From NCBI GenBank assembly GCA_044346175.1, contig JBIIZQ010000008.1, forward strand, positions 3,160-67,159: a stretch of DNA of 64,000 nt, in the 5' to 3' direction. The position numbers were made by a program, and so were the translations under genes. Of this stretch, positions 1 to 64,000 are shown piece by piece. The notes beneath the pieces are model-generated. The model ran no database searches. It was not told where the DNA came from and was given only the letters and a program-made list of their open reading frames with translations. This DNA is from Vampirovibrionales bacterium (GTDB lineage: Bacteria; Cyanobacteriota; Vampirovibrionia; Vampirovibrionales; JAJTHC01). Position 1 is the stretch's first letter; every line of letters begins with the position of its first letter.

Positions 1-9650: not shown

Positions 9651-10397
9651 ATGACATCATGGCTACAGGCAATTGATACAAAATATAACTTTGCAACCAA
9701 AACCACTTTAGCACTTGGTATTCTCAGTATCACTTGGCTTTTTTCTGGTTTGGGTAGTATCTCTTCTCTCCAAAGGGTGCATGCTGAAACCTATCGCTGG
9801 CAAGCAAAGTACACCCAAGCGATGCCTCCTTCACAAGGTGTGGTTCTGAGTGCCGAGTGTCCTCGTGGGTGTCATGTGCCTTATACGCCCCAGTATCAGG
9901 CACCCCAATACACGGCACCCATGTATCAGGATGTGTCTGCCGATGCCTACTACATGACACCTGCTCCGATGCCCTGTGGTACAACGGTACCTACTTACGG
10001 CGTTATGGCACCTTGTGCCACCCCTCAAACGTATGTCCATACTGAGGTATTACCAGCTTCTCCTCGCCCTAACGTGATTATTCGTGAATATGAACGCCCT
10101 GTTGAGGTCGTTAAAGTTGTGGAAGTTCCTAAAACGGTTGTGAAAACCGTTGTAAAGAAGGTTTATGTGACACGGTATGTGTCAGCCCCTCGTAAAAAAG
10201 TGGCGTATCGTAAACCCATGAAGCGACGTTATGTGTCCGCCGCCCGCCCCCATGCCGTGGTAGCTCGTAAGCCTATGCCTCACGCAGTTGTACCCGCTCC
10301 TGTGGCACCTCCTGTTCTTACAGCACCTACGTGCCAATCTCCAAGGGTTGAGGCTCCTATGTGCGTTGAGTGTATGCCAGTGCATTGTTACCATTAA
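9651..10397 (+). CDS. Exported Pro/Val/Tyr/Cys-rich hypothetical protein
   Basis: Signal-like hydrophobic stretch ending VHA-E; low-complexity P/Y/V repeats; several Cys clusters. Confidence 0.65.
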   Translation: MTSWLQAIDTKYNFATKTTLALGILSITWLFSGLGSISSLQRVHAETYRWQAKYTQAMPPSQGVVLSAECPRGCHVPYTPQYQAPQYTAPMYQDVSADAYYMTPAPMPCGTTVPTYGVMAPCATPQTYVHTEVLPASPRPNVIIREYERPVEVVKVVEVPKTVVKTVVKKVYVTRYVSAPRKKVAYRKPMKRRYVSAARPHAVVARKPMPHAVVPAPVAPPVLTAPTCQSPRVEAPMCVECMPVHCYH

Positions 10398-10726
10398 GGA
10401 CATGTAACTGATATACCTCGCTTTGAGTTTACGCCATGAGTAAAGCCTCATAGCCCTAATACAGGACAATCGCATGAAAAACTGCTTCCCTCTTTCTTAT
10501 CTCTCCCCACGGTGAGAGAAGATGACATATCGCATGATTGCCCTGAACCCCAATACCTTATTAAGGTGTTGGGGCTATTTGTATGGTATATAATAGTAAA
10601 AAGTTTAGTGGGATACCATTCACCTGTATTGACAACCCACCTGTATTGACAGCATTCACATAGCATTCACACGTATAGACTCGCCTGACGATAGACCAAA
10701 ATTTCATTTGGAATGGATATTGCATC

Positions 10727-11581
10727 ATGGTTTCATTGCATTCTACTTTGACTTCCTCGGCAGCAACGGCATCGCAGCCGTTGCTTTTGTTAAGTGCGAC
10801 AGGATTATGCAAGGTTCATAGTCATGCACAGTCTCAGGAGGGTGGGGCTATGGCGCCTCGTCCTGTTTGGCAAGACATCGAGCTTTCTTTATACAAAGGC
10901 GAGCGCATGGTGTTGATGGGACGAAGTGGTTCAGGGAAAAGTACGCTTCTTAATTGCCTTTATGGTTTGGAACCTCCTACACAGGGGCATGTCTATTTTT
11001 ATCCTCCTGTGCCAGTAGCGTCTCAGGATATTTCGACGTGTTATGACCTCTATGCACTTTCCGAGTGGCAACAGTGCTTGTTACGTCAACGTCATTATGG
11101 CTATATTTTTCAGATGTTCCATTTATTGCCTACCATGACGGTACTGGAAAATGTCTTACTGCCGCTTGAGCTTCTTGCAGATACACACGACCACGAAGCC
11201 TCTATTTGGAAACGCCCTGCCCAAAGGATAGAAGCAGCACGTGCCATGTTGGATGCTGTAGGACTTTCGCACCGTATTCACCACATGGCCACAAACCTTT
11301 CAGGGGGTGAAATGCAACGGGTTGCCATCGCTAGGGCGTTGGTTCATGAACCCGCCTTGGTTTTTGCCGATGAACCTACAGGCAATTTAGACGCTCAAGC
11401 CGCTGAAGATGTGCTTGCTTTGCTTCTTACATTAAGTCAAAACACAGGTACGACCCTTTTGATGGTTACACACAGTGAAGAAGTCGCTTCCGTCATGGCG
11501 ACGCGACGCTTTAGGCTTGTCCCTGACGCACACTCTGGTATCTGTCAATTTGTCGCAGATGAGGCAACCTGCCATGCTTAA
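10727..11581 (+). CDS. ABC transporter ATP-binding protein (LolD/MacB-NBD/AttE-like)
   Basis: Walker A GRSGSGKS, IFQMFHLLP, LSGGEMQRVAIARAL, ADEPTGNLD, VTH. Confidence 0.95.
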   Translation: MVSLHSTLTSSAATASQPLLLLSATGLCKVHSHAQSQEGGAMAPRPVWQDIELSLYKGERMVLMGRSGSGKSTLLNCLYGLEPPTQGHVYFYPPVPVASQDISTCYDLYALSEWQQCLLRQRHYGYIFQMFHLLPTMTVLENVLLPLELLADTHDHEASIWKRPAQRIEAARAMLDAVGLSHRIHHMATNLSGGEMQRVAIARALVHEPALVFADEPTGNLDAQAAEDVLALLLTLSQNTGTTLLMVTHSEEVASVMATRRFRLVPDAHSGICQFVADEATCHA

Positions 11582-14405
11582 GGGGTATCGTGATACAATG
11601 ACATGGCATACCACGAGGGTACTTTTACAGCAGTGGATTATGAGAGACTGGTGTCGTAATAAAATCCGTACAGCTCTGAGTATTTTAGGAATTGCCCTTG
11701 GCGTTGCCATTGCATTTGCCATGACGATTGCGAATCAGTCGGCGATTGAGCAATTTAGTGACCAAGTCAATGCCCTGAGTGGCGGTGCGGATGTCACGCT
11801 CCGTACGCAACATCAACCCATGTGGGATATTCGTCCTATGCTCTCGTCCCTAAATACATTGTGGGAAAAGGGCTATACTTGGAAGGCACTTACAGAGGTT
11901 GAGGTTCGGTTATGGGACGTGTCTGATACTTCAAATAAATCTGTAAAAACGCCCCAAATGCTTACTTGGCTGGGTGTTGACATGCTCAGTGGTAGTACGC
12001 AAGATGGTATCGCTTCTGATGGGTCTTCTTCTCAAAACAGTCAACAGGGGCTTTGGCAACGCCTCCAATACTATCGTTTACACCCCGAGGCGGGGTTTGA
12101 AAGTCCTCCCCTTGCTCATCCTAAAGATATGCAGCTATCCCTGTTTACACCAGGTACGGTGTGGGTGAGTGATACCCTTGCACATCAGTACGGTTGGCAA
12201 CGAGGGAGTACCTTTTATGTGATTCACGAGAGTCGTCAACGTCCGTTACGAGTTGGAGCCATTTACCGCCAAGAGGCTCTTGGCGGTGCCACACTGGGAC
12301 ATCATTACATCATTGGGGATATTGGTGCAAACGCCCAATATCGTCAACCTTGGACAGACAATACTTCCCCTCAAGCGTATCTTGAAGCCCTCTCAAGTGT
12401 GTCTAAAGTTTTGATTTGGTCGCCTCAAGTAGAGACAAAAAAGGCTTATTCACCGCAAGAGGTGTGTACTATGCTTGATGCACATTTGCCTCAGGGCGTG
12501 CTATGTGAGTCGCCTCAAGTTCAAACGCAGCAAACCAATGCCATGCTGGCTTCCTACCGAGGTAATCTGAAAGCGCTTTCGCTTATTTCTCTTCTAGTGA
12601 GTATGCTCTTGATTTATAACACCTATGCGGTGGGGATGTTGCGTCGTCGTGACATGTTGGGAATGCTCAAGGGGATGAATGTGCCTTGGCATGCGCTTAC
12701 GACGGTACTGGTGATTGAGTCGTTAAGTATTGGACTCATTGGGAGTCTCATCGGGGTTGGGCTAGGGAGGTTACTGGCTCAAGTGAGTCTTCAAGGTGTG
12801 AGTCAAACCATGCAGTTACTTTATACGGGGCAGGCCGTCACACAGCTTCATGTAAGTTGGCTTGATATGATTGGGTTTGTTGCGTTAGGGATGGGTGCTA
12901 CGTTATTTGCAACACTCCTCCCTATCCAAGAAGCCAAGCAAGTGCCAGCTGCTCAAATGGTTCGTACAGAAAGCTTGGAACCTAAACTTAAACGCTATGC
13001 ACGTCCCCTAGCCGTGAGTGGCTCGATACTTGGTTTACTGGCTTACGGACTGTGTTTACTCCCGCCATGGTTATGGGAAGGTGTGCCTGTATGGGGCTTT
13101 TTAGCCGCAAAGAGTATTAACTTTTGCGGTATTTTATGGCTCCCTTGGGTTTTAGTGACGGTATTGCCATGGCTCCAATCACTGGGGAGTAAGGGCTTGG
13201 GGGCGTTAGGGTCGATAAATCCTTTACGCAACCGTATACCTCTTACCCCTTGGCGGGTGGCTATTGCGTTACTCACAGGACATTTGTCTCGAAGTTGGAT
13301 GGCAACCAGTAGTTTGCTTGTGACGGTAGGTTTACTTGTAAGCCTAAGTATTATGATTTTTAGTTTTCAACAGAGTGTACAAGCATGGATTCAGCAAAGT
13401 TTACGTGCGGATATTTGGATTCAAGCTACCACACGGGAAGTGAGTAAACAAGATGAAGGACTCATTCCTGATGCGATACTTTCAAGTTTCCGCCATCTTT
13501 CGGGTGTTGAGGCGTTAGACGACTTTTATGACACTGCCATTACGATTCAAGGTCGTACGGCACGCCTAGGTGCAGGTCGTAGTGAACTGATTCAAAAATA
13601 TGGTCATCTCAAGATGCTTGAAGGTAAAACACATGTTGAGGTACTTGAAACGCTCAAAACCGAACCCAATACAGCCCTTGTCTCGGAAGCTTTTGCCCAT
13701 AAGTTTAAGGTACGCACTGGTACGCTTCTTCCTTTACCTACGCCCTCGGGGAGTATCCCCCTTAAAGTGATTGGTGTGTATGCGGACTATGCAAGTGACC
13801 TCGGTTATATCATTGTGGATAAAAAAACCTACATCAAGGCTTTCCGCCGTAACCCTACGAATAGTGTCGCTCTTTATGTCAACCCCCAACAAGATACGCA
13901 AGCACTGAAACAAAAGCTTTTAAAGGTGCTTCCTAAAGAGGCTTCCTTAATTGTGCAAACGAACCGAGAACTCAAAGCAGAAATTCTACGTATTTTTAAT
14001 CGTACCTTTGCCATTACCTATGCCTTGCAGGGCATTACTTTAGGGATTACGCTACTCACCCTTGTGGGTGCTTTATTGATGATGACCCTTCTTTCACAGC
14101 CTACCTTTAGAACCCTGACCATTTTGGGGATGTCCAAGCAAAGCCTCAAGCAGGTACTGGTCTACCAGAGTCTTTTGTTAGGTGGGTTTGGGATGACATC
14201 GGGGGCTTGTGTGGGGGGTATCCTTGCTATTATTTTGGTAGAGGTTATCAATAAACAAGCCTTTGGCTGGAGTATTGGCTATGCAATACCATGGCAGGTC
14301 TTTTTGCAGTGGGCAGGGTATGGGGTACTGACATTATTGGGGGCGGCATGGTTGACGTATGCGTTGAGTTTTGCAAAGCCTTCTTTTTTGAAAGATGTAC
14401 AGTGA
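11574..14405 (+). CDS. ABC transporter permease with duplicated MacB-PCD/FtsX domains (AttFG-like)
   Basis: RTALSILGIALGVA start motif; two periplasmic plus FtsX repeats; VINKQAFGWSI near the C-terminus; ATG at 11574 overlaps the ATPase stop. Confidence 0.9.
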   Translation: MLKGYRDTMTWHTTRVLLQQWIMRDWCRNKIRTALSILGIALGVAIAFAMTIANQSAIEQFSDQVNALSGGADVTLRTQHQPMWDIRPMLSSLNTLWEKGYTWKALTEVEVRLWDVSDTSNKSVKTPQMLTWLGVDMLSGSTQDGIASDGSSSQNSQQGLWQRLQYYRLHPEAGFESPPLAHPKDMQLSLFTPGTVWVSDTLAHQYGWQRGSTFYVIHESRQRPLRVGAIYRQEALGGATLGHHYIIGDIGANAQYRQPWTDNTSPQAYLEALSSVSKVLIWSPQVETKKAYSPQEVCTMLDAHLPQGVLCESPQVQTQQTNAMLASYRGNLKALSLISLLVSMLLIYNTYAVGMLRRRDMLGMLKGMNVPWHALTTVLVIESLSIGLIGSLIGVGLGRLLAQVSLQGVSQTMQLLYTGQAVTQLHVSWLDMIGFVALGMGATLFATLLPIQEAKQVPAAQMVRTESLEPKLKRYARPLAVSGSILGLLAYGLCLLPPWLWEGVPVWGFLAAKSINFCGILWLPWVLVTVLPWLQSLGSKGLGALGSINPLRNRIPLTPWRVAIALLTGHLSRSWMATSSLLVTVGLLVSLSIMIFSFQQSVQAWIQQSLRADIWIQATTREVSKQDEGLIPDAILSSFRHLSGVEALDDFYDTAITIQGRTARLGAGRSELIQKYGHLKMLEGKTHVEVLETLKTEPNTALVSEAFAHKFKVRTGTLLPLPTPSGSIPLKVIGVYADYASDLGYIIVDKKTYIKAFRRNPTNSVALYVNPQQDTQALKQKLLKVLPKEASLIVQTNRELKAEILRIFNRTFAITYALQGITLGITLLTLVGALLMMTLLSQPTFRTLTILGMSKQSLKQVLVYQSLLLGGFGMTSGACVGGILAIILVEVINKQAFGWSIGYAIPWQVFLQWAGYGVLTLLGAAWLTYALSFAKPSFLKDVQ

Positions 14406-14753
14406 CAAAGCAGGTTGTGATTCGATACGCCTGGACGACCAGATGAAGCCCAGTTTCAACTTTTTAATTTTTTCAACTTTTTAACTTTGGGGATTGTATG
14501 TTTCAGAGTGTTTTAAATGCGTTTGGTGTATATTTACCTGTGCATGTCCTCTCATGGATACCCCATGAGCGTTAGGAGACAAGAGGACAAAATTTCTTTT
14601 TAAGATACAATAGAAGGATACTCACCAATCATACAATAGATAGTACATAGGTTTAAAACAGTGTGCTTTATTGAGGGTCTTTCATTCAGGGTTTTTACAT
14701 CACCACAACTTTACCAATACTCATTACTTACTTTCACGTAGGGGCTTCATGTT

Positions 14754-15446
14754 ATGTTCAGTGCCAATGCCATTACACCTCATACCCACCCAGCACTACC
14801 AAGCGAATATATTCATCGTTCCTTGGAGGTTCTTAAGCAACGTCAGTTGCGGATTACACGCCCCAGAAAACTGATTTTGCGTGTGTTGGATGAAGCCGAA
14901 GTGCCTTTGTCGGTGTATGAAATTCATGAATACCTCACCACACAGCTGAAAGAAAAAATGGATGTGGTGAGTGTGTATCGTGTCATTGATTGTTTGTTGG
15001 AGCATCACTTGGTGCATAACTTGATGAGTGCCAATAAGTACCGTAAATGTCTTATTGCACACTCGCACCATCCTGATATGAGTCATCATAATCATCAGTA
15101 TGACCACGGACACGCCCATACTCATGCCCATGACCACACACACCCTTCGCTTCATAAACAGCAAGGTGCTGAAGGACTCTCTGAAGACCTTTCATGCCAT
15201 TGCCATAATCCTCATTACCTCTTGTATTGTAAATCATGCCAAAAAATGGATGAAATACAACTTCCTGAGTTGCAGCCTTTCCTCAAAAACTTGGAAAAAC
15301 AAAAGCATTTCACTATCCAAGAACCCAAGCTTGAACTTATTGGTTTGTGCGATACTTGTAAAGCAGAAGAGGCACATCGTGCAATGACTTCGGATGTACA
15401 GGAGGCTGCACCATCGCTGACTGTGAATCTGGTACGAACCAAATAA
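14754..15446 (+). CDS. Fur-family metalloregulator (Zur-like) with long His-rich insertion
   Basis: LRITRPRKLIL.VL, SVYRVID.L wHTH; CKSC and CDTC Zn motifs; His-rich loop between the domains. Confidence 0.88.
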   Translation: MFSANAITPHTHPALPSEYIHRSLEVLKQRQLRITRPRKLILRVLDEAEVPLSVYEIHEYLTTQLKEKMDVVSVYRVIDCLLEHHLVHNLMSANKYRKCLIAHSHHPDMSHHNHQYDHGHAHTHAHDHTHPSLHKQQGAEGLSEDLSCHCHNPHYLLYCKSCQKMDEIQLPELQPFLKNLEKQKHFTIQEPKLELIGLCDTCKAEEAHRAMTSDVQEAAPSLTVNLVRTK

Positions 15447-15581
15447 CGCTTTCCTTAAGAAGGTCTTTAGCCCAAAAAAAAGCCTTGATGAAGTGATATG
15501 TCACTTCGTCAAGGCACCTGTGTGTATGGAGAGGAGAAAAACACAATGAACAATAACCCTACTAAGGGGCTGTTTTGCAAC

Positions 15582-15611
15582 AAAGTTAGATGAGAGAAAG
15601 TTAGATGAGAG
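15582..15611. repeat. 15-bp tandem duplication (AAAGTTAGATGAGAG x2)
   Basis: Direct inspection; intergenic between convergent genes. Confidence 0.85.
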
Positions 15612-15704
15612 GGTGTATGCTGGTATCCTTGTAAAAGGAAAGTTCAGCAGGTTCTAACACTCTGAAAAGGGAGAGGAAACCATAAGGATGCAGTTTTTAT
15701 TTTT

Positions 15705-16715
15705 TTACGAAGTGGCTTGTCCCCATTGGCGTTGTGCAACCCCTGAACCCGTTGCAGTGCCTGTTGCCTGCTTGAGGGTGTTGGGAAAACGACTCGCCCA
15801 CTCTTTTAACCCGTGAGTGGTTTGTTGAAACTGTTGGGTAAGCTTTTGGAAACCTTGACTGCGTTGATTCCAAGCGGTCGCCATATCTCGTTGTACAAGA
15901 CCAGAAGCCTGTTTGTACACTTCAGGGTTTAGCGTCGCTTGTTTTAGGTCTGTCACGGAGGCGTTCATCCACTGTTTAGGGTTTTTAAGCATGCTGTAAG
16001 TATTTTCAACTTGCAGTGCCTTTTGTCCTTGAAGCCCTTTGCTCATACTGTTAAGCCCTTTTAGGGTTGCAGTCCCTGCGGGTAAAAGCATTAACCCATC
16101 GGTGAATGAAGAACCCAGCCCTTCCAAGGCTTGAGAACGACCCCAAGCATCTTTAGCACCAAGATATTTCATACCATTGTTCGCTGCCCCAAGGGCTGTA
16201 GCTCCAGCTGCTCCAGCTAGTAGAAAGGGAGCTAACCCCGTGACAAGCCCAGCAGGTAATACAGAAAACAGTAAAGCACCCCCCGCTAAAGTAGCGAGTC
16301 CACCAGGGGTTAGAAGATTATCAATGGGCTTTTTCATCCCTCTAAAAAAGGAGTTTAATCCATTGGTATGGGATTCTTCCATTTTTTGAAGTTTGGGTTC
16401 TTTGGCGTTTAGCTCCGCTTGCAACATACCATTTTGGGTGGCAAGCATCGCATTTTGGTAAGCGATATCTTCATGAGCGGAAGCAAGTCCAGTGGGACCA
16501 TTCAGCTCAGCCATATCAAAGGCACGTATCCCGAGTGCTTGCAAGTCGTTCATCGGATTTTGCGAGCCACCCATAGCAAATACACCTGTGTTCATGGTGG
16601 GAGAGCCGATTTGAAGCATACTATGAGGTATGCCACCAGTCGTTCCGAGGTTGGTTGGCATGGTTTGTAAGCTCATACCCATCGGTAAAGCTCCGAAGTC
16701 TGTGGTCATCATCAT
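15705..16715 (-). CDS. Hypothetical protein with Gly/Ala-rich hydrophobic hairpin
   Basis: 336 aa; M/G-rich N-terminus; short coiled coil; GGLATLAGGALL...LLAGAAGATALGAA glycine-zipper-like segment. Confidence 0.75.
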   Translation of the reverse strand: MMMTTDFGALPMGMSLQTMPTNLGTTGGIPHSMLQIGSPTMNTGVFAMGGSQNPMNDLQALGIRAFDMAELNGPTGLASAHEDIAYQNAMLATQNGMLQAELNAKEPKLQKMEESHTNGLNSFFRGMKKPIDNLLTPGGLATLAGGALLFSVLPAGLVTGLAPFLLAGAAGATALGAANNGMKYLGAKDAWGRSQALEGLGSSFTDGLMLLPAGTATLKGLNSMSKGLQGQKALQVENTYSMLKNPKQWMNASVTDLKQATLNPEVYKQASGLVQRDMATAWNQRSQGFQKLTQQFQQTTHGLKEWASRFPNTLKQATGTATGSGVAQRQWGQATS

Positions 16716-17113
16716 ACGCTGTGTGTACTCCTGAAACGATTGTAAGCAACGCCCTGTGATATTCGTTTAACCTCAATGGAAAGCCTGAATAGGCTATTTT
16801 TATTACCGTCGTCACTGTTCTTGCTTACTTTGACGTAATCTTGAGCCAGCGAGCGCGTATTTTCCACTCAGTGGGTGTAAGTTGAACCTTTAAAAAAAAG
16901 ACTCATACTGACTACCTTTTACTGTTTGCTGTTTTTTTGTATGTTACCCTAGCTGTTTATATTAAGGCAGAGGCTCGTAAGTTTTGTGCTACCCCTTTAA
17001 ATGGATGATGTTTCTTGGTTCGTCCTAAAGTATCTGACTCCTTCAAAGTACACTGAATAAGGCGTATTTAAGATAAGTTTTCAGTCAATTTGGATAAGGC
17101 TTGCATAAGGCAT

Positions 17114-17878
17114 ATGGTAACCTCTATGACGACAATCGTGACGCTTCGAGATATGGCACAACACTGTCTAGGATTGCGTGCGGCACTGGAGGCTGTATGT
17201 GAATGTTTGGCTGAGCATCATCAGGCACTTACGCATGAAAAGCTTTCAGAACTTGAGGTGCTAGGCAAAGCACTCACGCAACACTATCGAACCCTACAAA
17301 CCGTTTGGTTAAAACCGCTTAAACATGTGCTAAAGATGAGTGCTACAGAGGTGGTTGCTCTCTCTCCAGAAGCTACTTCTACAGGGTTACAGACAGAAGT
17401 GCAAAACTCGTCGGATGTATCGCAAGCACTCAGTGCTTGGATTCATTATCGTGGTGCCGTGGAGCAAGACCCTGACTTTGCCCAACACTTACTTCAGGAT
17501 GAACTGCCACGCTTGCAAGCTCTATTGCGTCGTGTGAAGCATTACACTGAAATACAGCACGACTTAGCGGAGGTCTCCTTACGTTGGACGCAACAAGCTT
17601 TGAATAGTTTGACCAGGGAAGCGACTTCTCCTTATCAAAATGATGGTGGTTATGCGTATACTCAATTTACGGTAGCCTCTAAAAAACCTAGAAATACACC
17701 TGTGCCTGAAATGACTCAAACCCCTGTGGTGACAGAGCATGCAGACCCCTTAAATCCTTCTGAAACCCTTTACACTGGACGTGCGATGCCAGCCATGTTT
17801 TATGGGGCTACAGAAGCTTCCTTACGTGACGCTCAGGCAGAGGGTTATCCTGCTCGGCGTGTCGATACGAGTTCCTAG
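17114..17878 (+). CDS. FlgN-like flagellar export chaperone (divergent)
   Basis: All-helical with L.E.HQAL....L..LE.L pattern and a later Y...G-like tail; immediately upstream of flgK-flgL, the usual flgN position. Confidence 0.55.
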   Translation: MVTSMTTIVTLRDMAQHCLGLRAALEAVCECLAEHHQALTHEKLSELEVLGKALTQHYRTLQTVWLKPLKHVLKMSATEVVALSPEATSTGLQTEVQNSSDVSQALSAWIHYRGAVEQDPDFAQHLLQDELPRLQALLRRVKHYTEIQHDLAEVSLRWTQQALNSLTREATSPYQNDGGYAYTQFTVASKKPRNTPVPEMTQTPVVTEHADPLNPSETLYTGRAMPAMFYGATEASLRDAQAEGYPARRVDTSS

Positions 17879-17886
17879 CGTTTCGT

Positions 17887-17913
17887 TTAAGTTTTTTAGG
17901 GATGTGTCGATAC
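17887..17913 (+). promoter_or_regulatory. Putative sigma-28 (FliA) promoter for flgKL
   Basis: TTAAGTTT-N11-GTCGATAC versus consensus TAAAGTTT-N11-GCCGATAA, about 155 bp upstream of flgK. Confidence 0.6.
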
Positions 17914-18068
17914 CTTATGACAAGGTGTGAGGCTGAAAAGGGAGAGACCCTGATGTGTACTTTGTGGTGTATCAAGCTCTTTTGAGGGGTTTAATGCAAG
18001 GAAGAAATCGCAACACCTTTTGTGAAATTACGGTTGATTGCCCTCAGGTATGAGAAAGCAAGGATGTC

Positions 18069-19583
18069 ATGATGACAGCGGGCCCCACATTTCTAGGCTT
18101 TTTTAATATGCAGCGTGCCATGAGTACGGCACAAGTTGCCTTGAATACGCTTTCAAATAACGTGGCAAATATGAATACAGAGGGTTATTCTCGGCAGCGT
18201 GTGAATATTGTCACGGAAGCACCCTTGACGATGAATATCACCAATATTAGTCAGATGGGACAGGGGTCGGTGGTGGAGTCTATCCAACGGATTCGAGAAG
18301 CATCTCTTGACGATGATTACCGCACAGGTAACAGTACTTTTGGCAAGGAAAGCCAAATTGCGGATGCCCTTAAAACCTTGGAAGGGTATCTGAAAGAGCC
18401 TTCTGAAAATGGTATCAACGCCAGTATGCAACAGCTTTTTGATGCCATCCATGAAGTGGGTTTAAACCCCGACAGTTTGCCTGCTCGTTCGGCATTTATC
18501 TCTCAGGCAACAGACACCATGAAGCTTTTTCAAGAGAAAATCAGTTATATTCAGAATCAACGAAGAAGTCTCATTGGCGACCCGAGCGTACCCAATAGTG
18601 TCTCTAGTAGCCAACTCAACACCACAACCAAACAGGCTAACAGTATTATTACGTCCTTAGTGGATATTGGCGTTCAGATTCAAAGTGTTGTAGATTCTGG
18701 AGGTCAACCGAATGACCTGCTTGATAGACGAGACCTTTTACTTAAAAATCTCTCAGAGCTTGTGGATATTCAAGTGGACTTTACAACCGAGTCTCAGTAC
18801 GACCTCACCATTGGTGGGCTAACCTTCATTTCTGCGGGTGTGAAGCAAAATTACAGTCTTCAAACCGTTGCAAACCCTGGTCCTACCCCTACGCCCGATG
18901 ACCGACCCGCACTACTCCAAGCGGTGAATCTTGCGACTAACGCCGCAACAACCCTGAATGACACCATTACAAGTGGTCGTCTTAAAGGGTATTTAGAGGT
19001 CGGAGAAGTTTCAACGTCAGGCAATGTGACGCTTCCAAACGTTATTACGAGGTTGGATACCCTTTTTTCAACCTTGGCCACGCAACTGAATAACCTACAA
19101 ACCACAGGGCGTGACTTAAACGGTACACTTGCCACGGCAACGCCTCTTTTTAACCTGACCGCTGGTACGGGGCCTGCCACACTACGTTATGACATCAATA
19201 CCAATCTTGTAAGTAACCCTAGACTCTTTGCCGCCGCCGATGGTACAGGTGCTTTTGCGGGGACGGGGGATGCTAGAAACGTCAAGCGTATGACTGATTT
19301 ATGGAATACGCCACAAGCGGGGCTTGGTAATAATCGGATGGATGGCTACTATAACAGTGTCGTGGCAAGTATCGGGGTGGATACCAAGGCACATAAAGAC
19401 CGTGCTGAAAATACAGAGCAGGCACTTGCTGCACTTGAGAATCGTCGTCAAGAAATATCGGGTGTAAACCTTGACGAAGAGGGTGCGGATATGTTGCGGT
19501 ATCAGCGTGCCTTTGAGGCCGCCTCGAGGGTACTCACAACCTATGACAAGATGTATGAGACTATCATCAATATGATACGTTAA
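18069..19583 (+). CDS. flgK: Flagellar hook-associated protein 1
   Basis: NNVANMNTEGYSRQRV, NDLLDRRD, and C-terminal ISGVNLDEE..DMLRYQRAFEAASRV. Confidence 0.96.
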   Translation: MMTAGPTFLGFFNMQRAMSTAQVALNTLSNNVANMNTEGYSRQRVNIVTEAPLTMNITNISQMGQGSVVESIQRIREASLDDDYRTGNSTFGKESQIADALKTLEGYLKEPSENGINASMQQLFDAIHEVGLNPDSLPARSAFISQATDTMKLFQEKISYIQNQRRSLIGDPSVPNSVSSSQLNTTTKQANSIITSLVDIGVQIQSVVDSGGQPNDLLDRRDLLLKNLSELVDIQVDFTTESQYDLTIGGLTFISAGVKQNYSLQTVANPGPTPTPDDRPALLQAVNLATNAATTLNDTITSGRLKGYLEVGEVSTSGNVTLPNVITRLDTLFSTLATQLNNLQTTGRDLNGTLATATPLFNLTAGTGPATLRYDINTNLVSNPRLFAAADGTGAFAGTGDARNVKRMTDLWNTPQAGLGNNRMDGYYNSVVASIGVDTKAHKDRAENTEQALAALENRRQEISGVNLDEEGADMLRYQRAFEAASRVLTTYDKMYETIINMIR

Positions 19584-19592
19584 AAGGCTTAT

Positions 19593-19628
19593 TAGAAAGT
19601 TTGCTAGAAAGTTTGCTAGAAAGTTTGT
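19593..19628. repeat. 12-bp tandem repeat x3 (TAGAAAGTTTGC/T)
   Basis: Direct inspection; between flgK and flgL. Confidence 0.85.
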
Positions 19629-19708
19629 ATGTATTTAGGCTATGAACGCTCCATGTTGGGTTGTTCATGCGCAAGGAAGATAGTTAAACAAGCTGAGGAG
19701 ATACGAGG

Positions 19709-20641
19709 ATGGTTGGACGTGTGAACTCTACGATGATTGCCATGAACAGCATTCGTCATTTGCGTGACCAGCTTTCGGGGTTGAGTCAATCGCAAGAACA
19801 ACTTTCCACCAATAAAAAAGTTAATCGACCCAGTGATGACCCCGTGGGGATGACTCGTGTGGGGGACTTAACCAATACCTTACGTTTTGATGAACGCTTT
19901 CTTGCAAATGTCCAGCAAGGACAATCTGAATTAAAGTCTGTGGATGAGCTGATGAATAACTTACAAGATGTTGCACAACGTGCTTTGGAGCTTGCAACAC
20001 AAGGTAGTAACTTAACCCTCAATGCCACCAACAGACTGACCATGTCTCAAGAAATTGACCAACTCATTAACCAAGCCATTCAGGTAGGGAATACCAATTT
20101 GGCGGGGAAACACCTCATGAGTGGCTTCAGAACCGACACCGTACCTTTCACTCGTGCAGGGGATGCCGTCGCCTTTGCTGGGTCAGTACCAGGGAGTTCG
20201 GCACGTATGATTAGTGTCTCTGAAAACACCACGGTACAGGTGAATATCAATGGTCAAGATGTGTTGGGGTTTGTCACTGTGGATGGTTCGGGTGTGGTGA
20301 ATGGTGGTTCAGGCTTATTACGAACCCTCATGAGCCTGAAACAAGACCTTGCAAACAATAATGTGACGGGTGTACAAACACGCCTAGACCAGCTCCATAC
20401 CGATATCAATACGCTTAACCTACAACAGGGACAGGCTGCAGGTAATCTGGCACGACTGAACCAAATTCAGGAGCGGATTGAGTCTCGGAAGGATAGTTTA
20501 ACCGAGGAGTATGCCGCTATTGTCAATATCGATGTTGCAGAGGTTATGAGCAGGATGCGTCAGCAGGAGGCTACTTACCAAGCCTCTTTAACGGCGGTGA
20601 GTCGTTTGAATAGCATGTCACTCTTTGACTATATTCGTTAG
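19709..20641 (+). CDS. flgL: Flagellar hook-associated protein 3
   Basis: QLSTNKKVNRPSDDPV at the N-terminus; YQASL......MSLFDYIR at the C-terminus; follows flgK; GAGGAG RBS. Confidence 0.95.
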   Translation: MVGRVNSTMIAMNSIRHLRDQLSGLSQSQEQLSTNKKVNRPSDDPVGMTRVGDLTNTLRFDERFLANVQQGQSELKSVDELMNNLQDVAQRALELATQGSNLTLNATNRLTMSQEIDQLINQAIQVGNTNLAGKHLMSGFRTDTVPFTRAGDAVAFAGSVPGSSARMISVSENTTVQVNINGQDVLGFVTVDGSGVVNGGSGLLRTLMSLKQDLANNNVTGVQTRLDQLHTDINTLNLQQGQAAGNLARLNQIQERIESRKDSLTEEYAAIVNIDVAEVMSRMRQQEATYQASLTAVSRLNSMSLFDYIR

Positions 20642-20778
20642 CTACTATAGGATAGGGAGAAGGTGCATAGACTTATCTCTTCACCTTTCCTTGCCTTATC
20701 TTACTTATACGCACACATGTTATTGATGCTTCTCTTACACGATTCTCTCACGCTATCCTATCACACGCCCCTTTCCTC

Positions 20779-22467
20779 ATGAACGCTCCACACAATACGC
20801 TTCGTCAAGCTTGGCAACAAGTGACGACCCCTTTCGATGCTTCACAAAGCTTTACCCCGCTCTACACAGACATGCAAACTGAAGGTCTTCCTAACCCTAC
20901 TCTTTGTGCTTGGAACACCACTTTAGCACACGCTCTTGATTTGCCTAAGACCCTCCCTGAAGCTCACGATACCCTTACGCCCTACCTCAGTGGTAATCAT
21001 CCTTGGCACCCTCAAGGGGGATATGCCACGGTGTATGCAGGGCATCAGTTTGGACATTTTGTACCACAATTAGGCGATGGTCGCGCCTTTTGGGTGAACG
21101 AATTGCCACTTAAACCCACGCAAGAGGCACACGCTTTACAGATGTTTGCACTGCCAACGAGTTATCCTACTGTGGAACTTCAGTTGAAAGGTGCAGGTGA
21201 TACGCCCTACTCACGCCGTGCTGATGGTCGTGCTGTGTTACGTTCCAGTATCCGAGAGTACCTTGCCAGTGAAGCCATGGCGGGTTTAGGTATACCCACC
21301 ACACGAGCCTTAGCCTTGGTTGTGGATAGACATTACCCAGTCTATCGTGAAGAAACAGAACAAGCGGCTGTACTTACCCGTGTGGCACCAAGCTTTTTGA
21401 GATTCGGGCATGCTGAATTTTATTACTACAATGGACAACATCACGCCCTAAAAGCCTTACTAACGCTTGTGATACGCACCTACTATCCTGAACTTTTGCG
21501 TGGTGAAGGGCTATTGGACACTGAACCCACATCCCCCCGCTTTGAACAGGCTTTCCCCACCTTATGCCAAGCCCTTGCACTGCGGGTTGCAGAAAGAACA
21601 GCCACCCTCATGGCAGACTGGCAAAGTGTAGGGTTTTGCCATGGTGTGATGAATACCGATAACTTTAGTGTGCTTGGACTCACTTTGGATTATGGCCCTT
21701 ATGGCTTTATGGATGGCTTTGATTTGGGGCATATTTGCAATCATAGCGATACGTCAGGACGGTATGCTTATCATCAACAACCTGTGATAGGGATGTGGAA
21801 CGTGATGAAATTTGCCCAGTGTTTAGTACCCTTTTTAACAGATGTCCAGAAAGAAACCTTTGAAGATACCCTCCTACACTACTATCAAAAAGTGTACATC
21901 AAGGCTTTTGAAGCTCGCTTTGCAGCCAAGCTCGGGCTACGTACTTGGCTGCCTGAAACGGATACTCGACTCCTTCAAGAGTTATTACACGCACTGGATA
22001 CTCAGCACTTGGATATGACCTTATTCTTTAGAGGGCTGGGTGAGATGCAACCTTTACTCCACCACACGATTGACACCACAGAGGCTTTCATCCAAGGAAT
22101 TCATGAGGCTTGGGCAAGTTGGTTAAAGCCGAACTTAAAGGGGAAGCCTTTTCAAGAGCAAATGACGATTTGGCTACAAGCGTATCAAGCACGGGTTTAT
22201 CAAGAAACCACACAACAGGCAACGGATTCCCTGCCATTAACCCCAGAAGGTCGACGTGAGACCATGCACAAGGTGAATCCTTTGTATGTATGTAGAAATT
22301 ATCTTGCCCAAGAGGCGATTCAAGCAGCTGAACAAGATAACTGGCAACCTTTCCATACTTTGTTAGATTGTTTAAATCAGCCCTTTACCGTAAACCCACA
22401 GGCAACGCATCAAGCTGATTATCCGCCCCAGTGGAGCCAACGTATTGCGGTAAGTTGTTCTTCCTAG
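20779..22467 (+). CDS. selO: Protein adenylyltransferase SelO/YdiU
   Basis: YAGHQFG...QLGDGRA, QLKGAG.TPYSRRADGRAVLRSSIREYL, HGVMNTDN, C-terminal SCSS. Confidence 0.95.
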   Translation: MNAPHNTLRQAWQQVTTPFDASQSFTPLYTDMQTEGLPNPTLCAWNTTLAHALDLPKTLPEAHDTLTPYLSGNHPWHPQGGYATVYAGHQFGHFVPQLGDGRAFWVNELPLKPTQEAHALQMFALPTSYPTVELQLKGAGDTPYSRRADGRAVLRSSIREYLASEAMAGLGIPTTRALALVVDRHYPVYREETEQAAVLTRVAPSFLRFGHAEFYYYNGQHHALKALLTLVIRTYYPELLRGEGLLDTEPTSPRFEQAFPTLCQALALRVAERTATLMADWQSVGFCHGVMNTDNFSVLGLTLDYGPYGFMDGFDLGHICNHSDTSGRYAYHQQPVIGMWNVMKFAQCLVPFLTDVQKETFEDTLLHYYQKVYIKAFEARFAAKLGLRTWLPETDTRLLQELLHALDTQHLDMTLFFRGLGEMQPLLHHTIDTTEAFIQGIHEAWASWLKPNLKGKPFQEQMTIWLQAYQARVYQETTQQATDSLPLTPEGRRETMHKVNPLYVCRNYLAQEAIQAAEQDNWQPFHTLLDCLNQPFTVNPQATHQADYPPQWSQRIAVSCSS

Positions 22468-22736
22468 GCTGTGTGGCTTTGGCTGTGTGGCGTTGATGGA
22501 TAGCGTAAGCCGATTTCCATACTAGAACCTACGCTTCTTGGTACACGGTTTTTTCTCTAAAGCGGACCTATCACGGATAGCATCGTGTATTGAGGGGAGC
22601 TAAGTCTTGCTGTTGCTTCAGAAAAAGGGGGGGGGGTCGAATGTATAGTGTAATAGTGTTCACCCTTTGAGGTGTTTCTCCTTATGTAACTGCTTGCATT
22701 AAGCGATATCCCCTTGTTTAGGATGGGAAATATGCC

Positions 22737-23654
22737 ATGATGATGTTGTGTGCATCTCAATCAGCCCCACCCCCTCAGAAGCCTTCTATTGACGAGATTA
22801 TTAGTCGTTTTGAGAATGCCTCTCCACCTCCTACGGCGCTCATGCAGGTGTTAAATCTGATGGAGCGTCCTGAGGTGAGTGCTGAGGACCTTGCAGAGGT
22901 GATTCGGAACGACCAACGTTTAACGGCTGTTCTTTTAAAACTGTGTAATAGTGCGGCGTATGGGCTATCCAAAAAAATTGAAACGATTCAAAACGCTGTC
23001 GCTATTTTAGGTTTTAAGACCCTAAAGAGTTTGGTCTATTCTATGTTGAGTCATTCCACGTTGAACAAACCTCTTGACGGTTATGGACTTGATTCAGGGG
23101 CATTATGGACCAATGCACTTACGGGTGCTTTGTTTGCGAAAGCCTTGTCAAAAAAACATCAGTGGGCTGACCCAGAAGTCGCTTTTACGGCTGGTTTGCT
23201 CAGAGACATGGGTAAACTTGCTCTCAATGATTACGTAGGCGAAGAAACCAAGAGTATCGAGCAGGCTGCTCGCCGTGACCAAGGTGGGTATGACCATGCG
23301 GAAGCCAGCGTGTTTGGTATTGACCATGCCGAATTGGGCTATGAAATTGCCAAAAAATGGCAATTGCCAGAATCCTTATGTATGGCCATTCGATACCATC
23401 ATCATCCGAAGCGCTTGCGTGATGAGAATCCTTCAAAAGAAGCCCTGAAAGTTGTTTCGATTGTCCATTTGGCTGATATTCTAACAGTCATGATAGGTTA
23501 TGGTGTAGGTTCAGACGGGTTAATGTACACCCTTGATGAAACGATTATGGACACGCTTCAGTTTGAACTCACGCCTTTGTGGCTTGAAACAACAGTCTCT
23601 GAATTGAGTGTCTGTCAGGCTGAAGCCAATGCGTTTAAACAAGCGTTAACCTAA
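22737..23654 (+). CDS. HDOD domain signal-transduction protein
   Basis: I.ND..LTA.LLKL.NSA.YG...KI.TI..AV.ILG; AGLLRDMGK; DHAELG..IA.KW.LP; IRYHHHP. Confidence 0.93.
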   Translation: MMMLCASQSAPPPQKPSIDEIISRFENASPPPTALMQVLNLMERPEVSAEDLAEVIRNDQRLTAVLLKLCNSAAYGLSKKIETIQNAVAILGFKTLKSLVYSMLSHSTLNKPLDGYGLDSGALWTNALTGALFAKALSKKHQWADPEVAFTAGLLRDMGKLALNDYVGEETKSIEQAARRDQGGYDHAEASVFGIDHAELGYEIAKKWQLPESLCMAIRYHHHPKRLRDENPSKEALKVVSIVHLADILTVMIGYGVGSDGLMYTLDETIMDTLQFELTPLWLETTVSELSVCQAEANAFKQALT

Positions 23655-23763
23655 ACCTAGTGTGCTGCCAGTGTTGTGCCAATGTGTTTTCTCTCTATGA
23701 ACTCCTGTCCATCTCAATCAGACCAATCCCTAAACTCCCTCCCAATTCATTGAGTGTTTTAAG

Positions 23764-24333
23764 ATGATGCTGTGTGCTGCTACCACTTCAGAAAACCAAA
23801 AAGTGCTTGAGGCTCAAGAAATTCTGCCTTCACAGCTCATCGTGGTACCACAGGATACACAAGCTGAGGGTCAATTTTGGCATGTGCCTTCTTTGGCAAC
23901 AGGGCTGGTGGTAGTAGGGTTTACGCGCTTGCCACGGGTGATAGCCGTGGGGCATTTTACCTTGCCAGATAGTAAGCTTCTTGGTGAAAGTTTTTCAGAG
24001 CAGGAACCTGCCAAGTTTATTGACCTTGGGATTCCTCATTTGCTGGAACTGATTCAAAAACAACAGCAAGGGCTAACCCCCGAAGGACCCCATTCCCCCG
24101 TATTGTTCAAACTGATTGGAGGGTCGCAATTGTTCCAATTTGGTGGTGGGGCGGGTAATCCGCTCAATATCGGTACAAGGAATGCGATTGCGTCTCGTGC
24201 AACCCTTGGTAAGCTTGGGAAGATGGTGATTGCAGCCGATGTAGGCGGCAATAAAGCCCGTAAAGTCACCATTGAACCTGCCTCAGGTATCATTACGGTT
24301 GAGGAAATCGGCGGTCGTAAAATTACCCTATAA
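23764..24333 (+). CDS. cheD: CheD-like protein lacking the catalytic Cys
   Basis: GHFTLP, PAKF.D, KLIGG.Q.F, NIGTRN, A.DVGG..RKV motifs; the LGSCV motif is replaced by LATGL. Confidence 0.8.
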   Translation: MMLCAATTSENQKVLEAQEILPSQLIVVPQDTQAEGQFWHVPSLATGLVVVGFTRLPRVIAVGHFTLPDSKLLGESFSEQEPAKFIDLGIPHLLELIQKQQQGLTPEGPHSPVLFKLIGGSQLFQFGGGAGNPLNIGTRNAIASRATLGKLGKMVIAADVGGNKARKVTIEPASGIITVEEIGGRKITL

Positions 24334-25422
24334 GCCGTAAAGGGTTTTGGCAGCTTGTGCAAGCGTGGGGGCAGCATAGGTAATAATGCCTGTAGCACCT
24401 GCACGCCGCATGCCCACAGCCATTTCCCAATGAAGGGCAGGAGCATCCAACCAGCCACGTTCACCTGCGGCTTCCACCATGCTGTATTCTCCGCTTACAC
24501 TGTAGGCAATGATGGGGAGGTTGGTTTCTGTAGCCGCACATGCGATGAGGTCTAGGCAACTTAATGCTGGTTTTATAATCAGTGCATCGGCACCTTCTTC
24601 CACGTCGAGCGCAAGCTCTCGGGAGGCTTCTTTACGGTTGGCAAAGTCCATCTGGTACGTTTTTCGGTCGCCAAAGCTTGGGGCGGAACAGGCTGCATCT
24701 CGGAAAGGACCATAAAACGCCGAAGCATGTTTCACACTGTAACTGATAATGCCCACGTGAGGGAAGCCAGCCGTATCCAGAGCATGGCGTATCGCCGCAA
24801 CCCGTCCATCCATCATGTCAGAAGGGGCAACAAAATCGGCTCCTGCTTGGGCTTGAGCCACGGCGACCCGTCCGAGCTGCACCAGTGCGGCATCGTTATC
24901 AACGCTTTGGGTACTTTCACACAAAGGCCCACAATGCCCATGACGTGTGTAGCCACATAGGCATGTGTCAGCCCATAGGGTAATGTCATGTCCGAAGCGG
25001 GCTTTTAAGTGCCTAATTGCCTGCTGTACGCCCGCATTACCGTCGTAAGCATGGGTGCCAAGGTCATCTTTGTGTGCGTTATCCACTACGCCAAAAAGTA
25101 AAAAAGTACGAACCCCTAAGGCTTGCAGGCGTATTACTTCAGCTTCAAGGGAGGCAAGGGGGTACTGAAACACATGGGGCATACTTGCTACAGGGCTAGG
25201 ACTTGTAAGATGCGGTGCCACAAACAGCGGGTATACGAGATGCTGGGGTAGAAGGATGGTTTCAGACATAAAGGCCCGCATGGCTTGTGAACGGCGCCAT
25301 CGACGAGGACGTGCAATCAGTGTGGGCGTATCGTGCAAGTTGGGTAGGTTGGACATACCTGCCTGACAAGACACAGGAGAAACATCGCTGAATGGGGTAC
25401 TGTGCATAGGTAAGGTACTCAC
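24328..25422 (-). CDS. hemB: Porphobilinogen synthase
   Basis: RPRRWRR, DTCLCGYT.HGHCG (Zn type), APSDMMDGR, FYGPFRDA, IKPA, YSVSGEY. Confidence 0.96.
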   Translation of the reverse strand: MSTLPMHSTPFSDVSPVSCQAGMSNLPNLHDTPTLIARPRRWRRSQAMRAFMSETILLPQHLVYPLFVAPHLTSPSPVASMPHVFQYPLASLEAEVIRLQALGVRTFLLFGVVDNAHKDDLGTHAYDGNAGVQQAIRHLKARFGHDITLWADTCLCGYTRHGHCGPLCESTQSVDNDAALVQLGRVAVAQAQAGADFVAPSDMMDGRVAAIRHALDTAGFPHVGIISYSVKHASAFYGPFRDAACSAPSFGDRKTYQMDFANRKEASRELALDVEEGADALIIKPALSCLDLIACAATETNLPIIAYSVSGEYSMVEAAGERGWLDAPALHWEMAVGMRRAGATGIITYAAPTLAQAAKTLYGL

Positions 25423-25733
25423 TGAAAAAGTAGCGTGACGTAACGAGGAGGCTGGTATCTTTTAGGTTATAGTGTTAGAGGGGTAATGAGGCAAAGTCAA
25501 GCGTATTGATTCTGATACTACCATAAAGATAGTGTCCTCCATGAGACACGTGCTGCTCCTTTGGGGCAATTGCGTAAGGCTTCAAGGGTTTTGAAGACGA
25601 GTTTATGCTATACTTTGTAAGGTTAGCGGTCGTTATACGTTTCTAGTTTCTAGGCTTGCGTCCTAGTTTCTCACGACCCTCTTTTCCGTAAGCTTCGTTT
25701 GTATTACCGCTTAAAGCTCCCCTTTCACTCGCC

Positions 25734-26813
25734 ATGTTCAGCACGCCCTCTTCATCAGCTACCCAAGCATTAACACAGTCTCTTCAACCACAACGGTATT
25801 TTCAGGACCTCATTGCCTCCCTCAACCTGTACTGGGCAAACAAGGGCTGTGTCATTTTGCAACCTTACGACACTGAAAAAGGGGCTTCCACCATGAACCC
25901 CGCCACATTCCTGCGGGTGTTAGGGGAAGGGGCTTGGAACGTAGCGATGGTAGAACCTTGCAGAAGACCAACCGATGGGCGTTATGGTGAAAACCCTAAC
26001 CGTCTTCAGCACTACTTTCAGTATCAGGTGATTATGAAACCCGCACCAGCAACCATTCAACAGGACTACCTCGACAGCTTGGCCGTACTGGGTATTGACC
26101 CCTCCTTACACGACATTCGTTTTGTAGAGGATAATTGGGAATCCCCCACGCTAGGTGCTTGGGGTGTGGGCTGGGAAGTATGGTTGAATGGGATGGAAAT
26201 TACACAGTTTACCTATTTCCAGCAAGTGGGTGCTGTGGAAGTGGCACCTACTCCTGTTGAAATCACTTACGGATGCGAGCGTTTGGCGATGTATCTGCAG
26301 GGTGTAGACAGTGTGTATGATTTGCAATGGAACGCCACGATGACCTACGGCGAAGTATACCTCCGTAGTGAGATTGAACAGTCTCACTATAACTTTAGCT
26401 TTTCCTCACCTGAGCGTTTACGCACCATGTTTCAGTGTCACTATGATGAGGCGGATGCTCTTCTGAGCCAAGGAGAGGCTCTTGCAAACGCACTGACCAC
26501 AAAGACGACCACCCATGACAAAACTTCACACACGGAAGCTACTCGTAACGAGAGCTTGTCTGACGCTTTTGCTCATAAGACTTTTCCAGGTTTAGGTGCC
26601 ATCCCTGCTTTTGACCATACCCTAAAATGTTCGCACATGTTTAACCTATTAGATGCCCGTGGTGCGATTAGTAAAGATGAGCGGACGCAACTTATTTTAA
26701 CGATTCGTTCCTTGGCTGAAAGAGTCGCTAAACTGTATATTCAATCCCCCGCCGTGGTACAAGCCCAAACGCTTACAGATAAGCCTGTTGTGTCCTGCGT
26801 CACGATTGCTTAA
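25734..26813 (+). CDS. glyQ: Glycine-tRNA ligase alpha subunit, with an insertion of about 40 aa
   Basis: [63 protein letters not shown]. Confidence 0.96.
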
Positions 26814-26815
26814 AG

Positions 26816-27238
26816 ATGAATCTTTCCGAGGAAGCGATTTCTAAAATGTCAACGAGTACGCCTACTGTGAGTGAAAAGCCTCAAGGGAAACCTGCCCGTG
26901 GGGTGGGTCGTCCGAGAAGAAACCAACGCCATGACGAGCGGTCTTCACACTCATTTACCATGCGTCTTTCACCGAGTGAAATGGCTGATATTGAGACTTC
27001 TGCACGACTTGCTGGGATGACACGTTCGGAATTTATCCGTAGGCGTGTTTTGGGGCAGGACGTAAAGCCTCTCCAAGGGGCTGTGGAGTATCAATGGTTG
27101 CAAACACTCAAAGAACTCAAAACGATTTTAGCAACCGTCCCTGACCCAAGCCCTTGCCAAGAGACCCTGACCCTCGTCAATGACACCCTGAAGGCAACCT
27201 TGCAGCACTTGGCAAGCCAGAGTAAGCCTCTGGTGTAA
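26816..27238 (+). CDS. mobC: MobC/MbeC-like ribbon-helix-helix relaxosome accessory protein
   Basis: RS..FTMRLSPSE...I...A..AGMTRSEFIRRRVLG; lies directly before a relaxase. Confidence 0.8.
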   Translation: MNLSEEAISKMSTSTPTVSEKPQGKPARGVGRPRRNQRHDERSSHSFTMRLSPSEMADIETSARLAGMTRSEFIRRRVLGQDVKPLQGAVEYQWLQTLKELKTILATVPDPSPCQETLTLVNDTLKATLQHLASQSKPLV

Positions 27239-27279
27239 GTGTAGGGTGTGCCTATGGTAGATGCAAGGGAACCCTAAAA

Positions 27280-28689
27280 ATGATTATTCGTGTGGTTCGT
27301 GGGACAAGTTTTAAAGCCTGCTTGAAGTATTTACTTAAAAAGCCTCTTGCCAAGGTTCTCATGACGCACGGGCTTTTGGGAGAAACCCCTGAGGCTTGGT
27401 TATGGGAGTTTGAAGCAGAAGCCTATGACAGTACCAAGGTTATACTACCCGTGTATCACCTTGCCATTGCCTTGCATCCTCAGGATAATCCTAAAGCAAC
27501 CGACACCCTTTTTTGTGACCTTGCTCAAAGTATTGTGGAAGCCTTAGAGATTGCTCATCATCAATGGCTTTTAGTACGCCATTTTGATACCCCTCATGCC
27601 CATGTCCATTTAATGCTCAATCGGGTTTACCAAGGCAAAGCCACGTCACAGGAGTATGACCATACAAAACTCCAAGCCATTGCTAGAAACCTTGAAAATA
27701 CACATCAGTTGCAAGCACCCAAACACCGATTAACACCACAACAACTCAAACTTCCCAAAAAGTTCCAAACATCTGAAGGCTCTCAACCTCCAACGAAGCC
27801 TCCTGCACGTCAAACTTTAGGGCTAGGGGATGCCCTCCCCTCTTGGCAACCCTCCTGGAAGCCTTGGCAAAGGCTCCTGAAAGGGATTGCTTCTCAGCAG
27901 TATCAACAAGGGTGCCTGGGTTTTCCAAGTAAACTTGTACGTCCTGAAGCATTGAGTCAAGCCCTCATAGATGAGTTACAAAGTATGGTGCATCAACAGC
28001 TTTTGCCACTTTTGTACCAACAGTTATCCCCCCAACGCCTCCCTAATGCCATGGTACAGGCCTTGATGTACTGGATGCTTCAAGCACGTTTGCGAGGCTA
28101 TGCAACTTGGATTACTCGGGAAAAACAACAAGACAAAACGGTCCCTGATAGTGCTTGGCATGTGATGCACAATTTGGGTTGGCGACGAGATAGCCTTGCC
28201 AAGTTGTTGTGTCATACGATGCAATCTGACACTCAAAAAGCTGACACTGAAAAGGCTCTTCATGACACCCCTGAAAGCCTGTGGAAGATGACAACCACAC
28301 GTTTGGTAAGGTTACAGCATCGTGCGAGGAAAGCGGTTTTACCTCCTAAAAGACGTAAACCGTACATGATTGACTGGGGATTTCGGATTGGGCGTGCTGT
28401 GCATCGTTTCATGATGTTGGAAACCATGCGACATCAGCTAATACAGACCTCTCAAGAGGCTCGTCATGTCACAGCACCTCAGAGGCATGAGGCGGTTTTA
28501 CGACATTATCATCAAGCGATGCAACACGCTTATGGCCTGTGGGTGCATGGGGTGGTCTCAACGCAACATCCTTTGGTGGCTTGGGGAATGCCGATATGGT
28601 ACAAAACGCACTGGGGACAGCTCCCCGTGAGATACTGCTGGGCGATGCAACGCCTTATTGTAGAGGCTTGGCTGGCTCAGGTGTGTTAG
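27280..28689 (+). CDS. MOBP/VirD2-like HUH relaxase domain plus an unrecognised C-terminal region
   Basis: Motif I G.SF...LKYL; motif II VYHLAIALHP.D; motif III VRHFDTPHAHVHLMLNRV; LE..H.L domain end. Confidence 0.85.
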   Translation: MIIRVVRGTSFKACLKYLLKKPLAKVLMTHGLLGETPEAWLWEFEAEAYDSTKVILPVYHLAIALHPQDNPKATDTLFCDLAQSIVEALEIAHHQWLLVRHFDTPHAHVHLMLNRVYQGKATSQEYDHTKLQAIARNLENTHQLQAPKHRLTPQQLKLPKKFQTSEGSQPPTKPPARQTLGLGDALPSWQPSWKPWQRLLKGIASQQYQQGCLGFPSKLVRPEALSQALIDELQSMVHQQLLPLLYQQLSPQRLPNAMVQALMYWMLQARLRGYATWITREKQQDKTVPDSAWHVMHNLGWRRDSLAKLLCHTMQSDTQKADTEKALHDTPESLWKMTTTRLVRLQHRARKAVLPPKRRKPYMIDWGFRIGRAVHRFMMLETMRHQLIQTSQEARHVTAPQRHEAVLRHYHQAMQHAYGLWVHGVVSTQHPLVAWGMPIWYKTHWGQLPVRYCWAMQRLIVEAWLAQVC

Positions 28690-28700
28690 TGTGTTGCGTC

Positions 28701-30851
28701 TTAAGAGGGGTAGGTATGCACTTCCGTACGAGGCGTGGTTTTTAGGGCTACAGGGTCTGGTATACTGGCACTCAGGGCTTGGAATCGTTGCGTATCTTGC
28801 ACAGAAGGCAAAGACCTCGGGGTTTGGTTTACTTGATAACGTGCTTCATTGCAAAGTGTGTTTAACCTATGAGCCTCTTCTTCAAATCCAAGTTTACTGA
28901 GTAAAGCAAACCAAGCGGGACGAATCGTATGGTAGAGTGTGTTTTGCATCGCTTCAAATAAAGCACGTTGCCCTTTGATGTGGTTAAACAGGTCTTCTGT
29001 CGATTTTGGGGTCACCATGCCATACAGTTGCTGAAAATACATCATGGGGATACTTGCACAGTGGCTGATTAAAGGGTTGGCAGTGAGTGCTAAAAGTAAG
29101 TCCTGTGTCCCTTGTTGTATTGCTGGTAAGTGGGCGAGGAGGGTATCTCGGTTTGGTTGATGAAGCAGGGCATCGATTAAGTGCATTTGCTTTGTCAGTG
29201 TTTGGAGCATCTCCGATAACTGGTAAGCTTCCTTCACCAAACCCTCCATAAACCACGAAACACCTTGTGCTGAAGGGTGCTTTTCGGATGTGAAAAGAGG
29301 TTTTAAAGCTTGCTGTATCTGCTCATGAAGCGGTGGCATAGAAGCTGGGAGGTAGTGGTATGTTTCTTGATACAGTGGTAGCAAAGCTTGGGGTGTGAGG
29401 GTTGTATAGCCTTCCACCAAAGCCCCACCTACAGAGATATTCCAAGCAGCTTGCTGAGGATAAAAAGTACGGAGAAATTGTAATTCATCACGATATTGCT
29501 TGAAGTCGCTTGTTGTCCAGAGGGTCTCTTCAGGGGTTTGACCTTGTATTTTCAAAAGATGATGGGTATACCCTGAATGACTTTCGGTCGTGTGGAGGGT
29601 CAGTACGCCATTTTCAAGCACGTCCGCTTGAACCCCTCCCGCATACACTTGATTACCTTTCATGGCAAGGTCAATGCCCGCAAGCGTTACATGGCTACAC
29701 CCCATCCTAAAAGCAACTTCAGTGCTGACAACTGCCACCCCACCCCCACCAATATGTTGCACGAGTCCAAGAGGTTGATGCTCGGGGTGATAATGTTTTG
29801 CCAAGTACTCTAAAAATTGGGCGACGAACTCATTGTTTTTTGCACAGTAGAGCAGGGCATGATTTTGAGGTGCAAGGGTGAATGTTTCTGGTGGTGCAAA
29901 GCCAGGTACAATCAACGTAATGCCTTCAAGATAGCCTTCTGGTAAACCAAAAAACTGTTCCTTGGCACTGACGGGGTCATAGAAAAAGGCAAAATGAGGC
30001 TTGATACCGTATTCAGAAAGTCGACGTAGTGCGCCACCCACGGCAAGTAAAACGGTTTGACCCTCTTCCGCTAAGCATTTTAGGGTAGGGAGGGCATCAT
30101 CTAAGGAAGGCCCCCTCCCAATCACCACTGCAGGCCGATGCTTAAACAGTGCATGGAAAGCTTCAAGATGGTACCACTGAGGGTAAATGGCAAGGTTTTC
30201 TAAAAGATTAAGCACCTGTAGGTCATGACGGGCATAAAAAGTATTTAAACCCAATTGTGCCTCTTTTTTGAAGTCATCAATCCATGTACTGATGCGTTCA
30301 TGTTTCTCGGGCGACCAAAGTTTTTGGTAACCTTCTCCTGCGTACAGAACATCCATGCGTTCAGGGAAAAGGGTCTGTTTGGCAAATCTGGCACGGATAC
30401 CATCTAACGTATGTACGAGTGAGACATGAGCGTGCTTAAATAGCCCTGTAAAATTCACCTCGCTCAATAAAAATTTAAGCAATGGCAAATTATCTTCATA
30501 AATCACAATCTGCCCTGTCGTTTCACGTGCAGCGAGCTGAGCCAAAAACCCCATCCCAAAACCCAGAATAATATGCGTTGACACCTTTCCTCGTGGGGTG
30601 TGGGTTTGTTTCCAGAGCATTTTAGCCTCTTGATGTCCACCTGTCATGGCCTGAAGAGGGATACCGTTTAGGCATAACGTGATACCTCCGTCTTGGGTTT
30701 CTTGTACTTGCCAAGCGTCTTCGGTCAATGCTTCACAGTTACATATTGCCTCAATGAGGGCTTCGTGCCGAGTGTCAAAAAGCTGTAGGGCATGGAGGTT
30801 TTGAGCAAGAAAGGTCATCATCACAGTGGGCGGATACTCCTGCAATAGCAT
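28701..30851 (-). CDS. Motility-associated factor (Maf/DUF115, MptE-like) flagellin glycosyltransferase family protein
   Basis: ILGFGMG, PAVVIGRGPSLD, L...GIKPHF, GG.V......AFRMGC..V.L.GIDLA, N.S.GGA.VEG. Confidence 0.85.
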   Translation of the reverse strand: MLLQEYPPTVMMTFLAQNLHALQLFDTRHEALIEAICNCEALTEDAWQVQETQDGGITLCLNGIPLQAMTGGHQEAKMLWKQTHTPRGKVSTHIILGFGMGFLAQLAARETTGQIVIYEDNLPLLKFLLSEVNFTGLFKHAHVSLVHTLDGIRARFAKQTLFPERMDVLYAGEGYQKLWSPEKHERISTWIDDFKKEAQLGLNTFYARHDLQVLNLLENLAIYPQWYHLEAFHALFKHRPAVVIGRGPSLDDALPTLKCLAEEGQTVLLAVGGALRRLSEYGIKPHFAFFYDPVSAKEQFFGLPEGYLEGITLIVPGFAPPETFTLAPQNHALLYCAKNNEFVAQFLEYLAKHYHPEHQPLGLVQHIGGGGVAVVSTEVAFRMGCSHVTLAGIDLAMKGNQVYAGGVQADVLENGVLTLHTTESHSGYTHHLLKIQGQTPEETLWTTSDFKQYRDELQFLRTFYPQQAAWNISVGGALVEGYTTLTPQALLPLYQETYHYLPASMPPLHEQIQQALKPLFTSEKHPSAQGVSWFMEGLVKEAYQLSEMLQTLTKQMHLIDALLHQPNRDTLLAHLPAIQQGTQDLLLALTANPLISHCASIPMMYFQQLYGMVTPKSTEDLFNHIKGQRALFEAMQNTLYHTIRPAWFALLSKLGFEEEAHRLNTLCNEARYQVNQTPRSLPSVQDTQRFQALSASIPDPVALKTTPRTEVHTYPS

Positions 30852-31175
30852 CGAAAGACAATCAAAGGACTTTGGTACTCACAGTGTAGAGGATATGCTT
30901 TAGGGTCGTGACGGTGTAGGATAAAACTTCAGTTCCTTATAGGAGCAAGACATAAAACCCAGATGCCTCATCTCAAGAGACCCCAAGGTATGAATACTTT
31001 GTAGCCACACGACAAAAAAACAAACAACCTATCACGTCTAAAATATCCCTATCGTGCTAGGTACTTTTACAGTGTCATTCTTTGATGATACGCTTTCTGA
31101 TATGCGAAAAACAGAATCTGAGATTTTAAGTCTGGTGTTATAGAAAAAAACGAAAAAATTGACATTGTATCCCAT

Positions 31176-32477
31176 ATGTTTACTACTACGACCCTTACGC
31201 CCCTAGTCAACACCTTGCGTCTTAAAAAACAGGATAAAGCTTCAAAGGGTACTTTCAACACTGAAACGCAACACTCATGGAGGGATGCTGATTTTTCAAA
31301 TAGAAGCAACTTTACAGTAAAACCATTCACACATCAGGCAAGTAGCTTTCTATCTTCTCCTATTCAGGTTCAGACTTCATCTACCCTGAAACATAAGCCA
31401 GCTTACCCGTCCCGTTTTGGGGAAATTATCATTGCACCAAACACACGTATCATTCATACTATGCCCATGCAGGATATTCATAAGCTTTTTGGGCATTTGA
31501 ATGAACTTTCAAAAAAATATCAGTTTGCCGCACCGCATCTTACAGGAGGCTTTGCATTGAGTTGGCTAGAAGCACTCAAGCAACAACGTTCTGACATTAA
31601 GGTAAGAGACCTAGATATCCTCCTCTGGATGCAGAAAGGCAAACAGAACGAAAATGTCTCTTGGCGTGACGCATTTGTAGCCTTTACAAACGATTTAAAA
31701 CAACGTTTAGAAACAGACCTTAAGATACCCTTCGAGGTCATTCCTAAGCCCGATTCAGAAAAAAATTACCCCACACCAAGAGCCATCCGTGTGATTGTGC
31801 CTAAAAATAGAGAAGAAAGGTCAAAGTATCCTATACTGGACCTCTTTATGGCACCTTCTCAAGCAAGCGTTGCATTGGCGGATACACTTACCAACAAACA
31901 TGCTTTACGATTCCCCTTAACCCCTCATACCTCACAGGAGGGCATCCATCGTTTACTTAAGGACTACGAGACCCCTGTCACGATGATGAAAAACGCATCG
32001 ACATTTGAAACACCCCATAAACCAGACCGATTGATTTTTAAAATGGCAACCCTTCAAAGCAAGCTGCCTCAAACTATCGACACCTCTCAAGTGCGGTCTC
32101 TTATCGACCAAGTTTCTCAATTAAGCGTGACCCCAGAACCTACCATTAAAAAACAGGGGGAAGTCCTCCGCCGAACCTTACGTTTATTGTTTGTGCCACA
32201 CCCTGAGGCTGCTTTCAATATGATGCAACGTAGTCAGCTCCTTTCCAAATGCCTGCCGCATACGCCCTTAAACAATAAGCTTGTGGCTTACACGCTCTTA
32301 GAAAACTTTAAAAAGATAGGTAGTGAGCCTATTTCGGATGCAGCAAAACTTCAAAAAGCTGTTAAACACCTTGAAGAAACCCTAACATCGGCAGGAGATG
32401 GACTCATTGAAGAGGCTCTTAAGCAACTACAGGTTGCATACATACACTCACCAAAACCCTCTGTCCCCTCTGCTTGA
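31176..32477 (+). CDS. Divergent class II nucleotidyltransferase (CCA-adding/poly(A) polymerase-like) with an 80-aa low-complexity leader ending in RFG
   Basis: HLTGG...VRDLDILL (GG plus DxD), ILDL third-Asp strand, and body motif EVLR..LRLL..PHP..AF.MM....LL.K.LP. RRD and EDxxR motifs are degenerate. Confidence 0.6.
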   Translation: MFTTTTLTPLVNTLRLKKQDKASKGTFNTETQHSWRDADFSNRSNFTVKPFTHQASSFLSSPIQVQTSSTLKHKPAYPSRFGEIIIAPNTRIIHTMPMQDIHKLFGHLNELSKKYQFAAPHLTGGFALSWLEALKQQRSDIKVRDLDILLWMQKGKQNENVSWRDAFVAFTNDLKQRLETDLKIPFEVIPKPDSEKNYPTPRAIRVIVPKNREERSKYPILDLFMAPSQASVALADTLTNKHALRFPLTPHTSQEGIHRLLKDYETPVTMMKNASTFETPHKPDRLIFKMATLQSKLPQTIDTSQVRSLIDQVSQLSVTPEPTIKKQGEVLRRTLRLLFVPHPEAAFNMMQRSQLLSKCLPHTPLNNKLVAYTLLENFKKIGSEPISDAAKLQKAVKHLEETLTSAGDGLIEEALKQLQVAYIHSPKPSVPSA

Positions 32478-32611
32478 TTTTTCCTCTTTTCAAAAGCTCT
32501 TTTATTAAAAAAAGATAAATATCTTTAGCAATAGCTAAATTGACGAGTATACTATTTAGTGGATAATAACCTTAAAATAATTGACACGAATATTTAGAGA
32601 GTTTAAAACCC

Positions 32612-33547
32612 TTGGTTATTCACATTACACACCCTACTGATTTCCCTCCCTCCTTTCTTGAAGCCTATCGTCAAGGCAAGCTCGTTTTTTTCTGTGGTGC
32701 TGGCATCTCGAATTATGGTAGTGCATTGCCTGCTTATTATGCTTCGTTTAAAGCCTTGGTTAGGGCTGTGCTTGACTGCTTTGACCCTTCTTGGGAATCA
32801 AATATTCACACGCTAAAGTATCAGTTATATGAGAAATATAAATATGACGAATTACTTGAGAACTTAGATGAGGATTACGGGCGTGATGGAATTCACAGCC
32901 ATATTAAATCCCTGTTTCAAAATAGACTGCCAATAGATTTGCAATTAAATCACCATAGTATTCTGTTAAATTTGGCAAGACCAACCCAAAATCAAGGGTT
33001 CGTACAGCTAGTCACTACCAATTTTGATACTTGCTTCAGTATGGCAAGTGGCAATGAACGTATTAAAGAGTTCTATGCCCCTCTACTACCTATCCCTAGA
33101 GGTGAGATGAATTACCCTCATGCAATTACCTATTTACATGGCAATGTGTCAGACCCGATGTTGGAAAACAATCTTATATATAGTAGTTCTGATTTTGGGA
33201 AAGCTTATATTAGTGATGGCTATGCTGCCCGCTTTATCAGCGAACTAACCAAAAACTATACGATATGCTTTATCGGTTATAGTGTAAATGACCCCATCAT
33301 GCGCTACACTCTGTCTGGTGTTAAAGCAGTCAAAAGAGAAACAGCTGAAGCTCATACTCCAGAAATATTCACACTTACTTCTTTCAGTGATAACTCCTTG
33401 GAGCGTCGTCAAGAAAGAGAAGCACTCGAATTATTAGGATTGAGTGTCCTAGAATTTGAAAACTACCCTGCCATGTGGCATTGTTTGGAAACATGGTACA
33501 CCTACCAAACACAAGATATATTTGAGTTAGCACGGGCAAATTTCTAA
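32612..33547 (+). CDS. SIR2-like NADase domain; N-terminal part of a Dsr1-like defence sirtuin
   Basis: GKLVFFCGAGIS, LVTTNFD, YLHG, SSSDFGKAY...GYAARFISEL..NYTICFIGYSVNDP.MRY; TTG start. Confidence 0.88.
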   Translation: MVIHITHPTDFPPSFLEAYRQGKLVFFCGAGISNYGSALPAYYASFKALVRAVLDCFDPSWESNIHTLKYQLYEKYKYDELLENLDEDYGRDGIHSHIKSLFQNRLPIDLQLNHHSILLNLARPTQNQGFVQLVTTNFDTCFSMASGNERIKEFYAPLLPIPRGEMNYPHAITYLHGNVSDPMLENNLIYSSSDFGKAYISDGYAARFISELTKNYTICFIGYSVNDPIMRYTLSGVKAVKRETAEAHTPEIFTLTSFSDNSLERRQEREALELLGLSVLEFENYPAMWHCLETWYTYQTQDIFELARANF

Positions 33548-33592
33548 CTTTGTCTAATCAATCGTTTTTACGCTAGTATCAGAAAAAAAACT

Positions 33593-36529
33593 ATGTATAA
33601 CGAACTATTTAATCCAACCTCTAAACAATACTTTGTATTAAAAAACCTTATTCCCAACCCTGATACCTACCTACAATATCCTTTCTATCCTCATTGGGAT
33701 AAGCTGCCGTTTGGACTCCTTAAAGCCGTCCAGAAGGTGCATATCATGCAAACCACACCTAAAGAAAAGCGTCAATCGGATGAGCTTGAACTCTACACAA
33801 AAATAGAGGCGTTGCCAAACCTAATTTTGCCTGACTACAAACCCCATCAGTCGACAGGTTCTATTTATGGTCATTTTATTGGGGAGCGTCATAAACCCCT
33901 CCACCCTATTACAAGGGGCTGGGTGTTCCTTATCGGAAAACATATCCATGACCCTGAAGTGTTCCAGTGGCTTATCACCCAAAGTAATGTATTACATCCA
34001 GCGTTAGAGGATGAGATAGCAAGGGCATTAGCTCATGACAAGACATTTACGATGGATGAGGGTTTAAGGGAAGCTTGGCGAGTACTGCTGTTAAAGCAAA
34101 CGTGGGATAGCAAACCACGGTATTGTCCTAATTTTGACGACGCAAGTGAAGAAGCTGATGAGCTTAAACTTTGGTTGAGAGACATACTCAAACCTCGCAT
34201 TGTAATACGACCACCTCATGATTATGAAAAGCTATCCAGTAAAAAATTTCCTTCATACCGTGTTGAGCTTATTTTTTTGCATGATGATATTGAACAATAT
34301 CGACTTTCTCAATGGATGCAAAAGAATACACCTGTCTTTTGGTACAACCTTTTTGAAGCTATTGAGCATAGCTTAAAGCAGTATATTGAACTTACTAAGG
34401 AAATCACTCCAAAAGAAGATACCTTGAGCTTTATCCTTGAAGTTGCTTCCATCATTGACCATAAGCAAAACCTTGGATTTAGTAACTTGGTAAGTCTATT
34501 TAATCATCTTGAAGCTTGCTTTGAGGCTTTAATCCAGCATGATGAAGGCACAAAGTGGTGTGCTGATGCGTTAGAACGCTTTGCAAGTAAGCCTGAAGCC
34601 CTTTGGTATCGTATCGTATTAGCGTATGTCACAAAATATCCTGATGTATTGAACCCATCCCTTGCTTGGCAGGTTTTAAGAGCCAATGGTTATAGTGTGA
34701 TTCAACACATGGGGAGCATGATTCGGAAGGAGTTTTTTGATTTACTTGAGAGTAAACACAAAAACCTATCACTACCCAACGATATTTTAGAAGCGATTTA
34801 TACCCAAATTCGTGCCTCTACAGCCACTAAATATGGCAATATCAACTGGCATCCTGATAGAAATTATAAGGTATTAGAGACTCTCAAAAACAACCATGCC
34901 TTGCTTCCTCCCGATTTAGACGCACTCTATAGTCAATATAAAGAGGCGTTCAAGACTGACCGTGAAGCCGACGATAGTCACAAATTTCCTATATATTTAA
35001 GCCCACTAAGCTTTGGAGACATCAGCAAATTGCCTGAAGATGAAGAAGCGATTTTTAAGCGTTTTCGGAAAGCAGACTCTTTTAAGGTCTGTGGTGAACT
35101 GGCATCATACACCGAAAAATATCCTCAAAAAGGAGTTAAGGTTTTTATTGCCTTACTGATGGAAGCCTTCTTTATAAGTTTGTGCTATTTCGATAAGGCA
35201 CTCACCAAAACCCTGTGTTATGGTGATATGCTGTTGCTACCTTGGCATATCCATAGATTTGAGTTCTACTGTGGGGAACTCGCCATGTACTTACGCCGAG
35301 GATTAAGCGGTGTTCAACTCCAAGAAAGACAAATAGCAAACTATGAAACCCAACTTAAAGAAAATGCCTTAACCCTGTTACCCCTGTATGAAACGTTATG
35401 GGCGTTGCAACTGAAAGATATCGCACACTCCACGAGTGGCTATATCAGGCATTATTGTTCCATACTATCGCAAGAAGAACCTCACAGATTTTGGGCTTTA
35501 TTTGATAAAGCTTGGCAAGCTTCTGAAGAACTCCCCGAGCCTAACATTGGCAAAGGTTTTTATGATGACAATTTTAACGCAACAATCAATCAATGTATTG
35601 GGAAACTTCTTGAAGCCTTACTATCATTAGAATTGGATAGGTATCGGTCAGGTGAATCTCAAGAGCAAGTATCCTTTCAACTGAGTGAAAAAACAAAAAG
35701 CTACTTAGAGGCATTTATACAACGAGATAAGGCAGCATATGCTTATAGTATGCTAGGTGCGTACTTGCCTCTTTTATTTCAAGTTCATCGAGCATGGGCA
35801 GAAGCACATCTACTGCCACTTATAACCCAACAAGAGCAAAGAAGCTTCCCAAAATCCAAAGCATTGGTTGAAGGGATTGTAGGTTACGGTAAGCAAAGCT
35901 ATGATTTAGAGAAATATCTTCAAACCGCTTGGTTAAATTTGGATACCAAGGCTTACTTTAGCACCAATGCAGATATGCTGAAGAGACATATCGGCAAGTT
36001 AATGAGTCTTTATTTTTACGATGAAGGTGACAATACCATGACGCCGATAGAGTATCATAAGTCGCTGAAAGCCATGCCTACCGAAAGCTTAAATACAGTT
36101 GCTTGGTGTCTTCGCCAAGTTAATGAACTCACTGAAACTTCTTTCAATAGGGTGGAAGATTTTTTCAAGATTGCTTGGCCTAAAGAGCTTAATAAGCTAG
36201 ATGCCCAGCAAACGACCTATTTTATTATGTTTGCCATGCAATACCCAAAGCACTTTAGGCGTATCATTAACCTACTCAAAGAGGAAAACCTCATCATGCA
36301 GTACGAAGAAAGAGGTGTCATTCTTCTTCCTTACGAGGACAAAGAAGGTAAAAAGCTTCAAGCACTATCTGATGAGGACTTTACACTACTCTGTGAGGTT
36401 CTGTGTCAACATCTACCTGTAACGGCGAAAAATACAGACTATTTTTTAACGGAGTTAAAAGTATACTTGGAAAAGAAAGCATGCCCGATGCCTGAATGCT
36501 TACAGGGCTATTTTGCACAGTTTGCTTAG
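33593..36529 (+). CDS. Large helical protein matching the C-terminal part of Dsr1-like sirtuins
   Basis: Same frame as the SIR2 ORF. Motifs recalled from Dsr1: H..DP....W.......LH, LR.ILKP, SI..H.QN.GF...V.L, IN...G...EALL, LF.V.RAW.E.HLLPL, WPK. Confidence 0.75.
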   Translation: MYNELFNPTSKQYFVLKNLIPNPDTYLQYPFYPHWDKLPFGLLKAVQKVHIMQTTPKEKRQSDELELYTKIEALPNLILPDYKPHQSTGSIYGHFIGERHKPLHPITRGWVFLIGKHIHDPEVFQWLITQSNVLHPALEDEIARALAHDKTFTMDEGLREAWRVLLLKQTWDSKPRYCPNFDDASEEADELKLWLRDILKPRIVIRPPHDYEKLSSKKFPSYRVELIFLHDDIEQYRLSQWMQKNTPVFWYNLFEAIEHSLKQYIELTKEITPKEDTLSFILEVASIIDHKQNLGFSNLVSLFNHLEACFEALIQHDEGTKWCADALERFASKPEALWYRIVLAYVTKYPDVLNPSLAWQVLRANGYSVIQHMGSMIRKEFFDLLESKHKNLSLPNDILEAIYTQIRASTATKYGNINWHPDRNYKVLETLKNNHALLPPDLDALYSQYKEAFKTDREADDSHKFPIYLSPLSFGDISKLPEDEEAIFKRFRKADSFKVCGELASYTEKYPQKGVKVFIALLMEAFFISLCYFDKALTKTLCYGDMLLLPWHIHRFEFYCGELAMYLRRGLSGVQLQERQIANYETQLKENALTLLPLYETLWALQLKDIAHSTSGYIRHYCSILSQEEPHRFWALFDKAWQASEELPEPNIGKGFYDDNFNATINQCIGKLLEALLSLELDRYRSGESQEQVSFQLSEKTKSYLEAFIQRDKAAYAYSMLGAYLPLLFQVHRAWAEAHLLPLITQQEQRSFPKSKALVEGIVGYGKQSYDLEKYLQTAWLNLDTKAYFSTNADMLKRHIGKLMSLYFYDEGDNTMTPIEYHKSLKAMPTESLNTVAWCLRQVNELTETSFNRVEDFFKIAWPKELNKLDAQQTTYFIMFAMQYPKHFRRIINLLKEENLIMQYEERGVILLPYEDKEGKKLQALSDEDFTLLCEVLCQHLPVTAKNTDYFLTELKVYLEKKACPMPECLQGYFAQFA

Positions 36530-37461
36530 GAGGATGCCTTGTTGCCAATACGGTGAAAGACCCGAGACACGGCGAGGCACTGCCCCGTGTGGCGATGCAA
36601 TGTAAACCGCACGGCGTTAATTTGGCTTGTGGTACTGTCTTCAGGAATACTCATTTTGGCACGTGTAAGCGTTCTGGCACGTTGAATGGAAGCCGCTACT
36701 GCCATCCCAATCACGGAAACCTCTGCCCCGTTAAACCCAGCATCGGTAATAAAGCCTGTATGACCATTTAAAATCTTTTCATCGGCCGTTTGCACATGGG
36801 TATGCGTACCTGCCATGGCGGAAAGCCCTAAGCCTGAGGCGTACCAACCCATTGCCATTTTTTCGGCGGTGGTTTCAGCGTGCATGTCTAGGAAAATGAG
36901 AGGGGTTTCAGCTTGTAGGATGGTGATAGCTTCATCCAATCTTTCCCAAGGGGAATCAAAATGCCCCATAAACACTTGCCCAAGGAGGTTGATAACCCCT
37001 ATTTTTAAGGGGGTGCCATCACGATGCAGCACGTCATATACTCGCCAACCCACACCTGTGGCTTCTTTACCGAAGTTGGCAGGACGCACCATGGCGGGCA
37101 TGTCCGCCACGTGGTGTACACTGTCCTCACGGTCAAACGTATGGTTTCCTCCCGTAAACGCATGAATCCCTAGGGCTTGGAGTTCATCGTAATGCTTTTT
37201 ACTTAACCCAAAGCCGTGCGTGGCATTTTCAACATTGGCAATAACGACATCGGCAGGGTTTTGCGGGTGAAGGTGCTTCATGTAATGTGCCACGGCTTGC
37301 CGTCCTGGTTGCCCTACAATATCGCCAAAAAAAAGCAGGGTCACAATGTCTTCAGGTGGCACACCAAGAGGAGTGTCTGAAGCAGGGGAAGGCTGTACCG
37401 ATAAACGCTGGGTTGCGAACGTGTCCAAAAAGGCATACGGCGGGGAAACATCATACGCCAT
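36526..37461 (-). CDS. ymdB: YmdB-like metallophosphoesterase (TIGR00282)
   Basis: GDIVGQPGR, ANVENA.HG.G, TGGNHTFD, RPAN, DMHAETTAEK, GTHTHVQTAD, TDAG..G. Confidence 0.93.
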   Translation of the reverse strand: MAYDVSPPYAFLDTFATQRLSVQPSPASDTPLGVPPEDIVTLLFFGDIVGQPGRQAVAHYMKHLHPQNPADVVIANVENATHGFGLSKKHYDELQALGIHAFTGGNHTFDREDSVHHVADMPAMVRPANFGKEATGVGWRVYDVLHRDGTPLKIGVINLLGQVFMGHFDSPWERLDEAITILQAETPLIFLDMHAETTAEKMAMGWYASGLGLSAMAGTHTHVQTADEKILNGHTGFITDAGFNGAEVSVIGMAVAASIQRARTLTRAKMSIPEDSTTSQINAVRFTLHRHTGQCLAVSRVFHRIGNKASS

Positions 37462-38791
37462 GGGGAGTAAGGTCCTTGTCCTTCAAAGCAGGCTGGATAC
37501 GAGTTGCAGAGTCGGGTTTCATACGGCCAGCGAGTTCTGACTCCAACCGTTGCCATGAAATCCCCTGAGCGACCGCCGTGGTGGCCAAGAAAAACAACAC
37601 ATCGCCAAGCTCCCAAATCAGCTCTTCTTGCGTGGTGGCTTGGGTGGTTTCAAAGGCTTCTTCCATCAACTTCCGTTGTAGGAGTTTAGGCTGGTCAAAC
37701 AATTTACGGGTGTACGACCCCTCAGGTGCATCGGTTAAACGAGCTTGCAACTTTTGGAAAAGATGCACCATTTGGAAGCGTCCCTCTAAATGGGAAAAGC
37801 ACGTGGGGGTTTCTCGATGGCATGCCATATCCTGCTGATGCACCTGAAACAGTAACGTGTCTCCGTCACAATCAACCCGCAATTGAGTAAGCGTTTGCGT
37901 ATGCCCTGAAGTGGCACCTTTGACCCAAAGATTTTTACGAGAACGACTGTAGTACGCACCCACGCCTTCTTTGAGGGCATGTCGTAAGGAGTCAGGCGAG
38001 CTAAAGGCAAGCATCAGAACTTCTCGGGTATTGCGGTCCTGTACAATGGTGGGGATGAGCTTATCAGGGTATTTGTCAAAAGCACAGGATTGTACCACCA
38101 CTTCCACAGGGTCAAGAAGCCCCGTGTAGAGTGCCATACCCACCTGAACATCTACCCCTAAAAGACATGCGGCGATAGCATCCTCCGTGTTTTTGACACC
38201 ACCTGCTACCGTAATAGGATGAGGGAGGGTTTCTTTTAAGTGCTTCACGGCATCAAGAGGTAAGCCCCCTAAACCGCCTTCATCCTCCACAAAGGTACAC
38301 AGAAAACCACTACAGTAAGGTGCAAGGCGTTCAGCACGTGCATGGAGTGTTTCTCCTGTCCCTGATTGCCAGCCATGGTCTACGACTTCTCCTGACCGTA
38401 GATGGTCCAACGCCACAGAAACACGTGCCTTAGGTAACTGTGCCAAAAACTCAGGGGTGGCAGCCGTACCAATAATCAGCTGTTGCGCCCCAGCCTTCAG
38501 TAAGCGGGTGGCTCTTTCAACGTCACGAATCCCACCACCCACACGAATATCCGCAAGTTGACACAGCGACTCAATCAAGGCGAGATTATCCTTGCCTGTC
38601 TTCATGGCAGCATCAAGGTCAATCACTGCCACTTCACCATAGCGTGCAAACTGCTTTACAAGGGTTATGGGGTCTTGCTCGGCGGTAAGCACATGGGTTT
38701 TACCTTGACGTAATTGGACTGCTTTGCCGTCCATCAGGTCGATACTACATACAATCCCCATCATGGTGGTGTGTTCCTTTATGCTGGACAA
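37451..38791 (-). CDS. Fusion of a HisA-like TIM barrel with HisI and HisE
   Basis: SIDLMDGKAVQL..G, VGGGIR, AGGV (HisA-like); YYSRSR..LW.KG.TSG, DCDGD, ACH....CF (HisI); GSYT..L, KLMEEA.E, E.GD..F (HisE). Alternative start at 38764. Confidence 0.88.
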   Translation of the reverse strand: MSSIKEHTTMMGIVCSIDLMDGKAVQLRQGKTHVLTAEQDPITLVKQFARYGEVAVIDLDAAMKTGKDNLALIESLCQLADIRVGGGIRDVERATRLLKAGAQQLIIGTAATPEFLAQLPKARVSVALDHLRSGEVVDHGWQSGTGETLHARAERLAPYCSGFLCTFVEDEGGLGGLPLDAVKHLKETLPHPITVAGGVKNTEDAIAACLLGVDVQVGMALYTGLLDPVEVVVQSCAFDKYPDKLIPTIVQDRNTREVLMLAFSSPDSLRHALKEGVGAYYSRSRKNLWVKGATSGHTQTLTQLRVDCDGDTLLFQVHQQDMACHRETPTCFSHLEGRFQMVHLFQKLQARLTDAPEGSYTRKLFDQPKLLQRKLMEEAFETTQATTQEELIWELGDVLFFLATTAVAQGISWQRLESELAGRMKPDSATRIQPALKDKDLTPHGV

Positions 38792-38794
38792 CGA

Positions 38795-41644
38795 CTACTT
38801 TAAACAAGCACACTGTGCGGTAAGGCTATCGCATTGCTCTTGGAGTATTGCCAACTGACCTCGTTTTTCCTCAAGCACTTGTGGCGTGGCTTTGGCAAGG
38901 AAGCCCGTATTACTCAAGAGTTTTTCAAGCTGTTCTTTTTGAGTGGTAGCGGTCGCAAGCTTTTTCTCAAGGCGTTGTCGCTCGGCATCGGTATCAATAA
39001 TCCCTGTCATGGGGATGTACACTTGCAGATAGGCGCCAATGGTGTTCATGCCCGTGGCTTTGTCAGTAGGCTGATAGTTCTCAGTCACAAGGCACGTTAC
39101 GCTCGAAAGCTTCACAAAGTGTTTGAAAAATGGCTCGCATTCCGTGAGCAACTTGGTAAGGAAAGCAGGTGCCTCGGGTGAAATGACAAGCGTTACGGCG
39201 GTTTCAGTGGCATGAGGGACTTGGTAACTTTGGCGAATGTTGCGGATACCCCGTACGCACTCGAACATCAAAGGAAGCAACGCCTCCAAAGATTCTTGAG
39301 ACCAAACGGGTTGACTTTGAGGGTAAAATGCCAAGGAAACACTCGGTACCTTCATACGGAAAGCTTCGGGTAACTGGTGCCATAAAAACTCACTTAAATG
39401 AGGCATTAAAGGATGGATTAAACGTAAGGAACCCTCAAGCACCGTAAGGAGTACCCGACGAGACTGCTGAGCTGCCTCGGGAGATTGTCCCTTGAGTAAC
39501 CACTTCAAAGCCTCCACATACCAATCGCACACGTCATTCCATAAGAAACTTTCAAGCACTTGAGCGACTTCTGCAAAGTGCCACGTTGCCAAAAGCTTAT
39601 TGGCTTGTGCTACCGTGCTTTCATACCGTGAGAGTATCCATTGGTCAATCGGGTGGAAGGTGTCAAGGGGTTCTGTAGGTGCCACAGGACGTAAGCCTTC
39701 AAGCATCTCATCAGGGCAATTCATCCGTGTAAAGCGGGTTAAATTGACCAGCTTATTCACAAAGAAACGCCCTTGCTCTAGTTTGTCCTTATTGAGTTTA
39801 ATGTCTTGCCCACCGTAAGTGACCATGCTCAGTAAACCAAAACGGAAACCGTCACACCCAAGGGTGTCAATGGTTTCAACAGGGTCAACCGTGTTACCCT
39901 TGGACTTACTCATTTTTTGTCCTTTTTCGTCTCGAATCAGTCCATGAATATAGACCGTTTCAAAGGGTGTTTTTGCATCGGTGAGACCCATCGACATCAT
40001 GACCATGCGGGCAACCCAAAAGAAAATGATGTCAAACCCTGTGACTAAGTTCGTGGTAGGGTAAAACTGTGCCAAGTCCTTGGTACTTTGCGGGGTTGGC
40101 GCATCCCAGCCCCAACCAAAGGTGGCAAAAGGCCACAAGCCAGAGGAAAACCAAGTATCCAATACATCAGGGTCAGGTGTCCAATCAGAGGTAGGCTCGG
40201 GGGCTGTTTCGCCCACGTAAACCTCTCCAGTGGTGTGATGATGCCAAGCAGGGACGGCGTGTCCCCACCATAACTGGCGTGAAATACACCAATCTTGAAT
40301 GTTGGTCATCCAGCGTAAATATTCTTTGCTCCAACGCTCAGGTACAAAGGTTAAAGCCCCTTCTTCGTAGTAGCTTAAGGCTTTATCGGCAAGAGGTTTG
40401 GTTCGTACAAACCATTGCTTTGAAAGGAGAGGCTCTACCACTTCACCCGTTCTTTGTGAACGACCCACACGGTGGGCGTGTTCTTTTTTAGCTTTCAAGT
40501 ACCCTTGGGTTTCCAAAGCGGCTTCGGTTTGCCGACGTGCTTCCCAACGGTCAAGCCCGTGGTAGGCTTCAGGGATACCTTCAAGCGGTAACAACTCGGC
40601 TTTGTCGTTGAAAATGCGTAAAGGCGTGAGTCCGTGACGTTCGCCTACTTCAAAGTCGTTGAGGTCATGGGCTGGGGTGATTTTTAAAGCCCCTGTGCCA
40701 AAGTCTTTTTCAACATAGGTATCGCCAATCACAGGAATCGTACGTCCCGTTAAAGGCAAACGGACATGCTTACCGATAAACTTGGCATAGCGTTCATCTT
40801 CAGGATGCACCGCCACCGCCACATCACCATAAAGGGTTTCGGGACGTGTGGTTGCCACAATAATGGCTTCTTGAGAGGGGATACTGCCTTCTTGCACAAG
40901 AGGGTATGCAATATGCCATAAGTAGCCTTGTTCATCGGCATATTCGGTTTCAATGTCGGAGATGGCCGACTGGGAAGCAGGGTCCCAGTTGACAATCTTC
41001 TCACCACGGTAAATGAGTCCTTGCTCGTATAAGCGGATAAACGCCTTACGTACCGCTTGTTGAAGTTCAGGCTGTAGCGTGAAGCGCGTCCGTGTCCAAT
41101 CGACGGAAACGCCTAGACGTTTCAGCTGCCCTAAAATATCCCCTTGTCGTGCATGCACCCAATCCCACACAAGCTTTAAGAAGGTTTCTCGACCTAACGC
41201 ATAACGTGTGGTTTGAGCGGGATACCCCTCAATAAGTCCTTCCCGTAAACGACGCTCTACAATACTCTGTGTGGCAATCCCCGCATGGTCGGTACCTGGA
41301 AGCCATACCGTAGGCACCCCTAACATACGGTGGTAGCGTGTCATCACGTCCTGAATGGTATTATCAAGGGCGTGTCCCATGTGTAGGGTTCCCGTCACAT
41401 TGGGGGGGGGAATCACCATAGAGAACGCCTCGGGGAGTGGCTCCCCTGTGGGGCGTTGCGTAGGACGATGCGGCAACTCGGCTTGATAGGCTGTTTGTAC
41501 TTCTGGCGTAAAAAGATGATGTTGCTCCCACCACGCATAAATCTGGCTTACGGCGGTTTCATCAAACACATCTTGCCAACAGGGTGCTGAGATAGATTCA
41601 GGAATTTCAGAAAGGGGAGTCACTGAGAAAGACATAGCACCCAT
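38795..41644 (-). CDS. valS: Valine-tRNA ligase
   Basis: PPPNVTG.LHMGH, DHAGIATQ, DWCISRQLWWGH, KMSKS, C-terminal coiled-coil arm. Confidence 0.98.
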   Translation of the reverse strand: MGAMSFSVTPLSEIPESISAPCWQDVFDETAVSQIYAWWEQHHLFTPEVQTAYQAELPHRPTQRPTGEPLPEAFSMVIPPPNVTGTLHMGHALDNTIQDVMTRYHRMLGVPTVWLPGTDHAGIATQSIVERRLREGLIEGYPAQTTRYALGRETFLKLVWDWVHARQGDILGQLKRLGVSVDWTRTRFTLQPELQQAVRKAFIRLYEQGLIYRGEKIVNWDPASQSAISDIETEYADEQGYLWHIAYPLVQEGSIPSQEAIIVATTRPETLYGDVAVAVHPEDERYAKFIGKHVRLPLTGRTIPVIGDTYVEKDFGTGALKITPAHDLNDFEVGERHGLTPLRIFNDKAELLPLEGIPEAYHGLDRWEARRQTEAALETQGYLKAKKEHAHRVGRSQRTGEVVEPLLSKQWFVRTKPLADKALSYYEEGALTFVPERWSKEYLRWMTNIQDWCISRQLWWGHAVPAWHHHTTGEVYVGETAPEPTSDWTPDPDVLDTWFSSGLWPFATFGWGWDAPTPQSTKDLAQFYPTTNLVTGFDIIFFWVARMVMMSMGLTDAKTPFETVYIHGLIRDEKGQKMSKSKGNTVDPVETIDTLGCDGFRFGLLSMVTYGGQDIKLNKDKLEQGRFFVNKLVNLTRFTRMNCPDEMLEGLRPVAPTEPLDTFHPIDQWILSRYESTVAQANKLLATWHFAEVAQVLESFLWNDVCDWYVEALKWLLKGQSPEAAQQSRRVLLTVLEGSLRLIHPLMPHLSEFLWHQLPEAFRMKVPSVSLAFYPQSQPVWSQESLEALLPLMFECVRGIRNIRQSYQVPHATETAVTLVISPEAPAFLTKLLTECEPFFKHFVKLSSVTCLVTENYQPTDKATGMNTIGAYLQVYIPMTGIIDTDAERQRLEKKLATATTQKEQLEKLLSNTGFLAKATPQVLEEKRGQLAILQEQCDSLTAQCACLK

Positions 41645-41769
41645 GGGAAGCGTAACCTCTTGTTAGAAAAAACGTGACACAATAAGTCAAACAACGGTGG
41701 CGTTGACCCTAAACCCATAACCCTTACACGCAAGCATGAAAGCTTCGGTAAGACGTATGCGACGATGCC

Positions 41770-43128
41770 CTAACGACAGTCTATCGTTTCAGAACGTTCA
41801 GGACCAATACTTACCAGAACAATGGGGGTTTTAAGGAGCGTTTGTAAACGTTCAATGTAGCGTTGAGCCTCAATAGGCAAGGCTTCGATGGTGGTTTCTT
41901 TTCCTGTAATGGGGGTTTGCCAACCCGCCATGGTTTCATACACAGGCTTTAAACGTGCGAGCTGTTTTAAAGAGCTAGGAAAATGATGGAAGCGTTCCCC
42001 TGTTTCAATATCTTCATAGGCTACGGCAATATGCAGGGTTTTAATACCCGTTAACACATCAAGTTTGGTGAGACACACACCCGTTAAGCCATTGACCTGT
42101 ACGCTAAAGCGTCCCATCACGGCATCAAACCATCCGCAACGACGTTGGCGCCCAGTGGTGGTTCCAAATTCATGCCCTACACTGACCATGTGTTGTCCAT
42201 CCGCATCAAACAGTTCTGTGGGGAAGGGACCTTCTCCTACTCGGGTGGTGTAGGCTTTCATGACCCCGTAGACGTGTTGAATTTTACTTGGTCCAATGCC
42301 TGAGCCTGTACACAGTCCACCTGAGGTGGCGTTTGAACTTGTGACAAAGGGATAAGTGCCATAGTCAATATCTAACAGTGTGCCTTGGGCTCCTTCAAAG
42401 ACGACATGTTTCCCTGCGTCCACGGCTTCATTAAGTAAACTCACGGTTTCGCACACATAAGGTGCAAACCAGTCACGCCATGTTTGACACTGTGCAAACA
42501 AACTTTCAACGGTGTAGGTTACGCCTTGGGTCGCTTCTAAATGGGCTAAGAGGGTTTGTTTAGAGGCTAAAATATCCGCTAGACGCTCTTTGAGGTCTTC
42601 ATCCTGTTCAAATAAATCTACCATCCGCAAGCCATAACGTCCGACCTTATCCATGTAGGTAGGACCAATCCCACGCCCTGTGGTGCCGATTTTCTTTTCA
42701 CCACTGGCGGCTTCTGCTTGGTGGTCAGCCGCTACGTGGAAGGGCAAGGTCAAGTGCGCTCGGTCGCTGATGCGTAAGTTATCCAAACGAATGTTTTGTT
42801 GCGTTAGGTTGTCAAGTTCTTTTTTAAGCATCTCAGGATGAATTACAACCCCTGAGCCTATCACACAGAGTGTTTCAGGGTATAAAATCCCTGAGGGTAC
42901 CAAATGAAACTTATACACCACGCCATGATGTTTCACGGTGTGTCCAGCGTTACACCCACCTTGGCAACGTACGACGACTTCTGCCGTTTCGGCGAACATG
43001 TCTGTCACTTTTGCCTTGCCCTCATCACCCCACTGGGCACCGACCACCATAGTGGTATGATACGGATGCACAGAAGGCGCCATCATGTGGGGTAAAGCAA
43101 CAGGAGAGGAGGCTATACTGGAAGTCAT
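41770..43128 (-). CDS. purA: Adenylosuccinate synthetase
   Basis: GAQWGDEGK, GG.NAGHT, IGTTGRGIGP, EGAQG..LDID.GTYPFVTSS, GTTTGR.RRCGW. Confidence 0.98.
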   Translation of the reverse strand: MTSSIASSPVALPHMMAPSVHPYHTTMVVGAQWGDEGKAKVTDMFAETAEVVVRCQGGCNAGHTVKHHGVVYKFHLVPSGILYPETLCVIGSGVVIHPEMLKKELDNLTQQNIRLDNLRISDRAHLTLPFHVAADHQAEAASGEKKIGTTGRGIGPTYMDKVGRYGLRMVDLFEQDEDLKERLADILASKQTLLAHLEATQGVTYTVESLFAQCQTWRDWFAPYVCETVSLLNEAVDAGKHVVFEGAQGTLLDIDYGTYPFVTSSNATSGGLCTGSGIGPSKIQHVYGVMKAYTTRVGEGPFPTELFDADGQHMVSVGHEFGTTTGRQRRCGWFDAVMGRFSVQVNGLTGVCLTKLDVLTGIKTLHIAVAYEDIETGERFHHFPSSLKQLARLKPVYETMAGWQTPITGKETTIEALPIEAQRYIERLQTLLKTPIVLVSIGPERSETIDCR

Positions 43129-43377
43129 AACAGAGCGGGTTCACTTTATAGTTTAGGCAAGGTGAGAGAACAACGGACGTATTTAAAAAACAAGGGTATT
43201 GATGCACCTACTGGCATAGGCATGAAAGCCCAGACACAAGTATAAGCCATCTAAAAGGCTTTATAGAACGATGCCTTGTTGGAGGTTTGTACAAAACAAC
43301 CTCAAACCTTACAAGTATACCACCAACACAAAATAGCATCACATCTCATCTTGAAAAAGAGGGGGTTTTCTCATGGT

Positions 43378-44358
43378 TTAATGTGGCTTAGTACTGTTTT
43401 TTGGGAAGGGTGCAAACAAAGAAAACTCATAACAGAGAGGGTCTTCAGGACACCCTAGACGGAGGGTTTGTGTGAGTTCACATACACTTTGCCAGTCGTT
43501 ACTTTTTCTTGAAAGTAGCCCATGAAAGCGTGCTTGTTTGGCGACGTGGGTATCGAGCGGCATGCGGAGGTGCTTGGCTTCCAAGCCAGTATGCTCAGGA
43601 AGCCAGAGTCCTAAATCAACGACCCCTGTGCGTACCATCCAGCGTAAAAATAAGCAAAGCCGTTTTCGGGTACTGTGTGCTGATGGTGGATGGAGTAAAT
43701 AGCGTTGTCCGTAAGTGCTTGGGGGATGATGTGCCACAATCAAGCGTACCCAAGTGTCGAGTATTTGCGTGAAAAAAGCGTCTTCCTCAAAAGCCGTGGA
43801 AGCTTCCGTAAGTGTTATACCATGCTCAATCATAGCCTTTTGCCATAGCGCCACGAGTGTACTGGTTTTTTGGGAGGGGTGTGGGTCGGGTAACTTTGCC
43901 ATGAGTTCAAGCCACCAGAGGGTGTCTTCCGTGGTTTGAAATCGGTAGCCAAGACCTGAGGTATGATGTTGATGGTGGGTGATGAGCCTGCTAAAAAAGG
44001 TTTGGGGAGACGCTTGTAAATAGGGGTGTGGGCTATGCTGTGACGGCTTTTCCAGATAAAGCTTGTCAGGAAAAAGCACATGCCATAGGTGCTTAATCAA
44101 TAATTGACGGTTTCCATACGCCATCATGGCAGCACTTAGGGCGACTCTTTCCGTCAGGCATTGACTATGCCGATGCGTAGGGTGTTGACTTACAGGCACT
44201 TGATGATAAATGGCGTAGGGGAGTGCAATGGGGTCGGAGGGGATAAACGCTGGCACTTCATAGGTTTGTGCTTGAACTCGAAGGGCTTCAAGGACGTGTT
44301 GTAACGACCTGAGGCTTGTATCTGTTGGCTGAGAAAGAGAGGAAAGAGAGGTAGACAT
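43378..44358 (-). CDS. TIGR02757/DUF2400 family protein
   Basis: FIPSDPI, AYGNR, YRFQ, S..KRL.LFLRWMVR...VDLGLW, PLDTHV, DP..Y.F.LF. Confidence 0.9.
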   Translation of the reverse strand: MSTSLSSLSQPTDTSLRSLQHVLEALRVQAQTYEVPAFIPSDPIALPYAIYHQVPVSQHPTHRHSQCLTERVALSAAMMAYGNRQLLIKHLWHVLFPDKLYLEKPSQHSPHPYLQASPQTFFSRLITHHQHHTSGLGYRFQTTEDTLWWLELMAKLPDPHPSQKTSTLVALWQKAMIEHGITLTEASTAFEEDAFFTQILDTWVRLIVAHHPPSTYGQRYLLHPPSAHSTRKRLCLFLRWMVRTGVVDLGLWLPEHTGLEAKHLRMPLDTHVAKQARFHGLLSRKSNDWQSVCELTQTLRLGCPEDPLCYEFSLFAPFPKNSTKPH

Positions 44359-44635
44359 CTTGGGTGCTGTATGAATGATTGATATAAAAATCGAAAAAAT
44401 AGCCTTTTTTAAAAGAACCTCACACATCGCTTATCGATGATTTACAAATCATACCTGAGACATGAACCCAAGGGGTTGTTTCTATGCCGTTGCGTCCTGA
44501 TGTTTTAACAACCCACTTGAAGAATTCTCATGCAACAAAATAAGATGTGAGGAAGCATGCTTATGTTCCAGTTATAATAAAAGTTAGGATTCCTTATGCT
44601 TTTTAGTGTTCCCCTTTTATCTGGAATAGCACGCC

Positions 44636-45253
44636 ATGAATACCTTCACCCCCGACCTTTCCACTCTCTACACGCAAGTACCCCCCCAAGTATCTCCCTA
44701 TGTAGCGTTACCCCTCCGTGAGCGTGAGGCGTTGGCCGCTACCCTACGTGCTTGTATTCTTGACGTGCCAGACTTCCCTAAAGAAGGCATTATCTTTAAA
44801 GACCTCATGCCTTTGCTTGCCAATGTTGAGGTGTTTGCGAGTATCATTGCAACATGGCGAGAGGCTTTACAACCTTTAGGCGTGACCCATATTGTAGGGA
44901 TGGAGTCGAGAGGGTTTTTATTTGGTGTACCCCTTGCCCATGCCCTCGGAGTAGGCTTTGTACCCGTGCGTAAGCCTGGTAAACTCCCTCGTGCCACCTA
45001 TCAGCACGCCTATGATTTAGAGTACGGACAAGACACCCTTGAAATCCAACAAGATGCCCTCAACGCACAAAGTCGTGTGGTGGTGGTGGATGATTTACTT
45101 GCCACAGGCGGCACGGCGGGTGCAACCCATGCCTTAATTCAACGTACAGGGGCTACCTCTTTGGGGTCGTTGTTTGTGGTGGCATTGTCCTTTTTAGAGG
45201 GTGAAGCCAAACTCAAGCACACGGGTTTTGTGGATGCCCTTGTGGTGTACTAG
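44636..45253 (+). CDS. apt: Adenine phosphoribosyltransferase
   Basis: VPDFPKEGIIFKD, ESRGF, RKPGKLP, Y.LEYG, VVDDLLATGGT. Confidence 0.97.
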   Translation: MNTFTPDLSTLYTQVPPQVSPYVALPLREREALAATLRACILDVPDFPKEGIIFKDLMPLLANVEVFASIIATWREALQPLGVTHIVGMESRGFLFGVPLAHALGVGFVPVRKPGKLPRATYQHAYDLEYGQDTLEIQQDALNAQSRVVVVDDLLATGGTAGATHALIQRTGATSLGSLFVVALSFLEGEAKLKHTGFVDALVVY

Positions 45254-45304
45254 GGGCTGTTTGCAAAAAGTAGAGACCTCCCTGTTGTTGGAGGTGTTGT
45301 TTTT

Positions 45305-45330
45305 CGGGAGGGTTTGTAACCCTCCCCTGT
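45305..45330. repeat. Single REP-like palindrome (GGGAGGGTT-N3-AACCCTCCC)
   Basis: Same stem as the REP doublet at 63527-63626; between convergent genes. Confidence 0.75.
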
Positions 45331-45362
45331 ATTACGTTTCGGGATGAGGTGTGTGGGTGAAC

Positions 45363-45590
45363 CTATCGTTTACTTCTTTGGTAAGCCCCTTCAATGAGCC
45401 AAGTCGTGGTGGTGGGGGCTGTGGCTTCAGGGGTGGTCTCGATAGCCACAATGGCATACCGTATGAGCTTTTCTGCTTGAAGTACGTTCATTAAGTGTGC
45501 TTCAAGGGCATCGCTGAACCCTTTTTCTCCGAGCGGATAAGGGAGGGTTTCAGGTGACAAACGATGTTGGAAAGTGATAATCTGCATCAT
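45363..45590 (-). CDS. Small hypothetical protein (75 aa) resembling a conserved cyanobacterial small protein
   Basis: ATGATG start 16 bp after trpC; ..E..L......LIRYAIVAIE.......IEG pattern recalled from cyanobacterial hypotheticals. Confidence 0.55.
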   Translation of the reverse strand: MMQIITFQHRLSPETLPYPLGEKGFSDALEAHLMNVLQAEKLIRYAIVAIETTPEATAPTTTTWLIEGAYQRSKR

Positions 45591-45606
45591 TATACCTTTG
45601 AAATCC

Positions 45607-46431
45607 TTAAACCGTATGCAGGGTTTGGAAAGCATCACTGGCCCATGCTTTCCAAGAGGCAAGCCGTTCTCGTGCTTCTTCAGGCGGTGTTTGCATGAGG
45701 CTTGACCCCACCAAGAAACGTTGTGCATAAGGGTAAATGCTCTGAATATCTGCCAATGTTTTAATGCCACTGGCGGCAATGATGGCTATGTGTGAGGGTA
45801 TTAGTGCATGGAGCCTTTGGGTGGTGGTGAGGTCAATGGTGAAGTCATCAAAGTTACGATGGTTTACCAGAAGCACTTCAGGGTCAAGATGCTTTAGCAC
45901 ACGGGCTACTTCCTCTTCATTCTGAACCTCAATGACAGGGGTCATCCCGAGAGACACCCCGAGGGTATAGAGGTCTACAAGTGCTTGGGTATCAGGGAGT
46001 GCTTTGGCGACGAGTAAAAACGCATCAGCCCACGCCCAACGTGCTTGGTACACTTGGTATTCTGAAATAACAAAGTCTTTATATAGGGTAGGATGGGGTG
46101 TAAGCTGTGTAATGTGCTTCAAAAGGGCAGGCCCCCCGCCAAAGTGCTTTTTATCGGCTAATACTGAAATACAGGAAGCCGCCGCATGGTAGGTTTCTAG
46201 TAAGGTGAGGATGTCTAATTGTGGGACGAGCTTACCTGCCGTAGGAGAAGCGGGCTTAATTTCACAAATGAGGTGAAGCGGGTCGTTCTGCAAAAGCCGA
46301 TTTAAAAAAACAGGGGCATGGAGCTTTACAACCTCATCTCGTAATTGTGCTAGAGGACGAATGCGTGCTTGAGTGTCGGTTTCTTCTTGTTTATCTGCAA
46401 GGAGATTGGCAAGGGATAGGGTAGCAAACAT
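45607..46431 (-). CDS. trpC: Indole-3-glycerol phosphate synthase
   Basis: ICEIKPASP, ISVL.D..HFGG, LYKDF....YQV, IEV, VNHRN, SGI, FLVGSSLM. Confidence 0.93.
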   Translation of the reverse strand: MFATLSLANLLADKQEETDTQARIRPLAQLRDEVVKLHAPVFLNRLLQNDPLHLICEIKPASPTAGKLVPQLDILTLLETYHAAASCISVLADKKHFGGGPALLKHITQLTPHPTLYKDFVISEYQVYQARWAWADAFLLVAKALPDTQALVDLYTLGVSLGMTPVIEVQNEEEVARVLKHLDPEVLLVNHRNFDDFTIDLTTTQRLHALIPSHIAIIAASGIKTLADIQSIYPYAQRFLVGSSLMQTPPEEARERLASWKAWASDAFQTLHTV

Positions 46432-46482
46432 AGAAACCTCTCTTTTTTACGGCACAGTGTGAGGACAAGACCACAGAAAAGC

Positions 46483-47664
46483 CTAATCAGTCAAAGCCAA
46501 AAACTGGGGTTTCAAAACATCCTCATACCAAGCGTAGGCGTTGCCTGACATGACCTGATGACGACACTGTTCTTGAGCCTCTTCTAAAGTATTAGCCTTT
46601 CCACTATGCCACAAACAACCTGTAACGTTCAACCATACAGTGTTTTGCCACCCTGTATAGGTGGTATTTGACGTACCTTGTAAGCAGGCGTAAAAAGCTT
46701 TCAGTTTTGCATCAAGGGTTAATAGAGGAGGCAGTAAAGCTGGTGAGCCTTGATGTTGTAAGGACTGTGTGTACGCTTTCCAAGTATCTTGACCTGTAGT
46801 CTGACCCAAAGGCGTTTCACCAAAGGCAAGCGTGTGGCACTCCCCTTCAGGAGAAGCCTCATCCAAGTAAGCTGGGAACGCTACGGCGGAAGCTGGGTTT
46901 AAAGTTGTGGTGTGCCAAGCCCAACGCTGGCAGATAGGATGATGGGAAGTGGGGTGAGAGGTAAGCATTTCCGCAAGCCCTTTCAGCATAGAAGCCATGG
47001 CGGGTTGTGCCACGCCATGCCAGTGATATTGAGGGTTCATGGGGTTTAGCATAGGCCCTAAGGCATTGAATACGGTGGGTTTGCCAAAAGCTTTACGCCA
47101 GCCTTGTAAAAGGGCAAGTTGTGGGTATACCATGGGGGCAAACAGGAACCACAGGTTGCTACTTTGAAAAAGGCGATGTTGTGCTTCGAGTGAAACGTGT
47201 GGAGGAAGGGCAAGCCCAAGGGTTTCCAGAAAGTCAAAGCTACCCATGCTTGAAGCCTTGGCACTGAGTGCTTTATTCCCAAACTTTACGACAGGCACGC
47301 CCATACTGGCAAGGAGAATCGCTACTGTGGTGGAGACATTCAACCGACCTTCAAAGCCCGTGCCTCCTGTGCCGCAACAGTCTAACACGGGGGCTATGAG
47401 GGCATCCTCTTCACAGATAGACCCCCACGAGGCCTCCCAGTGTGTTGTGCGTGTATGGGCTAAGCGGCGCCATAAGGCATGGAGTAAGGCAACCGACCCC
47501 CCATAGGGTAGACGGAGGGCTTCTAAACAGGCAAACCCCTCAGCTTGATGGGACGCATCCGTCACAACCAACTCCCCTGAAAGCATACGACACAGCGTTG
47601 TGTAACAGGCGTATGCGGTTTCAGGTAGTAGCGGATGGGTTGATGTATCCTTAAAACGTGACAT
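46483..47664 (-). CDS. trpD: Anthranilate phosphoribosyltransferase (divergent)
   Basis: DCCGTGG, NVST, KFGN, GS.D.LE.LG, FLFAP, R...G.PTVFN.LGP..NP, DE; upstream of trpC. Confidence 0.85.
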   Translation of the reverse strand: MSRFKDTSTHPLLPETAYACYTTLCRMLSGELVVTDASHQAEGFACLEALRLPYGGSVALLHALWRRLAHTRTTHWEASWGSICEEDALIAPVLDCCGTGGTGFEGRLNVSTTVAILLASMGVPVVKFGNKALSAKASSMGSFDFLETLGLALPPHVSLEAQHRLFQSSNLWFLFAPMVYPQLALLQGWRKAFGKPTVFNALGPMLNPMNPQYHWHGVAQPAMASMLKGLAEMLTSHPTSHHPICQRWAWHTTTLNPASAVAFPAYLDEASPEGECHTLAFGETPLGQTTGQDTWKAYTQSLQHQGSPALLPPLLTLDAKLKAFYACLQGTSNTTYTGWQNTVWLNVTGCLWHSGKANTLEEAQEQCRHQVMSGNAYAWYEDVLKPQFLALTD

Positions 47665-47681
47665 CGCAGTGTGGTGATTGA

Positions 47682-48794
47682 TTAAACATTAAACCTAAAG
47701 TGGACTACGTCACCATCCTGCATCAGATACCCTTTGCCCTCTTGGCGGAGGAGTCCTTTTTCCTTGGCAGTTTTTTCGCCTTGGCATGTGACATAATCGT
47801 CATACCCAATGACCTCGGCACAAATAAACCCACGCTCAAAGTCGGAGTGAATCACGCCTGCACACTGAGGGGCGGTAAACCCTTTCAGGAAAGGCCAAGC
47901 ACGGACTTCTTTCTCGCCCGCCGTGAAGTACGTCCATAAGCCAAGAAGGTCATACGTGGCACGAATCAGCTTATCCACCCCACCACTGGCAATGCCTAAA
48001 CTGTCAAGATAGTCTTGACGTTCAGCTTCATCTTCAAGTTGCATCAGTTCAGCCTCAAGCTGTGCAGATACCGCCACCACAGGACGACCCTCTTCATTGG
48101 CACGAGCCACCAGTGCGGCGTAATGCGGATTGCTCATGGGGTTGGCAAGTTCTTCTTCTGTAACGTTGCCAGCATACACCACGGGTTTACTGCTCAGGAG
48201 TTGGCTTTGTTTGAGTATCTTTTGGGTGTCTTCGCCGTATTGTGCCAAGTTAAGGGTTTCACCATTTTGTAGAATGGGTAAAATCTCTTGATATACGGAA
48301 AGTTCAGCTTGGGCTTCTTTGTCTTGACTCTTGGCACGTTTGCCAAGGTTTTGAATCCGTTTTTCTAAACTGCTAACATCCGCCATACACAGTTCAAGAT
48401 GAATCGTGTCGATGTCTCGGGCGGGGTTGACGGAGCCGTCCACATGATGAATGTTTTCATCTTCAAAACAACGCACCACCTGTACAATCAGGTCAACCTC
48501 ACGGATGTGGGCAAGAAACTGGTTGCCGAGACCTTCGCCTTGGCTTGCTCCTCGCACCAAGCCCGCAATGTCTACAAACTCAAAAATGGCAGGAATAACC
48601 GTTTGCGTTTTGGCGAGCGGTTGTAACACCTTGAGTCGAGGGTCTGGCACTTTCACTACGCCTGTGTTGGGTTCAATGGTACAGAAAGGATAGTTGGCAC
48701 TTTCGGCGGCGTGTGAGGCAGTGAGTGCATTGAATAACGTGGATTTACCGACGTTGGGTAAGCCAACTACACCAGCTTGAAGCATCATCATCAT
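47682..48794 (-). CDS. ychF: Redox-regulated ATPase YchF
   Basis: [47 protein letters not shown]-domain end [11 protein letters not shown]; starts at (ATG)4. Confidence 0.97.
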
Positions 48795-49061
48795 AAAAGG
48801 GGGTTCTCTGTGGGGTATCAAATAGAAGGTGACGAGTGGGGAGGGTGCGTATACCAGTGGTTAAGTATGCACTGCACCGAACATTAGCCATATGCCACTA
48901 TTCTAACGCAAAGATAATTTCTGTTCTAATCCCGAGGATGACTGCTAAATATTATGACTATGTTAGAACTTTTGTTAATGGCTTAGTTTATAATAATATA
49001 ACATTAAAATTATTTCTTCCATGTTCATGATTTATTATAATAAAAACAAAGGTGTTAACAC

Positions 49062-51200
49062 ATGCTCATTGGCTTGGCTTTAAGAAATTACAAAACCTAC
49101 CAAAATATTAACTTCATACCTGTTGTATCTCAGTTAGATACATCTTTCACTGCATATGTTGGTGCAAATGGCATTGGTAAAAGCTCAATTTTGGAAGCGT
49201 TAGATAGCTACTTCAATGATAGACCTTGGAATATTAACAGAGCATGGCATAAGAGTTCAAAGAAAGATGTAATCCCTTTCATTGCCCCTTTATTGTTGAT
49301 AAATAAGGAAGACCCTCTTTTTGATTTTAACGATAATGAGAAGAAATTTTTAGATGCTTTGAGTGATATTTTGTGGAATCGTGATGCTCATCATTCATGG
49401 AATGATTTTATAGCATATGTAAAAAAAATAAAAGAGAGCGTTTGTAAAGAAAATAAAAAAATTGAAGATTATTGGTTACTTATGATACCCATCTCAAGAA
49501 ATGCAAATGGATCTATCGATGTAGATTTTTTTAACACTGCCAAAGATATACACCAGGGATTAGAGAACACCGCCAAAGATATAGACCAGGGATTAGAAGA
49601 GGGCATCGAAAAATCCGATTCGAAATTTGATTTTGATAGTAATAGTAAGAGTAAGAGTGTTTTGAAGAAACTCAAAGAAAAAGTTCATTACATCTATCTT
49701 CCCGTTGAAGCGGATGAGAAGGAGCTTACTCAACTTACAACGGTGGGTATTCAAAAACTTATTAAAACTGATTTGCCTACTAAAATAAAAAAGCTTTTGG
49801 ATGAGAAAAAATTTGACAAGCAAAGTATTTTAGACCTTGTAAACCGAGATATTGCTAGTTTTATGGATAGTATTAAAGAAAACTTGAGTGATGGTTATAC
49901 ATATTCTGCTGGAAAAGGAAAGCCTAGCAAATTAACATCGAGTAAGCTAGTAGATACTATCATTGAAAAATCACTTCTTTCTAATCCGATACGTTATGAA
50001 AAAAAGTTAAAAAATGGCGAGGACACATCACTTGAATTTGAACAAATGAGTGCAGGAGAAAAAAGAAAAGCACTTATAGAAGTTTATTCATCTCTTTTGG
50101 CTATGCCTGTTGACCAAGAATCTCAGTCTAACTCTAAAATCATTATTGGTATTGATGAACCAGAAGCTTCTTTACATATGAGTGCTTGTTATTCGCAATT
50201 TGAAAAGCTCTTTCAGATGTCTAAGGATGCTCAAATACTTTTAACAACTCATTGGTATGGATTTCTACCTGTTATTCAAAAAGGTCAGGTACATTTTTTG
50301 TCTAAAAAAGATACTGCTGAAGAGGGAACAAAGTTTAAATCAGTTATGGCTTTTCATACACACTCTTTAGAGAGTTTTGCAGAAAGTATTAGACAAATAA
50401 ATGGTAAAGAAGTATTTGAGTATAGCTTGAAAAGCTATACTGATTTACGGCAATCTATTTTATGTTCACTTTTAGAAGAGGAGGGTAAGTATTACAACTG
50501 GGTGATATGTGAGGGGACAAGTGATAAAATATACTTGGATACTTTTTTTGAGGCTATGTTTCCAAAAAATAATGTAAAAGTTCTGCCTGTTGGAGGTATA
50601 GATAATGTTTTGAAAAAAATGTATACTCCATTGTGTTATGAAATAAAATTAAATAAAGACCATCCTGATTTAAAAGGCAAAGTATTTTGTCTTGTTGATA
50701 CTGATGAGAATGCTTCGTCAACGTCTGAAAATAGCCCACAGGCTTTTCAGTCTAAAAATATTTTTATGAAAAAAATATTTGTTACCTCAGACCAAAATTC
50801 AGATGCCATTGTTAAATTGGAGGATATTTTCAAACCATTAAATGGTGTCACGGTGATAGAGGATGCATTGAATCCACAGGTGTTTATTAAAACAATTGAA
50901 GCAATGGACGAATTTAAAGATTTTGTGCCAAAATTCAAAGACAAAGACAATGACTTAAATAAGGATGCTCAAGCATCTAGGCATGCTTTTAACTTAAGAC
51001 CTGCCGATTATAAATTGTTTAAAGATATCCTGTTCGATAAAACTAACGATTCAATTAAAGTAAAGTTTGCGAAAAAATACTGTGAAATTGCTAAAGAGTG
51101 TACAGACACGCCTTGGCCTGATTGGATGAATCAAATAGCTGGTGCAAATTTTTTAAACTTAAACTCAAGCTCAAAACTCAAAGAACCATCTCCTGTATAA
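49062..51200 (+). CDS. AT-rich ABC-type ATPase fused to TOPRIM (OLD-like), probable anti-phage nuclease
   Basis: LRNYK, GANGIGKSSILEA, MSAGE, IDEPEASLH, LTTH; TOPRIM CEG.SD, PVGG, LVDTD; IED. Visibly more AT-rich than flanks. Confidence 0.8.
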   Translation: MLIGLALRNYKTYQNINFIPVVSQLDTSFTAYVGANGIGKSSILEALDSYFNDRPWNINRAWHKSSKKDVIPFIAPLLLINKEDPLFDFNDNEKKFLDALSDILWNRDAHHSWNDFIAYVKKIKESVCKENKKIEDYWLLMIPISRNANGSIDVDFFNTAKDIHQGLENTAKDIDQGLEEGIEKSDSKFDFDSNSKSKSVLKKLKEKVHYIYLPVEADEKELTQLTTVGIQKLIKTDLPTKIKKLLDEKKFDKQSILDLVNRDIASFMDSIKENLSDGYTYSAGKGKPSKLTSSKLVDTIIEKSLLSNPIRYEKKLKNGEDTSLEFEQMSAGEKRKALIEVYSSLLAMPVDQESQSNSKIIIGIDEPEASLHMSACYSQFEKLFQMSKDAQILLTTHWYGFLPVIQKGQVHFLSKKDTAEEGTKFKSVMAFHTHSLESFAESIRQINGKEVFEYSLKSYTDLRQSILCSLLEEEGKYYNWVICEGTSDKIYLDTFFEAMFPKNNVKVLPVGGIDNVLKKMYTPLCYEIKLNKDHPDLKGKVFCLVDTDENASSTSENSPQAFQSKNIFMKKIFVTSDQNSDAIVKLEDIFKPLNGVTVIEDALNPQVFIKTIEAMDEFKDFVPKFKDKDNDLNKDAQASRHAFNLRPADYKLFKDILFDKTNDSIKVKFAKKYCEIAKECTDTPWPDWMNQIAGANFLNLNSSSKLKEPSPV
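49533..49598 (+). repeat. 33-bp in-frame tandem duplication (NTAKDIHQGLE / NTAKDIDQGLE)
   Basis: Two copies differing at 3 nt. Confidence 0.9.
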
Positions 51201-51247
51201 GTGTATTTGTTTGTTTAAACAAGTAAAGTAAAAATGAGGTATCAATC

Positions 51248-51538
51248 ATGATGCACGCTGTGAGTTTACGGACGCTAAAACAACACAGTTTACGCCTGCA
51301 TAAAATACTGGGGAGCGTGCTGGCATTGCCACTACTGCTTACCACCGTTACGGGCATGCTGTTTACGTATTTCCATGACTACACCCATCAGAAAGCACTG
51401 GCAAAAGCTTGCCTGAAGTGGCACACGCTAGAAGTGTGGCACCTAGAGGGGATATACCCCATGATACTAGGGGTTTCAGTATTAAGTGTGTTAGCGAGTG
51501 CTGCCGTTTTAGCGTGGCGACGTACCCCTTCAAAATAA
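51248..51538 (+). CDS. Small PepSY-associated TM helix protein
   Basis: RLHK.LG....LPLLLT.VTG...; W H.LE...L..IYP; two TM helices. Confidence 0.75.
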   Translation: MMHAVSLRTLKQHSLRLHKILGSVLALPLLLTTVTGMLFTYFHDYTHQKALAKACLKWHTLEVWHLEGIYPMILGVSVLSVLASAAVLAWRRTPSK

Positions 51539-51681
51539 CATGGGCATACAGCCTACTATGTCAGTTGACACTTTTGACAGTTTTCGTGACGTGGGAGGTT
51601 TCTTTGGGCTACCATTTTGAGTATTAAAGTATGGGTGTGATACCTGAAGTGGTTTCTGATGTTCTGTGAGCTGTATCACCG

Positions 51682-53121
51682 CTATACCGATTGCTTGGCA
51701 TAAAGTGCTTGGGCTTGTCCCATACCTACGCCCAGCAATAACAAAGCCTCTTGATAAGATTTTGGCGCTTTTACGGCGGGCATGAGAGCCATGTAAGCTT
51801 CCAAACACAAATAAATACCGTAACACCCCATAGGGCCACCGAGGGCAAGTGAACCTCCGTAAGGGTTGAGGTGCATCGTATCCCAAAGGGCTTGTAGTGC
51901 TTCGGGGTTGTATGCGCTGGCGTGTGCTTTGGAGAGGCGACACGCCGTCAGTTGACTTTCAGACAACACCCCCTCTTGAAACAAAGCATGTAATACACTT
52001 GCTACAAACGACTCTCCCATAAGGAGGCACCGCTCAGGATGATACACCCAATCGTGCAGGGTCTGGTGTGTAGACGGTAAATGTGGCTGTATGGCTTGCC
52101 ATGCCCAATGAATCGCTTCAGGTAACGCTAAAGGATGCCCGCCAACACGAACGGCTTTGGAGAGGATAATAGGTTGGTGCAGATTGGTTTGTGCTTTATG
52201 GTGTACGGGGTAAGGATGCGTTTGTAAGAATTTTTGATAGCAATTCTCCGATACCAAGACAACCGCAGCTGCAGCGTCATACACCCCCATCATGGTGGCG
52301 ACTGTGAGCGTACTGTTTGGCGTGGGGTAAGGTTTAAGGCGTGCAAGGTGCTGTGTTGTCAGCTGAGGTCGGCATGATTCGTCAAGTCGAGGGGATGCCC
52401 TTTCAACACTGTCGTAAAGAAACGCCTTTCGATACGCATGGGTGTGGTGTACTTTTTGATGGCTTGATAACACCCAAGAAGCTTGCACCTCTTGATGTAA
52501 TAGGGTTTGATAAATGGGCTTAAGGTGCTTCTGGTTGATGCACCAAGCATCGACCATGTGAGGCATGTCTTGAGCAAACACTGCCATACTTGGTGGTAAA
52601 GGTTTTTGAAAAGAGGGGTGTGTGAGTCGCCATCCGATACGGGAGTCTTCCAGCACGGATGTTTTTACAGAACCCTCTTGGATGAAGGCTTCACGAGGTA
52701 AAATATACGGTGCTCTGGAGGCACTCTCAACACCACAGGCTACAACAACCTCTGCCATACCTGATTGAATCAGTGCCATACCATGGTGAATCGCATCCAT
52801 CCCACTACCACACAAGGTGTTCAGTGTTGTTGCAGAAACCTCCCAAGGGTATGCAGCGAGCAAGCTTGCTTGTCTTGCGACATTACGGCAATCTTCACCT
52901 GCCTGATTGGCACACCCCACCAGAAGAGACACCGCCTGTGGTGTGTGCGTTAGGGTATCCTCTAGGAGAGGACAGCGACTTCTTAAAGCAGCTAATAGGT
53001 CGGCCAAGAGTGTATCGGGTCGATGGTGTTGCCAATACCCTTGCGGTAAACCAGTGGGGGTACGTAACCCGCCCAAACAATACACCGTAGACACCGTGTG
53101 AGGATGGTAGATAGCATTCAT
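51682..53121 (-). CDS. Thiolase-fold protein (PcaF/PaaJ-like) lacking the C-terminal catalytic residues
   Basis: RTP.G, RPD.L, GCANQAGED.RNVAR, NTLCGSG, GVES.SRAP. NEAF, GHP and CxG motifs read GESF, GGP and GVG. Confidence 0.8.
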   Translation of the reverse strand: MNAIYHPHTVSTVYCLGGLRTPTGLPQGYWQHHRPDTLLADLLAALRSRCPLLEDTLTHTPQAVSLLVGCANQAGEDCRNVARQASLLAAYPWEVSATTLNTLCGSGMDAIHHGMALIQSGMAEVVVACGVESASRAPYILPREAFIQEGSVKTSVLEDSRIGWRLTHPSFQKPLPPSMAVFAQDMPHMVDAWCINQKHLKPIYQTLLHQEVQASWVLSSHQKVHHTHAYRKAFLYDSVERASPRLDESCRPQLTTQHLARLKPYPTPNSTLTVATMMGVYDAAAAVVLVSENCYQKFLQTHPYPVHHKAQTNLHQPIILSKAVRVGGHPLALPEAIHWAWQAIQPHLPSTHQTLHDWVYHPERCLLMGESFVASVLHALFQEGVLSESQLTACRLSKAHASAYNPEALQALWDTMHLNPYGGSLALGGPMGCYGIYLCLEAYMALMPAVKAPKSYQEALLLLGVGMGQAQALYAKQSV

Positions 53122-53160
53122 AAGCCTTACGATACCCCTCCCAACATGTTAATGCAGGAT

Positions 53161-53535
53161 TTACCCTCTTACGTGAGGCGTGTAGGGGAAGTAGGTGTTT
53201 GACCAAGCCATCATTTGGTCAATAATCGCACTCAGGGCATGCCCTCTTTCGGTTAAACGATATTCCACACGAGGAGGCATTTCCATGTATTGCTTCCGAT
53301 GGAGTACACCGACCCCTTCAAGCATTTTCAGACGCTTGGTCAGCGTACGGGTAGAAATACCAGGGAGCTGCTCTTGAAGCTCCAAAAAACGACGGGGTTC
53401 AAATTGACGCAGCGATTGAATAATCAGTAAAGAATGCTTATCGCCCATAACATTTAAAGCTCTCTCAAGAGGAGACTCTGTATTCAGTAATACGTCACAA
53501 AGCTCAAGAGATAAAAGGGGGTGTAGTACAGTCAT
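53161..53535 (-). CDS. HxlR-family winged-helix regulator
   Basis: P.ERAL...GDK....I, RF.EL...LPGIS.RTL..RLK.LE..G...R..Y...PPRVEY.LT..G. Confidence 0.92.
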   Translation of the reverse strand: MTVLHPLLSLELCDVLLNTESPLERALNVMGDKHSLLIIQSLRQFEPRRFLELQEQLPGISTRTLTKRLKMLEGVGVLHRKQYMEMPPRVEYRLTERGHALSAIIDQMMAWSNTYFPYTPHVRG

Positions 53536-53695
53536 TGAGAAAGTTAAATCCACATATCGATAAACAAACGGTACGGCGGAGACTTTGTGCATACAAAGCA
53601 CTAAGCCTCATGTAACCATAAACTACTTTGTAAAACAAGGCAAGCACGCCATTAAAAGCATCCGTAAACTATAGGAGTCCCTCATAAGGGGAGGT

Positions 53696-55336
53696 TTAAT
53701 GAGGAGATACTAATAGTTGGTATACGAGTAGGGCATTGGCAAGCTCGCCTTGAAGCTCTAAGAGCTTGATGCGGGTTTGAAAGGTCGCAAGTTCACGCTG
53801 ATTGACCATGAACAAGGTTGAGTCTCCCAGTTCAAGACGAAGACGTTCCCCCGCTTCCATTTGTGAAGCAAACTGTAATTCTTTTTGAGTCGTGGCTAAG
53901 CGCTCCTTGAGGAGGGCAATCTCATTATAGACATCTTGTAAATCAACTTGAAGGGCTTGTAAGAGTTGCGATTTTTCCAAGGCAAACTTAGCCAATTTAC
54001 TTTGTGCCTGTAAGATTTGTCCTCTGGCTTCTCGTTGCCTGAACGGGACGGCATTGAGCATTACCCCAGCTTTAAGTGCGGTGCCAATACCGCCAGACCC
54101 AGTGTCACGACCCACTTGAATGCTGGCATTAACCTCAGGCAGTAAGTTGTTTTTGGCAAGTTTGAGTGCCTCTTGCGTACCCTTCACTTGTGCCTCAAGA
54201 TACTTGAGTTCTGGACGGTATGAAAGCATCGACTCTGTTGCCTCGGTTAAACTAGGCAGTTCAGGCATGGCACTTAGGGTCGGCAGTTGTGAGGGAAAAA
54301 CAGCATCAGGCTTTAGCACTGGTGGTGGTTGTGGGGTGCCATCTGCTTGCCACCAGTAAAGTCGCCACTTATTAACATTTTTTTGAAGTGTTCGTGCCGC
54401 CTTCAAGGTATTGGCTTGTCGTGTGCTGAGGTGCTGTTGAGCTTCAACAGCATCAATGTCAGGTAAATCCCCCGCTTTCACTCGTTGCGTAATCCATGAA
54501 AAACGTTGGGTTGCGATTTGTTCAAGCGATTTGGCAAACCCATAGGCTTGATGTGCCAAGGCGATATCCCAGTAGGCACTACCGCCAGCCAGTAGGGTAT
54601 CAAGGCGTGTTTGTAAAACAGCCGCCTGTGCTTCCCAAGTCCCGTAAAGTGCCTGACGCTCAGCCACGCTTTTTTCATTGACCCCTAAACCTCTTAGGAG
54701 AGGGACTTTTACAAAGGCACTGTAAGTACCACCCTCGCCACTCGGTGTACCTGGTGACTTTGGCACGCCCCCTGAAAAATCAGACGTTAAGCCGTACTCA
54801 ATCCCAGAACGTGTTTTAACGCTACCTGTGATGTCGTAAGTACTCCCACTCCGTGGGCGAAATGAACTGTTATAGCGTTGTGTGTCTGTGAGGAGTAATA
54901 GTCTTGGGTCAAAGGCACCTTGTTTTTCTTGGTATTTCCCTTGAGCCAAACGCTCTAATTGTTGAGCCCCTAAAACTTTTGGATGGGCTACTTCCATCGA
55001 CTTTAAAAAAGCTTCAAAGGTTGGAAAAGTCGAACCCTCCACGGTGTCACCATTGATGGCATTGAGGGCCTGCTTGGTTGCCTCTGCCTCTGTAAACGGG
55101 GTAAGTGGTGTGAGGGTTTTAAGAGTATGCTCCTGACTGAGGGGAGGAGGCGTTTCTGTTTTGGGAGGTTGCTTGGAGATGGTTCCATGCACAGCAGGTA
55201 CTTTGGCTAGCAGTATTGGAGAACGTCCAATGGGACCACAAGTCGATAACACGCAGAGTCCCACGGTAAGGATGAAGAGGCTTGAAGACTGATTTGTACG
55301 CTTAAACCAAGGCGAAAAATAGAAAGAATGAGGCAT
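53696..55336 (-). CDS. TolC-family outer-membrane efflux protein
   Basis: Signal region; HP, GAFDP, VPLLRG, RPEL, LLPE.N, E..R..LG.STLF.VN.RE; third gene of an ABC-HlyD-TolC operon. Confidence 0.9.
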   Translation of the reverse strand: MPHSFYFSPWFKRTNQSSSLFILTVGLCVLSTCGPIGRSPILLAKVPAVHGTISKQPPKTETPPPLSQEHTLKTLTPLTPFTEAEATKQALNAINGDTVEGSTFPTFEAFLKSMEVAHPKVLGAQQLERLAQGKYQEKQGAFDPRLLLLTDTQRYNSSFRPRSGSTYDITGSVKTRSGIEYGLTSDFSGGVPKSPGTPSGEGGTYSAFVKVPLLRGLGVNEKSVAERQALYGTWEAQAAVLQTRLDTLLAGGSAYWDIALAHQAYGFAKSLEQIATQRFSWITQRVKAGDLPDIDAVEAQQHLSTRQANTLKAARTLQKNVNKWRLYWWQADGTPQPPPVLKPDAVFPSQLPTLSAMPELPSLTEATESMLSYRPELKYLEAQVKGTQEALKLAKNNLLPEVNASIQVGRDTGSGGIGTALKAGVMLNAVPFRQREARGQILQAQSKLAKFALEKSQLLQALQVDLQDVYNEIALLKERLATTQKELQFASQMEAGERLRLELGDSTLFMVNQRELATFQTRIKLLELQGELANALLVYQLLVSPH

Positions 55337-55339
55337 CGT

Positions 55340-56812
55340 TTATTTTGCCTTTACTTTACGTTTAATATCGGCTTTTTGTTTTTCATCGTCATCTTCAGCC
55401 CAATAGCTATCCATGGCCTGAGACGCTTTATCATAGCCCCCACTGGGCTTACTATCTTTTAATTTTGCAGGGTCAACCACGGGTGGGAAACCGTTAAACT
55501 GTCGCCATAGTTCAAACCACAGTGGCACCGTTTTTAACAGTACCCATCCTGCAACCTTGGAGCCAGGGCGTAGCTTATGTAAACTCGGCCAAGGTTCATC
55601 TCGGTGTTTTTTGATAGCTTCAGGGTCAGGGCGCACAAGCAGTCTAAAATTACTGTTGCCGTCATCCATGGCATCCACCACTGCCACACGTCCCGCAAAG
55701 GTACCCACCATGGCAAAAGGCCATCCTGTAAATTGGACGGCAGGCCATCCCGCAAACTGCAAGCGTACGGGGTCGCCTGGGGCTATCAGTGGGGCATCGT
55801 TATCATTCACGTACAAGGCAACGGCAACATCGGCGGTTTCGGGTACAATCGTTGCCAAAATATCACCCGCCTTGACCGTTTCCCCTAAACCTACAGGGAG
55901 AAGTCTTACCACCCTACCATCACAGGGTGCCATGACCTCCTGTTGTAGTTTTCGTGAGGCAATGTTTTGAAGTTCAATATCCAGTTTGAAAATTTCAGCA
56001 TCCATTGCCGCAAGACTCTCACGTGCCGAGGCACTGCTTGCCATGACGTTTGAAATTCCTGCTGAAAGGTCGGTACCAAGACGTGCTTGGTCAAGCTGGG
56101 CGATACTCAAGGCTTGACGTGCTTCAGCGAGCTGTGCCTGTGCTGCTTGATGTGAGGTCATGGCACGGGTTTGTTCAAGTGTTACAAGTTCTTTGTCTCG
56201 GGTGGAACGTAGCCCCTCGGCTTCCAACTGCACCACTCGACGATAATTTAATTCAGCCGTTTCAAGGACTTGAGCCGCTGCTGCAAGATTCTGCTCCGAA
56301 ACAATCACACGATTTTTTGCTTGTCCGATACGTTCTGTTTGGGTCGGTAGTGCCACCGCTCGGGAGTTTTCCAGTAACCCTCCTTGACGCTCAATGGCGG
56401 CAAGTCGTTCTGTGACGGCTTGCTTGCGAGCTTGTAAGGCTTGACGTTGTCCTTGAAGCTTTTGTACTTGGGCAGGGTCAAGGAATTTGGGGTCAATGTC
56501 TTGGAGTAGAGCAAGTTTTTGACCTTTTCGTACTAAGGCTCCTTCTTGCACATGCCACGCTAATACACGGGCTGAAATCTGTGACTCAATGACCTGAGGA
56601 CGCTCCATGGGTGAAAAAATCGTCACTTTGCCATAACCCGTGACACTTTGTTGCCAAGGTATCAATATCAAGCCCAAAAGACACGTTAGGAGTACTGACA
56701 ATAACACCCACGCAAACCGAGAGTAGGTGCCACGTGTTTTCACTCGTGATAATGCGTGACTTTGTGTCAACACACTTGAACCAGAATCGACAGAACTGAC
56801 GCTCATCATCAT
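55340..56812 (-). CDS. HlyD-family membrane fusion protein
   Basis: N-terminal TM, PWQQ.V.G.G, lipoyl-like halves, coiled coil, VRLQF.GWPAVQF.GWP, LWRQFNGFPP. Confidence 0.92.
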   Translation of the reverse strand: MMMSVSSVDSGSSVLTQSHALSRVKTRGTYSRFAWVLLSVLLTCLLGLILIPWQQSVTGYGKVTIFSPMERPQVIESQISARVLAWHVQEGALVRKGQKLALLQDIDPKFLDPAQVQKLQGQRQALQARKQAVTERLAAIERQGGLLENSRAVALPTQTERIGQAKNRVIVSEQNLAAAAQVLETAELNYRRVVQLEAEGLRSTRDKELVTLEQTRAMTSHQAAQAQLAEARQALSIAQLDQARLGTDLSAGISNVMASSASARESLAAMDAEIFKLDIELQNIASRKLQQEVMAPCDGRVVRLLPVGLGETVKAGDILATIVPETADVAVALYVNDNDAPLIAPGDPVRLQFAGWPAVQFTGWPFAMVGTFAGRVAVVDAMDDGNSNFRLLVRPDPEAIKKHRDEPWPSLHKLRPGSKVAGWVLLKTVPLWFELWRQFNGFPPVVDPAKLKDSKPSGGYDKASQAMDSYWAEDDDEKQKADIKRKVKAK

Positions 56813-56830
56813 CTTTAGTAGTGCTTTCTC

Positions 56831-58759
56831 TTACAACGGATAACCATCAGACGACGTAATACCTGATACATGCCCGCCATGGGCTGGATGAACCTGCTGA
56901 ATCCATTGTTGATAGTACGCCTTGGGGGTATTGAGTAAGCCTTCTTCATAGTGCCAACGTCCAGACAGATTGGCTGTATCCGACTGAGTCATGTGAGGAT
57001 GTCCAAACCATACATAGCGTTGACATCCCTGTGCAATGAAAGGTGCTGAGGTATTGACTATTAAAGCCCAAGGAAACGCAGGCGTACCAGCCACGGCAAG
57101 AAGCTGTCGCATGAGTGCCGTACGTTCCTGCCATGGTAGGATATTCAACAAATCATCTAAAAGTAAAAGCTCAGGTTGTTGTAAGAGGTTTTGTGCAAGT
57201 AAAACTCTCACTTTTAAAGAACTCTCAATATTACAGCCCGCTTGCAGTACCTCGGTTTCTAACCCATGGGGTAATTGAGAGAGTGCTGCATCTAGGCCTG
57301 TGAGTGCAAGGACTTGTGAGACCAATACAGGGTTGGTTTCACGGTAGGGTAAACCCATGAAAATGTTGTCTGCTAGCGTACCTTGCAGTAACCCCTGCTG
57401 TTCTAAGCTTAAATAAGCTACTTTGTGGTGCCACTGTAATAGAGACACGCTACGAACATCAACCCCATGTAGTTCACATAGTCCTTGCTCAGGTAAGGCG
57501 AGTCCTGCACAGACACGTAACACATAGTGCCGTAGTGCGTTGGAGTCCACGGTACCCACCAGTGCGAGGGTTTCCCCTGCACGCAACCCTAAATAAGGTA
57601 AAACAAATGATGCTTCAGAGGCAGGGGTGTGTGTGTGCGTGTCGGGCTTAATATATAACTGCTTTAAGATCAGCAAGGGCAAAGCATTTTGCGTGGTGGC
57701 TGTGAGGGATATATTGGGTAAACTTACGGGGTTGGAGGTCGTTTCAAGGAGCGGCAGTTCGGTGAGCATGGCGATTTTCTCCAAACTGGTCATGAGGTCA
57801 AACCCTGGTTCAAATAATTGAATCAGTTTGTCCATTGCCACGAGCATCTGTAGTACCACAAGTTCACTGGCAACCAATTGACCAAGGGTCATCTGTTTTT
57901 GAATGACCAAGGTACCACCGAGTGCGAGAATCCCGACACTGGCAATGGCATAAAAGAAAAAATGAGACGTTAACACACGGAATAAGACCTTGAAATGTGC
58001 CTTACGAGCATCCAAATACATCATTAAATGATGATCCGTGACGGTATGCCAAAAATTCTGCGAGGCATGACGGCGTACCCGAACTTGTGCCCCAGCAAGG
58101 TCCTGCAACCAACTCCCCAATGTGTATTTATGATGGGATTCTTCCATACTACTTGCCAACCCGCCATGGCTTAAGCCAAAAATAGCCAATGCCAAGAACA
58201 AGATAATGCCTATATCAAAAATCCAAAGGCTAGGATGATAAATCCCCAGAATAATCAAACCAATGAGCAAACTAATACATGAGGCAGGTCCATCGGTTAG
58301 CAGTTTTGCCCACACCTTTTGAAGGTTGACGACATCAAAAAAGCGATTCAAATGCTCAGGAGGATACGTCGTTTTAAGGTTAAATGGCTGTGCAAGGAGG
58401 AGGCGGTCAGTGATTTGCAACGCCACTCTTACAAAAATACGTTGTTGTAAGGTTTCAATCAAGCTGATACTCATCGCACGAATCACCGCCACCATGAGCA
58501 GTACACCAAGTAGAATCGCACTCAAAGTAATGAGTTGTTGGAACAAGACACCCGCCGCAATCGTATTGACTAAGGCTTGTGCTGTCAGCGGTACCGCTAG
58601 GGTCAGTAACGTGACCACTAAGGTGTAGGCTATGAGAATGACCACATCTTTCTTGTCTTGGACCATGAGGGGCGATAACCGATGAAAAACCCACGTCCAA
58701 TCGTAGTGCTGGTCATGGTGTCCATGATGAGAAGAAGAGGAAGCTTGTGCCATCATCAT
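56831..58759 (-). CDS. Type I secretion-type ABC transporter (TMD plus degenerate NBD)
   Basis: L.LAVPL..QALVN, NRFFDVV..QK, TLGQLVASE TMD motifs; NBD lacks Walker A GK[ST] and LSGGQ. Confidence 0.85.
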   Translation of the reverse strand: MMMAQASSSSHHGHHDQHYDWTWVFHRLSPLMVQDKKDVVILIAYTLVVTLLTLAVPLTAQALVNTIAAGVLFQQLITLSAILLGVLLMVAVIRAMSISLIETLQQRIFVRVALQITDRLLLAQPFNLKTTYPPEHLNRFFDVVNLQKVWAKLLTDGPASCISLLIGLIILGIYHPSLWIFDIGIILFLALAIFGLSHGGLASSMEESHHKYTLGSWLQDLAGAQVRVRRHASQNFWHTVTDHHLMMYLDARKAHFKVLFRVLTSHFFFYAIASVGILALGGTLVIQKQMTLGQLVASELVVLQMLVAMDKLIQLFEPGFDLMTSLEKIAMLTELPLLETTSNPVSLPNISLTATTQNALPLLILKQLYIKPDTHTHTPASEASFVLPYLGLRAGETLALVGTVDSNALRHYVLRVCAGLALPEQGLCELHGVDVRSVSLLQWHHKVAYLSLEQQGLLQGTLADNIFMGLPYRETNPVLVSQVLALTGLDAALSQLPHGLETEVLQAGCNIESSLKVRVLLAQNLLQQPELLLLDDLLNILPWQERTALMRQLLAVAGTPAFPWALIVNTSAPFIAQGCQRYVWFGHPHMTQSDTANLSGRWHYEEGLLNTPKAYYQQWIQQVHPAHGGHVSGITSSDGYPL

Positions 58760-59114
58760 AAAGAAAAAATTTCTCGTGTTGTAAATCGAACAAAATCACC
58801 TAAGGAAATTTTGGCATAAAACAGCCTGCATCATGACAACTGTCAGCGTTTAGGGAGTCGTCCTAGAAAACAGGTAAGGGTGGTTTACAATAAAAACAGA
58901 GGGTTGCGTCTATCAAAAATGTGTGTGATGCCTCATGAGTGTGAAGCATGAGTTATGAAACAGAAGTTATGGCAACTATTGTAACATAAATAAATCACGC
59001 AACACTCTCATGAGGCTTTTTAACCCCCTACGTCAAAACATACACCCAACAGAAACCAGATAGCAGAGGAGGTATATACTGGCGTGGTTATCGTGTATGG
59101 GTGTGTGTATGTCC

Positions 59115-60056
59115 TTAAGGGGTAAATACCCGTAAAGATAAACATTTGGTCGAGCCACCAGCCTTCAAAAACTCACTGACATCGACTTCCAAAGCTTGAA
59201 TACCTTTTGCTCGTAGCGTGGCTACTAATTCAGGGCTTCCTTGATTAAACACCAAGCTATCGCCCACACTAATGGCGTTGCAAGCAAAATTGGCGGCTTC
59301 ATCGGCTGAAACAGGAATCCGTAAACGCTCAGGAACATGGTACTCAATGACTTGCCGTCCGTAATCGTCAAAGGCCTCTGGGGCGTAGATAAAATGTCCT
59401 GTCTCCATGGGGCAACAGCACACATCAATATGGTAAAAGCGTGGGTTTTTCAGTTCCAAGGGTAGTACAGGTAAACCGCATACTTGAGCGATATCTAAAT
59501 GGGCTTGAAAATGACTTCTGGCACGATACCCAGCAAATACCAATTCATTACGCCAAATCAGTGCATCTCCCGCACCTTCAAAAGGAACATCTTCAGGGGT
59601 TTCTAAAACGTCATACCCGTAAGTCTTAAACCAAGCTGCCGCTAAAGGTGTTTCGCCTTGCCGCTCGGGGTTTTTATAACGGGCGAGCAATGCCTTATTG
59701 CCCCACATAAAGGCATGGTTTGCCGTAAAAACAATATCGGGTAAGCCCGGTGCTGCAGGCATGGTGACAACTTTAGCACCCGCTTTAGTTTCTAGGGTGT
59801 CTACAAGGGTTTCCCACTGTCTTTGTGCTTTTTGGGCATCAACAGGTACGCCTGTTTCCATCCAAGGGTTAATGACATAGGAAACCTCAAAAAACGTCGG
59901 TGGACACATCAAAATGGTGGGCTTATCCCATCCATGGCGTTGTGATAACGTCTCCATGGCGGGTTGATACGTTGTGAACGTATCCTGAAAAGAGGATGAA
60001 AGGTTTTTTGGGGGTACCATCGTAGCATGGGTGTTTATTGAAAGAGGGGTTGTCAT
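59115..60056 (-). CDS. Amidinotransferase-family protein similar to the arginine dihydrolase domain of cyanobacterial ArgZ/AgrE
   Basis: LMCPP..F.V.YVINPWM, PD.VFTAN, ERQGE, FEGAGDAL, FYH.D, FACNA, EFLKAGG..KCL. Confidence 0.9.
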   Translation of the reverse strand: MTTPLSINTHATMVPPKNLSSSFQDTFTTYQPAMETLSQRHGWDKPTILMCPPTFFEVSYVINPWMETGVPVDAQKAQRQWETLVDTLETKAGAKVVTMPAAPGLPDIVFTANHAFMWGNKALLARYKNPERQGETPLAAAWFKTYGYDVLETPEDVPFEGAGDALIWRNELVFAGYRARSHFQAHLDIAQVCGLPVLPLELKNPRFYHIDVCCCPMETGHFIYAPEAFDDYGRQVIEYHVPERLRIPVSADEAANFACNAISVGDSLVFNQGSPELVATLRAKGIQALEVDVSEFLKAGGSTKCLSLRVFTP

Positions 60057-60179
60057 AGGAAGGGAGCCTTATACCATATACCATTAACGAGAGACCATGG
60101 CATCATGAGAGAAACACTAAGCATGATGTGCGAATTGGGGAGTATATTCAAAAAACAGGTGTGCTATTTTAAGCAATGC

Positions 60180-60776
60180 CTACTGCCATAATACCCCTTG
60201 TGTCCCCATAACCACCGTTTCACGCTCATGGTCTACTTGGGCGAGCGGTGTAAGTGTGGCAGTGTGTGCTTCGGCATGAATGGCAATGACCCACTGATGG
60301 CTCTGGTGCAAAGAGGCTTGACGACTACTGACCATCACGGGCCATACTTCTTGTGAGGAAACCAATACCCCTTGAGGTAGTTTTTGGGCAAAGACCCCCT
60401 GAAGTGTCAAAGGTGCTTGGGCTTGAATATGACGTGGGGCTAAGGTCTCAATGGATTTCATGGGCTTTGCATCGGTAGTCAGGGTTTGAGAGCTATCTTG
60501 TGTATCCAAGCGTCGAGCAGGCTCAAGTTGTACGCCGTAGGGCATCAATGCCGTGCATACTTCTGTAAGATGAGCTTCATCTTTGACAAAAAGGGTTATG
60601 CTCAGGAAGGAAAAGTCTTTTTTTGAGGGGCCAATGTGTAACGCATTGAGTTCAAAAGAGGCTTGATGTTGTTCAATCGTATCAATGATTTTGGCAAGGG
60701 TTAAAGAGTCTACTAAATGACCATCTACCCGAAGAACACGTTGCAATACCAAAGCAGGTTGAGAAAACATCATCAT
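60180..60776 (-). CDS. Protein resembling the N-terminal part of the LOR/SDH (TIGR00300) region, i.e. the ArgZ middle domain; no C-terminal domain
   Basis: RV.GHLVDS..L.KI.D.I....ASF......IG..K...S; ends VVMG..GV; (ATG)3 start at 60776. Confidence 0.6.
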   Translation of the reverse strand: MMMFSQPALVLQRVLRVDGHLVDSLTLAKIIDTIEQHQASFELNALHIGPSKKDFSFLSITLFVKDEAHLTEVCTALMPYGVQLEPARRLDTQDSSQTLTTDAKPMKSIETLAPRHIQAQAPLTLQGVFAQKLPQGVLVSSQEVWPVMVSSRQASLHQSHQWVIAIHAEAHTATLTPLAQVDHERETVVMGTQGVLWQ

Positions 60777-61204
60777 AAAACCGAATCCTTTAAAATAAAG
60801 ACGCAATGCACACACAAAAAACGTTATGGCAATGATAGGGGCTACAGTGACATGATTTTGCCATGAGAATGGTACCATCGCTCAGGGAATGCTACTAGGC
60901 TATCCCAAGCCACTGCCTACTATACCAAGCATAACTAGTCGGGAGGGTTTTAGACAATGCCCTCAATCGTATCAGTGCTGTGTATGTCTCCAAAAGATAA
61001 ACTTTTATTAAGATTCTTACCCATGATGTAGGATAGTCGGGCGTACTTTATTTTGCTAAACTCAAGGCAGTACACTTTTGCATCATGACACTTTTACCTT
61101 TACCAGTTTGTTGCCGTTGTTGGTATCCGTAACTTGCCTGCCTTATGCCTCATTGATTGGTGCTTCGTGCTTATTTAAATTGCTCAAGGAGTCTTATCTT
61201 TCTC

Positions 61205-62464
61205 ATGATGATGATGTCAAACCAAGATAGAAACCATCCCAAAGCCTCTTCGACCAGTGAACGTCAAGCAAAACTTGCCATGCTTTTTGGCGGCTTGGCA
61301 CTTTTGGTCTCTTTGTTTAGTTTGGTGCTTTCTGTTAAGGAAGAAGCCTTTGCCAAACGCATGCTTGGTCAGAGTTTTTCAGCCGCTACAGAAGGGGGCA
61401 TCCGTCCCTCTCAGGCACTGCCTCTTCAGGGTAAAGGTATCTTTGGTATGCCTGAAAGCTTGGTGGCGGATGTGGCAAGTAGTGTCGCCCCCAGTGTTGT
61501 GAATATTGACACAGAAACCGAACAACGTATTCAACGTACGCCTTTTGACGGACTTTTTGGCGGTGGACTTTTTGGCTCGTTCTTTGGCGAGCAAGGCGGT
61601 ATGTTTAATGATGTGCCACAAGAAGAAACACGCAAGGTGCTAGGGAATGGCAGTGGTATGATTCTTGATACCCAAGGACACATTCTCACGAATGACCATG
61701 TGATACGACAAGCCGATAAAATGGTTGTTACCCTTAATAACGGTAAACAGCTTCCTGCGAAACTCATCGGTAGAGACCCACTCACAGACCTTGCCGTGAT
61801 TCAAGTAAAGGGCGATGCCCTGAAAGCCCTTCCCTTTGGTACGTCTAAAACTTTACGCCCTGGGCAGTGGGTGTTAGCGATTGGTTCTCCACTCGGGTTT
61901 GACCATACCGTGACGCTTGGGATTATCAGCGGTATTTCAAGACGTATTCCTGACCTCAGTAGTGACGTGGATTATATTCAAACCGATGCTGCCATCAATC
62001 CAGGCAACTCAGGGGGCCCTCTTGTTGACTTACAGGGGCAGATTATCGGTATCAATACGGCGATTTCAGGGAAGGCGCAAAACATTGGGTTTGCAATTCC
62101 AGCAGATACCGCCAAAGAAGTTGCCCAAGCCCTCATCACCCAAGGGCGTGTGATTCGTCCTTATGTGGGTGTTTCTACCGCAGCCCTTAATGCCGACATC
62201 CTTAAAAGTTTGAACTTACCCCTTGATACCAAAGGAGTTGTTGTGGCGAAAGTCATTGAAGGTTCTCCTGCATCTCAAGCAGGGCTACAAGTGGGGGATG
62301 TGATTCAACGTGTGAATGAGACCCCTGTGGTAGAGCCTGAAATTCTGCGAAAAACCGTTCGTACCGCAGGCATTGGTAAGCCGATTCGTTTACTGGTGTT
62401 GCGAGAAGGCAAGCTTACGGGCATGACCCTTACGACTAAGGAATATCCTCAGTCGGGTTCTTAA
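61205..62464 (+). CDS. HtrA/DegP-family serine protease with single PDZ (HhoA/HhoB-like)
   Basis: TM anchor, PSVVNI, GSG.I, LTNDHV, DLAVI, IQTDAAINPGNSGGPL, PDZ; (ATG)4 start. Confidence 0.95.
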   Translation: MMMMSNQDRNHPKASSTSERQAKLAMLFGGLALLVSLFSLVLSVKEEAFAKRMLGQSFSAATEGGIRPSQALPLQGKGIFGMPESLVADVASSVAPSVVNIDTETEQRIQRTPFDGLFGGGLFGSFFGEQGGMFNDVPQEETRKVLGNGSGMILDTQGHILTNDHVIRQADKMVVTLNNGKQLPAKLIGRDPLTDLAVIQVKGDALKALPFGTSKTLRPGQWVLAIGSPLGFDHTVTLGIISGISRRIPDLSSDVDYIQTDAAINPGNSGGPLVDLQGQIIGINTAISGKAQNIGFAIPADTAKEVAQALITQGRVIRPYVGVSTAALNADILKSLNLPLDTKGVVVAKVIEGSPASQAGLQVGDVIQRVNETPVVEPEILRKTVRTAGIGKPIRLLVLREGKLTGMTLTTKEYPQSGS

Positions 62465-62529
62465 GGTGTGTGGGCATTTGCTTAGGGGGCGTAGCCTCGA
62501 TAACGACTGACTGCATAACGAAAAATCAT

Positions 62530-62554
62530 CCTCTCCCTTTGCGGGAGGGAGAGG
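62530..62554. terminator. Hairpin between convergent htrA-like and GNAT genes
   Basis: CCTCTCCCT-N7-AGGGAGAGG. Confidence 0.55.
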
Positions 62555-62579
62555 GTAAATAACCTCTTAAACGCCTTTT

Positions 62580-63203
62580 TTAACCCTTTAGGGCGTACCA
62601 CTGTGGTTTGAGCATGTCGTAATACAGGACAGGCTCGCCATAGTCTTTGACGGTTTCAAGGTACTGGAAGCCTAACTTCTCAACAATCGTATGAGACTTT
62701 TTGTTGGATTCAAAAAATCCAACCACAAGCCTAGGAAGTGCCATCACTTCAAAAGCATACTGTAGGGTGGCGTGGACAACCTCTGTGGCAATACCACCTC
62801 CCCAAAACTCGGGCATCAGGGAGACTCTTACTTCGTAGGCTTTTTCTCGTTCAGGATGATACTGCTTAAATTGCAAACCAACACGCCCTACAAAGCGTGG
62901 TTCAGGTTGGTCGGTTGTGGGTTTTGTCATCATTTTGAGCTGAGAAATACCATGTACTTCAAATTCAGTCTGATACTCTTGGAGTTCTGCCATGACACGT
63001 TCATCCGAGCTATAGCCTGTAAAAGTGGTAGGGTATACGGAAGGGTGCTGATGCAAGGCTTTCAGAAGAGGGAAATCCGCCACAGTAAAAGGATAACATT
63101 GTACACGTGGGGTTTCATATAAGGGTGTTTCAGAGGAAGGAGCGATAGGGCATCCAGTGCCTTCTAGCACGGGTTGTGACAAAAAAGAGGTCAGCGTATC
63201 CAT
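62580..63203 (-). CDS. RimJ/RimL-type GNAT N-acetyltransferase
   Basis: ETPR, FVGRVGL, PEFWGGGIATE, YAF....L, N..S..IVEKLGF. Confidence 0.9.
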   Translation of the reverse strand: MDTLTSFLSQPVLEGTGCPIAPSSETPLYETPRVQCYPFTVADFPLLKALHQHPSVYPTTFTGYSSDERVMAELQEYQTEFEVHGISQLKMMTKPTTDQPEPRFVGRVGLQFKQYHPEREKAYEVRVSLMPEFWGGGIATEVVHATLQYAFEVMALPRLVVGFFESNKKSHTIVEKLGFQYLETVKDYGEPVLYYDMLKPQWYALKG

Positions 63204-63526
63204 AAAAGAGGGTGTTCCTTGAATGAGGAGGCACAAAGTAAAGGCTAATAAAGAAACTTAATGCCATGTCGCTTTGCATCGGGCTTGCGATAAAGGAAAG
63301 GCATATACAAGAAAATGCTTGAGATAATTTAGGAGGGTATTGATACTAGTGATTAACTTTTTATTAAGATGCGAATACTCCTTGATGATACTACAAATAG
63401 AAAAACCCTTCATCTAAAAAACGTACCCTATACAGGGCAATCGCATGAAGGCTTGCATCTTAAAACCGTTTTCACTCACCTTATTTCACTCATCTTACTT
63501 AGCACCGCCTTCATTGGTATCCTATT

Positions 63527-63626
63527 GTAGGGGAGGGTTTATAACCCTCCCGTTAGGGTTGTTTGTGTATGCCGTTTGTCGTTTTTACGGTGGGTTTTTG
63601 CGGGAGGGTTATAAACCCTCCCCTAC
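63527..63626. repeat. REPIN-like doublet: perfect 26-bp inverted repeats of a GTAG-class REP around a 48-bp spacer
   Basis: GTAGGGGAGGGTTTATAACCCTCCCG (63527-63552) and its exact reverse complement (63601-63626). Confidence 0.88.
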
Positions 63627-63636
63627 TGTAAGCCCT

Positions 63637-63664
63637 CTGGATTCCGACATGCGTCGGAATGACG
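63637..63664. repeat. GGATTCC...GGAATGAC-type palindromic repeat
   Basis: CTGGATTCCGAC-ATGC-GTCGGAATGACG; resembles the widespread GTCATTCCCGCG...GCGGGAATCC repeat class. Confidence 0.6.
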
Positions 63665-64000
63665 GTGTAAGGTGATAGTCCTATGCTCAGACTGTTTACA
63701 TCGGTGATGACGTGAGAAAACAGGTGCGATGCAGCCTCATGTGCTAAACCCCCACCTAAAAAAAGGGGGTTGTACAAAAAGAGACTTACTAGGTACACTA
63801 GTAGATAGGAAAAGTAGGTAAAAGTGCTTGAGCCTTGACAGGACTTGTCTTACAACTTTCTTAACAAGTGTACGCTTTCATGTAAAAAGTGTCCTTGAGT
63901 GAGTCAGTATCAGGGATTCTCCTTTTCACCTTATCATCACACCATATACCCACCACCACACCACAGATACGCATCATGCTGTTGTTGTTCAAGGTAGGGG

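Follow-up and report, generated by a model that had tools for sequence, protein, structure and literature searches.

Relaxases are usually taken as markers of mobile DNA, and solitary chromosomal ones are scored as mobilisable elements or debris, which raises the question of what a relaxase gene and an accessory gene are doing directly behind glyQ in a Vampirovibrionales bacterium. The window in which they lie is a stretch of 64,000 nucleotides of contig JBIIZQ010000008.1 (assembly GCA_044346175.1); its genome is called G000 here and that of the other species of the genus, its sole congener, G001, both being draft metagenome assemblies that are 94% complete.

Three genes stand head to tail on the forward strand: glyQ (25734-26813), encoding the 359-amino-acid alpha subunit of glycine--tRNA ligase (PF02091, 6.1e-131; NF006827, 436 bits, cut-off 369), a gene for a NikA-like ribbon-helix-helix (RHH) protein (26816-27238) and the relaxase gene (27280-28689). 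The glyQ stop codon (26811-26813) is 2 nt from the ATG of the RHH gene (26816), whose own stop codon (27236-27238) is 41 nt from the relaxase ATG (27280), and 11 nt separate the relaxase stop codon (28687-28689) from that of a convergent gene (28701-28703); this order and these spacings had been given by an earlier sequence-only reading and are confirmed by the open reading frame coordinates. Being on one strand, with short spacers and no intervening terminator, the trio has the layout of an operon. The 41-nt spacer (27239-27279) is not conserved and measures 14 nt in G001. The convergent gene (28701-30851, reverse strand, 716 amino acids) matches PF01973 (6e-22) and, weakly, PseD, making a Maf-type (Maf/MptE-like) identity reasonable; it is the downstream boundary and lies outside the conserved block, its place being occupied by ftsH in G001. 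On the other side, hemB and glyQ diverge from an intergenic region (25423-25733) likely to hold the glyQ promoter and leader, in which some 20 nt around 25656-25675 are common to G000 and its sister species and in which neither an Rfam match nor an oriT-type inverted repeat was found. GlyQ carries a lineage-specific insertion of about 48 amino acids (residues 241-289, nt 26454-26600) that other genomes of the family lack, and glyS is not beside glyQ but on another contig of G000 (C17).

The sequence-only reading held that there was no room for an oriT or promoter ahead of the pair. This stands for the intergenic DNA but is less certain for the 3' end of glyQ, where a weak sigma-70-like match (26712-26741, forward strand, 9 of 12 hexamer positions) is a candidate promoter for the RHH and relaxase genes: its -10 hexamer and the 15 nt that follow are identical in G001 at 20 of 21 positions, and sigma-70-like sites in the region are at chance level (5 observed, 3.8 +/- 2.3 expected). 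The constitutive co-expression with glyQ proposed in the sequence-only reading is thus one possibility beside an internal promoter; the RNA evidence comes from a single run, as contigs, of which only one, of 249 nt, fell at this locus, inside glyQ.

The 140-amino-acid RHH protein had been labelled MobC, a name that did not survive the profile searches, as PF05713 was absent at E <= 0.01 and MobC_2 (PF19514), with 16.5 bits, fell short of its cut-off of 27.5. It is instead matched above cut-off by the NikA-like relaxosome accessory family PF21983 (6.6e-11, 42.6 bits, cut-off 27) over residues 44-103 (nt 26945-27124), just before which lies a conserved basic stretch containing GRP. Weak matches to RHH_1 and, in NCBIfam, to MobA, MbpA and TraJ were also obtained. 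The protein is 75% identical to its G001 orthologue, with a variable N-terminal 35 residues, and the gene has an alternative start at 26846.

The catalytic (HUH) domain of the relaxase occupies residues 1-160 (27280-27759, forward strand) and matches PF03432 over residues 17-144 (2.1e-20, 73.8 bits, cut-off 24.6). Tyr17 is encoded at 27328-27330 and the His motif, H101 to H110, at 27580-27609; in a 46-sequence alignment Y17, H60, H101, H108 and H110 are invariant and D103, H106, N114 and R115 nearly so, upholding the earlier view that the catalytic Tyr and HUH motif are intact, and the catalytic residues are the same in G001 and in the homologues P0003 and P0152. An AF2 model has pLDDT mostly above 90 across residues 1-150, and the top 24 Foldseek rows are all relaxase domains (2ns6 MobA, 4ht4 NES, TraI, TrwC, MobM), with probabilities of 0.77-1.00 and a best E-value of only 3.8e-3. 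Judged by domain score, Tyr/His motif and predicted fold, the protein is a MobA/VirD2-type (MOBP-like) HUH relaxase. It is a relative and not an equivalog of TraI/MobA(P), as NF041893 gave 67.9 bits against a cut-off of 250, over residues 47-154 only.

Behind the catalytic domain come a linker predicted to be disordered (residues 164-193, 27769-27858, forward strand, pLDDT <50), in a region (161-195) that shares 12 of 28 aligned residues with G001, and a lineage-specific, Trp-rich C-terminal domain predicted to be all-helical (residues 196-469, 27865-28686, forward strand). The sequence-only reading had remarked on some 300 unrecognised W/H/Q-rich residues here; we find 309 residues with no Pfam family (best E 0.17), TraI_middle being undetected, and with W, Q and H enriched 3.1, 1.8 and 1.6 times over the proteome. 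Folded alone the domain is helical (pLDDT 67.7); an Atlas search with it gave no match above 0.82, and VIA-align gave a best Z of 9.2, to generic helical hairpins only. It is partly common to P0003 and P0152, and its conserved blocks include a Trp-rich one near residues 420-446 and a basic PKRRKP (28345-28362), a stretch that resembles the T4SS or nuclear-targeting signals of VirD2-type proteins.

No integrase or other recombinase, Rep or coupling protein was found among the 42 ORFs of the window that were scanned, and a search for att-type flanking repeats gave only short two-copy direct repeats at chance level, the flanking one being of 15 nt. An integrative mobilisable element (IME) was rejected on this lack of a recombinase, the chance-level repeat and the different flanks in G001. 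Composition is host-like, with a relaxase GC of 0.480 against 0.462 for the genome and a codon-usage score that ranks in the 56th percentile among 1348 long ORFs. All of this agrees with what had been read from the sequence at first.

The compact trio recurs in the same order in G001, with spacers of 20 and 14 nt, although both flanks (gmk upstream and ftsH downstream, in place of hemB and maf) and most of the local synteny differ: the 15 ORFs with a G000 match on the 20-kb G001 contig are spread over six G000 contigs. Between the two species the pair has a pS of 0.68-0.83, which is saturated, and a pN of 0.13-0.26, giving a dN/dS that is low, if rough at such saturation (about 0.18 for the relaxase, 0.09 for its catalytic domain and 0.20-0.23 for its C-terminal domain). 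Within the catalytic domain 132 of 160 residues (82.5%) are identical, and GlyQ is 85% identical, while the 60-75% amino acid identity of the RHH protein and relaxase falls within the range of 12 neighbouring orthologues (45-86%, median about 73%). In other lake samples the relaxase gene has at least 8 synonymous and at least 5 non-synonymous SNPs among the 27 of 36 SNPs listed, and one indel set in another sample sums to 6 nt, keeping the reading frame.

Outside the genus the pair was found neither in 17 other genomes of the family, all of which have glyQ, nor in 399 other genomes of the class, and its genes were absent downstream of glyQ in the six relatives' neighbourhoods inspected. Of 401 genomes of the class, G000 and G001 alone have the full-length relaxase, and a search of 61 relatives gave the same outcome; neither genome has a second copy of the pair. 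A search of 1.84e9 representative proteins returned only P0002 and P0003 below 1e-30. P0003 is a relaxase of 35% identity, and P0156, third-closest among the GlyQ proteins at 74-76% identity, has a portion of the ~48-amino-acid insertion; both come from the Logan source with a longest contig of 27,733 nt each, and on these matching values there is probably a third, deeper lineage with relaxase and glyQ on one contig; the full genomic context of the trio is from two genomes only. The hosts of the pair are a small group of uncultured freshwater Vampirovibrionales. The nearest homologues beyond them are at most 40% identical, align in the N-terminal domain only and sit in ordinary conjugative or plasmid contexts. 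The best are from Rubrivirga and other Rhodothermales (L041 and L042; 38-40% identity over residues 8-133), and a plasmid-like Xenococcus contig (L049) has 28% identity over residues 1-202. L041 and L049 share the gene order of the window, NikA-like gene then relaxase, but the neighbours at the three loci are either T4CP, TrbI and resolvase genes or integrase and ParA genes; L041 and L042 carry TraI_middle, and none of the three shares anything with the C-terminal domain seen here.

The trio kept in the congener, the purifying selection, the divergence within the host range and the distance of outside homologues bear out the earlier supposition that the pair is neither a recently arrived mobile element nor one in decay. 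On these sequence comparisons it is likely that the pair is vertically kept, selected and catalytically competent, neither a live mobile element nor a dying one.

The sequence-only reading had pictured the pair working through the organism's own T4SS, which finds no support in the two genomes: PF02534, PF12696, PF12846 and PF03135 gave no T4CP or VirB4 match in G000 or G001, and PF10412 gave a lone 19-bit match, below cut-off, in G001. As a positive control, the same profiles found T4CP above cut-off in 15 of 49 genomes of the order and VirB4 in 6 of 49, those with VirB4 (PF03135) all being in a family (f3) other than that of the window; T4CP genes were present in three other genomes of the window's own family (G009, G016 and G007). 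When 48 ORFs from relatives' conjugation loci were compared with G000 by tblastn, relaxases were the only conjugation ORFs to match, the other matches being to a methylase and a recombinase. Metagenome bins often miss plasmids and ICEs, and both genomes are 94% drafts, so this absence of a T4SS is not firm, and one may lie on an unbinned plasmid. Inverted-repeat, motif, conserved-window and repeat searches found no oriT or nic site for the pair. Only two inverted repeats, both short, occur in 25300-28900, a 6-nt MOBP nick-core motif is at chance frequency (32 observed, 28.2 +/- 5.4 expected), and no window of unusual synonymous conservation was seen. The locus has no associated family of repeated hairpins, its 14-mers each occurring at most three times in the genome.

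It is possible, if doubtful, that the pair is a trans-acting chromosomal relaxosome, which would nick an oriT-like chromosomal site and pilot DNA or itself through the T4SS of a plasmid or ICE absent from both bins; the chromosome would then be transferred in Hfr-like fashion, or DNA or protein would be delivered into other cells, perhaps those of algal prey. All characterised relaxases, to our knowledge, work with a T4SS, and the conserved PKRRKP resembles targeting signals of VirD2-type proteins. Chromosomal relaxases lacking an adjacent T4SS are common, one survey giving 402 of them in 1,124 genomes and reading them as elements mobilised in trans (PMC3158045). T4CP genes occur in the family and in many genomes of the order, and V. 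chlorellavorus has three T4SS operons, two of them plasmid-borne (PMC4451040). Against this, no T4CP, VirB4 or TrbI relative was found in two independently assembled genomes, TraI_middle, found in the nearest outside relatives, is undetected, no oriT was found, and a chromosomal oriT that does not excise would probably select only weakly for retention of the relaxase for as long as synonymous sites take to saturate.

It is improbable that the pair is a minimal mobile unit, driven by its relaxase, with the 3' end of glyQ as its specific insertion site, so that the shared position reflects target choice and not descent. Some relaxases, such as TrwC, catalyse site-specific integration, about 21 nt are well conserved at the end of glyQ, and the pair has no integrase yet holds the same position in two, perhaps three, species. 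Its divergence between species is nonetheless that of host genes at saturated synonymous sites, its codon usage is host-like, neither genome has a second copy, it was not found in the 17 other family genomes with glyQ or in the six inspected glyQ-downstream neighbourhoods, and the sole flanking repeat is the 15-nt, two-copy one at chance level. More improbable still is a regulatory or addiction (toxin-antitoxin-like) module in which the RHH protein represses or neutralises the nuclease, despite a compact two-gene layout with the RHH gene first and weak RHH matches to the antitoxin models VapB (E 1.4e-4) and RelB (E 4.8e-3), both well short of their cut-offs: the best match, above its cut-off, is NikA-like, RHH then relaxase is the usual relaxosome order in relatives, neither protein matches a PADLOC defence family, and we know of no relaxase that is a toxin. 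A neutral, not yet decayed remnant of an integrated mobilisable or conjugative element, which would account for outside relatives that lie with T4CP, TrbI, resolvase or integrase partners all gone here, is close to refuted by two intact genes in two species with pN far below saturated pS, invariant catalytic residues, SNPs that lean synonymous and an in-frame indel set.

The reading we prefer, with confidence that stops a little short of even, is that of a captured relaxosome module kept by its host, including a use independent of a T4SS. A NikA-like RHH protein and a MobA/VirD2-type HUH relaxase, the latter extended by a helical C-terminal domain peculiar to it, would have come from a plasmid or ICE and become fixed directly behind glyQ in the ancestor of this small freshwater lineage. 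Since then, as comparison at the sequence level has shown, the module has been inherited vertically and intact on the host chromosome under purifying selection. It may be expressed by readthrough of glyQ or by a promoter within the last part of that gene; either way the pair would be inseparable from glyQ, which would explain why the trio survives despite rearranged flanks. From what is known of the families, the RHH protein would bind a specific DNA site and the relaxase would cut one strand there, using Tyr17 and the metal bound at the His motif, and stay covalently on the 5' end, able to rejoin the strand. The weakest step is the last, in which the nick would serve the host without a T4SS through site-specific single-strand DNA processing at a chromosomal target; it is favoured because no coupling protein or VirB4 was found in either genome and no integrase in the window, and because a non-excising chromosomal oriT profits a selfish element little. 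No relaxase is known to us to have been shown to serve its host without a T4SS, and that this should be the first one so domesticated, an RHH-guided HUH nickase tied to the essential glyQ throughout the history of the lineage and acting on a chromosomal target in replication, repair or genome maintenance, is conceivable but on balance unlikely. A variant in which the relaxase is a VirD2-like pilot, with PKRRKP as a nuclear-targeting signal, taking DNA into eukaryotic prey is very unlikely.

Known MOBP-type relaxosomes (TraI-TraJ of RP4, NikB-NikA of R64, VirD2-VirD1 of Ti plasmids) likewise place the gene for an RHH accessory protein immediately ahead of that for a MobA/VirD2-type relaxase with an N-terminal catalytic Tyr, a His motif and the relaxase fold, which is predicted here. 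Unlike them, the window pair has no visible upstream oriT, T4CP, T4SS or plasmid/ICE backbone, has a C-terminal domain unrelated to TraI_middle, and is chromosomal, fixed behind glyQ and vertically inherited. The REP-associated tyrosine transposases are domesticated HUH enzymes of the transposase class, and they too are HUH single-strand DNA nucleases turned vertically inherited host genes, but of another HUH class, and this locus lacks a linked repeated hairpin family. The pair shares the lack of a nearby T4SS with the solitary chromosomal relaxases read as IMEs by Guglielmini et al. 2011 (PMC3158045). IMEs, however, bring an integrase or excisionase with them and are distributed patchily from strain to strain, whereas here there is no recombinase, one fixed locus, divergence in step with the host and no T4SS seen in either genome.

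The relaxase and its DNA-binding partner behave like core genes, with a fixed position behind an essential gene, host-paced divergence, strong purifying selection on the catalytic domain and no transfer machine seen. If they act independently of a T4SS, conjugation enzymes would have been exapted in a new way, the mirror image of the relaxase-less chromosomal T4SS already described, and a caution against counting each chromosomal relaxase as a mobile element. If they feed an unseen plasmid T4SS, they would point to relatives of an algal predator that have long mobilised their chromosomes or delivered DNA or protein.

A catalytically intact MobA/VirD2-type relaxase and an RHH partner are fixed behind glyQ in this Vampirovibrionales genome (G000, a binned draft of 2.31 Mb in 39 contigs, 94% complete, the window being positions 3160-67159 of contig C2); both are inherited with the host and are under purifying selection, and no recombinase or T4SS accompanying them is in view. 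On the forward strand, glyQ (25734-26813), unambiguously identified by PF02091 (6.1e-131), is followed by a gene for a 140 amino acid NikA-like RHH protein (26816-27238; PF21983, 6.6e-11) and a 469 amino acid relaxase gene (27280-28689; PF03432 across residues 17-144, 2.1e-20), which converges on a Maf-like gene of 716 amino acids on the reverse strand (28701-30851). The sequence-only reading had described this as an apparently domesticated mobC-relaxase operon with glyQ, and the spacings that it gave for the three junctions (2, 41 and 11 nt) were all reproduced, while its mobC label has to be replaced, as the RHH protein scores above the PF21983 cut-off and is not Pfam MobC (weak matches to MobA, MbpA and TraJ models were also obtained).

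Upstream, a 311-nt intergenic region separates glyQ from the divergent hemB, and glyS is on a different contig. No terminator-like sites were found on the forward strand between the glyQ, RHH and relaxase genes, and a weak promoter-like site lies within glyQ (26712-26741), the -10 hexamer and next 15 nt of this candidate being almost identical in G001, the only other species of the genus. From these signals, the pair may be expressed by readthrough from glyQ or from a start inside it, and either way would be tied to glyQ. The sole RNA run (X20) gave one 249-nt contig, inside glyQ, which is uninformative on RHH and relaxase transcription, and there were no Rfam matches within 24000-31500. In G001 the relaxase gene and the ftsH gene converging on it are separated by a strong GC-rich hairpin that resembles a two-way terminator (positions 6181-6267 of contig stretch L011); the matching place in G000 has just 11 nt and no hairpin.

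Across 46 aligned relatives of the relaxase, Y17, H60, H101, H108 and H110 are invariant and D103, H106, N114 and R115 nearly so, which bears out the intact catalytic tyrosine and HUH motif noticed earlier. The AlphaFold2 model (mean pLDDT 77.8) has a confident N-terminal domain, a predicted disordered linker at residues 164-193 and a C-terminal part made entirely of helices. The best Foldseek matches in the PDB are all relaxase domains (MobA R1162, NES, TraI, TrwC and MobM) at modest E-values (3.8e-3 at best), and the top NCBIfam match, a TraI/MobA(P) model, reached 67.9 bits, far under its 250-bit equivalog cut-off. The C-terminal part is indeed rich in W, Q and H (3.1-, 1.8- and 1.6-fold), with conserved blocks at PKRRKPYMIDWGFRIGRA and in a Trp-rich stretch near residues 420-446. 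No Pfam family matched this domain, its Atlas matches were all at or below 0.82 (under the 0.9 bar), and VIA-align against 48,161 chains returned only generic helical hairpins (best Z 9.2, the bar for helical proteins being about 13). A basic stretch, PKRRKP (28345-28362, residues 356-361), is identical in G000 and G001 and absent from P0003 and P0152, two relaxases from protein collections; we take it to resemble a monopartite nuclear-localisation signal or a T4SS-type basic signal.

A full-length relaxase orthologue was found in G001 alone among 61 relatives, and in G000 and G001 alone among 401 genomes of the class, nine others giving short, weak matches to other relaxases; a word-index search likewise returned only the relaxase itself and that of G001. 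The gene order, which the sequence-only reading had proposed to follow across related genomes, is the same in G001 (glyQ, RHH and relaxase of 340, 146 and 449 amino acids, with spacers of 20 and 14 nt), these two genomes alone giving full context. The flanks differ, being a guanylate kinase gene upstream and convergent ftsH downstream in G001, against hemB and the Maf-like gene in G000, and 15 of the 16 ORFs on the 20-kb G001 contig have matches spread over six G000 contigs, so that local synteny is heavily scrambled and the trio is still together. Elsewhere in the family glyQ is present in 18 of 18 genomes, with no RHH or relaxase gene beside it in the six neighbourhoods inspected. GlyQ itself carries an N-terminal extension (residues 1-22) and an insertion of about 48 residues in its C-terminal helical part (residues 241-289; 26454-26600), both absent from the other family genomes; the insertion, which co-occurs with the RHH-relaxase pair, is shorter and poorly conserved in G001.

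A third, sister lineage is represented by proteins from the collections. P0003 (378 amino acids, E 3e-46, 35% identity), of Logan origin, and P0152, which is 82% identical to it and belongs to a JGI contig of 21,802 nt, share with the relaxase the catalytic domain and conserved positions along the C-terminal domain. P0156, the third-closest GlyQ in a collection of 5.8 billion proteins (74-76% identity), shares the N-terminal extension and has a still shorter form of the insertion. No contigs for P0003 or P0152 were recovered in two metagenome scans and one viral scan; P0156 and P0003 come from the same source type and both list a longest contig of 27,733 nt, two equal numbers, as opposed to a seen adjacency, from which we infer that relaxase and glyQ may share a contig there too.

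Comparison of G000 with G001 gave pS and pN of 0.82 and 0.13 for glyQ, 0.83 and 0.22 for the RHH gene and 0.68 and 0.26 for the relaxase gene, synonymous sites being saturated in all three. The proposed dN/dS test gave, by Nei-Gojobori and at saturated dS, 0.18 for the whole relaxase, 0.09 for its catalytic domain and 0.20-0.23 for the remainder. The catalytic domain is identical at 132 of 160 residues, a figure near that of GlyQ (85%) and exceeding the median for 12 neighbouring orthologues (about 73%, range 45-86%). Over their full lengths the relaxase (60% identity) and the RHH protein (75%) also lie within that range, which fits vertical descent and not recent transfer; codon usage and GC of the relaxase gene are host-like, as had been claimed. 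In lake and plankton metagenome contigs assembled in other studies, the genes are arranged alike at both junctions (one piece from sample X2 spanning 26354-27395, and two from X3 spanning 26667-27091 and 27086-27991), with 8 synonymous and 5 non-synonymous SNPs in the relaxase gene, among 27 of 36 SNPs listed. One low-depth contig of the X3 plankton sample lacks 2, 1, 2 and 1 nt at 28243-28259, in total 6 nt, so the frame is kept within the variable middle part of the relaxase.

Outside the lineage, a profile run against 1.84e9 representative proteins (2354 matches at E <= 1e-3) matched only the N-terminal 160 residues of the relaxase. The best such match in species-representative genomes is 40% identical over residues 8-133, in a set that includes Rubrivirga, other Rhodothermales, Gemmatimonadales and others, and of the 150 plasmids matched in PLSDB not one reaches 80% coverage of the protein (identities at most 33% among the rows listed, cyanobacterial plasmids being near the top). 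The neighbourhoods of three of these relatives are those of ordinary mobile elements: L041 encodes a NikA-like protein, a relaxase with TraI_middle, T4CP, TrbI and a resolvase; L042 has all of these save that no NikA-like gene was seen among the ORFs scanned; and L049 encodes a NikA-like protein, relaxase, integrase and ParA, pointing to a MOBP-like mobile element as the pair's ancestry; L043 has a relaxase with TraI_middle and no further conjugation gene among the ORFs scanned.

No oriT was found at the locus by alignment, inverted-repeat, nick-motif or synonymous-site scans. When G000 and G001 were aligned over the non-coding DNA before, between and after the genes, no shared inverted repeat appeared, the two short inverted-repeat pairs detected are both within coding DNA, the 6-nt MOBP-type nick core occurs at chance frequency in the window and was uninformative upstream of the relatives' relaxases, and no synonymous-site outlier emerged, the longest exact run (21 nt) lying in the Trp-rich coding block. 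Mobile-element ends fared no better, since the one direct repeat bracketing the pair (26638/28859, 14 of 15 nt) is of a kind expected about once by chance in 8 kb, by our estimate, and the different flanks in G001 also speak against att sites. The region's 14-mers occur at most three times in the genome, whose abundant 18-mer families are unrelated to the locus; three such families of exact repeats, elsewhere in G000 (18-mers with 37, 33 and 29 copies), are probably CRISPR arrays, the first ending like a CRISPR repeat.

Neither the RHH protein nor the relaxase matched a PADLOC defence family. Elsewhere in the window, a lower-GC stretch (about 0.40) holds a split Dsr1-like defence gene (32612-36529), encoding a 311 amino acid SIR2 protein that aligns with Dsr1 positions 1-254 (6.8e-46), followed in this stretch by a 978 amino acid protein similar to the C-terminal part of Dsr1 (1.4e-15). 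A 712 amino acid AriA/OLD-type AAA_15 ATPase (49062-51200; PADLOC AriA, 4.6e-23) is encoded in a sharp low-GC island (0.32, genome 0.46) and is probably an acquired defence gene.

By family resemblance, the RHH protein would guide site-specific nicking and the relaxase would attach covalently through Tyr17. That the pair acts in trans, mobilising DNA through a plasmid-borne T4SS absent from the bins, is a strong rival reading, which we hold to be possible and the less likely of the two. In Vampirovibrio chlorellavorus two of three T4SS operons are reported to be on plasmids (PMC4451040). A search for VirD4/VirB elsewhere, as the sequence-only reading had suggested, found none in the two binned drafts: T4CP models PF02534 and PF12696 and VirB4-type models PF03135 and PF12846 had no match in either, and PF10412 had a single sub-cut-off match (19 bits) in G001. 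Such searches do succeed in this lineage: across 49 genomes of the order they recovered T4CP over cut-off in 15, three of which belong to this family, and VirB4 in 6, all of another family. With tblastn, 48 long ORFs from ten conjugation loci in relatives hit the window relaxase through relaxases only, the remaining G000 matches being a DNA methylase and a tyrosine recombinase. We favour a host role for the nick that needs no T4SS, because two independent bins lack any T4SS marker, because the TraI_middle of the nearest relatives is replaced here, and because a non-excising chromosomal oriT would be of little benefit to a selfish element for so long; the purpose of the nick is the least certain step.

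Among the literature matches listed, no title described a domesticated relaxase and a full-text search for "orphan relaxase" returned none, which does not amount to absence from print. Solitary chromosomal relaxases are reported to be common (402 in 1,124 genomes; PMC3158045), and what is unusual about this pair is not that it is solitary and chromosomal but that it behaves as core genes do.
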